Origin: Polyangiales bacterium
GTDB lineage: Bacteria; Myxococcota_A; Polyangia; Polyangiales; Polyangiaceae
Direction of reading: 5' to 3'
Length of the DNA: 64,000 bases
NCBI GenBank assembly: GCA_038231275.1
Contig: JBBRLQ010000015.1
Span: forward strand, 1 to 64,000
Numbering within the stretch: the stretch's first letter is position 1; each line of letters starts with the position of its first letter. The notes under the pieces were generated by a model that made no database searches, was not told where the DNA came from, and saw only the letters and a list, made by a program, of their open reading frames with translations. A program made the position numbers and the translations under genes. Positions 1 through 64,000 of the stretch are shown one piece after another.

Positions 1-3
1 ACC

Positions 4-123
4 GACTCCGGTTCCGACGCCGACTCCGGTTCCGACGCCGACTCCGGTTCCGACGCCGACTCCGGTTCCGACGCCGACTCCGGTTCCGACGCCGACTCCG
101 GTTCCGACGCCGACGCCGACGCC
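4..123. repeat. 18-bp tandem repeat GACTCCGGTTCCGACGCC x6 followed by GACGCC x2 (may continue beyond the window edge)
   Basis: Read directly. Frame +1 reads (DSGSDA)n-DA-DA-stop (TGA 124-126). Confidence 0.9.
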
Positions 124-149
124 TGAATTCTCGCGTACCCTCCTCCGCC

Positions 150-1061
150 ATGGCCACGAAAACCATGACCTACGAGGTCACCGAGCGTGTCGCGCGCATC
201 ACGCTGAACCGCCCCTCGCGCGGCAATGGGATCACGATGGAGATGCCGCGCGAGCTCGCCGCGTGCGTCGAGGACGCGTGCCTCGATAAGGGCGTGCACG
301 TGATCTGCCTCTCGGGCGCGGGGAAGGGTTTCTGCGGCGGCTACGATCTCGTCGAGAGCGCCGAGGCGCGGCTCCAGAACGAGCCGGCTGGCGCCGCGAA
401 GCCGGGGAGCCTGCTCGATCCGATCGTGCAGTTCCAGAATCACGACCCGTCGGGCACGTGGGATCCGACCGTCGACTACGCGATGATGAGCCGCAACGTG
501 CGCGGCTTCATGTCGCTCTTTCACGCCGAGAAGCCGGTCGTATGCAAAGTGCACGGATTCTGCGTCGCCGGCGGGACCGACATGGCGCTCTGCTCGGATC
601 TCCTCCTCATCGCCGACGACGCGAAGATCGGCTACCCGCCCGCGCGGGTGTGGGGCGTTCCGACGACGGCGCTCTGGGCGTACCGAATCGGCCTCGAAAA
701 GGCGAAGCGGCTGCTCTTCACCGGCGACTGCCTGTCCGGCAAAGAAGCGCACGAGTGGGGCCTCGCGATCGAAGCGCCGCCCGCCGCCGACCTCGACGCG
801 CGCACCGAGGTGCTCCTCGAGCGCATCGCGCGCGTCCCCGTGAACCAGCTGGTGATGCACAAGCTGATGCTGAACCAGATGGTGCACGCGCAGGGCCTCG
901 CGCCGACCCAGATGCTGGCCACCTTCTTCGACGGCGTCGCCCGCCACACCAAAGAGGGCTACGCGTTCCAGGGGCGCGCCGCGGAGATCGGCTTCAAGCA
1001 GGCCGTACGCGAGCGCGACGATCCGTTCGGCGACTTCGGTCCCTCGACCTTCAAGGGCTGA
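150..1061 (+). CDS. Crotonase/enoyl-CoA hydratase family protein
   Basis: ITLNRP, FCGGYDL and HGFCVAGG motifs. Confidence 0.9.
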
Positions 1062-1087
1062 CCATGAAGCAAAAGCAACAAAGGAAG

Positions 1088-1165
1088 CCCACCCCCGCCG
1101 CCGCAGACGCGGCGTCGACCCCTCCCAAATCGGCCGCCCAAAGCGGCGGCCTCAGGGAGGGGTGA
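1088..1165. repeat. REP-like intergenic hairpin element between convergent ORFs
   Basis: ACCCCTCCC (1118-1126) pairs with GGGAGGGGT (1155-1163), with inner GGCCGCC/GGCGGCC. Confidence 0.55.
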
Positions 1166-1167
1166 AG

Positions 1168-1473
1168 CTACGCGAGTCGTTCGGCGAAGAAGCGCGCGGC
1201 CTCGCGCGCGTGATCGACGGTAACGACGGTTCCTTCTGGAAACGTCATCGCGGGCCCGTTTTCTTCACCGCACTTCCGGACCCAAACCATCACGTCCGCG
1301 ACCCAGCGTCCGGGGGACGGCCGGTTCGCCGGCCAGTCAGCGGGCCTCGACTTGGTCTTTGACGGGACGACCGCGTATTCGAGTCGTCGACCATCGCACT
1401 CGAAGTGCGTCCACGCGATGCCCGGAGTGCTGGTCACCCGTCTAGCGTAACTTACGCCGAACCCACTGGCCAC
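1168..1473 (-). CDS. Hypothetical protein
   Basis: 101-aa ORF filling the gap, with protein-like composition; start uncertain. Confidence 0.4.
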   Translation of the reverse strand: MASGFGVSYARRVTSTPGIAWTHFECDGRRLEYAVVPSKTKSRPADWPANRPSPGRWVADVMVWVRKCGEENGPAMTFPEGTVVTVDHAREAARFFAERLA

Positions 1474-1494
1474 CGAGTCAGCGCGCGCGACGCG

Positions 1495-3810
1495 TCACTT
1501 CACGCCGTTGCAGATCGCCGCGACGGGCGCGGACGTGTCGTTGTCCGTGCGGCACTCGTGCCAGGACGGGTGCGGCGTCGTCGTGTCGTCGACGACCGCG
1601 TAGACGGTGAGGCTCCCCTCGCGGACACCCGCCGGCGGATTGGGGAGCGCGAGGAGGACCTGCTCGGACTGCGGCGGATACAGGGTGCGCGTGGTGACTC
1701 CGGCGCCGATCTTCGTGCCGCTGCCCGGGGTGCCCGTGTAGAAGCCGACCGCGACGCCGGCGGGAAGTGCGGCCTCGCCGATGTTCGTGACGGTGGCGAC
1801 GAGGCCATACGGGCCCGTGCACACCGGCGCGATCGCGACGACCGCGTCGGGGGCCGCGAACTCGCTGCCCGGCTGCTTGTTCTGGCGGAAGTTGTTCAGC
1901 CCCGGCTGCTTCCAGTTGGGGAGCTCGTTCTTCGGGATGGTCCCGTCCTCGTTCACGTTGGTGACGTGATACGCGTGCTCGTTCCAGATGCGGCGCGTGC
2001 GGACCCAGCTGCCCGCGGTGTCGCCGAAGACGCGGACGCCCGACTGCGCGATGTTCGTGCCGTCGTTGCACTGGTACTCGGCGTTGCTGCTGGCGTACGC
2101 GTTCGAGACGACGACGATGTCGGCGTGGCCGTCGTTGTCGACGTCGGCCACGAGCGGGTACTCAATGAGCGTGCCGGTGGTGTTGCACGTCTCGAAGAGG
2201 ATCTTCCCGGTCGGCCCTTCGTAGATGCGCATGTGGTTTTCGTCCGAGTAGACGACCTCCGCCTTTCCGTCGCCGTCGAAGTCGAAGACCGAGCTGCCGG
2301 TGGCCGCCGACGAGCAGTCGGTGGTCGGGACGGCCCAGAGGACGGTCGCCGCATTGGCGATCGCGGAGTTCACGATCTTCGCGCCGTTCAAGATCGTGTA
2401 GCCGATGCCGCCGGCCAGCGCGACGTCGGGCACGGCGTCGCCGTCGAAATCCGCGACGGTGGGCGGACCGCCGCCGGTCGTGTAGCCGGCGCTGGCGGGA
2501 TCGCAGTGCTGCGTGAGCGTACCGTTGATGTCGACGCCCTGGCGGACCCACGAGAATTTCGCGGCCTGTGCGGCGTCGTAGTGCCAGAACGAGGCGGTGT
2601 GCGAGCCAGAGTAGACGGCGACGACCTCGGCCTTGCCGTCCTTGTCGAAGTCGCCGATCGCGGGCCAGCTTCCGGCGACGCCGGTGTCGACGAAGAGCTT
2701 GCCGTCGGCGTGGAAACCCTGGCTCGAGGTGACGACGTCGAGCGCGCCGTCGCCGTCGAGATCGCTCACGGCGAACGTGCCGGCGAGGCCGACGGAGAAG
2801 AACGCCTTGGTCGTGCCGTCGAAGCCATAGAGGATGCCCCCGTCGACGATGACCTCGGCCTTGCCGTCGCCGTCCATGTCGGCGATCGACGGCATGTAGC
2901 AGCCGACGCCGGGCGCGCTATTCCAGAGAAGTGAGCCGTCGCCACGGTACGCGCGGACCGTGCCGGCGGTGCTGCACGCGACGATCTCGTTTCCGGGCTT
3001 TCCGTCGAGATCGCCGGCTGCGAGCTGGGTACCCGGGTAGACCTCGCCGGGCTTGGACCACTTGTCGGTGACCTTGCCCTGCACGATCGAGATCGCGTGG
3101 AGGGTACCGTTGTGCGTGTAGTCGCCGCCGGTGAACGTCGTGAAGACGATCTCGGGGATGTCCTGCTCGTTGATTTTTCCGTCGCAGTTGTCGTCGTCGA
3201 GCTGGATGACGATGGGGGCCATCATGACGTCGGTGTCGAAGGGCGGGGCGACGTTGCCGCCCCACGAGAATTTGAGCTCGGGCTTGAAGGCAGAAGCGCC
3301 GCGGTACTCGCACTTGTCGAGGCACGTCACGCCGCCGGTGCCGGCGTCGGGCGCGCAGATGGGGGGCCGCGGGAGGCAGCGGCCATTCTTTTGCGGGGCG
3401 CCGCCGACGCAGGAGCCATCGACCGAGGCGACCCCTGCGTCGCCGGCGCCGAGCTGGTAGTCGCAGTACTGGTCCGTGGAGCAATCGGTGGAGTCGACGC
3501 AGCTCGCGCCTGGGGTGACGCACTTGAGGAAGGAGCAGACCGCGCCCGTCGAGCAGCACGCAGGGCCGCAGGCGTGCTCGCGGGCGCAGCAGGTGTTGCC
3601 GGCGCACACGCCTCCGTCGCCGCATGGGGTCCCGGTCGCGCACTGCTCGCCGAGGTTCTGATCGCCGAGCGTGTCGTCGATCGCGTCGGACGCCGCATCG
3701 GGCTCGGTGAAGCCGTTACCGTTCGACGACGACCCGCAGCCGGGCGCGATCGTGGCCGCGGCGGCGGAGAAGAGCAGCGCAAAGGACCAAGCGACGCGAG
3801 CGTTTCGCAT
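1495..3810 (-). CDS. FG-GAP/VCBS-repeat lipoprotein with Cys-rich N-terminus and CARDB-like C-terminal domain
   Basis: Lipobox APGC, multiple D(L/F/M)DGDG repeats, C-terminal VTNIGE...VGFY...VVDD...ECRTDND. Confidence 0.85.
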   Translation of the reverse strand: MRNARVAWSFALLFSAAAATIAPGCGSSSNGNGFTEPDAASDAIDDTLGDQNLGEQCATGTPCGDGGVCAGNTCCAREHACGPACCSTGAVCSFLKCVTPGASCVDSTDCSTDQYCDYQLGAGDAGVASVDGSCVGGAPQKNGRCLPRPPICAPDAGTGGVTCLDKCEYRGASAFKPELKFSWGGNVAPPFDTDVMMAPIVIQLDDDNCDGKINEQDIPEIVFTTFTGGDYTHNGTLHAISIVQGKVTDKWSKPGEVYPGTQLAAGDLDGKPGNEIVACSTAGTVRAYRGDGSLLWNSAPGVGCYMPSIADMDGDGKAEVIVDGGILYGFDGTTKAFFSVGLAGTFAVSDLDGDGALDVVTSSQGFHADGKLFVDTGVAGSWPAIGDFDKDGKAEVVAVYSGSHTASFWHYDAAQAAKFSWVRQGVDINGTLTQHCDPASAGYTTGGGPPTVADFDGDAVPDVALAGGIGYTILNGAKIVNSAIANAATVLWAVPTTDCSSAATGSSVFDFDGDGKAEVVYSDENHMRIYEGPTGKILFETCNTTGTLIEYPLVADVDNDGHADIVVVSNAYASSNAEYQCNDGTNIAQSGVRVFGDTAGSWVRTRRIWNEHAYHVTNVNEDGTIPKNELPNWKQPGLNNFRQNKQPGSEFAAPDAVVAIAPVCTGPYGLVATVTNIGEAALPAGVAVGFYTGTPGSGTKIGAGVTTRTLYPPQSEQVLLALPNPPAGVREGSLTVYAVVDDTTTPHPSWHECRTDNDTSAPVAAICNGVK

Positions 3811-3848
3811 GACGCGGGGAGGCTAGCACGCCGTCCCGCACGCGCTCG

Positions 3849-4895
3849 TCAACGGTCGCGACGGTCGACCGGGCCGTCGAGGCGAGGCCGTTGCATGTGG
3901 CCGAGCCGGGAGACCCGGGCGTGGGGAGGACCGATGCGGGCAGCGACGGCGGAATCGTTCGCGCCGACGGCCACGATCGCAGACGCGAGCGGGGCGAGCT
4001 GCGCGGCGGCGTTCGCCATCGCAATAGGTGCAATGTGCATATTTCTACCGACGGGAGCGAGCGTCAGGGGTGAGCCGTGGGCAGCGACAGCTACCGCGTG
4101 GGCGGGTCCGGCGAGCACCACCCCCGCGATCGCCATCGTCTCGAGCCATCGGACGCGCTCGGCGACTTCGTCTCCCCCAACGACACCGCGCGGCACACGG
4201 GCTTCCCACGCCGCCAGCCGAAGGTCGAGGGCCGCCGCGAATGCTACCGCGCGCGCGTCGTCTCCTTCGACGAGCGCGAGCCTCGGGCTGAGGCACCCTC
4301 GCTGGTCGAACGGAACGACATCGCGCGCAACCGCTTCCGCAGCCTCTGCGAGATCATCGTCCGCTGCAACCCAAGCGACGCCCATACCTGCTCCGTGTCC
4401 GACCACCCGCACGCCGCGGCGCGCTTCGGCGCGGATTGCCGCGATCGTCGCGTCGCGACCGTAGACGTGGATTTCACCCGCCGCGAGGTCGCGCGCGCGG
4501 ACGTCCTCCACTTGAACGGCGCTCGAGCCCAGCTCCTCGACGAGGGCGCGCGCGAACCATGGGTCGCGCGTCGACGGGCGCAGCGTCACGTGCGGCGCCG
4601 CGGCGCGCGCGATCGCGAGAGCGCGGACCGCACCGACGAAGACGCTCGACGAGAGAACGACGTGCACGCGCGTTGCGTCGCCCGCGCGCGCGACCAACGC
4701 GGAGATGTCGTCGTCGGTGGCTTCGAGTTCGAGGTGCTCGCGGAGAGCGAGGTGCACACCTTCGGGCGAGAGGCCGGTGCTCTTGGTGATCTCGGGGACG
4801 ATCCGGTCCGCGCGCGCGGCGAGGCTGCGCGCAGCACGCAGGATCTCTCGAACGTCTCGCGCGCGCCCTTCGGCCGTTCGCGGCGCGGCGCTCAT
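3849..4895 (-). CDS. luxC: Acyl-CoA reductase, LuxC family
   Basis: FDQRGCLSP catalytic-Cys motif; ATG (MSAAPR) overlaps the luxE stop (ATGA). Confidence 0.8.
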   Translation of the reverse strand: MSAAPRTAEGRARDVREILRAARSLAARADRIVPEITKSTGLSPEGVHLALREHLELEATDDDISALVARAGDATRVHVVLSSSVFVGAVRALAIARAAAPHVTLRPSTRDPWFARALVEELGSSAVQVEDVRARDLAAGEIHVYGRDATIAAIRAEARRGVRVVGHGAGMGVAWVAADDDLAEAAEAVARDVVPFDQRGCLSPRLALVEGDDARAVAFAAALDLRLAAWEARVPRGVVGGDEVAERVRWLETMAIAGVVLAGPAHAVAVAAHGSPLTLAPVGRNMHIAPIAMANAAAQLAPLASAIVAVGANDSAVAARIGPPHARVSRLGHMQRPRLDGPVDRRDR

Positions 4896-5998
4896 CGCCC
4901 GAGGATCTCGTCGATCGCGATCGAGCACCCGCGCGGCGGAGCGCCAGGCGCGCGGCCAAGCAGCTCGAAGCCACCCGGCACGCGGCGTACACGATCCGCG
5001 GCGAGGACCGCGAAGGCGCTGTCCACGTTCGTCAGGTCTTCGATCCGCGCGAGGCCGATCTTTCCATCGGCGACCGGTGCCAGCGTCACCGGATCGACGG
5101 GCACTACGCGCGCCCACGGTGGCTCGACGTAGACCCACGGCGCGGCGTCGTCCGACGCGATCGTCGCCTCGTAGAACTGGCTCCCGAGCTCGGTCATGCC
5201 GTACTCGCCGACGATCTCGCGCGTCTCCACCTGCAGCGCGGTCGCGACGTCGCGGCGGAGCGTCTCGCCGTCGATCTCGCGCGATCGCCCCTTGAAGCCA
5301 CCGGTCTGCATCACGCGGCTGCCCGTGGGTAGCCGAAACGGCGCGCCGTCGAGCGCGTCGAGGAGGTGCACCAGCGCGAACGACGTCGCGAGGAGGAGGA
5401 CCGGCGCGTCGCCCGCGGTCATCGCGCGGACCACGCGCTCGTCGAGGGCGACCACGTCGAGGATCTCTTCCTGGAGAAAGTACGTCTCGCGCTCGCCCGC
5501 CGGCTCGCCGAGCTCGTTCACGAAGAGCGCGTTCATGTGCGTGAGCGACGAGTCGGGCGCCTCGCGCGGCGAGGGGCCGAGGACCAGGACGGGGACTGGG
5601 CGCTTCCACCCCTTCATGAGCGCCCATCGTCCAAACGCCAGCGCCGCCGCGTCGTACGTGCCGGCGTCGCGCAGCGCGTGGAGGCCGCGCGCTCCGACCG
5701 TGGTGCCGCTCGTGCGGAAGACGACATGCGCGGCATCCTCTGGGAACGTGGCGATGCGCGTCATCTTGAAGGCCTCGGTGGGGACGGCCGGCGCGTCACC
5801 TGCGCGTGCGAGCGCCCCGACGTCGACGCTGCGCGCGCGACAAAGCTTCGCGTAGCCGGGGACGCGCGCGGCCTGAAATCGCGCGAGATCGCACGCGAGG
5901 CGATCGAACGCCTCGGGCATCGTGGCGCCCGCCTCGAACGCGCGAACGAACGCCCGCGCGCGAAGGTGGAGCGCGTCGCTCTCGGGATCGGGGACCAC
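4892..5998 (-). CDS. luxE: Acyl-protein synthetase, LuxE family
   Basis: FRTSGTT, TGGFKG, YGMTEL and LLGR...RGCS motifs. Confidence 0.85.
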   Translation of the reverse strand: MVPDPESDALHLRARAFVRAFEAGATMPEAFDRLACDLARFQAARVPGYAKLCRARSVDVGALARAGDAPAVPTEAFKMTRIATFPEDAAHVVFRTSGTTVGARGLHALRDAGTYDAAALAFGRWALMKGWKRPVPVLVLGPSPREAPDSSLTHMNALFVNELGEPAGERETYFLQEEILDVVALDERVVRAMTAGDAPVLLLATSFALVHLLDALDGAPFRLPTGSRVMQTGGFKGRSREIDGETLRRDVATALQVETREIVGEYGMTELGSQFYEATIASDDAAPWVYVEPPWARVVPVDPVTLAPVADGKIGLARIEDLTNVDSAFAVLAADRVRRVPGGFELLGRAPGAPPRGCSIAIDEILGR

Positions 5999-6053
5999 GA
6001 CCGAAGTCTACGCGAAAACCCGACACGCGGCGCCGAGCCGCGGGCGGCCGAGC

Positions 6054-6240
6054 TCAGTGGTAGGTCGCGCTCATCAGCAGCACCGGGGCGAGCGCGTTGA
6101 GCGGGGACCTCGCGTCGTTGGTGCCCACGGAGGCCGACGCGTAGTGAACCTGCGCGAGGGCGCCGAGACTCCACTGATCCGACACCCAAAAAATCGTAAC
6201 CGCCACCGACGAACGCGCCGACCCCGATGCTCGAACGCAT
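6054..6240 (-). pseudogene. Frameshifted remnant of an outer-membrane beta-barrel-like protein C-terminus
   Basis: GVGAFVGGGYDF in one frame continues as WVSDQWSLGALAQVHY...LLMSATYH* in another; junction at the A6 run 6188-6193. Confidence 0.55.
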
Positions 6241-6279
6241 GGTGCGTCGCACGTACCACACGAGTCGCGGCGCGCGAGT

Positions 6280-6295
6280 CGCGCGGCTCGTGCCA
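6280..6295 (-). promoter_or_regulatory. Putative sigma54 -24/-12 promoter TGGCACG-AGCC-GCGCG
   Basis: Perfect TGGCACG and GG-N10-GC spacing; weak -12 element. Confidence 0.4.
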
Positions 6296-6371
6296 CCGCT
6301 CGCAAACGCGACGCCAACCCGCAGAGAACAATAGATTACTTACTCCAATCCGAAACCGAGACGGATTCCGG

Positions 6372-7682
6372 TCAGAGGGCGGCGGCGAGCGCGGGGGCGA
6401 AGGCGTGGAGGGGCTCCTCCGGGACGTCGATCGCCGGCGTCAACGTGAGCACGTCGCCGTTCGCTCCGCCGGTGAGGACGATCCAGCCGGACGCGAGGAG
6501 ACGGCGCGACGCCGCGAGTGCGCGCGTGGAGCCTCCGTCGAGCGCGACACCGACCATGAGCCCGACGCCGCGCACCTCGCGGACGCCGTGGTTCGCCGTC
6601 GCTTCGCGCAAGATCTCTCGCCATCGTTCGCCCACGGTCGCCGCGCGCGCTGCGAGGGACTGGCGGTCCAGGACGTCGAGGTACGCGAGCGCGGCGGCGC
6701 ACGCGGGCGGCGCGCCGAAGTGCGTCGCCGTGTGAATCGCCGACCCGCCGTGCGCGCCCCACGCCGCCATCGCGCTTGCGCTGCCGACGCACGCGCTGAT
6801 CGGCCAGCCGGCGCCGAGCGACTTCCCGAAGCAGAGGAGATCGGCGCGTACGCCCTCCGCGAGCGAGCGAGCGATGGCGCCCGACCGACCGAGCCCCGTC
6901 CACACCTCGTCCGCGACGAGCAGCGCGCCCGACGCGTCGCACGCTGCGCGCAGCATCGCGAGGAAGCCCGGCGGCGGGACCACGCACCCACCCCGCCCGA
7001 GGACCGGCTCGACGAGCACGGCCCCGACGTCACCGGCCGCGAGCGCTCGTGTCACGTGCAGTTTGCAACTATCGAGCTCGGCCTCGTTGGACGGGTATCC
7101 GACGAAGCGGACGTGATCGCCGAGCTGGGCGGCGAACGGCGCGCGAAACGCCTCGCTGTACCCGCACGCGGCAAGCGGTCCGTGCGACAGGCCGTGATAC
7201 CCACCTTCGAACGCGACGACGCCCGCCTTGCCGGTCGCGAGCACGCACGTCTTCAGGGCGGCGGTGAGCGCGTCGGCGCCCGAGAGGCCGAGGAGCACGC
7301 GCGCGCCGGGCTCGGGATAGAGCGCGACGAGGCGCTCGCACAACGCGACCTTCGCTTCTGACGCGTACACGTCGCCGAGCGCCAGCGTGAGCCGCGCGGC
7401 TTCGGCGATCGCAGCCTTGGTCGGCCCCGGCGGCGCGTGACCGAGCGCGAGCGCGCCGAAGCCGCACGTCAGATCGACGTACCGGTTGCCGTCGACGTCG
7501 AGCACGTTGGAGCCAGCGCCCGACGCGTACACGATCGGCGATTGGTCCTCCCCGCTGTCCTCGCTTCGTCGCTCGCGTCGCGCATCGAACGCGGGCGACT
7601 CGACCGCCGAGAGGCGCGCCGACAGCGCCCGCGATCGCGGGCCCGGCGGCGGCACGACGATCCGCGGGAGCTCCGCCGTCAC
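6372..7682 (-). CDS. Class III PLP-dependent aminotransferase
   Basis: DVDGNRYVD, GYHG, EPVLG, DEVWTGLGRSG and FGKSLG (PLP Lys) motifs. Confidence 0.9.
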   Translation of the reverse strand: MTAELPRIVVPPPGPRSRALSARLSAVESPAFDARRERRSEDSGEDQSPIVYASGAGSNVLDVDGNRYVDLTCGFGALALGHAPPGPTKAAIAEAARLTLALGDVYASEAKVALCERLVALYPEPGARVLLGLSGADALTAALKTCVLATGKAGVVAFEGGYHGLSHGPLAACGYSEAFRAPFAAQLGDHVRFVGYPSNEAELDSCKLHVTRALAAGDVGAVLVEPVLGRGGCVVPPPGFLAMLRAACDASGALLVADEVWTGLGRSGAIARSLAEGVRADLLCFGKSLGAGWPISACVGSASAMAAWGAHGGSAIHTATHFGAPPACAAALAYLDVLDRQSLAARAATVGERWREILREATANHGVREVRGVGLMVGVALDGGSTRALAASRRLLASGWIVLTGGANGDVLTLTPAIDVPEEPLHAFAPALAAAL

Positions 7683-8578
7683 GCGATGACTTTGTTTCGA
7701 CCGCCGCGCTTCGCTTCGTACAGCTTCGTGTCGGCGTTCTTGATGAGGTCGGGCGCGGTGCGATCCACGTCTTGGAGGACCGCGACGCCGATCGAGATCG
7801 TCACCGAGATGTTCTCCCCCTGGAAGACGAAGCGGCTCGCCTCGACCTTCTCGCGCAGCCCTTCGGCGAGCGCCTTCGCGCCCTCGAGGTTTGTCTCGGG
7901 AAGGATGATCGCGAACTCTTCACCGCCGTAGCGCGCGAACACCTCGTCGCGACGGATGCGCGCTTGCACGATGCGCGCGAGCTCCTTGAGCACGAAGTCG
8001 CCGGCGAGGTGGCCGTGGTAGTCGTTGATCTTCTTGAAGTGGTCGATGTCGAACATCATGAAGGAGAGATCGCGCGCGTGGCGGCGGGCGCGGATGATCT
8101 CCTTCTCGAGGGCCTCGAGCAGGTAGCGCTTCACGTGCGCACCCGTCAGGCCGTCGATGATCGTCATGCGATAGATTTCTTCGTGGTACTGGGCCTCGAC
8201 GTCCTGACCGGACAGGTACTTGAAGATGGTGGGGCCGACCTTGATGCGGTCGCCGTTGGCGAGGCCCATCTCGCGCGAGATCTGCTCGTCGTTCACGTAG
8301 GTGCCGTTCGTGGAACCGTCGTCGATCGCCCACCACACTTCCCCGCGCTGCTCGATGTGCGCGTGGCGGCGCGAGACGCTGTCGCCTTCCAAGACGATGT
8401 GGTTCTCGGCGCCGCGGCCGATGCGCATGGGGCTGATGTCGAGGACGAAGCGCTTGCCGAGGAGCGACGGCTCCTTGGTGTAGATGACGACCAGGCAATC
8501 CCCTCCCCGCGGGCCGTCGCCGGCCGCAGGCTTCTGCACGATGGCGGTTACGCGTGTCTTTTCCTCGGACTCGCTCAC
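7679..8578 (-). CDS. FHA-domain diguanylate cyclase (FHA-GGDEF)
   Basis: FHA motifs IGR..VSRRHA..STNGT; DIDHFKKIND and RYGGEEF. Confidence 0.92.
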   Translation of the reverse strand: MSESEEKTRVTAIVQKPAAGDGPRGGDCLVVIYTKEPSLLGKRFVLDISPMRIGRGAENHIVLEGDSVSRRHAHIEQRGEVWWAIDDGSTNGTYVNDEQISREMGLANGDRIKVGPTIFKYLSGQDVEAQYHEEIYRMTIIDGLTGAHVKRYLLEALEKEIIRARRHARDLSFMMFDIDHFKKINDYHGHLAGDFVLKELARIVQARIRRDEVFARYGGEEFAIILPETNLEGAKALAEGLREKVEASRFVFQGENISVTISIGVAVLQDVDRTAPDLIKNADTKLYEAKRGGRNKVIA

Positions 8579-8721
8579 GCCAAAGTCCCCCGAGCCTCGC
8601 CGAACGGACCCCGCCGCCGAACGCGCGGTTCGGCGGCCTCCTGCGGCAAGGGTTCACGGAGCGATTCGACGCCCCGCCCAAAGTCTCTGTCGTACGCCAT
8701 CGTTCGAGGGTTTTCGCGACT

Positions 8722-9726
8722 CTACGCTGCTCTGGGAGCGTAAGACCCCAGCTGGGCGAGGGTCAAGCGACACGCCAGAGGGAGCTCGACTTGGTACTCC
8801 AGCACCCCGAACGAACACGCGGGAAGGGCGAGCGATTCGCGGCATTTGGCGGTGGTCAGCCACAAATCGACGTCGGCCGAGGGTGTCGTGCGTGGGCGCC
8901 CGTGGTCGGCGGATGAGCGGACCACGAGGGGGCACACATCGTGGGCAGCGAGCATCTGGGTGACCCGGTCGGGTCGGGCCAGCGCCGTCACGAGCCCGAC
9001 ACGCAGCTGTCGCAGCTCGTCCCAGGTCACGAGCGTACCCTCGACGAACGCGCCGCGTGATCTTCCTTCGACAGGTACGAGGAGATCGGCCGCCGCGAGG
9101 AGCGCGTCACGTGGCGCACGGAGGTCACCGCGCGGGGGACATGCGCCGGCGCCCCACGGCGCGCGAGTGTCGACGGCGAGCAACGCGAGGGAGGCGCGCC
9201 GCGTGGTCTGATGCACGCCGTCGAGGATCGCGACGTCGGCGAGCGAGAGCGCGAGGTCGAGAGCCGCTTGGCGCGTGGGCGCAACGACGACGGGCACGTT
9301 CGGGAGCGCGCGTGCGCAGGCGCGGGCCTCGTCGCCGACCTCTCCGACGGGATCCGCCACCGTGACGACGCGCGCCACGCGCGGACGAGCGCGGTACGCG
9401 TGACCGACGATCGCCACGCGCGCGCCTTCCGCGGCGAGGGCCTGCGCGCACGCCATCGCGAGCGGAGTCTTGCCGGAGCCGCCGAGCGTCGCGCCGCCGA
9501 TCGCAACGACACGCGCGCCGGCCCGCCACACGAGGGGCTTGACCAGGCGCCGCGCCGCCGCGCGCCCCCACGCCGACGAGAGCGCGCGCGCGAGCCTGCC
9601 TTCGATCACGCCGCGCTCGAGCAGCTCCGCCAGGACCCTCACGCGCCGGAGGGTACCACCGCCCTCGCGGGTCTCAGCGATCGAAGCGCGCGCAGGTGCC
9701 GGGTCGATCGTCCGCGACGAAGCCAT
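8722..9726 (-). CDS. lpxK: Tetraacyldisaccharide 4'-kinase-like protein
   Basis: IGGATLGGSGKTP P-loop, VGDEA, PRGDLR, TTAK; start uncertain. Confidence 0.7.
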   Translation of the reverse strand: MASSRTIDPAPARASIAETREGGGTLRRVRVLAELLERGVIEGRLARALSSAWGRAAARRLVKPLVWRAGARVVAIGGATLGGSGKTPLAMACAQALAAEGARVAIVGHAYRARPRVARVVTVADPVGEVGDEARACARALPNVPVVVAPTRQAALDLALSLADVAILDGVHQTTRRASLALLAVDTRAPWGAGACPPRGDLRAPRDALLAAADLLVPVEGRSRGAFVEGTLVTWDELRQLRVGLVTALARPDRVTQMLAAHDVCPLVVRSSADHGRPRTTPSADVDLWLTTAKCRESLALPACSFGVLEYQVELPLACRLTLAQLGSYAPRAA

Positions 9727-11566
9727 GGCGCCGGCCCGCCCAATACGCCGCGAGGTAGTCGACGCCCGGGTACACGAGGCGCGGAGCGCCCGAGTCCGCG
9801 AGCTGCCACGGCTGACGCTGCCACTGGAAGTCCTCGACGACGCGATCCTTCACGTCGACCGCGAGCGTCGTGGTGTCACACAGGATCGGTGACGTGCACG
9901 TCGTGTCGTGCGGCATGTACGCCGGCGACGCGGTCAAATTGCGTGCGATGCGAACACGCGGTCCCGGCGAGAACTGCGCGAGCTGGAGCGACGCCGCGTC
10001 GAGATCGGCCTTCGCGGGAGACGCGCGCGTCGCCGCCCAGAGGAACGCGAAATAGGGATTTTTGTGCCCTTTCAGCGCGGTCCACATCTTCCCATCGAAG
10101 ATCTGATCGCGCACGCGAGGACCGAGCGTCGGCGACGTCTCGAGCATCGCGTAGGTGTGCGCGAGGATGAACGCGATGTGGTTCGCAAAGTAGCCGTTGC
10201 CGCAATTTGACCCGAACGTCCACCCGGCGGCGATGTCGAGCCAGGCGGACGCGTGGGCGGCGTAATAGTCCACGAAGGCTTTGTGGTCGGCCTCCATGCC
10301 CGGCACGCCGTCGGTCGTGAGGATCGCGATCTTGAAGATGGCGCCGAGCATGAGCGCCGACGACGCGCGCGGTATCGGAATGGCGACGCCGAGGATTTGC
10401 TTCACGAGGATCGAGTAGTCGGGGAAAAATTCCCGCATCCCGACGATCTTCGCGTCGCTCGGGCTCGAGGTCGACAATGTGATTTGGAGCTTTCCGCCCG
10501 GCATCTCGCTCGGCGCGAGGACGACGTTCTCGAGATCGAGGCTCTTGGTGAAGGACACGTTGCCGTTGATCGTGACGAGGGCCTGGACGCCGGGTCGCAC
10601 CTTCATGAGCTCGCGCGCGACGGCGACGGTGTCCTGACGAAGGATGTCCTTGACCGCGGGATCTTGCGTCGCGAGGTAGCCGACGTACTCGCCGAGGAGG
10701 ACGCCGGTGTACTGGTCGCGGCTCGTGGCGCCGAGCCAATTCACGGCGCCTGCCGGCGTGGCGACGCCGCAGTGCCATTCGGGATCGGCGCACGGGTTGG
10801 GATCGTCGAGCACGGGCGCGCCGGTCGCTGGGAGGACGACGCGCGCGAGGTAGCCAGGATCGCCGGTCGCCGTGAAATTCGTGTGCAGCGTGCGCGCGAT
10901 GGTGGCGACCTGAGCGGCGGCGTCCGGGGAGCCGGTCGCGAGCAGGCGCCATGCCTCGGCGGCGAGCGCGGAGCCGGTCCAGATCGCCGAGTCGTGGAAT
11001 CCGTCGTAGTGCGAGATCTTCGTCAACGTCGCGTCGGTGTAGTCGGCGTTCATTACGGCGCCGGCGGGCATGTTCGTGGCGCGGAGGCGGCGGTCGTAGT
11101 CGCGCGCACGATCGTGGAGGCTGCCGGACGGATCGGGCGCGACGAACGAGTGCGTGCCGAGGTCCCAGAGCTTGCACGTTGCGGACGCGTCGGTCGCGCC
11201 GAGGGCGCACTCGTCGACGCACGCGGTCGCCGAGCACGCGCCCGCGAAGCACCCCGCGGGGCACGTCTCGGTGACCCACGCCCCTCCGTTCGAGGACGGC
11301 ACGCAGTGCGCGCGCTGGTTCCAGCCGACACACTTCGGCGCGGCGTCGGTGCAGCCGTACGGCGCGCCCGCGTCCAAGGGGGTCGGCGTGCTGGCGTCCG
11401 GCGCGACGGTCCCGGGCGCCGCGTCTGGTCCCCCCGAAGACGCGTTCGGAGGAGTCGCGCCGCTGCTGCTCGATGCGTTCGCGCTGCCGCTCCCATCGCT
11501 TCCACACGCCGCGACCGCGCATGCGCCAATTGCGAGGACGCCCAAGGTCGCGGTGCGAACGTTCAT
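9674..11566 (-). CDS. Lipoprotein with Cys-rich region and putative (alpha/alpha)-toroid hydrolase-like domain
   Basis: Lipobox VAAC; DSAIWTG, TSRDQYTG and GVDYLAAYW motifs. Confidence 0.65.
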   Translation of the reverse strand: MNVRTATLGVLAIGACAVAACGSDGSGSANASSSSGATPPNASSGGPDAAPGTVAPDASTPTPLDAGAPYGCTDAAPKCVGWNQRAHCVPSSNGGAWVTETCPAGCFAGACSATACVDECALGATDASATCKLWDLGTHSFVAPDPSGSLHDRARDYDRRLRATNMPAGAVMNADYTDATLTKISHYDGFHDSAIWTGSALAAEAWRLLATGSPDAAAQVATIARTLHTNFTATGDPGYLARVVLPATGAPVLDDPNPCADPEWHCGVATPAGAVNWLGATSRDQYTGVLLGEYVGYLATQDPAVKDILRQDTVAVARELMKVRPGVQALVTINGNVSFTKSLDLENVVLAPSEMPGGKLQITLSTSSPSDAKIVGMREFFPDYSILVKQILGVAIPIPRASSALMLGAIFKIAILTTDGVPGMEADHKAFVDYYAAHASAWLDIAAGWTFGSNCGNGYFANHIAFILAHTYAMLETSPTLGPRVRDQIFDGKMWTALKGHKNPYFAFLWAATRASPAKADLDAASLQLAQFSPGPRVRIARNLTASPAYMPHDTTCTSPILCDTTTLAVDVKDRVVEDFQWQRQPWQLADSGAPRLVYPGVDYLAAYWAGRRHGFVADDRPGTCARFDR

Positions 11567-11651
11567 GTGTGTGCGTTCCCACGTGCGCGCACGACGGTGA
11601 AGGACCCTCCGCGCCAAATCGACCGGCGTCTCGCGCCACCCGCCCGCCACC

Positions 11652-12653
11652 TCACGCCTGCGGCGGCGCGCCCTTGCGAAAGGCCTGCGGGCTCACCCCC
11701 GTCCAGCGCCGGAAAGACCGAAAAAACGCGCTCGGTTCGGAGAGGCCGAGCCGGTACGCGACCTCGGTGACCGACAGCGCGCCATCGGCGAGCAAGCGGA
11801 GCGCGCGCTCGCGGCGCACCTCGTCGAGGAGGATCGTGTGGGACGTGCCGCGCGCCTTGAGCTCGCGCTGGAGGGTGCGGCGAGTGAGGTGCACGCGTGC
11901 GGCGGCAGCATCGAGGGTCGTCTCGCGAGCGTCGAGCAGCTCGGCGACGGCGACGCGAACGCGCACGACGAGGGGATCGGGTGCGCCGGGAGCCGGAGCG
12001 ATCTCGCGCATCCGATCCTCGAGCGCCTCGGCGAGCGATGACGCCGCGGTCAAGAGCGGGAGCGCCAGGAGCGACGCCTCGAGCTCGAGGCGATCGCCCG
12101 GCGCGTCCCACTCGACCGGTACGCCGAAGAACGCGTCGTGGGCGGCCGTGCTCGCCGGCGCTCCGTGCGCGAACGTCACGCGCGCGAGCGGCGACGGACG
12201 GCCCAGCGTCTGCCGAATGCGCAGAGCGATCATCGCCGACGCGAACTCCGCCCAGTGCCGGCTGTGCCCCGCGCCTGCCTTCCGTTCGAAGAGGAGCGAC
12301 GCTCGCTCGCCCTCCTCCACCACCGTGAGCGTCACGCGCTCCGTGACGACCGAGTAGTACTTCGCGACGCGCCTTATCGCGTCGCCGAGGCAGGAGCTGG
12401 TGCACAGCGCGTAGTCGAGGATGCCGAGGCTCCCGATTGGCAGGCGCGCTGCGAGGGTAAGCGCCACCGCGGGATCGCCGAGCTGCGCGGCGGCGGCGTC
12501 GAATATCGCGTCGGCGCGCGCGCCGAGCACCGTGGGGCCGGCTTCGAGGGCGAGCCGCGCCGTGTCGACGCCCGCGGCCTCGAGCGCGCGCACGACCGGC
12601 CCGACGATCTGGCCGGAGATCCCGAGCTCACGCTCTGCCTTGGAGGACCGCAC
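11652..12653 (-). CDS. AraC family transcriptional regulator
   Basis: RRTLQREL...EVAYRLGLSEPSAFFRSFRRWTGVSP helix-turn-helix. Confidence 0.92.
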   Translation of the reverse strand: MRSSKAERELGISGQIVGPVVRALEAAGVDTARLALEAGPTVLGARADAIFDAAAAQLGDPAVALTLAARLPIGSLGILDYALCTSSCLGDAIRRVAKYYSVVTERVTLTVVEEGERASLLFERKAGAGHSRHWAEFASAMIALRIRQTLGRPSPLARVTFAHGAPASTAAHDAFFGVPVEWDAPGDRLELEASLLALPLLTAASSLAEALEDRMREIAPAPGAPDPLVVRVRVAVAELLDARETTLDAAAARVHLTRRTLQRELKARGTSHTILLDEVRRERALRLLADGALSVTEVAYRLGLSEPSAFFRSFRRWTGVSPQAFRKGAPPQA

Positions 12654-12692
12654 GCGCCTAGCGTACTCACGGTGCTACGTTTGGGCACCCCG

Positions 12693-13355
12693 ATGGAGGA
12701 CGATCGCGCGCGCCGGTTCTTCGACGCCATTGCGCCTCGGTACGATCGCGCGTACGCGATGCCGCGCGACGCCTCGCGGATTCGAATGGCGAGGGTGCTC
12801 GCCGAGCTGCCGCCGCGCGCGCGCGTGCTCGACCTCGGCGTCGGCACCGGCCGCGAGCTGGCCGCGCTCCTCGACGCAGGACACGCGCCGATCGGCCTCG
12901 ATTTCTCGCCTGCAATGCTTGCACTATGCAACCGTCGGGCGCGGCCCATCCCGACCGTCCTCGCGAGCTTCTGGGAGCCGCTCCCCTTCGCCGATGCCGC
13001 CTTCGACGCCGCGCTCGCGCTCCACGGCACCCTCGCGCACCCGCCAAACGACGCGGCGCTCCTCGGCCTCGGCGCGGAGCTCGCGCGCGTGCTCGCACCC
13101 GGGGGCGTCTTCCTCGCAGAGGCCCCGTCCCCCGCGTGGCTCGACGCGCTGGACACCGCCGCCGCCGAGGACCCCCGCGCGAGGCGCCTCGGGCCCGATC
13201 GCTTCGTCTACGAAGACGTCACCTCGGGCGCCACGATCGAAGCGCGCGTCCTCGACGAGGCGGCGTGGACCGCGGCGCTCGGTCCCGCCCTCGACGTGCG
13301 CGTGGAAGCAGCGGGACCGTTCGACCTCCTCGTCGTCGGCCGACGCATGCGCTAG
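12693..13355 (+). CDS. Class I SAM-dependent methyltransferase
   Basis: VLDLGVGTG, GLDFSPAML, LPFADAAFD and RVLAPGG motifs. Confidence 0.88.
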   Translation: MEDDRARRFFDAIAPRYDRAYAMPRDASRIRMARVLAELPPRARVLDLGVGTGRELAALLDAGHAPIGLDFSPAMLALCNRRARPIPTVLASFWEPLPFADAAFDAALALHGTLAHPPNDAALLGLGAELARVLAPGGVFLAEAPSPAWLDALDTAAAEDPRARRLGPDRFVYEDVTSGATIEARVLDEAAWTAALGPALDVRVEAAGPFDLLVVGRRMR

Positions 13356-13365
13356 GTTTTCATCG

Positions 13366-14688
13366 GTGCGAACCCGCGCTCTTGTTCTTTCCGCCTCCGT
13401 CGCGTTTCTCTCGATCGCCTCCGCCGGGGTCGCGCGCGCGAACGGGCGGTTCCCTGCCGCCAACCAGCTCGTGGTCTCGAAGACGACGCCGAGCTCGATG
13501 ATCTTGCGCACGACGTTCGGCATCCTCTTCTCTCAGGATGGCGGGACGACGTGGGACTGGGTCTGCGAAAAAGCGATCGGCTACGGCGGCACCGAGGATC
13601 CGTCGATGGGGCTCACCGCCGACGGTACCGTCCTCGCCGGGACGTTCGAAGGGCTCGCGACGTCGCCCGACAAGGGCTGCTCGTGGGCGTTCGCGCCAGG
13701 GAAGCTGACGCAGAACGTCGTCGTCGATCTCGTGGTTCGTCCCGACGCGCCAGCGACCTCGCTCGTCTTCACCAACAAATTTTCGATGGCCGACGACGCG
13801 GGCACGGCGCTGTTCCAATCGGACATTTTCATGGCGACCGACAACGGCAAGACCTACGCGCCGCTCGGTCCGTCGCTCGATCCGACGGTCCTGTTCGAGA
13901 CGCTGGAGGTCGCGGCCAGCGATGCGGCGCGCGTCTACGTCTCTGGCGTGCGCGGAAACGGCGCGACCGAGCAGGGCGTCGTCCTCGTGTCGAAGGACAC
14001 CGGCGCGTCGTGGAAGGAGTACAAGGTCCCGCTCGACATCGCGACCGAGCGCGCGCCGTTCATCTCCGCGGTCGATCCCAAGAACGCCGATCGCGTGTAC
14101 GTGCGGACGAAGGGGAGCGCTGGAAGCCGACTGCTCGTGAGCGACGACGGCGCGCAGACCTTCCGCGAGGTGCTCAAGTTCACGGGCGACATGCTCGGCT
14201 TCGCGATCTCCGACGACGGGCAGAAGGTCTACGCCGGGGGACCGAAGGACGGGCTCCAAGAGGCGAGCGCCGCCTCGCTGACGTTCACGTCGAAGTCGAC
14301 GATCGGCGTGCAGTGCCTCACCGCGAGCGGCGCGAATCTCTACGCGTGCTCGAGCGAGGTCTCCGGCTTCATCCTCGGCGCATCAAAGGACGACGGCGCC
14401 ACCTTCGCGCCACTCCTCCACTTGTACGGCGTGCGCGGACCGCTCGCCTGCGGCGCATCGACGAGCCAGGCGAAGTGCGTCCCTGATTGGCCAGCGCTGA
14501 AGGACTCGCTCGGCAGCGCCCCGGATGCCGGCGACGACGCGGGCGATGCGGGCGCGCCTATGGGCGGCGGCGGAACGAGCAAGGGATGCTCCTGCGACGC
14601 GACGCCCGGGAGCGGCGACGGTCTCTTCGCGCTCGGCGCTCTCGGGGCAGGCGCGGCGGTCCTCCTGGCGAAGCGCCGTCGGAAGTAG
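13366..14688 (+). CDS. Secreted BNR/beta-propeller protein with MYXO-CTERM sorting domain
   Basis: Signal peptide ending ARA, SxDxGxT(W/F) Asp-box repeats, C-terminal GCSC-hydrophobic-KRRRK. Confidence 0.85.
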   Translation: MRTRALVLSASVAFLSIASAGVARANGRFPAANQLVVSKTTPSSMILRTTFGILFSQDGGTTWDWVCEKAIGYGGTEDPSMGLTADGTVLAGTFEGLATSPDKGCSWAFAPGKLTQNVVVDLVVRPDAPATSLVFTNKFSMADDAGTALFQSDIFMATDNGKTYAPLGPSLDPTVLFETLEVAASDAARVYVSGVRGNGATEQGVVLVSKDTGASWKEYKVPLDIATERAPFISAVDPKNADRVYVRTKGSAGSRLLVSDDGAQTFREVLKFTGDMLGFAISDDGQKVYAGGPKDGLQEASAASLTFTSKSTIGVQCLTASGANLYACSSEVSGFILGASKDDGATFAPLLHLYGVRGPLACGASTSQAKCVPDWPALKDSLGSAPDAGDDAGDAGAPMGGGGTSKGCSCDATPGSGDGLFALGALGAGAAVLLAKRRRK

Positions 14689-14689
14689 C

Positions 14690-16093
14690 TCAGGCCGGGG
14701 ACCAGACCGGCGCGTCGACGCCGAGCGGACCCGGCGCGTGGGTCCATGCCGGCGCAGCGCCCTCGAGCGTGCCGGGACAACGAACGCGACGCAGACGCCC
14801 CAACGGAGACTCGACCTCCTCGAGAAACGGAGCCGCGTCCTCGGCGCCGAGCTCGGGCGCGCGCGGATCGCCGTCGTCACCCAACGCCGTGAGCGCGAAC
14901 GCCGTACGCGCGAGCGAGAGGCGACTCTCGCTCGCCTCGCCAGCCCGCTCGAGACGTGTCAACGCGCGGCACGTCGCCGCCGCGAGCAGGTAACCGGTCC
15001 CGTGATCGAGCGCCTGCGCAGGCAGTGGAATCGGCGCGTCTCCGCCGGCGACCTCGCGACCGCGCGCCGCGACTCCGGCGCTCATTTGCACGAGGCTGTC
15101 GAAGCCTCGCCGATTCGCCCACGGGCCGGTCCAGCCGTACGCGTCGACGCGAACGACGACGAGACCTGGATTTGTCGCACGCAACGTATCGGGCCCGAGC
15201 CCCAGACGCGCGAGGGCGTCGCTCCGGTAGCCGACGACGAGCGCGTCGGCCTCTCGCAGGAGTCGCTCGAAGACGACGCGATCCGCTCTCTCTCGAAGAT
15301 CGAGCGCGGTGCGCCGCTTCCCACCCGTCGTGTCGCCGAGCGCGAGCGCGATCTCTTCGAAGCCGGGCGGATCGACACGGAGGACGTCGGCGCCGTACGC
15401 GGCGAGCACGCGCGTGCAGACGGGGCCTGCGATGACCCGCGTGAGGTCGAGAACCCGTACGCCGGCCAGCGGTCTGCCCACTGCCTCCCGCGCGGGCTGG
15501 ACACGTGCCGCAGCAGGCCACGCGTCGACGGCGACCAGCGGCTCCCGCGAGACCGCGGCCCCCTGCGGATGCATCGCCCACTCGGCGGCGGAGCGCAGCT
15601 TGGCGGCGCAGCCTCCCGCCGCCACCACGTCGTCCTCGACGTCCTCTGCAGCACGCTTCGCCACGTTCGCCCGAACTTCGTCGCGCTCCCCCGTCACACC
15701 GAGGGCGCGGAGCGCGGCCGCGCGATGATGCGCGTAGTTCGTGTGCAGACGCACGAAGCCGTCGCGCGTGGCGTAGTCACCGGCGATCGGATCCCACGGT
15801 GACGGAAGCGCGGCCCCGACCGCGCGGAGGTACCGCTCGCTCCGGAATGCCACCGCGGCGTGACGGCGATCGACGGTCACCGCGCGTGCCGCCTCCCCCC
15901 CGCGCGACGCCCAGAGCTCGGACACCGCCGCGGTCGCCGCCGCGACGCACGCCGCCGCGAACACGTCGACTGCGAAGGGCGACGGCAGGCCACCGCGCGT
16001 GCCCGTCACCCGCACGTCGGGCATGGCCGCGTCGACGCCGCCGAGCGCGCGCCAGAGGTCCAACGTCAGCGCAGTCTCGTCCAAGGCGATCAC
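14690..16093 (-). CDS. CoA-transferase family III (CaiB/BaiF)
   Basis: PLAGVRVLDLTRVIAGP, YGADVLRVD and RGFDSLVQ motifs. Confidence 0.88.
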   Translation of the reverse strand: MIALDETALTLDLWRALGGVDAAMPDVRVTGTRGGLPSPFAVDVFAAACVAAATAAVSELWASRGGEAARAVTVDRRHAAVAFRSERYLRAVGAALPSPWDPIAGDYATRDGFVRLHTNYAHHRAAALRALGVTGERDEVRANVAKRAAEDVEDDVVAAGGCAAKLRSAAEWAMHPQGAAVSREPLVAVDAWPAAARVQPAREAVGRPLAGVRVLDLTRVIAGPVCTRVLAAYGADVLRVDPPGFEEIALALGDTTGGKRRTALDLRERADRVVFERLLREADALVVGYRSDALARLGLGPDTLRATNPGLVVVRVDAYGWTGPWANRRGFDSLVQMSAGVAARGREVAGGDAPIPLPAQALDHGTGYLLAAATCRALTRLERAGEASESRLSLARTAFALTALGDDGDPRAPELGAEDAAPFLEEVESPLGRLRRVRCPGTLEGAAPAWTHAPGPLGVDAPVWSPA

Positions 16094-16103
16094 GCGGCCC
16101 CCG

Positions 16104-17486
16104 TCAGAGCTCGAAATCGGCCTTTTCGAGCAGCTCGGTGACGCGCCACAAGAACGCGTTCGCCGCGACGCCGTCGACGACGCGGTGATCGTACGAGAGC
16201 GCCATGAACATGATCGGGTGGATCGCCATGTGATCCTCGCCGTCGGGCCCCTCGACGACGACGACGCGCTTCTGGATCTCCCCCATGCGCAAGATGCCGA
16301 CGTTGGGTTGGTTAATGATCGCGCCGCCGAACAGGTTTCCCTTGATGCCGGGGTTGGAGACGCTGAACGTCGCGCCCGAGAGATCGTCGATCGTGATTTT
16401 GCCGGTCTTCGCGCGCTTGGCGACGTCGTCGATCGCGCGGACGATGCCGCGGACACCGAGCTCGTCGGCGCGGCGAATGACGGGGACCACGAGACCGTCC
16501 GGCGAGTCGACCGCGACGCCGATGTTGATGTCCTTCAAGAGCACGTACGCGTCGTCGAGCACGCGCGCGTTGATCGGCGGATTTTCCCGGATCGCGCGGG
16601 CGGTGGCGACCACCGCGAACGCGAGCATCGTGAGGGCGAGCCCCTCCTTCTTGTAGCGATCCTTGTTCGCCTCGCGGAGGCGCGACGCCTTGTGGAGGTC
16701 CACCTCCGCCACCGTCACGACGTGCGGCGAAGCGAACTTCGAGTACGTCATGTGGTCCGCCGTAATGCGGCGGCGGCGCGTGAACGGGACGACCTGATCG
16801 CCGTCGTGCGGGCGGTACTGCGGCACCTTGAACGCGCCGTAGCCCAGGCCGGGGATCGGCGGAACGAAGCCGCCGCCCTGGTTGATCATCTGCGAGAGCT
16901 GCTGCGCCGCGGGGGACCGCGTGGCGGCGGGGGCAGGTGCGGCGGGGGCAGAAGCGACGGCGGCAGCAAGAGCAGGAGCGGCAGGAGCGGCAGGAGCCGC
17001 CGGCGCGTCGCCGTTGGCAGGGCCGCTCTCCTTCGCGCGGAGTACATCGTCACGTGTGATCCGCCCGCGATCGCCAGAGCCGCGCACATCCTCGATGTTG
17101 ACCGACTGCTCGAGCGCCGCCTTGCGCGCGGTAGGCGTCGCGAGCGGCGACCCGGTGGCGCTGCGCGAGGCCGCGGCGGCGGCTTGAACGGAGACCGGCG
17201 ACGCCGGCACCGTGACGGCGACGGTCCTCGGCGGCGGCGCGCTCGCGGTGACCCCTTCCTCGATCTGACAGAGGAGCGTCTTCACCGCGACGACGTCCCC
17301 CTCGTTGACGAGGAGCTTCGCGACGCGACCACCGACCGGCGACGGCAGCTCACTGTCGGCCTTGTCCGTCGCGATCTCGACGAGCGGCTGGTCCTTGGTG
17401 ACGACGTCCCCCTCGCGCACACGCCACTTGGTGATGGTCCCTTCGGAGACGCTCTCTCCGAGCTGAGGCATGGTCACGTCGATCAT
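16104..17486 (-). CDS. 2-oxoacid dehydrogenase E2 dihydrolipoamide acyltransferase
   Basis: MPQLGESVSEGT, TDKAD lipoyl-Lys, GSGDRGRIT binding domain, YDHRVVDG. Confidence 0.92.
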   Translation of the reverse strand: MIDVTMPQLGESVSEGTITKWRVREGDVVTKDQPLVEIATDKADSELPSPVGGRVAKLLVNEGDVVAVKTLLCQIEEGVTASAPPPRTVAVTVPASPVSVQAAAAASRSATGSPLATPTARKAALEQSVNIEDVRGSGDRGRITRDDVLRAKESGPANGDAPAAPAAPAAPALAAAVASAPAAPAPAATRSPAAQQLSQMINQGGGFVPPIPGLGYGAFKVPQYRPHDGDQVVPFTRRRRITADHMTYSKFASPHVVTVAEVDLHKASRLREANKDRYKKEGLALTMLAFAVVATARAIRENPPINARVLDDAYVLLKDINIGVAVDSPDGLVVPVIRRADELGVRGIVRAIDDVAKRAKTGKITIDDLSGATFSVSNPGIKGNLFGGAIINQPNVGILRMGEIQKRVVVVEGPDGEDHMAIHPIMFMALSYDHRVVDGVAANAFLWRVTELLEKADFEL

Positions 17487-17595
17487 CGTTGGAGTCCTGG
17501 GGGTTTCGAGGCCGGCAAAGATAGCACCTTTTCGCGTGCCGCCGTACGGCCCGCACGCGGTTGACGAGACCAGTCCGTGGGCCGATCCTGATGAG

Positions 17596-18609
17596 ATGGC
17601 TGGACCGCCGCCGCTGCCTTCGGACCCCATCACCGCATCGAAGAGGCGCGTGGGCGAGACGCTCTGCGGCAAGTGGAAGATCGATCGCCTCATCGACACC
17701 GGCGGAATGGCCGCGGTCTACGAGGCGACGCACCGCAACGGCAAGAAGGTCGCCATCAAGATGCTCTTCCCGCACATCTCGGCGATCGCGGAGGTGAAGG
17801 AGCGATTTTTACGCGAGGGATACGTCGCGAACAAAGTCGACCACCCCGGCGCGGTCAGCGTGCTCGACGACGACAAGACCGACGACGGCTCGGTGTTCCT
17901 CGTGATGGAGCTGCTCGAGGGCGAGTCGCTCGAGGGTTGGCTCGTCCGCGCGGGCGGTACGCTGCGCCCGACCGACGTGCTCGCGGTGGCCGATCAGACG
18001 CTCGACGTCCTCGGCGCCGCGCACGGCAAGGGCGTCATCCACCGCGACATCAAGCCGGCCAACCTGTTCTCCCTGAAAAATGGGCAGATCAAGGTGCTCG
18101 ACTTCGGACTCGCGCGCCTGCGCGATCCCAAGTTCGGTCACGCGAACACCGCCGCCGGCACCGTCATGGGCACCGCGGCGTACATGCCGCCCGAGCAAGC
18201 GCGCGGCAAGACCGACGACATCGACGCGCGCACCGATCTGTTCGCGGTGGGCGCGGTCATGTTCCGCTCGCTCACCGGACGCTTCGTGCACAACCAACCA
18301 AAGAGCGACGACCGCCTCTTCGCGGCGATGAAAGATCGCGCGCCGGCGCTGAAGACGGTGCTCCACAACGTCGCGCCCGAGATCGCGCAGATCGTCGATC
18401 GCGCGCTCGCCTTCGAGCGTGACGGCCGCTACCCGACGGCTGCGATGATGCGCCTCGCCGTGCGCAGCGCCTACCAGACCCTCCGCGCGCAGGCCCGCAA
18501 GATCGCGGAGGATCCGGAGACGCAGCGGCGCCCCGACCTCGACGCGTTCGCTCTCGACGAGCCGTCAAGCGTGGTCGTCGACCTCAGTTTCCACCAAGAC
18601 CCGGCCTAG
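17596..18609 (+). CDS. Ser/Thr protein kinase
   Basis: VAIK, HRDIKPAN, DFG and GTAAYMPPE motifs. Confidence 0.92.
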   Translation: MAGPPPLPSDPITASKRRVGETLCGKWKIDRLIDTGGMAAVYEATHRNGKKVAIKMLFPHISAIAEVKERFLREGYVANKVDHPGAVSVLDDDKTDDGSVFLVMELLEGESLEGWLVRAGGTLRPTDVLAVADQTLDVLGAAHGKGVIHRDIKPANLFSLKNGQIKVLDFGLARLRDPKFGHANTAAGTVMGTAAYMPPEQARGKTDDIDARTDLFAVGAVMFRSLTGRFVHNQPKSDDRLFAAMKDRAPALKTVLHNVAPEIAQIVDRALAFERDGRYPTAAMMRLAVRSAYQTLRAQARKIAEDPETQRRPDLDAFALDEPSSVVVDLSFHQDPA

Positions 18610-18726
18610 CGTTTCGGGCGTTTCGAGCGTTCGCGCGGATTTTTCATAATCCCGCGGCAACGGCTCCACCTACCTCCTCGAACCCACGGAAATCGCCGAT
18701 TTCCGCACTTTATTGGAGGAGATCCC

Positions 18727-19443
18727 ATGTCCGCTCGCTTCTCGTCGCGTCGCAACACGTCCCGTTTGCCGCACCTGCTGGCGCTCGGCGCATCGGTCTC
18801 GATGGCGCTCGTCTCGCTCACGTCCGTCGCGCACGCCGAGGAGGCGCCGGCCCCCGCGCCGAAAGCCGAGCCGGGAAAGACGCTGACCGTGGAGCTCCAG
18901 GCGAACAGCACGCGCGCGACGATCGAGAAGCGCGTCGGGACGACCTCGCTGCCCGCGCTGCCCTTTTCCGACACGTCGTTCGGATCGGTGAGCCACTGGG
19001 AGCATGCGTGCGTCGCGCCGTGCGATTTGAAGCTCGATCCGCACTACGCGTACCGCGTGGCCGGCGACGGGTTGACCCCGAGCCAATCGTTCGCGCTGCC
19101 GCGGGACAAGGAGCGCATCACGCTGAGCGCCGAGATGGGCTCGTCGACGGCGCGCCTCAGCGGCATGGCGCTCACCGGCGTCGGCGTCGGCAGCATGCTC
19201 CTGGGCGGCACCGCCCTCGCGCTCTCGCCGGTCTTCGAGAGCCAGGACACCGGAAGCAAGGCGTTCCGCAGCGCGGTGCTGGCGGGCGGGGTCATTTTCC
19301 TCGCGGCGGGGGTCCTGGAGCTCGGGATGGGGATCTACCTCTGGACGAGCAACGGCACGACGGTGCGCGCGGACCACGGCGTCCTCGCGGCCAAGGCAGA
19401 CGCGCGACCGTTCCGGGTGACGCCAAGCGGCGTGGTGTTCTGA
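18727..19443 (+). CDS. Exported or membrane hypothetical protein
   Basis: GGAGGA RBS, signal peptide ending AHA, two hydrophobic segments, terminal Phe. Confidence 0.75.
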   Translation: MSARFSSRRNTSRLPHLLALGASVSMALVSLTSVAHAEEAPAPAPKAEPGKTLTVELQANSTRATIEKRVGTTSLPALPFSDTSFGSVSHWEHACVAPCDLKLDPHYAYRVAGDGLTPSQSFALPRDKERITLSAEMGSSTARLSGMALTGVGVGSMLLGGTALALSPVFESQDTGSKAFRSAVLAGGVIFLAAGVLELGMGIYLWTSNGTTVRADHGVLAAKADARPFRVTPSGVVF

Positions 19444-19533
19444 GGGCGCACATCGGCTCTGGAATGGTCACTCATCTGGCCACGCCGCTCCGATCGGTCG
19501 ACGGAAATTCGAGCCCGAGTGCATTCTTCTCGT

Positions 19534-21612
19534 ATGAGAGGAACTCTTGTCTTGATCGCCGGGCTTGCGCTCGCGGCTGCCGCGCCGATTGGATGCGGTG
19601 ATTCGGCGGCCCCCAGTACCTTTGGCGAGGGCACGGGCGACGGCGGCGACGAAGGCGGCTCGAGCGGCAACACGCCTCCCCCCGAGCTCGGCGGAAACGA
19701 CGGCAGCACCGGCGACGGCAGCTCCGGCGGCGTCATCGCGAACATCACCTCGGCCCGCATCGATCCCGCGGACGCGACGATCGCGATCGCGCCGCCCGCG
19801 ACCGGGACGCAAGCCTACCGCGTGCTCGCGGTCCTGAACGGCGGCGGGCCAGAGGTGGACATCACCGCGCGCTCGGTCTTCTACGTGCCGGACAACTACC
19901 TCGTCGGCGGCTTCCCGACGAGCGGCGGCCCGCTCTTCACGACGAGCGCGACGACGCCGCGCGGCGGCAAGCTCACGGTGCAAGCGCAGGCGGCCAACAG
20001 CAACGGAACGATTACGACGATCACGACGTCGCTCACCGTGAAGCTGAACGCGACGCTGCCCTCGCCCAATGTGACCCCCCCGATTCCGCCGAACCCCGGC
20101 GGCCTCTTCGGCGGCAACCCCGATCCGAACCGCGCGCCGGTCACCTACTACCCGAACGACGGCGTCATGCTCCCGCCCAACTTGCATCGCCTCGAGGTGC
20201 AGTGGAAGGCGGGCACGTCGAACACGCTCTTCGAGCTGCACTTCTCGAGCGCGTTCGGCGACATCCTCTATTACTCGCGCTGCGGCGCGGGCATCCCCGG
20301 CGGGTGCGGGTTCGAGCTCGACAACGTCGGGTACGGCTACCTCGCCGAGAGCAACCGCGGCGGCGGCGCCGTGCAGCTGAAGATCCGCGGCACCGACGAC
20401 ACCGGCACCGGCTTCGGCGAGTCGAAGGTCTTCGCACTGAGCTTCGCGGAGACCGACGTGCTCGGCGGCCTCTACTATTGGGACGTCACGAACACGCGCA
20501 TCATGCGCTTCGACTTCGGCGGCACGCAGCCCACGCCCGAGGTCTTCGTCGCGCCCGGCGACTACGGTCTGCCCAGTGGCCAGTGCGTCGGCTGCCACGC
20601 GATCTCGCGCGACGGGAAGAAGATCGTGGCGTCGCTCAACGGACAGAGCGGCGGGCAGCAGGTCTTCGTGAACGATCTGTCGAAGGCGACGAACCCGCCG
20701 CTGCCGGCGCGCACCGACACCAACTTTCTCACGAAGAAGGGCGACGCCAGCAACCGCGTGCAGTTCGGCTCGTTCAACCCGGCGGGCGATCGCTTCGTGT
20801 CGGTGTACGGCGACACCGGGACCGCCGCCGACAAGTCGCTGTGGTTCAACGACGGCACGACGGGCAACCGCGTCGCCGCCGAGACCTTGAACCTCGCGTT
20901 CGAGCCCGATCACCCGGACTGGTCGCCCGACGGGAACACGATCGCGATGACGCACGTGGGGATCCATCAGACGTCGCAGCGCCCGTTCAACTGCGGCATC
21001 GACTTCATCACGAAGTCGGGCGCCACGTGGGGCGCCGCGCAGACGATCATCCCGATCGCTGCCGGGAAGAACCGCTTCAACCCCAACTTCGTGCCCGACT
21101 CGTCGTTCGTGTACTTCAGCGAGTCGACGTGCTCGAGCGGCTCGACCGGAGGCGACTGCGACGGCGACGCCGATCCGAGCACCAAGACGTGGGCGGCGAA
21201 GCCCGCGGCGGCGGCGACGGCGGTTCACCTCGCAAATGCCGACAAGGGCGGCGTCGCCGACGGCGCGACGACCGATTTGTGCGACACCTACCCGCGGTCG
21301 GCGCCGTTCAAGGGCAAGCAAGGGGCGGGCAAGCTCTTTTGGGCGACGATCGCGTCGCGACGCCAGCCGGGCCTCCGCGCGCGCAGCGGCAACCAACAGC
21401 TCCTCTGGATGTTCGCGGTCGATCCCGACAAGGTCGCCGCCGGTCAGGACGGCAGCTCGCCGGCGTTCTATCTGCCGTTCCAGGATCTGACCACGTCGAA
21501 CCACATCGGGCAGTGGACCGAGCAGATCGTCTCGAACCAGCCGCCGCCGCCCCCTCCCCCTCCGCCGCCGCCGCCTCCCCCGCCGCCGCCTCCCCCGCCG
21601 CCGGTGCGCTGA
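19534..21612 (+). CDS. TolB-like beta-propeller lipoprotein with C-terminal poly-proline tail
   Basis: Lipobox PIGC, PD40-like HPDWSPDG and ISRDGK repeats, CVGCH, 21 consecutive Pro. Confidence 0.8.
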   Translation: MRGTLVLIAGLALAAAAPIGCGDSAAPSTFGEGTGDGGDEGGSSGNTPPPELGGNDGSTGDGSSGGVIANITSARIDPADATIAIAPPATGTQAYRVLAVLNGGGPEVDITARSVFYVPDNYLVGGFPTSGGPLFTTSATTPRGGKLTVQAQAANSNGTITTITTSLTVKLNATLPSPNVTPPIPPNPGGLFGGNPDPNRAPVTYYPNDGVMLPPNLHRLEVQWKAGTSNTLFELHFSSAFGDILYYSRCGAGIPGGCGFELDNVGYGYLAESNRGGGAVQLKIRGTDDTGTGFGESKVFALSFAETDVLGGLYYWDVTNTRIMRFDFGGTQPTPEVFVAPGDYGLPSGQCVGCHAISRDGKKIVASLNGQSGGQQVFVNDLSKATNPPLPARTDTNFLTKKGDASNRVQFGSFNPAGDRFVSVYGDTGTAADKSLWFNDGTTGNRVAAETLNLAFEPDHPDWSPDGNTIAMTHVGIHQTSQRPFNCGIDFITKSGATWGAAQTIIPIAAGKNRFNPNFVPDSSFVYFSESTCSSGSTGGDCDGDADPSTKTWAAKPAAAATAVHLANADKGGVADGATTDLCDTYPRSAPFKGKQGAGKLFWATIASRRQPGLRARSGNQQLLWMFAVDPDKVAAGQDGSSPAFYLPFQDLTTSNHIGQWTEQIVSNQPPPPPPPPPPPPPPPPPPPPPVR

Positions 21613-21622
21613 GGCTCAAGCT

Positions 21623-21648
21623 CCCCGGCGGGCGACCGTTCGCCGGGG
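21623..21648 (+). terminator. GC-rich hairpin after the TolB-like gene
   Basis: CCCCGGCG...CGCCGGGG; no U-tract. Confidence 0.35.
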
Positions 21649-21649
21649 C

Positions 21650-21847
21650 ATGAACATGAGCTCCCTAGGCTCCGCCTTGTCCTCGGCGGTGAACGCGCCG
21701 GTTTCGACCGATCCTGTCGACCAGATCCAGTCGAAGGTCCAGGTGAGCATCCTCAAGAAGGCGCTGCAGGCGCAGGCCGACAGCGTCTCGACGCTCATCG
21801 CGTCGGTCACCGGGAACGTGGGCAGGAACGTCGACGTCCGCGGCTAG
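21650..21847 (+). CDS. YjfB family (putative motility) small protein
   Basis: VSILKKALQAQ...GRNVDVR signature. Confidence 0.7.
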   Translation: MNMSSLGSALSSAVNAPVSTDPVDQIQSKVQVSILKKALQAQADSVSTLIASVTGNVGRNVDVRG

Positions 21848-21877
21848 ACTGGAGTAGGCGCGCGATTGGGGTGTGCG

Positions 21878-22447
21878 CTACGTGCAGTTTTTCCCAGTGC
21901 ACGTCTTGTTGCAGCTGCTGCCGGGGCTGCAGAGCTGATTGCATTTCCCGCCGCTGCACGAGAGCGTGCAGTGCGCGCCGGGCATGCAGAGTTGGTTGCA
22001 GCCCGCGCCCGAGCACGAAAGATCACAGGTGCCGGTGATGCACTGCTGCTGGCAGTTGCCGCCCGCGCACGACGCGGTGCAGCCCGCCGGGCACGTCTGG
22101 GGGCAGCCGCCGGACGGGCACCCCATCGTGCCGCCGCCGAGGCCGGAGGGGACCGGGATCGGCGGAACGGGGACGGGCGACGGACCCGACCCGCTGGCTG
22201 ACGGAGAGCCTGAGGGACTGCCCGAGGGATGCGGATGCGGCACGGGATGGCCCGGCGTGGCGGTCGTCGTCGCGGGCAGGGTAGGGGCGGACGGCGCAAC
22301 GGTCGCGGGCGCAGAAGCGGCCGCGGACGCTTCTGGTGCAGCGTCGGCGGAGGCGTCCTTCTTGAATTTGTCGCATCCGACCGCCGTGAGCGCGAACGGA
22401 AGGGAGAGGAGCGCGGCGGCGACGAGGCGAACGGTGCGCGTTGACAT
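21878..22447 (-). CDS. Cys-rich lipoprotein with Pro/Ala linker
   Basis: Lipobox AVGC; CxGGxCxxxC repeats. Confidence 0.75.
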   Translation of the reverse strand: MSTRTVRLVAAALLSLPFALTAVGCDKFKKDASADAAPEASAAASAPATVAPSAPTLPATTTATPGHPVPHPHPSGSPSGSPSASGSGPSPVPVPPIPVPSGLGGGTMGCPSGGCPQTCPAGCTASCAGGNCQQQCITGTCDLSCSGAGCNQLCMPGAHCTLSCSGGKCNQLCSPGSSCNKTCTGKNCT

Positions 22448-22457
22448 GAGCGGGATG

Positions 22458-23795
22458 CTAATCCCGAACGAAGCTCGCGAGAAAGTATCCGTCGGTCCCG
22501 TGGACGTTCGGCAAGAGGCGTAGGGTGGTCGCGTCGCCGGCCAGGGCGCGTAGCTCCGGCGCATCGAAGGGGGCGGGGCGCAGCGTCGGCGCGCGGACGG
22601 CGAGGGCTGCGACGACGTCCTCAGCCTCTTCGCGGAGGACGCTGCACACTGCGAAGACGAGCCTCCCGCCTGGACGAACCTGCTTGGCAGCGTTCACGAC
22701 GATCGCGATTTGCATCTCCGCGAGCGCGCCGAGGTCGGCCTCGGTGCGACGGAGCGCGAGGTCGGGGCGGCGGCGAAGAGTCCCGACGCCGCTGCACGGC
22801 GCGTCGACGAGGACGCGATCGTAGGTCCCCTCGACGTCGCCGCTGCCGGCGGTCCAATCGACGACGAACGTCTGGCCGGCCGCGAGGCCGAGGCGCGCCA
22901 GCTCTTTTTTCAGGCGCTCCAGCTTGGATACGTGCAGATCGCATGCATCGACGGCGCCGCCCGGGAGGACGCGCCGGGCGAGGAGAGAGGTCTTGTTGCC
23001 GCGGCCCGCGCACGCGTCGAGGACGTGCTCGCCGGGGCGTGCGCCGAGCGCGAGCGCGACGACCTGCGAGCCCTCCTCTTGTACGAAGAGCTTCCCTTCT
23101 GCCGCGCCGGGCAGGTGCTCGATCCGACCGGCACCGCGCGCGAGGATCGCGATCGGCGAGGCCTGACCAAGCTCGAAGGTCGCCGCGGGCGAGGCTTCGC
23201 GGAGGCGCGCAAGCCACGCGTCACGCGCGCCTGGCGATTCATCCTCCACGCGAAGGCCTACCGGAGGCGGCTCGGCTCCGGCGGCGACGAACGCGCGCGC
23301 GCCTTCCTCACCGAGCGCGCGCGTGAGCGACGCGATGAGCCACGGCGCGACCGACGAGGCCGCGGCTGCCGCGTAGCTGGGACCCTCGCGCGCGGCGTCG
23401 GCGGCGACCTTGCGGAGCACCGCGTTCGCGAACGCGCCGACCTTCGGACCCGAGCGCGCCGTCACGCCGCTCACGGCCTCGCTCACCGCCGCGAACGCCG
23501 GGATGCGCGAGAGGAACGCCACCTGGTACGCCGCGAGGATCATGTGCGCGCGCGAATGAGGCTCGAGCTTGCCGATGCCCTTCGCCGCGTGGCGCTCGAT
23601 CCTCGCGGTCAGCCACGGGAGCACGCGGAGCGAGCCGTACACCAGCTCGGTCGCGAGCCCCTTGTCGCGGGGATCGAGCTCCACCGCGCGCTCGATCTCC
23701 GCGTCGAGCGCGGCGGCGGCATACGCGGCGTCGCTCTCCACGCGCGCGAGCACGTTCGCGGCGACCTCGCGCGCGGAGGTGCGCCGTGCCTTCAT
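22458..23795 (-). CDS. rsmB: 16S rRNA m5C967 methyltransferase RsmB/Sun
   Basis: NusB-like N-terminal domain, VLDACAGRGNKT, DAPCSG, VCS. Confidence 0.88.
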   Translation of the reverse strand: MKARRTSAREVAANVLARVESDAAYAAAALDAEIERAVELDPRDKGLATELVYGSLRVLPWLTARIERHAAKGIGKLEPHSRAHMILAAYQVAFLSRIPAFAAVSEAVSGVTARSGPKVGAFANAVLRKVAADAAREGPSYAAAAASSVAPWLIASLTRALGEEGARAFVAAGAEPPPVGLRVEDESPGARDAWLARLREASPAATFELGQASPIAILARGAGRIEHLPGAAEGKLFVQEEGSQVVALALGARPGEHVLDACAGRGNKTSLLARRVLPGGAVDACDLHVSKLERLKKELARLGLAAGQTFVVDWTAGSGDVEGTYDRVLVDAPCSGVGTLRRRPDLALRRTEADLGALAEMQIAIVVNAAKQVRPGGRLVFAVCSVLREEAEDVVAALAVRAPTLRPAPFDAPELRALAGDATTLRLLPNVHGTDGYFLASFVRD

Positions 23796-25864
23796 TCCGG
23801 CTTGAAGCGGATCTGCGGCGGCGGCGTGTAGGACGTCGACGTCGCGTTGTACGGCTGAAGGTACACGACGGCCTTCTCGCACGCCGCGAGCGCGGTGCCG
23901 TAGCCGTTCCCGAGCGTGAGGCCGGGGCACCAGCTCGATCCGTTCGCATCGGGGCTCGTGAGCGACGGCGAGCCGGAGGCACCTTCAGACACGGCGCCGG
24001 TGCACGCGAGACGCTCGCTGACCGTCGTCGGGACGGTCGCCCGCTTGTACACCGTGAGGAAGCCGTCGCTCTGCGTGCCGCTGCCCGACGTGCACACCGC
24101 CCACGTCGAGAGCGTGACCGACGAGATGGTGGAGTTCTGGACGACGTACGCCGCGTACGGCTGCGAATTGGTCGGCGTCGCGGGGATGGTGGCGGGACAG
24201 ACGCGCGACGTCGTGTAGCGCTCCGACGTCGGCTGGCCCGCCCAGGTAACCGATCGCGTCGTGACCGTTCCGACCGCGCCGAGCGCCACGTCCACGCCGG
24301 TCGTGTCACATCCGACGGTGAACGGAAGCGTGTTCGAAGTTCCACCCCCAGGCGCCGGCGTCGTCACGGACAATTGGAGGGTACCGATGGTTCCGAGGAG
24401 CGATCCCGGAACGGTCGCGGTGAGCTGTGTCCCGCTCACGTACGTGGTCGCGAGGCCGGTGGAGCCCATCTGCGCGGCCGCGCCGAAGACGAAGCCGGTG
24501 CCCGCGATCGTGATCGACGCGCTCGCCGAGCCCACGACGGCGCTGTTGGGCGTCACCGACGTTAGCGACGGCGCAGGGTTCGTGATCGTGAAATTCAGGC
24601 TGCCCGACGTCCCGCCGCCGGGCGCGGGGTTCATGACGGCGACCGCGATCGTGCCCGGCGCGGTGAGCTGCCCGGAGCTGAGCGTGGCTTGGAGATTGTT
24701 GGAGTCTACATACGTCGTGCTGGTCGCCGTGCCGTTGAACGTCACCTGCGAGGCGATGCTGAAGCCCGAGCCCATGACGGTGATCTGCGTCGCGCCAGAC
24801 CCCGTGGAGCCCGCGCTGGGCGAGAGCGACGCGACGGTGGGCGACGGGTTCAGGACCTGGAACGTGACCGGTGTGCTTACGCCGCCACCGGGCTCGGGGT
24901 TGGTGACGACGACGGGGAACGAGCCGACGGTCGTGAACGACGAGGCGGGTACGTTCGCCGTGAGGTGCGCGCCGTCGACGAAGGTGCTGGGCACCGTGGT
25001 GCCGTTGAGCGAGACGGCGCTCGCGGGGATGAAGCCCGCGCCGGTGACCGCGAGGGCCTGCGCCGGCGCGCCCACGACGACGCTGGTGGGGCTCACGCTC
25101 GACACCGTGACGGTCGGGTTCGTGACGACGAACGCGATGCTGCTCGACGCGCCGCCGCCAGGGGCCGGATTTTTCACCACCACGGTGTGGTTTCCGGACG
25201 CGGTGAGGAAGGACGCGGGGATCGTCGCCGAGAGGCTCGTCAGGCTGCCGTACGTCGTCGCCAGCGCGTTGCCGTCGAACGAGATCGCCGCGCCCGTCAC
25301 GAACTGGTTGCCGCTGACGGTCAGCGCCGTCGCCGCCGCACCCACCGCGACGCTCTGCGGCGCGATGAGCGTGAGCTGCGGGATGGGGTTATTCACCGTG
25401 AAGGTGGCGGTGGCGCTAAGGCCTCCGCCGGGCGGTGCGGTGCCGACGGCGACATTGAGCGTGCCGGCAGCGAGGAGCTTGGAGGACGGGAGCGTCGTGT
25501 GAAGCTCCTTGTCGCTCACGAACTCGGTCGGGAGCGGCGCGCCGTCGATTTGCACGACCGACGCCTCCACGAACCCCGCCCCGAAGACGACCAGCGGCGG
25601 CCCGGCCGTGCCCGCGACGGCGTTGTCCGGGTTGATCGACCCGAGGACCGGCAACGGCGCCACGCCCGTCTCGTCGCCATGACCGGCGTCGGCGTCCGCT
25701 CCCGTGCCCCCATCCTTCGCCGGCGGCGGCGCGATCTGCCCGCCATCGGCCCCCGCGTCCGCGCCGTCGCCTGCTGCGCCGGGCGTGTCCGAAGAACAAC
25801 CCCACGCAATCAGTAGGGAAAGCGCCAAGCTTCCAACGACCCAGCTTCGCGGTGAGGGCGCCAT
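23792..25864 (-). CDS. IPT/TIG-repeat lipoprotein
   Basis: Lipobox AWGC; about five repeats ending (N/T)PAPGGGxS..FTV. Confidence 0.85.
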   Translation of the reverse strand: MAPSPRSWVVGSLALSLLIAWGCSSDTPGAAGDGADAGADGGQIAPPPAKDGGTGADADAGHGDETGVAPLPVLGSINPDNAVAGTAGPPLVVFGAGFVEASVVQIDGAPLPTEFVSDKELHTTLPSSKLLAAGTLNVAVGTAPPGGGLSATATFTVNNPIPQLTLIAPQSVAVGAAATALTVSGNQFVTGAAISFDGNALATTYGSLTSLSATIPASFLTASGNHTVVVKNPAPGGGASSSIAFVVTNPTVTVSSVSPTSVVVGAPAQALAVTGAGFIPASAVSLNGTTVPSTFVDGAHLTANVPASSFTTVGSFPVVVTNPEPGGGVSTPVTFQVLNPSPTVASLSPSAGSTGSGATQITVMGSGFSIASQVTFNGTATSTTYVDSNNLQATLSSGQLTAPGTIAVAVMNPAPGGGTSGSLNFTITNPAPSLTSVTPNSAVVGSASASITIAGTGFVFGAAAQMGSTGLATTYVSGTQLTATVPGSLLGTIGTLQLSVTTPAPGGGTSNTLPFTVGCDTTGVDVALGAVGTVTTRSVTWAGQPTSERYTTSRVCPATIPATPTNSQPYAAYVVQNSTISSVTLSTWAVCTSGSGTQSDGFLTVYKRATVPTTVSERLACTGAVSEGASGSPSLTSPDANGSSWCPGLTLGNGYGTALAACEKAVVYLQPYNATSTSYTPPPQIRFKPE

Positions 25865-25926
25865 CTGTGGAGTGGCCCGCGTTCTTACACAACGCGGCGT
25901 CTCATGCCACGGGTTTGGAGGCAGGT

Positions 25927-27651
25927 TCAGCCGAAAATCTCGTGGATCTCGCCGCGAATCACGTCCCAACGGCGCTCGACGTCGTTCTTGAAGGCGATGG
26001 CCATCAGGACCACAAGCACGCTCACCCCCACGAGGCTCGCGACCTCGCGCGAACGGAGCGAGATGGGGCGCCTGCGGATGGCCTCCACGAGAAAGAAGAA
26101 GAGGTGGCCGCCGTCGAGCACGGGGATCGGCAGGAGGTTCACGAGACCGAGGTTCACCGAGATGAGCGCCATCGCCCAGATGAAGTAGGTGGCGCCGCGC
26201 GCGCCGGCTTGCCCCGCGACGTCGTAGATCGTGATCGGGCCGCTCACCGTCGCGATGCTCACGCGCCCCTGCACGAGCCGCACGAGGCCGACGCCGATGA
26301 ACTTGATGACACGCAGCGTCTCCTCGACGCCGCCGCGCACGGCGTGCGTGTAGAGGTTCGGGTTCGCGACGAGGACGTCGGGGGTCGTCGGCAGCCAGTG
26401 CGTGGTGCGGAAGACGTAGCGCTCGTAGTGCTGTCCGATCTCGTCGTCCCACTGCTCTTTGCGGAGCTGGAAGGTGCCGGCCATCGGCTCGCCGGCACGG
26501 GTCCACTCGAGGGCGTGCATGCGGCTCGCGCCGGACATGAGCTCGGCGTTCATCGTCCGCCACAGGCGCTCGGGGACGCCGTCGAGCGTCGTGATGCGAT
26601 CGCCCGCGCGAAGACCGGCGCGCCACTCGCTCGAGCCCTCGGGAACGAACGCGGCGTAGAGATCGCTCGACTCGATCCCGGTACGAAGGAGCACGTCGCG
26701 CTCACGCTGCGCTTCGTCGGTGGCGGGCGCGCCGCCGATGGCGGAGGGAGCGAGCGGCGTGAGCGTCGCGACGCCGGGCTCCATCACCGCGATGTCGCAG
26801 AGCCCGCCGAGCGCAAGCGGAACGGGGACCGGCCGCAGGTACGAGATCGCGACCGTGTCGCCGCGGTTCTGCGCGAGCGCGGTGGCCAAATCGACGAAGC
26901 GCTCCACCTTGCGACCGTTGATGGCGGTGATGCGATCGAACGTGCGAAGCCCCGCGCGGTACGCCGGCGAGTCGGTGCGCGGGACGCCGAGCACCGGCGC
27001 CGGGAAGCTCGGCATGAAGCCGATGCGCCCGACGTGCTCGACCATCTCGAGCTCGACGGGCTCCACTTGCTCCACCTCGTCGGCCGGCGTGAGCATCACC
27101 TCGACGGTGCGCCCGTCGCGCTGCACCGTCATCTTGATCGGCACGCCCGCGCGCGACGCGACGATGCGCTGCACCTCGGGGAAGCTCGAGACGTCGCGCC
27201 CGTCGACGATCTGGATCACGTCACCGGGGAGGAGCTTTCCGTCCGCCGGCTTGCCCGGCACGACGACGCCGACGGTGGGCGGCGTGAGCAGGCGATCCTC
27301 GAGGTAGACGCTCGTGTAGAGGACCATCGGGAAGAGCACGTTCATCGCCGGCCCCGCGAGGACGATGACGATCCGCTTCCACAGGGCCTGCGCCTCGAAG
27401 GTGCGCCTCTTCTCTTCGGGGAGCACCTGCTCGGTGCCGCGCGCCTCCTCGAGCATCTTCACGAAGCCACCGAGCGGGAAGAGGCCGATGCAATACTCGG
27501 TCTCCTTGCCGCGGATCTTGACGAGCTTCGGCCCGAAGCCGATCGAGAACGTGATGACCTTCACGCCGAAGATCTTCGCGAACGCGAAATGCCCGAGCTC
27601 GTGGACGAAGATCAGAATGCTGATCAGGAGGACGAAGTAGAGGAGATCCAT
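25927..27651 (-). CDS. rseP: RIP metalloprotease RseP with PDZ domains
   Basis: HELGH, AGPAMN and NLLPIPVLDGG motifs. Confidence 0.93.
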   Translation of the reverse strand: MDLLYFVLLISILIFVHELGHFAFAKIFGVKVITFSIGFGPKLVKIRGKETEYCIGLFPLGGFVKMLEEARGTEQVLPEEKRRTFEAQALWKRIVIVLAGPAMNVLFPMVLYTSVYLEDRLLTPPTVGVVVPGKPADGKLLPGDVIQIVDGRDVSSFPEVQRIVASRAGVPIKMTVQRDGRTVEVMLTPADEVEQVEPVELEMVEHVGRIGFMPSFPAPVLGVPRTDSPAYRAGLRTFDRITAINGRKVERFVDLATALAQNRGDTVAISYLRPVPVPLALGGLCDIAVMEPGVATLTPLAPSAIGGAPATDEAQRERDVLLRTGIESSDLYAAFVPEGSSEWRAGLRAGDRITTLDGVPERLWRTMNAELMSGASRMHALEWTRAGEPMAGTFQLRKEQWDDEIGQHYERYVFRTTHWLPTTPDVLVANPNLYTHAVRGGVEETLRVIKFIGVGLVRLVQGRVSIATVSGPITIYDVAGQAGARGATYFIWAMALISVNLGLVNLLPIPVLDGGHLFFFLVEAIRRRPISLRSREVASLVGVSVLVVLMAIAFKNDVERRWDVIRGEIHEIFG

Positions 27652-27731
27652 CGCGAGCTCGGCGCGCCGCCGCGGTCACGTCGTAGCACACGCCCTGGCC
27701 GCGTACGCGACCCGCCCGCGAAGGGGACGCT

Positions 27732-29030
27732 TCAGAGCCCCTTGACCTCGGTCGGGTGACCCGGCGAATCCCCGTACTCGTTGATGGTGCCGCCGCCGAG
27801 CTGGCCGCGATCGTTCTTCCCCCAGCACTGGGCGCCCTGCTTTTTGTGGGCCGCGCAGGAGAACGCTTCGCCGGCGGCGATCCAGCGCGCGTCGACGAGA
27901 TCGAGCACGTGGACCGGGATCTTCGCGATGACCGACGACGGGCCGATGCCGACCTCGAACTCGATGTTCGAGCCCCAGCAGAACGCGTCGCCCTTGGCCG
28001 TCGCGACGCACGTGTGCTCGCGGCCGGCGCCGCCCTGGTACGCGCCGCTCATCCCGATGACGGGGACCGCCTTGTTGTTGATGAACGCGGAGCCGGCGCC
28101 GAGCTCGCCGTTCTCGTTGTCGCCCCAGCACTGCATCGAGCCGTTGCCGAGGATCGCGCAGGTGTGGTCGTCCCCGCCGAAGAGCGCGCGCGCGTCGGTG
28201 ACGCCGACGGCGACGGCGGGGTCGATCTCGTTGGAGCCCGAGGTGGCGTTGCCAATCTGGCCGTCCTGGTTTCGGCCCCAGCACTGCACCGTGCGATCGG
28301 TCATGATGCTGCACGTATGCTCCCACCCGAGCGCGACGGAGCTGACGGTGTCGAGGCCCGGCACCTTCTTGGGGCTGACGACGTTCGCCATGCCCTGCGC
28401 GCCGCACTCGCCGAAGATGTTGCGGCCCCAGCAGTAGACCGTGCCCTGCACGTCGTACGCGCACGTGTGGTAGCCGCCTGCGGAGACGCCGATGACGCCC
28501 GGCATTTTTAGCTTGGTCGGCGTGAAGACCGGATCGGGACCCATCGTGCCGATGCCCGACTCGCCTTGCGTGTTGCCGCCCCAGCACCACAAGCTCTCGT
28601 CGACGGCGAGCGCGCAGGTGTGGTGGGTGCCGGTGGCGACGCGAACGATCGAGGGGAGGCCCTCGACCTTTTTCGCGGAGGGGCGATTCGTCTTGGTGCC
28701 GTCGCCGAGCTGGCCGAGCTCGTTGGCGCCCCAGCACCACACCTCACCGGCAGTGGTGCGGAGGCATGCGTGCGCTTCGCCGGTGGCGATTTGCTGATCG
28801 TTCGCGACCTCGGCGTCGCCGACGAGGATGGTGGGCGGCGGCGCGCCGTCGAGATCGGGCGCGTCGGACCCCGCGTCGGCGTCGCCGTTCGCGTCGAACC
28901 CGCCGTCATCGGTCGGACCCGGCCCGATCGCGTCGTCGTCGAGGAGAAGACCCGTGCGTCCGCACGCGACACCCGACGCGACGGCGACGAACGCGACGAA
29001 CGAAACTCCTAAAATCCCCCAATTACGCAT
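27732..29030 (-). CDS. RCC1-repeat lipoprotein
   Basis: Lipobox GVAC; seven G..HTC...CWG.N..G repeats. Confidence 0.88.
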   Translation of the reverse strand: MRNWGILGVSFVAFVAVASGVACGRTGLLLDDDAIGPGPTDDGGFDANGDADAGSDAPDLDGAPPPTILVGDAEVANDQQIATGEAHACLRTTAGEVWCWGANELGQLGDGTKTNRPSAKKVEGLPSIVRVATGTHHTCALAVDESLWCWGGNTQGESGIGTMGPDPVFTPTKLKMPGVIGVSAGGYHTCAYDVQGTVYCWGRNIFGECGAQGMANVVSPKKVPGLDTVSSVALGWEHTCSIMTDRTVQCWGRNQDGQIGNATSGSNEIDPAVAVGVTDARALFGGDDHTCAILGNGSMQCWGDNENGELGAGSAFINNKAVPVIGMSGAYQGGAGREHTCVATAKGDAFCWGSNIEFEVGIGPSSVIAKIPVHVLDLVDARWIAAGEAFSCAAHKKQGAQCWGKNDRGQLGGGTINEYGDSPGHPTEVKGL

Positions 29031-29033
29031 AGG

Positions 29034-29693
29034 TCAGCTCGCGAGTGAAAGGACGTGTTCGAACAGCGCGCGTCCGTCGTGACCACCTTGAACGTCTTCG
29101 CTCATGCGCTCCGGATGAGGCATGAGGCCGAAGACGTTCTTGCGCGAGCCGCCGTAGATGCCCGCGATGTCGTGCACCGAACCGTTGGGATTCTGCACGT
29201 AGCGGAGCGCGACCTGGCCCTCGCCTTCGAGACGCGCGAGGACATCTTCCGACGCCCGGTAGCGCCCCTCGGCATGCGCGATCGGAAGGCGCCACTCTTC
29301 ACCCGTCGCCGGAGTGAAGGGCCCCTCGGACGTGACCTTCACCTTCACGTCCCCGCACTCGAAGCGCATGTGCAGGTTGCGCGTGAGCGCGCCGGGAAGG
29401 AGGCCCGCCTCGGTGAGGATTTGGAAGCCGTTGCACACGCCGAGCACGTAGCCGCCGCGATCGGCGTGCTGCTTGATCGCGTGCATGATGGGGCTGGTCT
29501 TCGCGATGGCGCCACAGCGCAGATAATCGCCGTAGCTGAACCCGCCGGGTATCGCGACGAGGTCGGTGCCGGCCGGAAGCGACGTGTCCGTGTGCCAGAT
29601 CACGGTGGTCACGGCGCCGCAGACGTCGCGGAGGGTGCGAATCATCTCCGCGTCGGCGTTCAAACCGGGAAAAATGGCTACGGTCGCGCGCAT
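29034..29693 (-). CDS. purQ: FGAM synthase glutaminase subunit PurQ
   Basis: PGGFSYGDYLR, GVCNGFQ and MPHPER motifs. Confidence 0.95.
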   Translation of the reverse strand: MRATVAIFPGLNADAEMIRTLRDVCGAVTTVIWHTDTSLPAGTDLVAIPGGFSYGDYLRCGAIAKTSPIMHAIKQHADRGGYVLGVCNGFQILTEAGLLPGALTRNLHMRFECGDVKVKVTSEGPFTPATGEEWRLPIAHAEGRYRASEDVLARLEGEGQVALRYVQNPNGSVHDIAGIYGGSRKNVFGLMPHPERMSEDVQGGHDGRALFEHVLSLAS

Positions 29694-29761
29694 GCGGGGC
29701 TATTCGTCTACCCCTGGGAAGCCCCCGGCGCAACTGCGGGGAATGTCGCCGCGAGTCGAGA

Positions 29762-29807
29762 TCCGACACCGACTCCGGCTCCGACTCCGACTCCGACGCC
29801 GACGCCG
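29762..29807. repeat. Hexamer tandem repeat (CCGACN)n
   Basis: ccgacaccgactccggctccgactccgactccgacgccgacgccg. Confidence 0.7.
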
Positions 29808-30107
29808 CTCTGGCCAGCGAACGACGTCATCCTCGCGTACACCGATCGCATCGTGAAGCACCCTGCGTCGACAGACTGTCATGGACCTCGCGTCGTCGAT
29901 GACAGGTTGACTTCGTGAGGACGCACCCAGCCTGTCGCGCTCGACGCAACGCCGCGCGGCGCCCTGGTGTTGGCGAGGCAACGTCGGGGGTGATCCGAGC
30001 GCAACGCGGCGCGACTGCAGCACAGGTGCTTCAGTCGCGAACGTGCGGCTCGACCGTCAACAACGAACACCGCGTGTGTGGCATGTCGGTTGCGTAAGGG
30101 GCGGTTC

Positions 30108-30956
30108 ATGCAGAGTCTCGCGCGCTGCGCTTCGACGCTTACGCTTCTCCTCTCGTTGCTCTTCTTGCTCGTCCTCTCGGCGTGTCCGGGAGGAGACGCG
30201 CCGTTCACTCGACCCGTGGACGGGGGTCACGAGGGCACCGAGGGGAGCGCAGACGCGCGTTCCGCCCCCCTCGACGCGGCGACCGACAACGCCGTCTCGC
30301 CGGCGGACGCAGCCTTCGACGGCACCCGACCGTCCGCGAGCAGCGGCGCGCGATGCGGCGTCAGTGGTCGCAACGACTGCGGGCCGTTCGGCCTCTGCGA
30401 CCCGGTGCGCGGCTGCGTCGAGTGCGAGGTCGACGATGACTGTCCGCTTGCGGCGAGGCACTGCGTCGCCGGCGCCTGCGGCGAGTGCGTGGCCGGCGCG
30501 GGCGCCGGTGCGGTCGGGTGCTCCGCGGGGGCGCCGTCGTGCTGGCCGCTCGATCGCACGTGCCACGCCGCGTGCACGTCCCCTTCGTCGTGCCCGACCG
30601 CCGCGCACCTCTGCGACGCCATGACCGGCGAATGCCGCGGCTGCACGACGACCGCGGACTGCACGAACGGCGTCTGCGACCCGGTCTCGCGACAGTGCGT
30701 CGAATGCTCGACCGATCTCGATTGCGCCGCCGATCGCCCGCGGTGCGACGTCGCGCGCGCCGTCTGCGAAGCCTGCTCCTCCAACGACGACTGCGGCCTC
30801 GCCGAGCCGATTTGCGACCCCGCGTCGCGCCGGTGCCGCGTTGGCTGCACCTCCGACGCGCAGTGCCCGGGACAGAGCTGCGATCCGCGGACCGCCCGTT
30901 GTGTGAACGCAGCCGTCGACGCGGGGCCGGACGTCGCCGACGCGGGGGGCGGCTGA
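30108..30956 (+). CDS. Cys-rich repeat lipoprotein
   Basis: Lipobox LSAC; repeated CD....CVEC....DC units. Confidence 0.8.
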   Translation: MQSLARCASTLTLLLSLLFLLVLSACPGGDAPFTRPVDGGHEGTEGSADARSAPLDAATDNAVSPADAAFDGTRPSASSGARCGVSGRNDCGPFGLCDPVRGCVECEVDDDCPLAARHCVAGACGECVAGAGAGAVGCSAGAPSCWPLDRTCHAACTSPSSCPTAAHLCDAMTGECRGCTTTADCTNGVCDPVSRQCVECSTDLDCAADRPRCDVARAVCEACSSNDDCGLAEPICDPASRRCRVGCTSDAQCPGQSCDPRTARCVNAAVDAGPDVADAGGG

Positions 30957-30983
30957 GGACCAGGCTGCGCTCGGAATTCGCCC

Positions 30984-31682
30984 TTACTTCTTGCCCGCGC
31001 CCGACGCGCGCGTGACCGCCGCGCCGAAGTGATGGAGCGCGCCCGAAGGGACGCCATGGAATGCGAAGAGGCCGTTCCTCTCGTGCACCTCCACGTTCGC
31101 GAGCGGCTTCTGCGCCGCGAGGGCCTTCGTGATCGCGCGATAGGCGTCGCTCGCCGGGTGCTTCTTTGCGCCGCCGGTCAGCGCGGCGGTCGCCGCTTGG
31201 ATTTGCTTCACGCTCACGTCCGCCAGCCGGCGCGCGTGCGTGACGCCACCTTGCTTCACCGGAATCGTCACACGCTCGAACGCGATCGGCGCGCGCCCGG
31301 GTAGAGGTCCGCCGTGCTTGGCCTCGAGGAAACCGATCGCCGCGTCGAGCGTCGACACGCCGTAGCGCTCCTCCTCTGCGGCGGTCGCGTAGCGCGCGAC
31401 GCGAATGTTGCGCTGCGCTGTGCGCTCGGTCTCGTGGAGCTCCTTCGCGAAGAACTCCGACGCCGACGCGTAGTCGCCCACGACCCAGAGCGGCGGATCG
31501 TGATTGACGATCACGTCGACCACCTCCCACAAGAGATCGAACGCCTTGGCCCCCTGCCCTTTCGCCTGCTCGAGCGCGCGGAGGTGGCGATCCCAGAGGC
31601 TCTTGAGCTTGCCATCGACCTTGACGCGAACGTCGGCGGCGGAAGCGATCTTCTTCGTACGCGACAGCTTTCCCTTGGCCAT
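30984..31682 (-). CDS. Hypothetical basic protein, possibly DNA-binding (DUF3102-like segment)
   Basis: YASASEFFAKELHETERTAQRNIRVA resembles a helical DNA-binding segment; family call tentative. Confidence 0.6.
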   Translation of the reverse strand: MAKGKLSRTKKIASAADVRVKVDGKLKSLWDRHLRALEQAKGQGAKAFDLLWEVVDVIVNHDPPLWVVGDYASASEFFAKELHETERTAQRNIRVARYATAAEEERYGVSTLDAAIGFLEAKHGGPLPGRAPIAFERVTIPVKQGGVTHARRLADVSVKQIQAATAALTGGAKKHPASDAYRAITKALAAQKPLANVEVHERNGLFAFHGVPSGALHHFGAAVTRASGAGKK

Positions 31683-31721
31683 GCCGCGAGCATTGCGCGC
31701 ACAGCGCGGGCGACGCAAGCG

Positions 31722-31779
31722 CGCCGACGTTGGCGGCGAGTGGCGCCAACGTTGGCGGGGAGTGGCGCCAACGTTGGCG
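31722..31779. promoter_or_regulatory. Three copies of the palindrome CGCC(A/G)ACGTTGGCG at 22-bp period
   Basis: Copies at 31722-31735 (one mismatch), 31744-31757 and 31766-31779. Confidence 0.65.
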
Positions 31780-31809
31780 GTCTCTTCCGAGCGCCCTACG
31801 AGAGTGTGG

Positions 31810-32058
31810 CTACGCGGCGACGGCGGGGACTGGACCCACGAAGAATGGCGCGATCCGTACGTCGGAGGGGTACGGCTGAGAGCCCTTGCCGCGCAGACGC
31901 GTGCCGAGCGCGAGGAGCAGATTCCGAACGATCGCGTTGTGGCGGAGCGAGGCTCCCGCCATCGCGACGATCTGTCCGCCCAGCAGCTCGCTCCTCGTCG
32001 CCGCGACCCGCTCGCGCGCGAGGTAGTCCTCTTCCGAGACCCCCTCGAAGGGCTGCAT
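31810..32058 (-). pseudogene. Truncated Uma2-family endonuclease (N-terminal part only)
   Basis: EDYLARE..SELLGGQIVAMAGASLRHNAIVRNL..SDVRI, then similarity is lost before the catalytic core. Confidence 0.75.
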
Positions 32059-32106
32059 CCTCCTAACGTGGCAAGATCCGACGATGACGCGGGGCACGCG
32101 GAAGCA

Positions 32107-33372
32107 TCAGCGGGCGAGACACTTCAGGACGCCTGCGCCAACCACGATCCCGGTGCCATCGGAAGCGACCGGGCCGTTCTCCAGCCAGCACACGCGCACC
32201 TCGTCCGCGACCACGGCCTCCGGAAAAGCCAGGCCGGTCAAAAGCGCCACCGGCGGACCGCCGCCGCGTGGGAGCTTCATGAGCCTTCCCGCGGGCGGAG
32301 TGGCGTTGAAGTACGTTCCCCCCATCGTGATCCAGACGACGTCGTTCTTGGTGAGGGCCAGCCCTTGCGCGCCGTCGGTGATGTGATCGACGAGCGTGTC
32401 GCTCTGCGCTTGCCCGACCTTGCGGTGAACCAAGCTGCCGTACGGCTTCTTCTGGAGCTGCGATGAACCCTTGTTCAACCAGAAGACCTCGTCGCCGTCG
32501 GCCACGATCCCGTAGGGCATGCTCTCACCGCCGCTCAACGTCGTGAGGGTCGGCGGGCTCGCCGCCGTCGCGACGCTGTAGATGATGCCGTTGAAGCGAT
32601 CGGCGATGTAGAGCGTATCGTTTCCCAATGCCGTGTACGCCGGGAGGTCGAGGTTCATCGCCAACCGCACCGGTGTTCCCAGCGCGCCGCCGTTCAAGGG
32701 CGCCGTCCACACGGAGGAGCTCCTCGACGTGGTCACGCTGATCCAGAAAAGACTCGTCGCCGTCGGCAGCGGGGCGACGGTGTTCGCCTGCGGCAAGACG
32801 GGCGTGCTGGCGCCGCCGGTCTTCGGCATGCGAACGAGCTGCCCACCTTGCGTGAGGTAGATGTCCGCGTCGGAGAGGCCGATCTCGATATTTGTGAACG
32901 CGTAGGCCGCGAGGAGCGTGGTCGCGGTGCCGTCCCACGCGACGCGAACGAGATCCCAAGAGCTGCCGCTGGCGAGCCTGCTCTGAAAGTAAACGGCATC
33001 CTTGTCCATCCGCAGTCGGACGTTCGCCACAGTGAGGTTCGTCTTCATCACGAAGGGCTGGCAGACACCGGCGGCACAGGCCCCACCCAAGCAGTCGTGG
33101 TTGCAGCTGCCGCAGTGGGCCGGATCGCTCGTGAGGTCCGCCTTGCATGCAGCGCCTCCATCGTCGTGGGCGGCTCCGTCGATGGCGGTCGCCGCACCTT
33201 CGGAGCCGCCGCCGTCGACACCACCGGCGCCGTCCGCCTCACCCGCCGCCGCGTCGGCCCTGGCCCCGTCGGCGGGCGCCCCCGCGCCGTCCCCGCTCGC
33301 ACCTCCGCAGGCCGCGCCGCCAAGAATGAGGGCCGTTGCCAGCGCCAAGGTCCCGAGTCGATGGTTCAGCAT
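32107..33372 (-). CDS. Lipoprotein with Cys-rich motif and beta-propeller domain
   Basis: Lipobox GAAC; DPAHCGSCNHDC; repeated ..VFW/VYF.. blades. Confidence 0.8.
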   Translation of the reverse strand: MLNHRLGTLALATALILGGAACGGASGDGAGAPADGARADAAAGEADGAGGVDGGGSEGAATAIDGAAHDDGGAACKADLTSDPAHCGSCNHDCLGGACAAGVCQPFVMKTNLTVANVRLRMDKDAVYFQSRLASGSSWDLVRVAWDGTATTLLAAYAFTNIEIGLSDADIYLTQGGQLVRMPKTGGASTPVLPQANTVAPLPTATSLFWISVTTSRSSSVWTAPLNGGALGTPVRLAMNLDLPAYTALGNDTLYIADRFNGIIYSVATAASPPTLTTLSGGESMPYGIVADGDEVFWLNKGSSQLQKKPYGSLVHRKVGQAQSDTLVDHITDGAQGLALTKNDVVWITMGGTYFNATPPAGRLMKLPRGGGPPVALLTGLAFPEAVVADEVRVCWLENGPVASDGTGIVVGAGVLKCLAR

Positions 33373-33516
33373 GGTTCCAACGTTGAAGAGCGAAACCCGT
33401 GCCTACCTTTGCGGCGGAAATCGTGGGCAAAACACGACAGCGTGGCTGTCCGCGGCGTCGGACAGTGGTGTCCGACTCTTGGGACGGCGACGTCTCGGTC
33501 GTCGAGACGGTCCGGC

Positions 33517-33532
33517 TGGCACGTGTTTCGCT
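33517..33532 (+). promoter_or_regulatory. Putative sigma54 promoter TGGCACG-TGTT-TCGCT
   Basis: GG 33518-33519 and GC 33530-33531 with a 10-nt spacer; just upstream of ATG 33549. Confidence 0.55.
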
Positions 33533-33548
33533 CTGGCTCTGGCGCACG

Positions 33549-34316
33549 ATGACCATCCGCGCGCGTAGCGAAGAAAAGCACCGATCCACCGACCGCGGTG
33601 TCGCCGGCGGTTCACGCGGCCGCGTCATCGCGATCGCAGCCCTCGCGTGCGGGGCAGTCGTCCCGTGCGTCCTCGGCTGCCAGCGGACGAGCGACTACGA
33701 CCCTCCTCCCGCGTTGCGCCCCGACGCCGGTGACGTTCCGCCCGACATCGCCGACGCGGCGTTCGAGGGGGCCGCGCCCGGGAAGGCGCCGCCGCCCGGC
33801 GCCCCTGGAGCGTTGCCGTGCGAAGACGCCAGCGTCTGCCTCGACGTCGTGGGACCACCGCCGTTTCCTTCGCTCGCCGGTGAGGATGTCCTCCTGCGCA
33901 ACCTCACGCGCGGCGAAGCCGATGGTCAGCGCTATGGCATCGCCCACGACGGAGCGATCGTGCTCGTCGAAGCGGCGCTTTGGGCGACATCCGGCGAGCC
34001 GATCACCGCGGAGATATTTCTCTGGTCAGGGACGTCGCGCACGCCGCTTGGCGCGAGCACCCTCGCGGCAACCGCGTTCCCGACCTACGACGGGACCACA
34101 TCACCGAACGTCACCACGTTGTTCCGGATCGATCCGCCCATCTTCGTGAAGAGCGGAGACACGGTCGACGTGATCTTCCAGCCTTGGGCGTCGGCGGTGG
34201 GCGGCATCCACAAGGCGAACGTCGATCCCTCGAGCAGGATCGCCTACTCGGACCCGGCGATGGTCGTCCCGACGCAAGACTGGGACTTCGTCAGCCGCCT
34301 GCTCATGAGGCCGTAG
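33549..34316 (+). CDS. Hypothetical lipoprotein
   Basis: Hydrophobic stretch plus VLGC, DAG linker; start uncertain. Confidence 0.6.
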   Translation: MTIRARSEEKHRSTDRGVAGGSRGRVIAIAALACGAVVPCVLGCQRTSDYDPPPALRPDAGDVPPDIADAAFEGAAPGKAPPPGAPGALPCEDASVCLDVVGPPPFPSLAGEDVLLRNLTRGEADGQRYGIAHDGAIVLVEAALWATSGEPITAEIFLWSGTSRTPLGASTLAATAFPTYDGTTSPNVTTLFRIDPPIFVKSGDTVDVIFQPWASAVGGIHKANVDPSSRIAYSDPAMVVPTQDWDFVSRLLMRP

Positions 34317-34361
34317 AACCGCAAGCCTCGTCCACAAACCGAACACCCAACATTCCCACAA

Positions 34362-34502
34362 GCGGCTTGGCGGGCTCGCCCCTCCTTTGCCCCGTAAGGA
34401 CCCCACGCGCCGGCGCATCCGCTGCACTAGCCACTCACCCGCGTCGCCGGCGCGAGCGCGCCCCCCGCCAGGGGCAAAGGAGGGGCGAGCCCGCCAAGCC
34501 GC
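34362..34502. repeat. 141-bp element with 32-bp perfect terminal inverted repeats (MITE-like or large stem-loop)
   Basis: 34362-34393 is the exact reverse complement of 34471-34502; inner 10-bp inverted repeat 34406-34415/34445-34454. Confidence 0.8.
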
Positions 34503-34541
34503 GGCGTAGATCCGCACCGCGATCCGCGCTAAACCCGCCCC

Positions 34542-36905
<2,364 letters not shown>

Positions 36906-36962
36906 CCCGCGATTTGTGTGATACTTTTTGGTGCCCCGGGCTCGTAGCCGGGACGCGAAGCC

Positions 36963-38087
36963 ATGTCGAAAGCTCCGTCACCGCTCCTCGGGTACAACAA
37001 CAACGTCCGGCACAAAAACCGGATGTTTCACGTCCAGACCGAAGACTCTGGCGTCAAGCACCCGCACATCATCACGCACCTCTTCATGGATGGCGGCCGT
37101 ATCCTCAAGTCGGTCAAGAAGAGCTACGCGGAGCACGTCGGCACCGATGGGATGAGCGACGTCGTCCGCAACATGATGAAGGATCAGCACAAGGAGATGC
37201 TGATCGCGCTGCGCGATGGGCAGTACGACCACCTCGTCGATCCGAAGGCCGCGGCGGCGAAGGCCGCGGCGGCGGCGCAAGCGGCGGCGAGCCAGACCGA
37301 GGCGTCGCCTGCTCCCACGTCGGCGAAGGCGCCGTCGCAGCGCCCGCCGTCGACGAGGCCCGCGTCGCAGCGGCCGCCGTCGGTGAAACCGGGGCCGCTC
37401 CCCAGCGCCGCCAAGCCAGGATCCGCGCGGCCGCCGCCGGTGTCGGCGGGTCCCGTCATCTCGACCGCGAAATCGCAGCCGTTCGAGGACGCGCCGGCCA
37501 CGACACGAACGCCCGCCCAGGCGAACGCCGCCGAGCTCACGCTCGACATCGACGCGCTCGAGCGAGCGGCGAAAGACGCCGAGACCACCGCGCCGATATT
37601 CGAGCCGAAGAACGATCTGCCACCGCCTCCGCAGAACCTTCTGCGCGACAAATCGGTGACCGGTGGCTACCGCACGCTGACGCCGGGGCCGGACATGCAG
37701 AAGCCGCTCAGCCGCCCGCCGCCGCCGTCGCAGCAATCGCAACAGCACCACCAGCAGGGCGGAGCGCGGCGGCCGCCGACGATGCCGCCGCGCAAGCCCG
37801 GATCGGGGCCTCCCGGGAAGCCCGGATCGAGCGGGTCGAGCCCCCCCGGCCGTCAGATGCCGCCGTTCGCAGCGAAGCCGCCGGGCAAGCCGCCGCCGAG
37901 CCGACCCGGCGATGGTCGCTACGCGCCGGCGCGCCCCGCCGCGATCTTCGGCCCGCCCGCGCGCCCGCAGCAGGCGCCGACGTCGTCCCTCTTCGGGGAG
38001 GATCTCATCAGCGACAAGTCGCTCGACGAGGTGATCCTGAGCTACCTGGCCGAGGATCTCGAACCGAACGACAAGAAGAAGCGGTAG
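36963..38087 (+). CDS. Hypothetical protein: globular N-terminal domain, Pro-rich linker, acidic C-terminal helix
   Basis: GYNNNVRHK..FHVQTEDSG; C-terminal SDKSLDEVILSYLAEDL; strong codon bias. Confidence 0.8.
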   Translation: MSKAPSPLLGYNNNVRHKNRMFHVQTEDSGVKHPHIITHLFMDGGRILKSVKKSYAEHVGTDGMSDVVRNMMKDQHKEMLIALRDGQYDHLVDPKAAAAKAAAAAQAAASQTEASPAPTSAKAPSQRPPSTRPASQRPPSVKPGPLPSAAKPGSARPPPVSAGPVISTAKSQPFEDAPATTRTPAQANAAELTLDIDALERAAKDAETTAPIFEPKNDLPPPPQNLLRDKSVTGGYRTLTPGPDMQKPLSRPPPPSQQSQQHHQQGGARRPPTMPPRKPGSGPPGKPGSSGSSPPGRQMPPFAAKPPGKPPPSRPGDGRYAPARPAAIFGPPARPQQAPTSSLFGEDLISDKSLDEVILSYLAEDLEPNDKKKR

Positions 38088-38105
38088 CGCGCGCGTCTCG
38101 ATTTT

Positions 38106-41100
38106 TTACGGCGGCTTCCACGCGACCGCGGCGTCGCGCTCGGCGCTCATCCACGCGCCCGCTGCGGTGAACTCCTCGGCAGCCTTCTTCGCCGCCGCGA
38201 GCGACGCCTCGCGGTCCTTCTTCACCTTGGCGAGCGCCTTCGCGAGCGCGAAGTGGAGCTCGCCGCGCAGCTCGAACGGGAGCCGTTTGGTGGCGGCGAT
38301 CTCCTCCGCATGTTCGAGAAGCGGAAGCGCGACGGCGTGCTGGCCCAGCGCGACGTTGGCGCGCGCGAGGCCGATGATGTCGCCGGCCATCTCGGCGGTC
38401 GCCTTCCCAGAGCGCTCCTCGTCGATCGCGCGCGCGTGCTCGTACGCAGCGAGCGCCTCGGCGTTCTTGCCGGCGCGGAGGAGGACGTGCCCGATATTTC
38501 GCTCCGCGCGCGCGACCTCGGCGTGGGATGGGCCGAGCGCCTTGACGTAGATCGACCTCGCCTTCTCGTAGGTCGCGCGCGCGACGTCGAGCGCGCCGGT
38601 CTGCTCCTGCACGATCCCGAGATCGAGAATGGCGTCTCCGGTCTCCGCGTGCTCGAGGCCGAGCGCCTTCTCGTCGATCCCGATGGCGCGCTCGAGCAGC
38701 GCGGTGGCGCGCGTCGTCTCACCGCGCTTTCGAACCGACAGCGCGACGTTGATGAGCGCGGCGGCGACGGCCGGGTGGTCAGGCCCCAAGACCTTCTCGT
38801 CGATGGAGAGCGCGCGCTCGTAGCTGACGAGCGCGTCGTCGATGCGCCCCGCGTAAGCCTGCGCGACGCCGAGGCTGTTGATGACCTCGGCGACGTCGGG
38901 GTGCTCGGGGCCGAAGATCTTCTCGGTGACGGCGGCGGCCTCTTTGAGCGTGGCGATGGCGTCATCCACGCGGCGTTGATCGCGGAGCGCGCGGCCGAGG
39001 CGCATGAGCGACTTGGCGACGCGCGGGTGATCGGGGCCGAAGAGCGAACGCGCGAGCGCGAGGGCCTCGCGGTGCTTGGCCTCGGCCTCGACGTATTTGT
39101 GCTGGCCGCCGAACATCTGCCCGAGGCCGTCCAAGAGGAGCAGCTCGGCGAGGCCGCCGCCGCCCGCACGCTCGAGGGCAGCGCGCGCGCGTTGCTCGTT
39201 GCGCTGCGCGTCGGCCGCGTCGACGAGCATGCCGCCGCTCAGGCCGACCAGCGTGGCCCAGAGCTCGGCGGCGAGCTCGTCGGAGCGACCGGCCTCGGCC
39301 GCCGCGACGGCCAGGAGGAGCGTGTCGCGCGATCCTTTCACCTCGCCGATCGCAAACTCGAGGCCCCCGCGTAGCGCGAGCGCCTCCGCCTCGAGGGGAC
39401 GGTAGCGCAGGCGCGTGGCGCGATCGACGAGCGGCTTGACGGACGCGAGCGCCTCCTTCGCCTTGCCGGAGTCGCCGAGCGCCTGCGCGCGCGCCAACTC
39501 GACGCGGAGCGCGTTCACCTCCTGGAGCGTCGCGGGATCGTTCGGCGGCGGGACGCGCGCCGTGAGCGCCGTGGTATCGCTGCACGCCTTTATGGGCGGC
39601 AGCTCCGTGACGGCCCGCGCCGCGTTCTCGGTGGCGCCGCGATCGGCGTGCGCGAGGACGTCGGAGAGCGCGCGCAGGTGCTCGAGCCGGTCGTCGAGGC
39701 AGCGCGTCCGCAGCGTGAAGACCTGATCGGATTGATCGCCGCGCACGCGCGTCGCCACGCACGCGTCGGTGCGCGCCGCCGTCCACTCCGCCGCGTACGC
39801 GTCGAGCGCGCGACGTACGGCACGCGCGGCGTCGTCGGCGAACGGCGCGCCGGTCGAATGCAGCGCCGCGTCGACTTCCGCCTTGCGCGCGTCGTCCCAC
39901 GACCCCACCAGCGCCGCCTCGGCCCCCTGGCACATGCGCCCCTTCTGCTGCCCGCGCGCGCCCGCCGCGACGAGCGCGACGAACCCGATCACGAGCGCCG
40001 CCCCCACCACCATCCTCCGCCTCCGCGCCGCAGGATCGCGGGCGAGCGCCTCCAGGAGATCCTCCATCGTCGCGAACCGCGCGTCGGGCTTCGCCGACAG
40101 GCCACGAAGAAGCGCCTCGCGCAGGAACGGCGGCACGCGCGACGTCTTCGGCGCCTTTCGCACGGTCCCGCCGACCACCGAGGCCGCCAGCCCGCGCGGC
40201 GTCTCGCCATCGAACGGACGCTCGCCGTAGAGCGCCTCGTAGAGCGCGACGCAGAAGCTGAACTGATCGGTGCGCGCGTCGGTCGCCCGTCCGGTGTACT
40301 GCTCGGGCGCCATGTACTCCGGCGTTCCGACGACGAAGCCGGGGCGCGTGACGGCGTCGAGCGTCGCCGGCGTGTGCGGACCGCTCGCGGTTCGTGGCGT
40401 CCGTGGCGACTTGGAGAGCGGCGCGTCTCCTGGCGTGCGCACGACAGGCGGTGACGTATCGGCAACGGTGTGCGCGGGCGCGGTCTTCGCGCGGGCGAAG
40501 CTGTCGGGGTCGACCGCCGCGCCGTCCCCTTCTGCGGGCGCCCGCGCGAGGCCAAAATCGGTGACCCGAACGCGCCCGTCGTCGCCGACGAGCACGTTGT
40601 CGGGCTTGAAATCACGGTGAACGAGCCCCGCGTCGTGCGCGGCGGCGAGCCCGCGTCCGGCCTGCGCGAACACCTTCAGGACCTCCGCCTGCGATCGCTC
40701 TTCGCGAAGCCAATGCGCGAGCGTCGGACCCGCGACGAACTCCATCGCGATGAAGACGCGCTCGCCGAACGTGCCGACGTCGTGCACCGCGATGACGTTG
40801 GGATGCGCGAGACGCGCCATGGCCCGCGCCTCGCGAATCAGGCGCCGTTGCCGTGCCGCCGGCTCTTCTTGTCCTCCAGGATCCTCGAGGAGGAGCTTCA
40901 GTGCGACGCGCCGGTCCAGCTCCGGATCGAACGCCGCGTAGACGGCCCCCATCCCTCCTACGCCGACGCGGTCGAGGACGAGGTAGCGGCCGAGCGCCTC
41001 TCCGCGCGCGAGCGGGGCCGAGTCGTGCCTCCGCGGCGCCGCCTCACCGCCCGAGGGATGCGACTCGCCGGTGTACGCCCGCGCCGCGTGCGTCTCCGCC

Positions 41101-41147
41101 GCGCTCCGAGGGGCCTCGCCGTCGTCGTCGTCCTTGGGGGAGCTCAA
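38106..41147 (-). CDS. Membrane Ser/Thr kinase with C-terminal TPR repeats
   Basis: HRDFKPDN, DFG, GTPEYMAPE, a TM helix and GP(D/E)HP TPR repeats. Confidence 0.92.
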   Translation of the reverse strand: MSSPKDDDDGEAPRSAAETHAARAYTGESHPSGGEAAPRRHDSAPLARGEALGRYLVLDRVGVGGMGAVYAAFDPELDRRVALKLLLEDPGGQEEPAARQRRLIREARAMARLAHPNVIAVHDVGTFGERVFIAMEFVAGPTLAHWLREERSQAEVLKVFAQAGRGLAAAHDAGLVHRDFKPDNVLVGDDGRVRVTDFGLARAPAEGDGAAVDPDSFARAKTAPAHTVADTSPPVVRTPGDAPLSKSPRTPRTASGPHTPATLDAVTRPGFVVGTPEYMAPEQYTGRATDARTDQFSFCVALYEALYGERPFDGETPRGLAASVVGGTVRKAPKTSRVPPFLREALLRGLSAKPDARFATMEDLLEALARDPAARRRRMVVGAALVIGFVALVAAGARGQQKGRMCQGAEAALVGSWDDARKAEVDAALHSTGAPFADDAARAVRRALDAYAAEWTAARTDACVATRVRGDQSDQVFTLRTRCLDDRLEHLRALSDVLAHADRGATENAARAVTELPPIKACSDTTALTARVPPPNDPATLQEVNALRVELARAQALGDSGKAKEALASVKPLVDRATRLRYRPLEAEALALRGGLEFAIGEVKGSRDTLLLAVAAAEAGRSDELAAELWATLVGLSGGMLVDAADAQRNEQRARAALERAGGGGLAELLLLDGLGQMFGGQHKYVEAEAKHREALALARSLFGPDHPRVAKSLMRLGRALRDQRRVDDAIATLKEAAAVTEKIFGPEHPDVAEVINSLGVAQAYAGRIDDALVSYERALSIDEKVLGPDHPAVAAALINVALSVRKRGETTRATALLERAIGIDEKALGLEHAETGDAILDLGIVQEQTGALDVARATYEKARSIYVKALGPSHAEVARAERNIGHVLLRAGKNAEALAAYEHARAIDEERSGKATAEMAGDIIGLARANVALGQHAVALPLLEHAEEIAATKRLPFELRGELHFALAKALAKVKKDREASLAAAKKAAEEFTAAGAWMSAERDAAVAWKPP

Positions 41148-41222
41148 CGCATCGAGGATACCTCGACCGTCGCGCGCGCGCCCGGGCGCGCCGTGCGCGA
41201 CGGTCCGTCACGACGTACGGGC

Positions 41223-41393
41223 AAAAAAAACGTGCCCAGACGGCCCTGCGCTCAATGAGGGGGAGCGCAGAGCAGCCTGGGCACGGGGCCACGCGGTTGG
41301 GGTGGGTGGGGTTTGGGCCGCGTGGCCTTCAACGCGTGACCCAGCGGCGTAGGAGGGGCGCCGCCCAGGTCACGTCTTCTATCTGGGGTCGGG
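41223..41393 (-). ncRNA. Candidate small RNA with three C-rich-loop hairpins and a U8 terminator
   Basis: Three adjacent inverted repeats (41231-41285, 41287-41327, 41335-41374) and an A8 run at 41223-41230; stem mismatches become G-U pairs on the minus strand. Confidence 0.65.
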
Positions 41394-41403
41394 CTTCACG
41401 ATG

Positions 41404-41419
41404 CGCAAGGTGGACGCCG
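41404..41419 (-). promoter_or_regulatory. Possible sigma54 promoter CGGCGTCCACCTTGCG
   Basis: GG-N10-GC with TTGC; would place the TSS near 41393. Confidence 0.35.
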
Positions 41420-41546
41420 TACCTTTCCTTTCGCGAGGGGTCTCACCGTCGTCGCCTCGTTCGGGGATGCAACCGGCGTGGCCCGAAATCGATTCCCGTC
41501 CAGTGAGGGGTCTCATCGCGCAGCTGTGCGGACGCGTCGCGCGCGC

Positions 41547-42725
41547 TCAGATCATCTTGGAGGCCGCGGCCTCACGCGCCTCGAGCACGCACGCACGCTC
41601 GTGGTCGGACACGGGGCACGATGCGTCGACGATCCGCGCCGGCGCCTCGCCCGCGAGGATCATGGTCCGCACCGCCGCGCTGCCCGCGAGGAGATCGAGC
41701 GCCGGGATGTCGTCGACGAACTCGTAGCGCTCAGTCCGGAAGCGGAAGGCGTCGGGCGCCTGCCGATGCGCGAGCGCGAGGAGCGCGACGTACGTGGCGA
41801 CGGGGCGAAACGCGCGCGCGTCGGTGACGTGGAGCTGAACGCCTCCGCAGATCTGCCCCGCGTGCTTGTGGAACATGGGACGAAACGTCAACGGCCGCGC
41901 CACGACGCCCGGCACGTGCGACCGGAGCTCCGCGAGATCCCGCGCGAGGCGCACACCGTCGAGCCACGGCGCGCCGGTGATCTCGAAGGGCCGCGTGGTC
42001 CCTCGTCCGTCGGAGAGGTTCGTCCCTTCGAGGAGGCAGCCGCCGGGGTAGACGAGCGCGGTGTCGATCGTCGGCATGTTCGGCGACGGCATCACCATCG
42101 GGCGATCCCACGCGGTCGCCAGCGCACCTCTCTCGACGCCGCGCGCCGCGAGAACCTGCACGAGCGCGCCGTGCCCCTCGACCTCCGCGCGCCACGCCAC
42201 GATCTCGCCGAGCGTGAGCGCGTGACGAATCGGCACCGCCTCGAGCCCGACGAACGAGAGAAACCCCGGCTCCTGGACCCGCCCCTCGATCTCTTCCCCG
42301 CCGAGCGGGTTCGGCCGATCGAGGACGAGCACCTTCACGCCGAGCTTGGCGCACGCGCGCACCACGAGCACCGCGGTCCACACGAACGTGTAGTACCGAG
42401 CGCCGACGTCCTGAAGATCGATGACCAGGAGATCGATCCCGCGCAGATCGCCGTCCTTCGGGACGAGATCGTCGAAGTGTGCACCATACAAGCTTCGCAC
42501 CGGCGTGCCGCGCGCGTCTCTCGCGTCGTCCACGCCGATCATGTCCTGCGCCTCGCCGCCATAGCCGTGCTCGGGGCCGAAGATGATCACGGGGCGCGCG
42601 CCGAGACCTTCGAGCACGTCGCCGATGTGACGGAGGGAGCGATCGACGGAGGCTGGGTGCGCGAGGAGTGCGAGGCGCTTCCCGCGCACGTGGTCGGCGG
42701 TCAGCCGATCGATCCCGAGCTGCAT
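41547..42725 (-). CDS. DUF1343 / NamZ-family exo-beta-N-acetylmuramidase
   Basis: FGPEHG, DLQDVGARYYTF, DRPNP, PSPNMP and GRGTTRPFE motifs. Confidence 0.9.
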   Translation of the reverse strand: MQLGIDRLTADHVRGKRLALLAHPASVDRSLRHIGDVLEGLGARPVIIFGPEHGYGGEAQDMIGVDDARDARGTPVRSLYGAHFDDLVPKDGDLRGIDLLVIDLQDVGARYYTFVWTAVLVVRACAKLGVKVLVLDRPNPLGGEEIEGRVQEPGFLSFVGLEAVPIRHALTLGEIVAWRAEVEGHGALVQVLAARGVERGALATAWDRPMVMPSPNMPTIDTALVYPGGCLLEGTNLSDGRGTTRPFEITGAPWLDGVRLARDLAELRSHVPGVVARPLTFRPMFHKHAGQICGGVQLHVTDARAFRPVATYVALLALAHRQAPDAFRFRTERYEFVDDIPALDLLAGSAAVRTMILAGEAPARIVDASCPVSDHERACVLEAREAAASKMI

Positions 42726-42791
42726 CGGTCGGTTTTATCCGCGCGGCGACAGGACGCCAACGTTTCGGCGGCTCGGGCGTTCAAGAGGAGC

Positions 42792-43617
42792 ATGCTCGAC
42801 GTGCTGGTCTTCGTGCTCGCCCATCACGATCCGGCGATCCCCGCGACGATCGTAGCGGGGGCGTGGCTCGCGCCCTGGGGTGGTGTGTGCGTGCTCGCTC
42901 TCGTAGCGCTCGCGACGTGGGCACTCCTCGAGCGGCGCGGGCGAGCGGCGTGGCGCACCGAGACGGCCCACGTGGTCATGGCGACGGACGGGCCCTACCG
43001 GGCGTCGGCGCTGAACCTCCCGCGGACGCGCGCGCCAATCGGCATCCGACTCGCGACGCTACTGGCGCTCCTCGGCGCCTCGGCGACTCTGCCGTGGGTC
43101 GGCGTCGGCCTCGCCGAGGCGGTGGGGGCGCGGAACCCGCTCGTGCTCGCGGTAGCGCTGCTGCTCGCGGGGACCGGCGCGTGGATGGTGCGCGCGAGCG
43201 GGGGGGCGCTTTCGCATCGGAGCACGCGCGGAGCGAGCTTCGCGTGGATCTCTTCGGCCGCGGTCATCGCCGTAGCGCTCGGGGTCTGGTTTGGAGTGCT
43301 CGACGCATGCCTCGTCGAAGTGCATGGGCTCAAGGGCCTCCGCGCCGTGCTTCCCCTGGGGGACGTGCTGAGAAACGGTGGTGTCTTCTCGAGCTTTCGG
43401 CGGCCACGTCGCGCCCGTGTGGCGCGTGCTCCTCGTCGCCGCCATCGCCAGCGGCGTCGCTGCGCAGCTCGCGGCAGGAGCCGTGTGGATCGCGACGCGG
43501 CGACGTCAGCGGATTCCGTCGGCCGCACCGGCGCTCCTTGTGCGGCAGCCTCGTCAGCGCGGTTTCTCCGCGCGCACACGCCGCCCTCCATCAGCACACA
43601 TCCCGCCACCCTTCTGA
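42792..43617 (+). pseudogene. Multi-pass membrane protein with an apparent single-base frameshift near 43396
   Basis: GAGGAG RBS; TM-rich frame turns Arg-rich after 'SSF' while the next frame continues FGGHVAPVWRVLLVAAIASG (a TM segment). Confidence 0.55.
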
Positions 43618-43675
43618 GGGTGCGACGCGGTGCGGGCTTGTGTGGCGGCGGCCTCGCGCGGTACGCGCGTCGCTC

Positions 43676-44635
43676 ATGAAGGTCGCTCTTTCCGCTCTCG
43701 TCGTCGGGCTCTCGATCGCGTGTGCACCGGGCTGCAGCTCCGCGCCTGACGACAACGCCGACACGGCGGAGTCCGCGAGCACGACGGCCAAGATCAAGAC
43801 CGTCTTCGTCATCGTGATGGAGAACCACGATTGGGCCAGCATCAAGGGCAGCTCGTCGGCGCCGTACATCAACGGTCACCTCCTTCCGCAAGCCGCGTTC
43901 GCCCAGAACTACCAGGGCGCGCCGGGCATGCACCCGAGCCTGCCCAACTACGTCTGGCTCGAGGCCGGCGACAACCTCGGGATCACGGACGACAGCGATC
44001 CCAGCACCCACCACCAAGCCACGAAGGACCATCTGGTCTCGCAGATCGTTCGTTCCGGTCGCGACTGGCGCTCCTACCAAGAGTCGATCGACGGAACGGA
44101 ATGCCCGCTCACCGGCACTCCTTTCCTGAGCCGCTACGTTCCGCGCCACAACCCGGCGGTCTACTTCGACGACGTGACGGACGGAAACGATCCCAACTCC
44201 GCCAACTGCATCCGCCACGTGCGCCCCTTCGGCGAGCTCGCCAAGGATCTGCACGCCGGCAAGGTGGCCGCCTACAATTACATCACGCCGGACCTTTGCC
44301 ATGACATGCACGGGCAAGAGATCTCGTGCCTCTTCGGCGATCAGATCAAAGCGGGCGACACCTGGCTCTCCAAGACGATCCCGATGATCCAAGCCTCCGC
44401 GGCGTACCAAGCCGGCGGCGCGATTTTCATCACCTTCGACGAGAACGAAGGCGGGCAAAAGCCGATCGGAATGATCGTCGTGAGCCCGTTCGGCAAGGGC
44501 GGGGGCTACACCAACTCGATCGCGTACACGCACAGCTCGACGCTGCGAACGATCGAAGACATCTTCAAGCTGACTCCGTTGCGCGGCGCTGCCAGCTCCA
44601 ACAACCTGAAGGATCTCTTCCGCTCGTTCCCTTGA
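43676..44635 (+). CDS. Phosphoesterase (acid phosphatase/phospholipase C family) lipoprotein
   Basis: VIVMENH, HPSLPNY, RHNP, HDMH, TFDE and YTHSSTLRTIE motifs. Confidence 0.88.
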   Translation: MKVALSALVVGLSIACAPGCSSAPDDNADTAESASTTAKIKTVFVIVMENHDWASIKGSSSAPYINGHLLPQAAFAQNYQGAPGMHPSLPNYVWLEAGDNLGITDDSDPSTHHQATKDHLVSQIVRSGRDWRSYQESIDGTECPLTGTPFLSRYVPRHNPAVYFDDVTDGNDPNSANCIRHVRPFGELAKDLHAGKVAAYNYITPDLCHDMHGQEISCLFGDQIKAGDTWLSKTIPMIQASAAYQAGGAIFITFDENEGGQKPIGMIVVSPFGKGGGYTNSIAYTHSSTLRTIEDIFKLTPLRGAASSNNLKDLFRSFP

Positions 44636-44727
44636 TTTCGCCGGGCACCTTTTTTTCATCCGCGTGGGGGCCAAGCGCCGCAGGCCCTTTTTGTGCTGGG
44701 CGTCCAGGTATGCAATAGTTGCGGCCC

Positions 44728-46092
<1,365 letters not shown>

Positions 46093-46099
46093 CGCGGAA

Positions 46100-48385
46100 T
46101 CAGAACGCGCCCTCGAGGCCGATGCTCGGGACGATGACCGGAATGCTGCCCGCGGTATCGGGCTCACACCGGTCGTAGGCGAGGGCGGAGGTCGGGTTGG
46201 GCGAGCACGTCACGTTGAGCACTTCGTGGCTCCCGGTGACGTTGAGCCCCTCGGCGACGAACGCGACGTAGCCGCTCTTGGTGAGCCAGCGCTTCTCGAT
46301 GCGCGCGTCGACGCGGACGAACGCAGGCAAGCGCTCCGTGTTGTACGGCGGTACCGGAATGTCGCGGATGCGGTTCGAATAAGGGCGGCCGGTGTAGGTG
46401 ACGAAACGCCCGCCGACCCTCCAGTTCGCGCCGAGATCGTACGCGGCGACGACGTTCAGGACGTGCGTGCGATCGAACTCGCTGAGGACCGTCTGGAGCT
46501 GATCGGCCGAGCCGAGGGGGTGCGCTTCGCGCGTCGAGCGCGACAACGTGTACGCGAACCAGCCGGTGAGTCGCTTGGTGAGCGGGCGGCGGAGGAGTAG
46601 CTCGAGCCCGAACGTTCGGCCGCGGACGCGCTGATCGAGGCACTCGTTCGCGTTGTCGATGTGGTCGATGCCGCACGTCGCCGTCGCATCGGTCAGATTC
46701 AAATAGTCGTGGAGGAAGAGCGTCGGCGTGAACGTCAACTCGAGCGGCAGCGCGATCTCGGCGCCCTGACTCAGCTGCAGCGCGGTCTGCGTGCCCTTGT
46801 CGAGGCGCCCGAGCTGCAGACCCGGCACCGGAACGATGAACGCCGGCGGCTGATGGGTGACGCCGAACGCCGAGAGCCACGTGACGCGCGGCGCCACTTT
46901 GACCCTTGTCGCGAGGCGTGGATCGAACGTCGGCACGGCGGCCGACGTCCCCGCCAGCTCGGACTTCGAGCCGAAATAGTCGACGCGCGCGCCGGGGACG
47001 ATCTCGACGGACGGCGACGCCTTCAGGACGAAGTCGCCGCGGATGCCCATCGCGAGATCCTTGCGTCCTGGATAGTTCACCACCTCACCGCCGTTCGAGA
47101 TGAGCGTGAAGCTGTCCAAGAGGACGTCCGCCCCGGCGCGGAGTCGCACGTGCTCTGCGAGGCGAACGTCGATCTCGTTGCGCACGCCCGTCAGGTAGTC
47201 GCGCACGGCGAAGTCTTTTCCGTTGCTCGTCTGATCGAAGCCCACGGTGACCGCCGTGCGAATGTGCCCGCTCGTTCCTAGCGCGTGATCCCACCGCACA
47301 TCGACGCGATGAAATTGAGTGGACGTGACGTCCTTGAGGCTGCCGTCCGCGGCGCGGGAACCCGCGGCGTCGAAGCTGCCGAACGTGAAGAGGCCGAGCG
47401 TGTCTTTGTCGTTCAGCTGCCACGACGCGCGCGCCTGGTAGTCGCCGTACTGGAGGAACACTCTCGGCGCGAGGAGCGTGAGGAGGAGGCCCGGATAGCC
47501 ATAGCGGCCCGCGACGGCGGCGTGCCCTCTGCCGCCGCCGAAGGGTGCTTCGACGAGCGCGCCGGCGTGGATGAGACTCGCGTCCCATTCGCCGTGGAAG
47601 GTGTCGGCGGGCGGCTTGGTGTGCCCGTCGATGATGCCGCCGGCGAAGCGGCCGTACCTCGCAGGGAACGCGCCCGGATAGAAGTCGACGTGATCGATGA
47701 GCCCCGGGTGGACCACCGAGCGGAGCACGCCGAAGTGGAACAGGAGCGGCACGCGAATGCCGTCGATCATGTAGCCCGTGTTGCCGGGCGGCGCGCCGCG
47801 GATGAAGTAGTAGGGGAGGCCGCTCACGATGGGCGTCACGCCGGGGAGCGCGTCGATCGCGCGGAAGGCGTCGCCGAACGCGCCGGGCATCTGACGGACC
47901 TCCGCGCTCCCGAGCTGCGTGCCGCCGACGTCCGGCCGCTGGCCCGCGACGCGAACCTCTTCGACCGCGTCCGCGGCGGCCGGCTTCGCGGTCGTCGTCG
48001 GCGCGGGCGGACTCGTCTCCGGCGCGGGCGTCCGTGGCGGCTCGTGAAACTCGACGAGCATGCGAATGCGCGCCTGCACGGCGATGTCGCCGCGACGCGC
48101 GGGCTCGAATCGAAACGAGGGCGCGCGCGCGAGGACGCTCGACGCGAACGGCTCGCGACCCTCGACGATGACAGCCCGCGCGACGTGCCCGTCCTTGTCG
48201 ACGAGCAACTCGACGACGACGCTCGCGTCACCGGCGGCGCCTTCCGGGTACGGCACGCGCCCCGTGTCGATCGCCACCGGAGGCACGAGCGCGGGAGGCG
48301 GCGAAGGGCTCGGCTCCGCGGCCGACGCGGGCACGGCAGCCAAGACACACGCTGCGAGAACGGCAGCCCATCTCGCGCGCGGCAT
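46100..48385 (-). CDS. TonB-dependent receptor with N-terminal TonB-C-like domain
   Basis: Signal peptide, TonB-like FEPARRG domain, plug PGAFGD...YPGAFPARYGR, terminal Phe. Confidence 0.88.
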   Translation of the reverse strand: MPRARWAAVLAACVLAAVPASAAEPSPSPPPALVPPVAIDTGRVPYPEGAAGDASVVVELLVDKDGHVARAVIVEGREPFASSVLARAPSFRFEPARRGDIAVQARIRMLVEFHEPPRTPAPETSPPAPTTTAKPAAADAVEEVRVAGQRPDVGGTQLGSAEVRQMPGAFGDAFRAIDALPGVTPIVSGLPYYFIRGAPPGNTGYMIDGIRVPLLFHFGVLRSVVHPGLIDHVDFYPGAFPARYGRFAGGIIDGHTKPPADTFHGEWDASLIHAGALVEAPFGGGRGHAAVAGRYGYPGLLLTLLAPRVFLQYGDYQARASWQLNDKDTLGLFTFGSFDAAGSRAADGSLKDVTSTQFHRVDVRWDHALGTSGHIRTAVTVGFDQTSNGKDFAVRDYLTGVRNEIDVRLAEHVRLRAGADVLLDSFTLISNGGEVVNYPGRKDLAMGIRGDFVLKASPSVEIVPGARVDYFGSKSELAGTSAAVPTFDPRLATRVKVAPRVTWLSAFGVTHQPPAFIVPVPGLQLGRLDKGTQTALQLSQGAEIALPLELTFTPTLFLHDYLNLTDATATCGIDHIDNANECLDQRVRGRTFGLELLLRRPLTKRLTGWFAYTLSRSTREAHPLGSADQLQTVLSEFDRTHVLNVVAAYDLGANWRVGGRFVTYTGRPYSNRIRDIPVPPYNTERLPAFVRVDARIEKRWLTKSGYVAFVAEGLNVTGSHEVLNVTCSPNPTSALAYDRCEPDTAGSIPVIVPSIGLEGAF

Positions 48386-48405
48386 CCGACGAGTCGTACA
48401 CCGGG

Positions 48406-48873
48406 CTAGAGCGTACGGGTCATGAAGATGCTGAACGTGTCCTCGACGTACCCGTCGAACGGTCCACACCGCGCGAAACCCGCGCTCTCGTAGAGCCGGA
48501 GCGCCGGCGCGAAGGCCGCGGCCGAGCCGGTCTCGAGCCACAGGCTCTTCATTCCGCGCGCGCGCGCCTCGCCGATCAGGTGGTCGAGCATCGCGCGACC
48601 GTAGCCGTGGCCGAGGAAGGCATCGGCGACACGCATCGACTTCAGCTCTCCACGGTCGGCGTCGAGCTGCTTGAGGGCGCCGCAGCAGACGACCTCCTCG
48701 CCGAGCCACGCCGACCAGAACGTCACGCCGGGCTGCCGGAGCGCGTCGACGTCGAACGCATGAACGCTCGATGGGGGCGAGGTCGCGTGCATGCCTTCGA
48801 GGTGACGCGCGACGAGCGAACGGACCTTGTCGCTTGAAAGATCGTCGATTCGAAATCTCACGCTCGCGCCCAT
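48406..48873 (-). CDS. GNAT N-acetyltransferase (YedL-like)
   Basis: SPPSSVHA, GELKSMR, LETGS and LYESAGF motifs. Confidence 0.88.
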   Translation of the reverse strand: MGASVRFRIDDLSSDKVRSLVARHLEGMHATSPPSSVHAFDVDALRQPGVTFWSAWLGEEVVCCGALKQLDADRGELKSMRVADAFLGHGYGRAMLDHLIGEARARGMKSLWLETGSAAAFAPALRLYESAGFARCGPFDGYVEDTFSIFMTRTL

Positions 48874-48989
48874 TCCGCCGCTCAAGGTACCCGGGACGCG
48901 CCGCCGGGCGACCACCATGGCGGCTCGCTCGCCCTCCTTCCGGTCGCGGGTTCTCTGACTTCCCGCGTTTTTCGTGGTAAATCCGCGTC

Positions 48990-49526
48990 ATGCGGACTTG
49001 GATTTCGCTCGGGGGGATTCTGATTTTGCCGCTCCTGGTCGCCTGCGGGCCGCGGAAGCCGGCGGAGGATGGGGCGAGCACGCCGAAGACCGACGGGCCG
49101 AAGGACGACGGCACCGGCGCGGTGAAGTGGGAGGGGGCGTCCGACGACGACAAGCAGACGAGGCAACCTGGCCCGCCCGCCGGCACGCCGCCGACGTCCG
49201 CGCCCGTCGGCCAGCACCGGACGGACACGTACGACAAAGAGCAGACCGAGATCGTGCTGAGGCGCGCCGCGCGGCAGGTAAAAGAGAACTGCGGCGAGGC
49301 GAAGGACGAGAATGGCAAGGCGTCGGGGCCGTGGGGCAAGACGAGCATCTCGGTGAACCTCGGACACAACGGCCGCTCGAAGGGGGCCACGATCCAAGCG
49401 CCGTACGACACCAAGCCCACCGGGCGCTGCGCGGTGCAGGCGTTCAGCGCGCTGACGTTCCCGCCTTGGGGCGGTGCCGACACGACGGTGGACTGGGAAA
49501 TCGAGATCGTGCAGACGGGCAAGTAG
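48990..49526 (+). CDS. Lipoprotein with TonB-C/AgmX-like C-terminal domain
   Basis: Lipobox LVAC; two Cys, GRCAVQAF...FPPWGG. Confidence 0.65.
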   Translation: MRTWISLGGILILPLLVACGPRKPAEDGASTPKTDGPKDDGTGAVKWEGASDDDKQTRQPGPPAGTPPTSAPVGQHRTDTYDKEQTEIVLRRAARQVKENCGEAKDENGKASGPWGKTSISVNLGHNGRSKGATIQAPYDTKPTGRCAVQAFSALTFPPWGGADTTVDWEIEIVQTGK

Positions 49527-49527
49527 C

Positions 49528-50955
49528 GTGGGCTACGACTACGACTTGCTCGTCATCGGCGCAGGACCGGCCGGCGAAAAAGGGGCGGTACAAGCCGCTT
49601 ACTTCGGCAAGAGGGTCGCGATCGTCGAGCGCGCCGAGCAACCGGGCGGCGCCGCCGTGCACACGGGCACGTTGCCGAGCAAGACGCTGCGCGAGACGGC
49701 GCTGTTTCTCTCGGGCTACCGCAACCGCGAGCTCTATGGGCTCACGCTCGATATGAACGCCGAGCTGGCCGTCCCCAAGCTCCTCTCGCGCAAGGACGCG
49801 GTCCGCGACCTCGAGGTCGCGCGCATGAAGTGGAACCTCGAGCGCCACAACGTCGACCAGCTCCGCGGCGTCGCGCGCTTCGTCGACGCGCACACCGTGG
49901 AGCTCACCGGCGGAGGCGGAGGCGGCGCGCGGAGGATCACGGCGGAGGTCTTCCTCATCGCGACGGGCTCCGTGCCGTTCCAGCCCTCGAACATCCCCTT
50001 CGAAGACGAGGACATCGACGACTCCGACACGATTCTGCTCCTCGATCGCCTGCCCAAGACGATGATCATCATCGGCGGCGGCGTCATCGGCTGCGAGTAC
50101 GCGTCGATGTTCGCCGCGATGCACGTGAAGGTGACGCTGCTCGAAGGCCGAACGCGCCTCCTCCCGTTCCTCGACCTGGAGATGGGCGAGCGCCTCCGAA
50201 GCGCGCTCGCGACGCTCGGCGTCGACGTCCGTCTCGGCGAGCAGATCAAGACGGTCGCGCGCGTCCCCGAGCGCGGCATCGTGTGCACGCTGGCGAGCGG
50301 CGGCGAGCTCGCGTGCGAGAAGCTCCTGTGCGCGTCGGGCCGCAGCGGTCGCACCGAGGAGCTGAACCTCGAGGGCGTCGGCGTCGTCCGCGACAAGCGC
50401 GGCTACGTCACCGTCGACGGCGACTACCGCACGGCCGTCGCCAACGTGTACGCGGCGGGCGACGTGATCGGATTCCCCGCGCTGGCATCGACGTCGATGG
50501 AGCAGGCGCGCGTCGCTGTGTGCCACGCGTTCGGCTTCACCTACAAGCGCGTCGTCAGCCACCTCATCCCCTACGGCGTCTACACGATCCCCGAGGTGAG
50601 CTGCGTCGGCCTCTCCGAAGAAGAGGCGCGCGAGAAGAAGATCGACTACGTCGTCGGCCGCGCGTTCTACCGCGACAACGCGCGCGGCAAGATCGTGGGC
50701 GACAAGGACGGCGCGATCAAGCTCGTCTTCGAGCGCGCCACGCGCAAGCTGATCGGGTGCCACTGCATCGGCGATCGCGCGTCGGAGCTGGTGCACATCG
50801 GCCAGAGCGTCATTACGCTCGGCGGCACGGTGGAGACGTTCATCGAGATGGTCTTCAACTACCCGACCCTCTCGGAGGCCTTCAAGTACGCCGCCTACGA
50901 CGCGCTCGCGCACTTCGACAAGCCAGGCTCGATCGCGCCGCAGACGCAGGCCTAG
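49528..50955 (+). CDS. sthA: Soluble (Si-specific) pyridine nucleotide transhydrogenase
   Basis: IGAGPAG, HTGTLPSKTLRE, GDVIGFPALASTSMEQAR and FNYPTL motifs. Confidence 0.92.
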   Translation: MGYDYDLLVIGAGPAGEKGAVQAAYFGKRVAIVERAEQPGGAAVHTGTLPSKTLRETALFLSGYRNRELYGLTLDMNAELAVPKLLSRKDAVRDLEVARMKWNLERHNVDQLRGVARFVDAHTVELTGGGGGGARRITAEVFLIATGSVPFQPSNIPFEDEDIDDSDTILLLDRLPKTMIIIGGGVIGCEYASMFAAMHVKVTLLEGRTRLLPFLDLEMGERLRSALATLGVDVRLGEQIKTVARVPERGIVCTLASGGELACEKLLCASGRSGRTEELNLEGVGVVRDKRGYVTVDGDYRTAVANVYAAGDVIGFPALASTSMEQARVAVCHAFGFTYKRVVSHLIPYGVYTIPEVSCVGLSEEEAREKKIDYVVGRAFYRDNARGKIVGDKDGAIKLVFERATRKLIGCHCIGDRASELVHIGQSVITLGGTVETFIEMVFNYPTLSEAFKYAAYDALAHFDKPGSIAPQTQA

Positions 50956-50978
50956 GAGCACGGTCGACTGCCCGCGCC

Positions 50979-51015
50979 TTGACTATACGTACGGCTATCC
51001 TAGCCTGTACGTACG
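50979..51015 (+). promoter_or_regulatory. Toxin-antitoxin promoter/operator: TTGACT-N16-TAGCCT with two TACGTACG boxes
   Basis: Boxes at 50986-50993 and 51008-51015 inside an AT-rich inverted repeat. Confidence 0.65.
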
Positions 51016-51243
51016 ATGATCAAGAACCTCACGCGCACGGGAAACAGCGTCGCGCTGGTGCTCGACAAGCAACTCCTCGAAGCGGCGCACCTCGATCCCG
51101 ACGAAGAGGTCGAGGTGTCCACGAACGGACGCGTCATCGTGATCTCGCCGGTTCGAAGCAAGCGCGAGACGGACAAATTCAGGCAAGGCGAGGAACGCAT
51201 GCACGCCAAGTTCGCTGGCGCCTTCGGCCGCCTGGCGAAGTGA
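51016..51243 (+). CDS. AbrB/MazE/SpoVT-family antitoxin
   Basis: LTRTGNSVALVLDK motif; GTGA overlap with the toxin gene. Confidence 0.9.
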   Translation: MIKNLTRTGNSVALVLDKQLLEAAHLDPDEEVEVSTNGRVIVISPVRSKRETDKFRQGEERMHAKFAGAFGRLAK

Positions 51244-51632
51244 AGATCCGCTTCCTGGGGCTGGAGGAGATTCTCGCGCTACACGCGGACCAAGTCGCAC
51301 GCTACGGTGGGACCGCGGGCGTGCGTGATCTCGGCCTTCTCGAGTCCGCGACGGCGATGCCCGCGGCCTCGTTCGGTGCGAAGTACCTGCATGGCACCCT
51401 GCCGGAGATGGCCGCCGCGTACCTGTTCCACGTGGCGCAGAACCACGCCTTCTTGGACGGCAACAAGCGCGTCGCCGCGGCCGCGATGTTCATGTTTCTC
51501 TTCCTCAACGACCTCGAGCTGGACTGCAGCGAGGACGAGCTCGTGGACCTGACGCTAGGCGTCGCCAGCGGCAAGGTCACGAAAGCCGACGCCGCCGTCT
51601 TCGTCGCCGCCCACCTTCGACCGACGAAGTAA
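51240..51632 (+). CDS. doc: Death-on-curing (Doc/Fic) toxin
   Basis: GVRDLGLLESA and HAFLDGNKR motifs. Confidence 0.92.
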   Translation: MKIRFLGLEEILALHADQVARYGGTAGVRDLGLLESATAMPAASFGAKYLHGTLPEMAAAYLFHVAQNHAFLDGNKRVAAAAMFMFLFLNDLELDCSEDELVDLTLGVASGKVTKADAAVFVAAHLRPTK

Positions 51633-51936
51633 GAGACCGACCACGGGAACGTAGACCCGTGACGATCAGCGCGGCGACCATGCCGTCATGAACGGCGGCT
51701 TCTTCTCGGCGGCGCTCATGTCCTCCGCCGCGTAGTAGCCGGCGATCATCTGCGGATGGGACGCAACTCGTCGGCAATCGCGTTCGGTGCCGCAAGGACG
51801 GCCTGCGGTCTGCCGAGGTTTTCTCTACCTGGAGTGCCAGGACGACGCCGGAGGCGGCAATCACGACTGTCGCCCATACGCAGGCGACTTCCCTGCCTGT
51901 TGCCCCCCCTTAGCCGCGCCGCCCTGCGAAGTGCGC

Positions 51937-52557
51937 CTACTCCACGCTCCGGGCGAACACGAGCTGGGCGCCGTAATAGAGCGGGACCGCCAGTACCTTC
52001 CACGAGAACCGCGGTGTCGTGAAGCGGTGAAGGGCGACGAAGACGTCGGACGCGAGGAAGAGCGCGCCGGCGAGGGCGATGGCTCGGGAGCCGCTCACGA
52101 ACGCGGCGCACGCCATCGACGAGACGGCGAAGGCATAGAGTGCGACCGCGACGCGCAGGCGGGACGGAGCGCGGCGCACGAGCGGGGCGGCGAGGGCGAA
52201 GCAGAGGCCGAGCCCGATCATCACGCGGAGCATGGCGTCGGGGGTCGGGACCGCGCGCGACACGAACGCGGAGATGAATGCGACGTGCGCGCAGAGGAAG
52301 GCCATCATCCCGATGCGGAAGGGCCAGCCGGTCCCCGTTCGTACCAGCGCGACGTCGCCCGCCGCCGAAAAGAGGAGCGCGACCAGGACCAAGCTCCCGT
52401 ACGTGGTGCGGAGCGCCCCGCAGGCGAGCGCCACGCCGACGAACCCGGCCGCCGCGAGCGGCTTGCAGAGCCACTTGCCATCCTGCGATCCGCGGCGCTC
52501 GGCCACGAGAACGCCCACGCCTGCGAGGAGCGTCAGGAGGGCGAAGGCGACCCGCAT
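51937..52557 (-). CDS. YhhN/lysoplasmalogenase family membrane protein
   Basis: KP, SAAGDVAL, FLCAH, FLASD and YYGAQ motifs. Confidence 0.85.
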   Translation of the reverse strand: MRVAFALLTLLAGVGVLVAERRGSQDGKWLCKPLAAAGFVGVALACGALRTTYGSLVLVALLFSAAGDVALVRTGTGWPFRIGMMAFLCAHVAFISAFVSRAVPTPDAMLRVMIGLGLCFALAAPLVRRAPSRLRVAVALYAFAVSSMACAAFVSGSRAIALAGALFLASDVFVALHRFTTPRFSWKVLAVPLYYGAQLVFARSVE

Positions 52558-52558
52558 C

Positions 52559-54559
52559 CTAGGCGATGTCTTCGTCGAGCCGTCGCATCCCTTCGAGGAG
52601 GAGCGCTTCGCTCGACTCCGTGATGACGCGCGTGGTCGGCACGAACGTGGGATCGAAGCCGAAGTCGCCTTCCTTCAGCTTGAGCATCGCGTAGAACGCG
52701 TCGCTGCCGGTCGTCTCGGCCCAGTGCGCGTTGACGACCGCGCCGTCGTCGAAGTGGACCTCGCCCGCGTCGCCGCTGCTGCGCAGCTTCAGCGAGCCGG
52801 TCTTTCGCGCGTGGAGGAGCACTTGGACCATGTCGGCGAGGCCCATCTCACGAAGGCTCCCGGAAACGCCGCGCTGGCCACGCGTCGTTTGACGCTGCGC
52901 GAGGAGCGCCTTCAGCTTCGCGACGAGGACGTCGGTCGGCGACAGCTTCGACGCATAGTCGAGCACGCCCATGTCGAACGCGCGCTGCGCTTCGTTGCGC
53001 CCCTGCTTTCGCGTGTGCATGACCCACGGGAGATCTTTGCCCCACGGCTGCTTGCGCGCTTCGGCGAGGAGCGTGAGGCCGTCCCCTTGCGGCAGGTCGA
53101 CTTCGCTCACCACGAGATCGACCTCGCCCACCGCGAGGATCTTGATCGCCTCGGCGGGCGTGCGCGCGATCTTCACCTCGAACCCCTGCTCGATCATGCG
53201 GAGCTCGAGCACCGTGGTCTCTTCGGGATCGGGGTCGATGATGAGCGCGATGGCGCGGTTCGAGAGCAGCTTGGCGCGCACGTCCTCGCCCATGAGCATC
53301 GTGCGGAACAGATCGAGCAGGTGCGGATCGAAGATGCCGTCGCGGAAGCCGTCCATGACCTCGAGCGCTTCGGCAGGCGAGAGCGTCTTCCGGTACGGGT
53401 TGCGCGAGTTCTGCGTGAGATCGGCGTACGTGTCGACGATCGCGAGGATGCGCGCGGAGATCGGGATCTCCTTGCCCGCCAGCGCGTCGGGAAAGCCGCC
53501 GCCGTCGTAGCGCTCGTACATGTGCATGACGGCGTTGAGCGTGTCGGACGGCAAGCGCACCGCTTCGAGGAGGCGCACAGGCGTGTCGCACGCCTTCTGC
53601 GCGGCGAGCTTGTGGCCGTCGTACTCCGACGCGTTGAGGCTCGTGAGGTGGTACTGCCCCATCTTGCCGAGGTCGTGCACGAACGCGGCAGCGCAGCACG
53701 CGATCGTCGTGTCGCGCGGGAGGTTCACGCGCTCGGCGAGGCGACGAACCAGACGCGCGACGAGCGCCGAGTGGCCGCGCAGATCGTTTCGTCCGTTCTC
53801 GATGAGGCTGACGAAGACGTTCAGCATCTCGAGGACGGCCTCGCTCGCGAACGTTCCGGCGGGCGGGCTCGACGGCACCGACGGCGGCGGCGGCACCGAC
53901 GGCGGCTTGAGGACCGAGACGGGCACCGGAGGAGGAGGAGGCAGCGCGGCGGGCTTGGGTGCGGGCGGAGCTTGCTTGATCTCGCCCTCGGTGATCATCC
54001 GCTCGCGCACGGAGAACTGCCCGCCGTCGCCGAGCTGGCGCATGGCGTTCTGCACCTGCGGATCGAGGCGCGAGAACGCGTTCTGCTCCCCGTTGTAATG
54101 CTTCGCGAGCCCGGCCTTCACGGCGGCAGGTCGTACGAGGATCGCCCGAACCTCCCGCGCGCCGGAGACGAGCGCGACCTCGTGCATCGTCTCGAGGTTG
54201 TCGGGATCCGCGGTCGCGACGCTCAGCGTGTTGGCGTCGGCGTCGAACAGCACGGGGAAGAGCGCGAAGCTCTCGGCGACCTTGCGCGGGATGAGGTCGA
54301 GCGTCGTCTTCGGGATCTCTGCCTTCGCGAGCCGCTCGGTCGTGATGAAACGCGTCTTGTAGTGGCTCGCGAGGGCTTTCAGCAGATCGCCCTCGCTGAG
54401 CAGGCCGAGCTCGAGGATGACCTCCTCCGCGCGCGTCTTGCCGCGCTGGACCTGCTTGATGACCGCCTCGTGCTGATCTTTTTTCAGCACGCCGGTCGCG
54501 AGTAGCACGTCCGCCGCTTTCTTCAGCGGGAAGCTGGCGGCGGATGCATTGGCAACCAA
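52559..54559 (-). CDS. MshEN/GSPII_N - HD-GYP-like - REC - DUF4388 signalling protein
   Basis: LELGLLSEGDLLKALA; HDLGK and ERYDGGGFP; REC-like fold; GSLREMGLADMVQVL..RKTG. Confidence 0.85.
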   Translation of the reverse strand: MVANASAASFPLKKAADVLLATGVLKKDQHEAVIKQVQRGKTRAEEVILELGLLSEGDLLKALASHYKTRFITTERLAKAEIPKTTLDLIPRKVAESFALFPVLFDADANTLSVATADPDNLETMHEVALVSGAREVRAILVRPAAVKAGLAKHYNGEQNAFSRLDPQVQNAMRQLGDGGQFSVRERMITEGEIKQAPPAPKPAALPPPPPVPVSVLKPPSVPPPPSVPSSPPAGTFASEAVLEMLNVFVSLIENGRNDLRGHSALVARLVRRLAERVNLPRDTTIACCAAAFVHDLGKMGQYHLTSLNASEYDGHKLAAQKACDTPVRLLEAVRLPSDTLNAVMHMYERYDGGGFPDALAGKEIPISARILAIVDTYADLTQNSRNPYRKTLSPAEALEVMDGFRDGIFDPHLLDLFRTMLMGEDVRAKLLSNRAIALIIDPDPEETTVLELRMIEQGFEVKIARTPAEAIKILAVGEVDLVVSEVDLPQGDGLTLLAEARKQPWGKDLPWVMHTRKQGRNEAQRAFDMGVLDYASKLSPTDVLVAKLKALLAQRQTTRGQRGVSGSLREMGLADMVQVLLHARKTGSLKLRSSGDAGEVHFDDGAVVNAHWAETTGSDAFYAMLKLKEGDFGFDPTFVPTTRVITESSEALLLEGMRRLDEDIA

Positions 54560-54573
54560 AGGGTCTCCTCGCT

Positions 54574-55188
54574 TCAGACGCGGGTGCGAAGGTGGCTCAA
54601 GATGAGGTCGAGGGCAACGCGATTTTGGCCCCCCTCAGGCACGATGATATCGGCAAAGCGCTTGCTCGGCTCGACGAACGCGAGGTGCATCGGTCGAACG
54701 CTCTCGTAGTACTGCTTCCGCACCTGCGCGAAGGTGCGACCTCGGTGCTCCAGATCGCGCCGGATCCGGCGCATCAGGCGGATGTCGGCGTCCGTGTCGA
54801 CGAACACCTTCACGTCGAAGCGTGACCGGAGGCGCTCGTCGGCCAGGACCAGGATGCCCTCGACGACGATGACCGGCGCCGGGGCGATCAGGACCCCCTG
54901 CGGTGCCCGCGAGTGGCTTGCGAAATCGTAGGTGGGGCGTTCGACCGGACGGCCGCCCCGCAGCTCGTCGAGGTGACTGCAGAAGAGATCGAGCTCGACA
55001 GAGTCGGGATGGTCGTAGTTGACCTTGCCGCGCTCCTCGAACGAAAGGTGCGACATCGACCGATAGTAGTGATCCTGCTCGAGCAAGACGGAGCCGGTCG
55101 GCAGCGCGGCGAGGATCGACGTGGCGATCGTGCTCTTGCCCGACCCAGACCCACCGGCGATGCCTACGACGAGAGGAGAACCCTGCAT
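54574..55188 (-). CDS. udk: Uridine kinase
   Basis: GIAGGSGSGKST, QDHYY, NYDHP, VEGIL and FVEPSK motifs. Confidence 0.93.
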   Translation of the reverse strand: MQGSPLVVGIAGGSGSGKSTIATSILAALPTGSVLLEQDHYYRSMSHLSFEERGKVNYDHPDSVELDLFCSHLDELRGGRPVERPTYDFASHSRAPQGVLIAPAPVIVVEGILVLADERLRSRFDVKVFVDTDADIRLMRRIRRDLEHRGRTFAQVRKQYYESVRPMHLAFVEPSKRFADIIVPEGGQNRVALDLILSHLRTRV

Positions 55189-55204
55189 TTCCGGGTGACG
55201 CGTA

Positions 55205-56266
55205 TCACGAAACGCCGCCGGCGAGCGCGAGCACCCGAGCCATTCGGTCGGGATCGACGTTGCGGCCCGTGAGCACCACGACCACGTCCCCCCCGCGCAG
55301 GGGGTCGGGCAGGCCTTGGAGGACCGGCACGAGCCCAACCGCGGCGCTTCCTTCGAGGACCAGGCCGAGGTCGCGGTGCGCATAGGCCATCGCGGTCGCG
55401 ATCTCGGCTTCCGTGACGACGACGACGCCCGCGATGGCCGACCGCGCGCGCTCGAAGGCGTCCACGGCGATGCCGCCTTCGAGACCCTCGGCGAGGGTGG
55501 GCGTGTCCTCCGTCAGGCGCACGAGCGCGCGGCCCGTCTCGAGCGAACGCGCCGCAGCCGGCGACGCCTCGCTCTGCACGCCCCACACCCTGCGCGCCTT
55601 CGCGAGGGCCTCACCGGCCTCGTCGGCCATGGCCACGGCCAGGCCGGTGCAAAGACCGCCGCCTCCGATAGGCGCGAGTGTGACGTCGGGGACACCGCCC
55701 ATCCCGCGCGCGATCTCGTACCCGAGGCTCGCGCCGTTGCCTGCGACCACGTCGAGATCGTCGTACGCGGAGACGAAGATGCCGTCCTCGCGCTCGGCGA
55801 GCTCTCGAGCGAGCGCCTCCGCGTCGTCGAAGTGCGGCGAGTCGCCGACGATGATCGTCGCCCCCCACGCGGCGATCTTCTCGCGCTTGGCCTGCGGCGA
55901 GCTGGACGGGACGACGACGACCGCGGACACACCGAGCATCTGCGCGGCGTACGCGACGCCTGCGCCGTGGTTGCCGGCGCTCGCGGTGATGGCGCGCGCG
56001 TTCTTGCCGCGGACGCGATCGATCGCCATGAGCGCCCCGCGCACCTTGAAGCTGCCGGTCACCTGGAGAGCCTCGAGGGCCAGCCACACACGCGTCTCGC
56101 CGCGGGGATCGGCGCGCGCGTCCAAATCCGCGGCGCGCACGACGGCGGTCTCGCGGAGGCGAGCTTGAGGAAAGCGCGCGGCGAGATCGCGCGCGATCTC
56201 GAGGCGCGGCTTGTCGGGAAAGGTCGCCGTAGACGACGCGCGAAGCGGTGCAGGGACGAGGCGCAT
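55205..56266 (-). CDS. PLP-dependent threonine/serine dehydratase family protein
   Basis: TGSFKVRGA, SAGNHG, PIGGGGL and TGRN motifs. Confidence 0.88.
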   Translation of the reverse strand: MRLVPAPLRASSTATFPDKPRLEIARDLAARFPQARLRETAVVRAADLDARADPRGETRVWLALEALQVTGSFKVRGALMAIDRVRGKNARAITASAGNHGAGVAYAAQMLGVSAVVVVPSSSPQAKREKIAAWGATIIVGDSPHFDDAEALARELAEREDGIFVSAYDDLDVVAGNGASLGYEIARGMGGVPDVTLAPIGGGGLCTGLAVAMADEAGEALAKARRVWGVQSEASPAAARSLETGRALVRLTEDTPTLAEGLEGGIAVDAFERARSAIAGVVVVTEAEIATAMAYAHRDLGLVLEGSAAVGLVPVLQGLPDPLRGGDVVVVLTGRNVDPDRMARVLALAGGVS

Positions 56267-56274
56267 CCCAGGCC

Positions 56275-57024
56275 TCAGCGCGAGAGCCAGAGGAGCGGCC
56301 TTCGGTACGTGGTGATCATGCGATCGGCGGGGATCTCGTGGCCGAGGCCCGGCACGATCTTCACGCGCGTGGGGATTTTCGCCTTCTTCAGCATCTCGCC
56401 GACCTTCTCGGTGTTCTCGGCGACCTCGTCGTTCTCGCCGGTCAGGAGGTACACGCGACGGAACTTGCGGCGCTCCTCCTTCAGGATCGCCTCGGTGTCG
56501 CCGAACCAGTACTGATCGTTGGCGGCGAGGATGAGCCAGCGGTCCCACTTGGACGGATCGCGGAGGCCGACCTGCATCGCGACGAACGCCCCCTCGCTGA
56601 AGCCGATGAGGATGTTGTGGCGCGTCTGGACGCGGTGGCCGAACTCCTCGCGGAGCGCGTGGAGCGTGGCGTCCATGATCTCTTTGCCGGACTCGACGCT
56701 GTTCAGCCAGCTGCGCGCGCCGCCGCCGCGGTCCTCGGGGCCTTGCGGGCAGACGACCCAGCCGAACTGCGTACCGACGCGCGCCCACTTGCGGCAGTCC
56801 TCGCTCGGGTTGCCGCCGCGGCCGTGGAGGTACATCACGACGGGACGGAGGCCGCGGCCGCGCGGACGGTAGTAGTACGCGTCCGGGTGGCCAGGGACCT
56901 CGAGACGGGACGGCTCGGCGATGGGGCGCGCGGTCTTGGCCCACGCGGCGGGCGCGATCGCCAGGATCGCGATCGCGGGGGCGAGCGCTACGAGGGCGAG
57001 GAGGAGGCGGCGCGCGGGGGACAT
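56275..57024 (-). CDS. Secreted alpha/beta hydrolase (esterase)
   Basis: Signal peptide ending AWA, LHGRG, GFSEG, GEND, GLGHE. Confidence 0.82.
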   Translation of the reverse strand: MSPARRLLLALVALAPAIAILAIAPAAWAKTARPIAEPSRLEVPGHPDAYYYRPRGRGLRPVVMYLHGRGGNPSEDCRKWARVGTQFGWVVCPQGPEDRGGGARSWLNSVESGKEIMDATLHALREEFGHRVQTRHNILIGFSEGAFVAMQVGLRDPSKWDRWLILAANDQYWFGDTEAILKEERRKFRRVYLLTGENDEVAENTEKVGEMLKKAKIPTRVKIVPGLGHEIPADRMITTYRRPLLWLSR

Positions 57025-57138
57025 GGATCGAGAGGCGCGCAGCATAGTCATGGAACGCCGCCACGCAACGCCTGAGACGCGCGGGGGATTCTCGCTTTCG
57101 CGGGAATTCGGCCGGATCGTCGAAAATTCGTTCGCCAG

Positions 57139-58041
57139 CTAACGATTCTTCGCCAGCTCGCGACCGAGCTCGAGGCCCAGGGCGGTCGCGTCGGCCTCCG
57201 ACGGCCACGCCACGCTCCGCTCGGCCCGTCGCATCTCGCTCCCGTCCGGGCGCGAAAAGAACGCGCGCAGGCGGAGCTTTTCCCCCGCGATCCGCTCGCC
57301 GAACGCCCCGATCGGCGTCTTGCAGTCCCCTTCCAAGGCGACCATCACACCTCGCTCGGCGGCGACGCACGTGGCGGAGGTCGGATCGTGCAGCGGCGCC
57401 AAGATCGCCCGCGTCGCGGCGTCGTCGGTCCGACACTCGATCCCGAGCGCCCCCTGACCGATCGCGGGCAACGAGACCTCGGGCTCGAGCACTTCCGTGG
57501 CCCGCCCTTCAAGGCCGAGCCGAACGAGACCTGCTCGGGCGAGTAGGATGGCGTCGTACTCCCCGGCGTCCACTTTGCGGAGGCGCGTATCCACGTTCCC
57601 GCGCGTCGGAACGATGTCGAGATCGGGCCGCACCGCGCGAATCGACACCTGACGGCGAAGGCTGCTCGTCCCGAGCTTGGCCCCACGCGGAAGCGCTGCG
57701 AGCGTCCCATACTTCGGCGAGACCAGGACGTCGCGCGGGTCCTCGCGGAGCGGCACGCACACGATCGCGAGCCCGTCGGGCAGGAAGCCCGGCACGTCCT
57801 TGACCGAGTGCACCGCGAGCTGCGCGCGGCCGTCGAGCAAGGCCTCTTCGATCTCCTTCACGAAGAGCCCCTTGCCGCCCACCTCCGACAGCGGGCGATC
57901 CTGGATCTTGTCGCCGGTCGTCACGATTTGCTCTTCGACGAGCTCGAGCTCGGGATGGAGCGCGCGCACCCTCGCGATGAATGCGCGGCACTGCGCGAGC
58001 GCGAGCGCGCTGCGACGCGTGGCGTACACGAGGCGAGACAT
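57139..58041 (-). CDS. hemC: Hydroxymethylbilane synthase
   Basis: TTGDKIQD, GGKGLFVKE, VHSVKD, GTSSLRR and GDCKTPIG motifs. Confidence 0.96.
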   Translation of the reverse strand: MSRLVYATRRSALALAQCRAFIARVRALHPELELVEEQIVTTGDKIQDRPLSEVGGKGLFVKEIEEALLDGRAQLAVHSVKDVPGFLPDGLAIVCVPLREDPRDVLVSPKYGTLAALPRGAKLGTSSLRRQVSIRAVRPDLDIVPTRGNVDTRLRKVDAGEYDAILLARAGLVRLGLEGRATEVLEPEVSLPAIGQGALGIECRTDDAATRAILAPLHDPTSATCVAAERGVMVALEGDCKTPIGAFGERIAGEKLRLRAFFSRPDGSEMRRAERSVAWPSEADATALGLELGRELAKNR

Positions 58042-58158
58042 GGGAAGGAGTCTACCTCATCCTCCGCGCGCCCACCCCCGCGGCCGGCTTCGAGGCGGTC
58101 CGTGACGCAGCGACGCGACGCGCGACGCACGGCGCGACGCCGCGAGGTACACTTGGAG

Positions 58159-58500
58159 ATGAGACAGATCAGCAGTTGGGGTCTCGTCGTTTTGCTATTT
58201 GCGCTCGCCAGAGACGCGCGCGCAGAAACCACCGCGCCCACCGCCACGATAGGCCTCGGCCTCACGATCGGCGGCGCGGCGCTCACCACGGTCAGCGGCA
58301 TCGTGTTCCTCGCGATGGACCTGTGCCGGCCCGATCTGCGCGGCGAGGGATGCCCGCCGCACGTCGAGCAGAAGGCTGCCGCCATCGGGCTCGTCGTGGG
58401 GATCCTCGCCCTCGCGATCGGGATCCCGCTCTATGCGACGGCCGATCACGATCAGAGAACCGCGGCGTACCGGCAAGCGGGCGCCGCGATCAATTTTTGA
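58159..58500 (+). CDS. Small hypothetical membrane protein
   Basis: GGAG upstream, signal peptide ending ARA, two TM segments flanking a Cys pair, terminal Phe. Confidence 0.65.
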   Translation: MRQISSWGLVVLLFALARDARAETTAPTATIGLGLTIGGAALTTVSGIVFLAMDLCRPDLRGEGCPPHVEQKAAAIGLVVGILALAIGIPLYATADHDQRTAAYRQAGAAINF

Positions 58501-58525
58501 TCGAGCCGCGGCCCTTAGAAGAGGA

Positions 58526-59878
58526 TCAGTGCAGCCTGTCGTCGTCGTCGGGGTGCGCCGCGGCCGACGCTTGCAGCGCCTCGTGTTCACGCTTGTCGGG
58601 CTCGGGCGGCGGCGCCTCGGGCAAGTCGAACAGGTGCACGACGGCGCGAACGAGATCGGCGCCGTCCTCTCCCGACGCCGCGACCTTGAGGCGCGTCGTC
58701 GGCGCGTGGAGGAGCTTGTTCACCGCGCTGTCCATCATCTGTTGAAGCGCGGCACGGTCGCCTTCCGTGAGGTGCTTGAGGCGGCCCGAGAGGCTCCGCT
58801 CCAGCTCCGCGGCCAGGACCCCCTTCGTCTTCGCGCGGAGCGAGACGATGGTGGGCGCCACGTCGAGCCCGCGCGCCCAGGTCTCGAACTCGCTCAGCTC
58901 CTCGCCGACGATCTTCTCCGCCGCAGCGACCTCGTTCTGACGCGCCTTCAAGCCGTGAGCGACCTCGTGCTCGAGATCGTCGACGTTGTAGACATAGCAA
59001 TTGTCGATCTTCGTGTGGATCTCGGGGTCGACGTTGCGCGGCACCGCGATGTCGATGAAAAATAGGGTGCGCCCTCTGCGCGCCTTCATCACTCGCTTGA
59101 CCATCTCGCGCGTCACGACGAAGGAGCGGCTACTGGTGCTGGTGACGACGACGTCGGAGAGCGTCAGCTCCTCCTCCAGCTGCTCGAGCGGCGCCGCGCT
59201 GCCGCCGAACTGCGCCGCGAGCTGCGCCGCGCGCTCCACGCTTCGATTGCACACCCGGATCGAGCGCCCGCCCTTGCCGAGGCTCCTGGCGGCGGCCTCC
59301 GCCATCTCGCCGGCGCCGACGAGGAGAACGGTGTGGTTCGACAGATCGCCGAAGATCTTTCGCGCGAGGTCCACCGCGACGCTGGAGATGCTCACGGTCC
59401 CCGCGCCGAGCGCGGTCTCCGTGCGTACGCGCTTGGCCACCGTGAACGCGCGGTGCACGCAGCGGCCGAGGACGTTGCGCAGGGTGCCAGCGGCGACCGC
59501 CGCGTCGTAGGCGTCCTTCACCTGGCCGAGGATCTGCGGCTCGCCGAGCACCATCGAGTCGAGGCTCGATGCGACGCGGAAGATGTGTCGAACCGCGTCG
59601 TCGCCCGATTTGTCGTAGAGGCAATCGGTGAGATCGTCGCTGCGGCCACCGACGAGCTCGGCAAGGCCTTCGCGGATCGCGCGGAGGGCAGGCTCGATGG
59701 CCTCGCCGTCCGCGAGCACCTCGACGCGGTTGCACGTCGAGAGGAACATCACCTCTTTGAGCTCGCGCCGCTTGGAGAGGCGCGCGAGGACCTCCGGGAG
59801 GACGTCGGCGCCGACGGAGAGCTTCTCGCGCACTTCGACGGGGGCCGTCTTGTGTGACAGGCCGACGACGACGATCAC
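58526..59878 (-). CDS. hemA: Glutamyl-tRNA reductase
   Basis: VGLSHKTAP, STCNR, LDSMVLGEPQILGQ, GAGEM and DIAVPR motifs. Confidence 0.96.
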   Translation of the reverse strand: MIVVVGLSHKTAPVEVREKLSVGADVLPEVLARLSKRRELKEVMFLSTCNRVEVLADGEAIEPALRAIREGLAELVGGRSDDLTDCLYDKSGDDAVRHIFRVASSLDSMVLGEPQILGQVKDAYDAAVAAGTLRNVLGRCVHRAFTVAKRVRTETALGAGTVSISSVAVDLARKIFGDLSNHTVLLVGAGEMAEAAARSLGKGGRSIRVCNRSVERAAQLAAQFGGSAAPLEQLEEELTLSDVVVTSTSSRSFVVTREMVKRVMKARRGRTLFFIDIAVPRNVDPEIHTKIDNCYVYNVDDLEHEVAHGLKARQNEVAAAEKIVGEELSEFETWARGLDVAPTIVSLRAKTKGVLAAELERSLSGRLKHLTEGDRAALQQMMDSAVNKLLHAPTTRLKVAASGEDGADLVRAVVHLFDLPEAPPPEPDKREHEALQASAAAHPDDDDRLH

Positions 59879-60720
59879 GGCAGGCCCGCCACGTGCGCCG
59901 CCGGGCCGGCGTCGCGGAGCAGATACAAGAGGAGCACGAGCATCGCGAAGCCGAAGCCGGCGATCGTGCCGTACGCGGCGCGACGACCTCGCCAGCCCGC
60001 CGCGGCCCGCAAGAGGAGCACACCGGCGATGAGCAGCCAGGTCAGGTACCCGAAGGCCGCCCGAAGGATGTCGGCGGTGCCGCCCATCTCTACCTGCCGC
60101 GCCCAGAGCGTGCCGATGAGGATGCCGATCGTGAGGAGCGGAAAGCCCGCGAGGAGGAACCGATGCTCGGCGCGATCGAGGGCATCGAGCGGTGGTAGAC
60201 GCTGGAAGAGCCCCTCGATGCGCTTCTCCTTCAAGAGACGCTCCTGCACGAGGTAGAGCGTCGCCGCCCCGAACGCCAAGCTGAAGAGCGCGATGCCGAG
60301 GAGGTTCGCGGTCACGTGGACCGGGAGGAGCGCGCTCTTGAGACGCGGCGCCTGGTCGACCATCTGCGTGCCGCCGCCGACGAACCGCGACGCGAGCAGG
60401 CTCGTGAGCGCGAGCGGCGCGACGAAGGCGCCGACGACGTCGATGCGGTAACGCACGCGCATCGCGAGGTACGCCACGCACATGATGACGGCGAAGACGC
60501 TCATCGGAAAATGAATGCCCTTCACCGGGCACGCGTGCAGGACGAGCGACCACACGATCACGTGCACGCCTTGGAGCGCCGCGCCGACCGCGATGAGGCG
60601 CGCGCCCCAGCCCGCCGGCACGCGGTTGGTGCCGAGCAGGACGCGCAAGAACAGGAACGTCGCCGCCAGGTAGACGAGCGAGGCCGCCAAGAAGAGCGCG
60701 TCCGCGACGTAGACGTTCAC
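59875..60720 (-). CDS. CcsA/HemX-family cytochrome c assembly membrane protein
   Basis: About 8 TM segments, conserved His residues, LPPLDALD, GWRGRR; coupled to hemA. Confidence 0.85.
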   Translation of the reverse strand: MNVYVADALFLAASLVYLAATFLFLRVLLGTNRVPAGWGARLIAVGAALQGVHVIVWSLVLHACPVKGIHFPMSVFAVIMCVAYLAMRVRYRIDVVGAFVAPLALTSLLASRFVGGGTQMVDQAPRLKSALLPVHVTANLLGIALFSLAFGAATLYLVQERLLKEKRIEGLFQRLPPLDALDRAEHRFLLAGFPLLTIGILIGTLWARQVEMGGTADILRAAFGYLTWLLIAGVLLLRAAAGWRGRRAAYGTIAGFGFAMLVLLLYLLRDAGPAAHVAGLP

Positions 60721-60756
60721 GTGCGCAGTATAGCGCGCCGCGGAGCGCCCCGTGAT

Positions 60757-61197
60757 TTACAGGTTCTTCATCAAGAAACGCGCGAGCAGCTGCTCTTCCG
60801 TCTTCGGCTCTTCCGGGGAAAATTTGCCGATCTCGGCCTGCGCGTGGCTCTGCGAGCGTGCCTTCGCGCGATCCGGTGAGGAGACGTGCTCGAGGAACGA
60901 ACCGACGGGCACCCCCGTCCACCCCTGGACGACATCGTAGGCGTTGTCGCCCATGATCATCGAGCCTTCGAGCAGCTCGGCGCCGAGCTCGAGCAGGTAG
61001 GGCTTCGACTTCACCTTGCCGACGAGCTCGTTCGCGTCGATCGTACCGCTGACCTCACGGATCACGCGCACCGCGTCGGCGATCTTGTAGCGACGGCCCT
61101 CGGCGACGATGGTGAGCTCCGAGCCCTTCACGTCGATGGTGGAGTCGAGCATCCACTGGTCGAGCGCCTCTTGCGGGAAAAAGATCCGGTTGGGCAT
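60757..61197 (-). CDS. Hypothetical protein
   Basis: Strong codon bias; FFPQEALDQW, ELVGKVK, AYDVVQGW. Confidence 0.75.
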   Translation of the reverse strand: MPNRIFFPQEALDQWMLDSTIDVKGSELTIVAEGRRYKIADAVRVIREVSGTIDANELVGKVKSKPYLLELGAELLEGSMIMGDNAYDVVQGWTGVPVGSFLEHVSSPDRAKARSQSHAQAEIGKFSPEEPKTEEQLLARFLMKNL

Positions 61198-61228
61198 CCT
61201 GACGTGTCAGGTTACACCAATCGGGCAA

Positions 61229-61843
61229 ATGGGTCCGCTCGAGGCGTACAGCGCGATCGTCGCCGAGCTCGGCGGCGCCTCCTTCGCCGCGCGGGTGTCG
61301 GAGGCCCGCGGCGCGTTCCAGTCGCGCACCGGCGCGTTCGGGCCCGAGGATCCCTGGTTCGAGGCGAGGAGCCGCGCGTTCTGGGACTTTGCGACGACGA
61401 GCGGCGGCCTCGCGCACCTCGCGGCGGCGGTTCCGGGGGCCGGCGCCTGGGTGCCCGCCCTCGCGCGCGCACACCGAGGGCTCTTCGTCGTCGAGGAGCG
61501 CGAGGACGACGCGATCGCGCTGCGATGCCTCCTGAGCGGCGTCGTGCTCTTCGTCGACGACGTCGAGCCCGGCACCCGGGACGCGCTCGCCGCCGCCAGC
61601 GCGCCGTTCGACGGTCGCGTCGTCGCCGGCGGGTCGCCGATCCAGTGCGCGCTGCTCCCCGGCGCCGTCTTCCACCCGGAGGACGCCGCCGCGCCCATCC
61701 GCAAGGTGCTCGACGCGGCGCGCGCCAAGGAGCTCGCGCGCGACGCGACGCTCGACGCGCTCCTCCGAATGGAGCTTTCGCTCCGCGCCCTCTCCCGTGT
61801 AAAGGCGAGCTACGCGTACCGCCCCGAGGCGCTGCGCGCCTGA
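61229..61843 (+). CDS. Hypothetical protein
   Basis: Fills the gap with protein-like composition; RTGAFGPEDPWFE, VFHP. Confidence 0.7.
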   Translation: MGPLEAYSAIVAELGGASFAARVSEARGAFQSRTGAFGPEDPWFEARSRAFWDFATTSGGLAHLAAAVPGAGAWVPALARAHRGLFVVEEREDDAIALRCLLSGVVLFVDDVEPGTRDALAAASAPFDGRVVAGGSPIQCALLPGAVFHPEDAAAPIRKVLDAARAKELARDATLDALLRMELSLRALSRVKASYAYRPEALRA

Positions 61844-61858
61844 GCGCCCTCCAGCCCC

Positions 61859-62590
61859 ATGCCTCTCCCGCCGACCTTCGACGCGCACCTCTCCTCCGCC
61901 CGCCCGCTCACGCCGCAGGTGCGTGAGCTCACCTTCCAGCGGGACGACGGGCTGCCATTCGCGTTCGAGGCCGGCCAGTGGGTCAGTCTCATCTTGCCGC
62001 TTCCGAGCGGCGAGGTCCGGCGCTCCTACTCGATCGCGTCGCGCCCCGACGGCTCTCCGCGCCTCGAGCTCGCCGTGACGCACGTGGAGGGCGGGCCCGG
62101 ATCGACTTACCTCCACGAGCTCCCGATCGGCACGAAGATGCGCATCATCGGCCCGCAGGGCTTCTTCACGCGCGGCAAGGGGGCGACGGCACCGGCGCTC
62201 TTCATCGGGACCGGCACCGGCGTGACGCCGCTCCGCAGCATGCTCCACGACGCCGTTCACCGCGCCGATCCGCGCGCGATGTGCCTCGTCTTCGGCGTGC
62301 GCCGCGAGGCCGACATGCTCTACCAGGACGAGCTTCGCGACCTCGCGAAGGGCCACCCCAACGTTCGTGTAGAGTACACATTATCGCAACCGGGCTCTGC
62401 GTGGGCGGGGCGGCACGGCTACGTCCAGACGCACGTTCGCGCGATCTACGAGGAGCTGGCGGCGCGCGGCGAGGGGGCGCCGCACGCGTACATCTGCGGG
62501 CTCGAGCGAATGGTGAGCTCGGTGCGCGAGCTGCTCCGCAAGGACATGGGTCTCCCGCGCGAGCTCGTGCACAGCGAGCGTTACGACTGA
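61859..62590 (+). CDS. FAD/NAD(P)-binding oxidoreductase (ferredoxin reductase family)
   Basis: [21 protein letters not shown] and YICG motifs. Confidence 0.9.
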
Positions 62591-62643
62591 AAAATGGTCC
62601 GAGCCCATTGCCTCCCAGCGTGAGCGGGCGCAGGATCGCGGCC

Positions 62644-63105
62644 ATGAAACTTCGGGTGAACGGCGCCGTGCGCGAGGTCGATGCGGACGGAGACATGCCC
62701 CTCCTCTGGGTCCTGCGGGACGTGCTCGGCCTCCCGGGAACCAAATACGGCTGCGGCGTCGCCCAGTGCGGCGCGTGCACCGTTCACCTCGACGGCAAGC
62801 CGGTGCGCGCGTGCGTCACGCCGGTCAAGACCGTGGGCGATCGCGCCGTGACCACGATCGAAGGGCTCTCGCCCGACGGATCGCACGTCGTCCAGCGCGC
62901 GTGGACCGAGGCCGACGTCGTGCAGTGCGGCTACTGCCAATCCGGGCAGATCATGTCGGCCGTCGCGCTCCTCGACGCCAAGCCCGAGCCCGACGACTCC
63001 GACATCGACGCGGCGCTCTCCGGCAACGTCTGCCGATGCGGCACCTACTGCCGCGTGCGCGAGGCCATCCACCTCGCGTCACGCCTGAAGCGAGGCGCGC
63101 GATGA
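62644..63105 (+). CDS. (2Fe-2S)-binding subunit, IorA/CoxS family
   Basis: [21 protein letters not shown] and CRCGTY motifs. Confidence 0.93.
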
Positions 63106-64000
63106 GCACCGTTTCACGCCGCGAATTGTTCGAGCTGGGCGGCGGCCTCGCCATCGCCTTCGCCGTCCCGGTCGGACCCAAAGTCGCGCGCGCGGCCGGT
63201 CCGGCCCCCGGCGCGCCGCCCGCGCTCCCGCCGGCCAACGCGTTCCTGCGCATCGGCACCGACGATTCCGTCATCGTGCTGCTCGCGCACTCGGAGATGG
63301 GCCAGGGCATCTGGACCGGCCTCGCGATGCTCATCGCCGAGGAGCTCGACTGCGACTGGTCGAAGGTGCGCTCCGAGCACGCGCCCGCGGCGGCCGTCTA
63401 CGCGAACCCTCGCATGGGCATGCAGATGACCGGCGGCTCCTCGACCACGCACAGCGAGTTCGACCGCTACCGCACGGTCGGCGCACTCGCGAAGGACATG
63501 CTCCTCCGCGCCGCCGCCGCGCGCTGGAAGACGACGCCCGACAAGCTCACCGCGAAGAACGGCGTCATCACGCTCGGCGCGCAGAAGCTCACCTACGGCC
63601 AAGTCGCCGACGACGCCATGAAGCTCCCGCAGCCCGCGAAGGTGAAGCTCAAGGATCCCAAGGACTGGAAGATCATCGGCACGATGGTCCGGCGCATCGA
63701 CAGCCCCGAGAAGATCACCGGCAAGGCCGTCTTCGGGATGGACGTCCAGTTTGCGGGCCTCCGCACCGCCGTCGTCGCGAGGCCGCCGGCGTTCGGGGCC
63801 AAGCTCCTCACGGTCGACGACAAGGCAGCTCTCGCCGTCCCCGGCGTGGAGAAGGTCGTGCGCACCCTCGATGGCGTGGCGGTCGTCGCGAAGCACTTCT
63901 GGGCGGCAAAACAAGGCCGCGACGCGCTCAAGCTCGGATGGCAGGAGCCCGAAGGCGGCGGCGTCGACACGACCGCGCTCATCGAGCAGTTCCGTGCGCA
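63102..64000 (+). CDS. Molybdopterin-binding subunit, IorB/xanthine dehydrogenase family (partial, runs off the window)
   Basis: ATGA overlap; my translation gives SRRELF (Tat-like), SEMGQG, AEELD, TGGSS, KITGKA. Confidence 0.9.

Follow-up and report, generated by a model that had tools for sequence, protein, structure and literature searches.

Evidence for a conserved, apparently uncatalogued small RNA family with C-rich loops in Polyangia-type myxobacteria

Results

Locus and fold of the element

The window, i.e., the whole 64-kb stretch of DNA that was analyzed, carries three adjacent hairpins on the minus strand between a NamZ-family gene and the gene of a Ser/Thr kinase with TPR repeats (Table 1). 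An earlier note on this DNA had described three hairpins with C-rich loops and a U8 end at this site. The coordinates it gave, including those of the loops and the A8 run, were all verified on the sequence, and the minus strand of 41221-41375 does fold in this way. For 41215-41425 the minus-strand fold has an energy of -102.7 kcal/mol and a z-score of -5.96, and none of 200 dinucleotide shuffles folded as well. The plus-strand fold is lower in raw energy (-112.1 kcal/mol) but weaker in z-score (-3.79). Raw energy therefore does not favor the minus strand, which is favored instead by the z-score, the U-tail and the G-U counts given below.

The composite stem of H3 has 22 bp and is followed by the U8 tract, which is the arrangement of an intrinsic terminator. 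A simple terminator scan missed H3, as the scan was limited to loops of 8 nt and the H3 loop has 9. The hexamer CCCCUC is found at 41505-41510, 41435-41440, 41353-41358 and 41257-41262, besides the H2 loop.

Table 1. Features of the small RNA locus and its neighborhood in the window.
Feature	Position	Strand	Basis or remark
purL	34542-36905	+	Forms a neighbor block with the romY-like gene
romY-like gene	36963-38087	+	Protein with RomY N-terminal domain
Ser/Thr protein kinase with TPR repeats, downstream	38106-41147	-	Pfam Pkinase 1.8e-35, TPR_12 4.3e-59
Kinase 5' region	41147-41205	-	GC-rich hairpin 41165-41205 (window-specific insertion), RBS CGAGGUAUCC 41156-41165, TTG start 41145-41147
Block conserved with L001	41222-41498	-	82% identity over 284 aligned positions
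U8 tract of intrinsic terminator	41223-41230	- (A8 on plus)	Sequence; directly after H3
H3, terminator hairpin, loop CCCCUCAUU at 41254-41262	41231-41285	-	Fold
H2, 10-bp stem, 21-nt C-rich loop CCCAAACCCCACCCACCCCAA at 41297-41317	41287-41327	-	Family-defining hairpin; covariance models
Single-stranded linker CGUUGAAGG	41326-41334	-	Window's form of the near-invariant family UUGAGGG box 5' of H2 (alignments)
H1, 7+7 bp, loop CCCCUCCUA at 41350-41358	41335-41374	-	Fold; loop holds the CCUCCU anti-Shine-Dalgarno core
Candidate sigma-70-like promoter, TTGCGC (41403-41408), 17 nt, CAGATA (41380-41385)	41380-41408	-	Family box
GGAATC-N19-TTGCAT	41467-41496	-	Degenerate counterpart of the ECF-type box of relatives
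NamZ-family exo-beta-N-acetylmuramidase, upstream	41547-42725	-	Pfam NamZ_N 1.3e-55, NamZ_C 1.1e-43
NtrC-like sigma-54 activator	44719-46092	Divergent from namZ	3.3 kb from the RNA element; namZ neighbor also in L049 and L019

Relatives and covariance models

A protein search of genome contigs with NamZ yielded 80 loci from Polyangiaceae, Labilithrix and other Myxococcales. With blastn, the intergenic region aligns to one of these alone, L001, whose NamZ is 80% identical. The conservation between the window and L001 begins about 50 nt after the namZ stop codon and ends abruptly after U8-G. More distant members were located through T-runs at a fixed distance after namZ, followed by covariance models. 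Four further loci have a T-run at the same distance past namZ, and they have in common a hairpin with the loop CCCCCUCCCCC and a terminator.

The covariance model R1 was seeded with these four loci only (L036, L040, L045 and L068), and the window was left out. R1 nevertheless matches the window at 41221-41335 on the minus strand, covering H2 and the terminator, with 38.1 bits (E 2.3e-7), and L001 is matched with E 1.7e-4. Exactly one full-length match was obtained in each of 28 of the 81 sources (the window and 27 of the 80 related loci). A second model, R2, was built from these 28 sequences and recovers the same 28 at 43 to 93 bits (window 58.9), while the next match has only 20 bits. An additional member in L052 is cut by the contig end; it was confirmed by R3, a model of the 5' hairpin of nine relatives.

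In the alignment of the 28 sequences, 94.8% of cells are paired and compensatory double changes occur in 22 of 26 base pairs, comprising all 15 terminator pairs and 7 of 11 H2 pairs. The covariation score is 0.462, compared to 0.229 after shuffling (0 of 500 shuffles reach the observed value) and 0.05-0.10 with slid partners; the alignment is fitted to the model, which favors structure, but the margin is large nonetheless. The relatives with conserved loops and covarying stems that were to be expected under the earlier note were thus found. Among 706 cells there are 71 G-U and 9 A-C combinations, and the T-run is always 3', with 7-9 T following the terminator stem in 21 of the 28 members; for the remaining 7, the tail is T-rich. 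Therefore, the RNA strand is the minus strand, and the argument of the earlier note, that imperfect pairs read as G-U on minus and A-C on plus, holds across the family.

A chance fold is excluded, and the structure, its strand and its single-copy syntenic location are established. The covariation is a clear sign of selection on the stems, and the conservation of the loops of selection on their sequence. As judged from the alignments, the family core has three parts, namely the UUGAGGG box, which is single-stranded, a hairpin whose apical loop is C-rich, and an intrinsic terminator. To this core the window copy adds the 5' hairpin H1, and its terminator is enlarged by a stretch that includes a third C-rich loop. 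According to the family alignment, the outer 11 bp of H3 are homologous to the family terminator, and the inner 11-bp stem with its C-rich loop is an insertion confined to the window and L001. The architecture varies among members, which have one, two or three C-rich loops, are in some cases inverted in place, and have the ECF-type box intact or degenerate. The carriers are Polyangia-type myxobacteria, i.e., genomes and MAGs of Polyangiaceae and Labilithrix. One of them, Labilithrix luteola DSM 27648, is cultured, and its copy lies at approximately 5,370,996-5,371,082 of NZ_CP012333.1 (L018, 11811-11897).

Location and copy number

The loci have a constant frame of NtrC-like activator, (divergent) namZ, Ser/Thr kinase, RNA, RomY-like gene and purL. 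In the window, as elsewhere in the family, the RNA is present as a single copy between namZ and the romY-like/purL block. Among the members, namZ is between less than 0.1 and about 5 kb away, and the RNA may be on either strand. Where the romY-like gene is in view (20 members), the RNA is convergent with it in 14 cases and lies downstream of it on the same strand in 6. ORF calls show a convergent gene past the terminator for 17 of the 28 members, and tblastn adds 3 more, which makes at least 20 of 28. As the RNA gene is inverted in place in some genomes, it would form its own transcription unit, and it is independent of the neighboring genes.

No second copy was found in the 64-kb window by repeat search, blastn or R2, and each member locus has one copy across 947 kb. 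The earlier note had named dispersed copies as the mark of a REP-type repeat; in all sequence examined (the 64-kb window and 80 loci) the element is single-copy and not REP-like. Among the 27 loci with the interval from namZ to romY fully in view, 7 have neither a copy nor a C-rich hairpin with a T-run. This suggests that the RNA can be dispensed with or that it moves within genomes.

The element could be thought of as functionless in itself, i.e., as nothing but the 3' UTR and terminator of namZ or as a REP-like palindromic repeat. In the window, it does lie downstream of namZ on the same strand, and no clear terminator was seen between the two. Still, this reading is hardly credible given the members on either strand up to 5 kb from namZ, the conserved loops with 22 of 26 covarying pairs, and the low copy number, with a single copy in the window and no more than one at any locus over 947 kb. 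We consider it very probable that minus-strand positions 41375 to 41223, about 150 nt, are the gene of a conserved small non-coding RNA.

C-rich loops and the 5' hairpin

Of the 28 members, 25 have an H2 loop of the form C(3+)-U-C(3+); the remaining three (the window, L001 and L059) have C(3+)-A-C(3+). Its C content is 0.61-0.80 across the 28 members, and the loop stays while the stems vary. In the window, the loop follows the motif C(n)-A-C(n) with a C fraction of 0.68, and its sequence, CCCCACCCACCCC, is without a CCUCC core. The family-defining loop is therefore not of the anti-Shine-Dalgarno type in the window copy. The earlier description of C-rich, anti-Shine-Dalgarno-like loops is accurate in that all three loops are C-rich and that H1 contains CCUCCU, but it does not extend to the H2 loop.

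H1 of L001 has the same loop as the window, and its two stem changes (C-G to U-G and G-C to G-U) preserve pairing on the minus strand only. In addition, 9 other members and L052 have a longer 5' hairpin at the position of H1, with the loop UCUCCCUCCUAG and support from covariation. The window and L001 share the loop motif CCCUCCUA with all of the 9 other members with H1 but one, L048, which differs. When searched with R3, the H1 of the window gave no match with default filters at E up to 10, and with filters off the score was 7.7 bits. With a score this low, H1 and the hairpin of the relatives count as equivalent in position and motif rather than as demonstrated homologs.

Two short reading frames noticed by eye were rejected as coding. 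The first, of 14 codons, runs through H1 and stays open in both the window and L001, but it has no RBS, each of the three differences between the two copies changes an amino acid, and the relatives have a stop in CCUCCUAG. The second is a 14-aa ATG frame of L032, which is absent from L044.

Candidate promoters

A sigma-54 promoter of the type GG-N10-GC had been proposed in the earlier note as the driver of the RNA, and this did not hold up. The motif is present at 41404-41419, but it departs from the consensus at 5 of 12 specified positions, and it is not conserved. Only the window has GG-N10-GC, as L001 has GG at N12, and in members such as L041, L044, L035 and L049 no GG stands at the correct spacing before the conserved TTGC. 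Sigma-54-like matches with at most three mismatches number 71 in the window, compared to 82 expected by chance. A better-looking alternative sigma-54 site at 41468-41483 was rejected on account of its wrong spacing (N11) and the loss of its GG in L001.

The GG-N10-GC motif overlaps a -35-like box. Here, CTTGC(C/G)C-N17-CAnnTA could be aligned in 14 members, with the invariant columns within TTGC, and in the window an A-rich patch (41422-41432) precedes the sigma-70-like box. We infer that transcription starts near 41371-41375, at the foot of H1, from the RNA's own putative sigma-70-like promoter. A scan of 36000-46000 for sigma-70-like sites found none.

A different box, GGAATA-N16-(C/T)GTC, is found upstream of the RNA and on the same strand in 12 relatives. 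In 1.89 Mb, the pattern GGAATN-N16-[CT]GTC has only 22 occurrences, of which 12 precede the RNA by 115-230 nt in the same orientation. For two of the other 10, a copy is truncated at that place or lies just beyond the available sequence. ECF promoters are described, in excerpts of a published account, as having a GGAAC-type -35 element and a CGTC -10 element with a spacer of about 16-17 nt (PMC3397946). By sequence, the box of the relatives fits promoters of ECF sigma factors. Neither the window nor L001 conforms to the pattern, and in the window the spacing is 19 and TGCA takes the place of TGTC.

Probable connection to the kinase gene

Between the window and L001, the kinase N-termini can be aligned starting with residue 1, and the RBS (CGAGGUAUCC in the window) is conserved. 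In L001, the U8 tract ends at 2696 and the TTG start of the kinase is at 2720, leaving 23 nt between them, and the RBS CGAGGTATCC starts 6 nt past U8. In the window, U8 and the kinase RBS are set apart by an insertion of 52 nt that includes a GC hairpin. As there is no room for a promoter in the 6 nt between U8 and the RBS of L001, the kinase must be transcribed by read-through of the terminator or from inside the RNA gene. A read-through coupling from RNA to kinase is thus likely in the lineage of the window and L001.

The earlier note had offered an attenuating leader of the kinase as an alternative. For the family as a whole this can be set aside, since a convergent gene follows the terminator in at least 20 of 28 members, and a leader function is therefore excluded. 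In the lineage of the window and L001 it may still apply as an extra role, given the 23 nt from U8 to the start codon in L001. A stronger version would make the element of this lineage mainly a cis-acting leader or attenuator of the TPR kinase, where transcription starts upstream of H1, H3 and U8 stop most transcripts, and the kinase is expressed from read-through only, possibly modulated by a binder of the C-rich loops. The kinase is indeed co-directional with the RNA, the enlarged H3 with its C-rich loop is found only in the two genomes with the kinase downstream, the L001 gap is too short for a promoter, and the search of 36000-46000 for sigma-70-like sites was empty. Even so, we regard this version as unlikely, as the convergent gene is the rule in the family, the 22-bp stem with U8 makes a strong terminator for which no alternative antiterminator fold is evident, and the hairpin-bearing 52-nt insertion of the window parts U8 from the RBS.

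Searches for known families and for targets

Rfam 15 gave no significant match in the region 40800-41900, in five member loci, or in the whole window at gathering thresholds. For the cuckoo RNAs, which the earlier note had named for comparison, cmscan with E up to 10 gave no family match. The best Rfam alignment, at 41228-41331 on the minus strand, is to Scr3202 (RF02833), a Streptomyces sRNA, and was rejected with 28.3 bits against a gathering threshold of 52 (E 0.1). The likeness to Scr3202, i.e., two GC-rich hairpins, C-rich loops and a U tail, is one of composition and shape only. Likewise, an alignment of Atu_C7 to L036 was rejected (22.3 bits against a gathering threshold of 45). No tRNA or tmRNA was found.

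Duplex energies of the loops with the 43 ORF starts called in the window, from crude GC3-based calls with uncertain start codons, revealed no convincing target. A G-rich RBS complementary to the loops is absent from the kinase, namZ, romY-like and purL genes.

Discussion

Taken together, a conserved sRNA family that is read from its own gene and acts on other mRNAs through its C-rich loops is the best overall explanation of the data, and one we hold to be rather probable. Transcription would start from the RNA's own sigma-70-like promoter, TTGCGC-N17-CAGATA, and relatives may in addition use the ECF-type box farther upstream. The exposed C-rich loops could then serve as redundant seeds for G-rich or Shine-Dalgarno sequences at translation-initiation regions. 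Pairing of the loops might block ribosome binding, as in Hfq-independent anti-Shine-Dalgarno sRNAs such as NfeR1/alpha-r14. In the lineage of the window and L001, the TPR kinase may in addition obtain its transcript by read-through of the H3 terminator. Action in trans through the C-rich loops is reasonably probable, and for occlusion of the RBS as the mechanism we see a little less than an even chance.

The C-rich motifs could also titrate a protein. CsrB and RsmZ present GGA motifs as protein-binding sites, and by analogy the family RNA could be a sponge for a poly(C)-binding or similar protein. Repeated C-rich motifs, with loop sequences that are kept while stems vary, fit a sponge equally well, and the number of motifs would rise to as many as five or six if the conserved upstream block is transcribed. 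However, many members, namely the group without H1, have a single C-rich loop, which is few for a sponge, and no candidate protein is linked to the RNA. The constant neighbor is a RomY-like polarity protein and not of an RNA-binding family; as a protein with the RomY N-terminal domain it was rejected as an RNA-binding partner. A sponge is accordingly quite unlikely, and action of the loops on mRNAs stays the preferred reading.

Sorangium- and Polyangium-type myxobacteria are the main natural-product producers. In a full-text literature search, no description of this RNA or of sRNAs from Sorangiineae/Polyangia (Sorangium- and Polyangium-type) was found. PMC10128143 has the term 'small RNA' only in the reference list. 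The family is thus a conserved sRNA family that is apparently uncatalogued so far, although the kind of element, a trans-acting sRNA with C-rich loops, is already well known. With its strong covariation, a clear seed hypothesis in the form of the C-rich loops, and a cultured carrier, the family is a well-delimited candidate. It makes several questions testable, i.e., whether anti-Shine-Dalgarno-type riboregulation operates in myxobacteria that lack Hfq, whether Pxr has deeper relatives, and whether the terminator of an sRNA can double as the gate of a kinase gene.

Comparison with known systems

The closest functional parallel is provided by NfeR1/alpha-r14, also named 'cuckoo', of alpha-rhizobia. 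In the parts of the source drawn on, this RNA is described as having three hairpins with redundant anti-Shine-Dalgarno motifs in unpaired regions, and as blocking the RBS independently of Hfq (PMC10746234). The window RNA likewise has three hairpins and C-rich anti-Shine-Dalgarno motifs, and in both cases the stems diverge while the motifs stay. In contrast, alpha-r14 has an identical CCUCCUCCC in each hairpin, while the window loops CCCCUCCUA, CCCAAACCCCACCCACCCCAA and CCCCUCAUU are unlike one another and none equals CCUCCUCCC, and the carriers belong to another phylum. The window RNA is not a member of the alpha-r14/cuckoo family, but by analogy alpha-r14/NfeR1 is the best model for how it probably works.

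A second parallel is found in the sigma-E or ECF-dependent sRNAs. MicA, RybB and MicL of E. coli are envelope-stress sRNAs under this type of control. The likeness consists of the ECF-type box of 12 relatives and the neighboring namZ, a cell-wall recycling gene. The differences are that the box of the window is degenerate, that no ECF factor is linked to the RNA, and that there is no sequence relation.

Within the myxobacteria, the comparison is with Pxr, which in the parts of the literature drawn on is the sole myxobacterial small RNA discussed (PMC5568312; PMC5684412). According to these excerpts, Pxr has 108 nt and three predicted stem-loops, the 3' one being needed for accumulation (PMC5568312; PMC5684412), the loop of stem-loop 1 (SL1) is essential, and M. 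xanthus is without hfq (PMC5684412). The same excerpts place pxr directly between pxrR/nla19 and MXAN_1080 with a sigma-54 promoter (PMC5568312), and report Pxr, after a 2014 paper, from Cystobacterineae only (PMC5568312; PMC5684412). The complement of the published SL1 probe, as given there, has a C6-A-C4 tract (PMC5568312; PMC5684412).

The earlier note had suggested the window RNA as an analogue of Pxr. At most a functional resemblance can be claimed: both are myxobacterial multi-hairpin RNAs, and the essential apical loop of Pxr, an RNA of an organism without Hfq, lies in a C-rich tract. The three hairpins of the window have C-rich loops, any of which would at most be a candidate counterpart of the Pxr SL1. 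The location, promoter type and taxon differ, since the window RNA is flanked by namZ and the TPR kinase, has no conserved sigma-54 motif, and is carried by Polyangia.

A Polyangia ortholog of Pxr, the developmental gatekeeper sRNA of Myxococcus, is a further step, and one that is very unlikely to be correct. Both RNAs have several hairpins within about 100-150 nt and a terminator hairpin at the end, the C6-A-C4 tract of SL1, as given in the excerpts, recalls the C(n)-A-C(n) loop of H2 in the window, and an NtrC-like sigma-54 activator is a conserved neighbor of namZ. On the other hand, the excerpts on pxr describe other neighbors and a sigma-54 promoter, compared to namZ, kinase, romY-like and purL genes and no conserved sigma-54 motif here. 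Moreover, romY (MXAN_5749 in M. xanthus; RomY as described in excerpts of PMC9481161) is far from MXAN_1078, Pxr is reported in the excerpts as restricted to Cystobacterineae, and there was no Rfam match of any kind in the window region or the five member loci.

A broader version would see the family as the Polyangia counterpart of Pxr, homologous or convergent, i.e., as an ECF-controlled multi-seed RNA that gates social or developmental programs and has been wired to the TPR kinase by read-through in the window lineage. This is a long shot. If it were true, Pxr-type control would date to the base of the myxobacteria or would have arisen twice.

Occurrence of the RNA in related loci

Seven of the related loci collected with NamZ as query (L024, L046, L055, L060, L061, L066 and L075) have a namZ-to-romY interval that is fully covered yet contains no copy of the RNA, and the RNA has therefore been lost or relocated in those genomes. 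Two other loci probably represent further members of the RNA family which extend just beyond the retrieved sequence, as L053 has a GGAATA-N16-TGTC box at the end of the locus and L052 has a truncated copy of the RNA.

Elements flanking the RNA gene

The conserved block 5' of the promoter-like box contains two more GAGACCCCUC motifs, and a longer RNA transcript, should there be one, would have five or six such C-rich motifs in all. Several relatives have a palindrome, ACACA-N7/8-TGTGT, whose sequence overlaps both the -10-like box and the predicted start. It lies at equivalent positions in L041, L032, L044, L035 and L030; the window lacks it. The palindrome may serve as the operator for a repressor, or it may form a hairpin at the 5' end of the RNA. 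On the other side of the RNA gene, a GC-rich hairpin of 41 nt is found immediately 5' of the kinase RBS, within a 52-nt insertion that L001 does not have. The hairpin may serve to mask the RBS, or it may be an element for processing or stability.

Gene neighborhood and other features of the window

A Phosphoesterase-family ORF separates namZ from the NtrC-like activator gene in the window, and these two genes are directly divergent in many relatives. The strongest sigma-54-like sites of the window are the two listed in the table. The products of the two sets of coding repeats are probably repeat proteins of the beta-propeller or calcium-binding type.

Coordinates of features in the window and, where indicated, in related loci
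Feature	Position	Strand	Detail
18-nt tandem repeat	2-127	 	perfect, ~6 copies of CCGACTCCGGTTCCGACG, at window edge
Coding repeats	2105-2912	 	GCCGTCGCCGTCGA-type, period ~110-230 nt
Coding repeats	27789-28774	 	period ~150 nt, 6 copies, core CCCCAGCAC
Asp/Ser/Gly-type repeats	near 29751-29816	 	related to 18-nt tandem repeat
Sigma-54-like site	33389-33404	-	AGGCACGGGTTTCGCT; ATG of 421-aa ORF 32107-33372 about 22 nt downstream
Sigma-54-like site	33517-33532	+	TGGCACGTGTTTCGCT; one mismatch
RomY-like gene	36963-38087	+	NCBIfam RomY_Nterm
RomY-like gene	L041 11340-12332	-	NCBIfam RomY_Nterm
RomY-like gene	L070 9383-10342	-	NCBIfam RomY_Nterm
GC-rich hairpin	41165-41205	-	
C-rich motif	41435-41440	-	
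C-rich motif	41505-41510	-	
Phosphoesterase-family ORF	42668-44635	+	Pfam domain, E 2e-23
NtrC-like activator gene	44719-46092	 	
Palindrome	L041 about 11165-11190	 	
Terminal box	L053 13020	+	
Truncated RNA copy	L052 7684 and 7784-7859	+	

The constant neighbor of the RNA is a RomY-like gene, and purL comes next after it. The RomY-like proteins of the window, L041 and L070 match RomY_Nterm with E values of 1e-33 to 1e-35, and a C-terminal motif (...DKSLDEVILSYLAEDLE) is found in the protein. In the polarity control of Myxococcus, RomY is the MglB co-GAP (PMC9481161).
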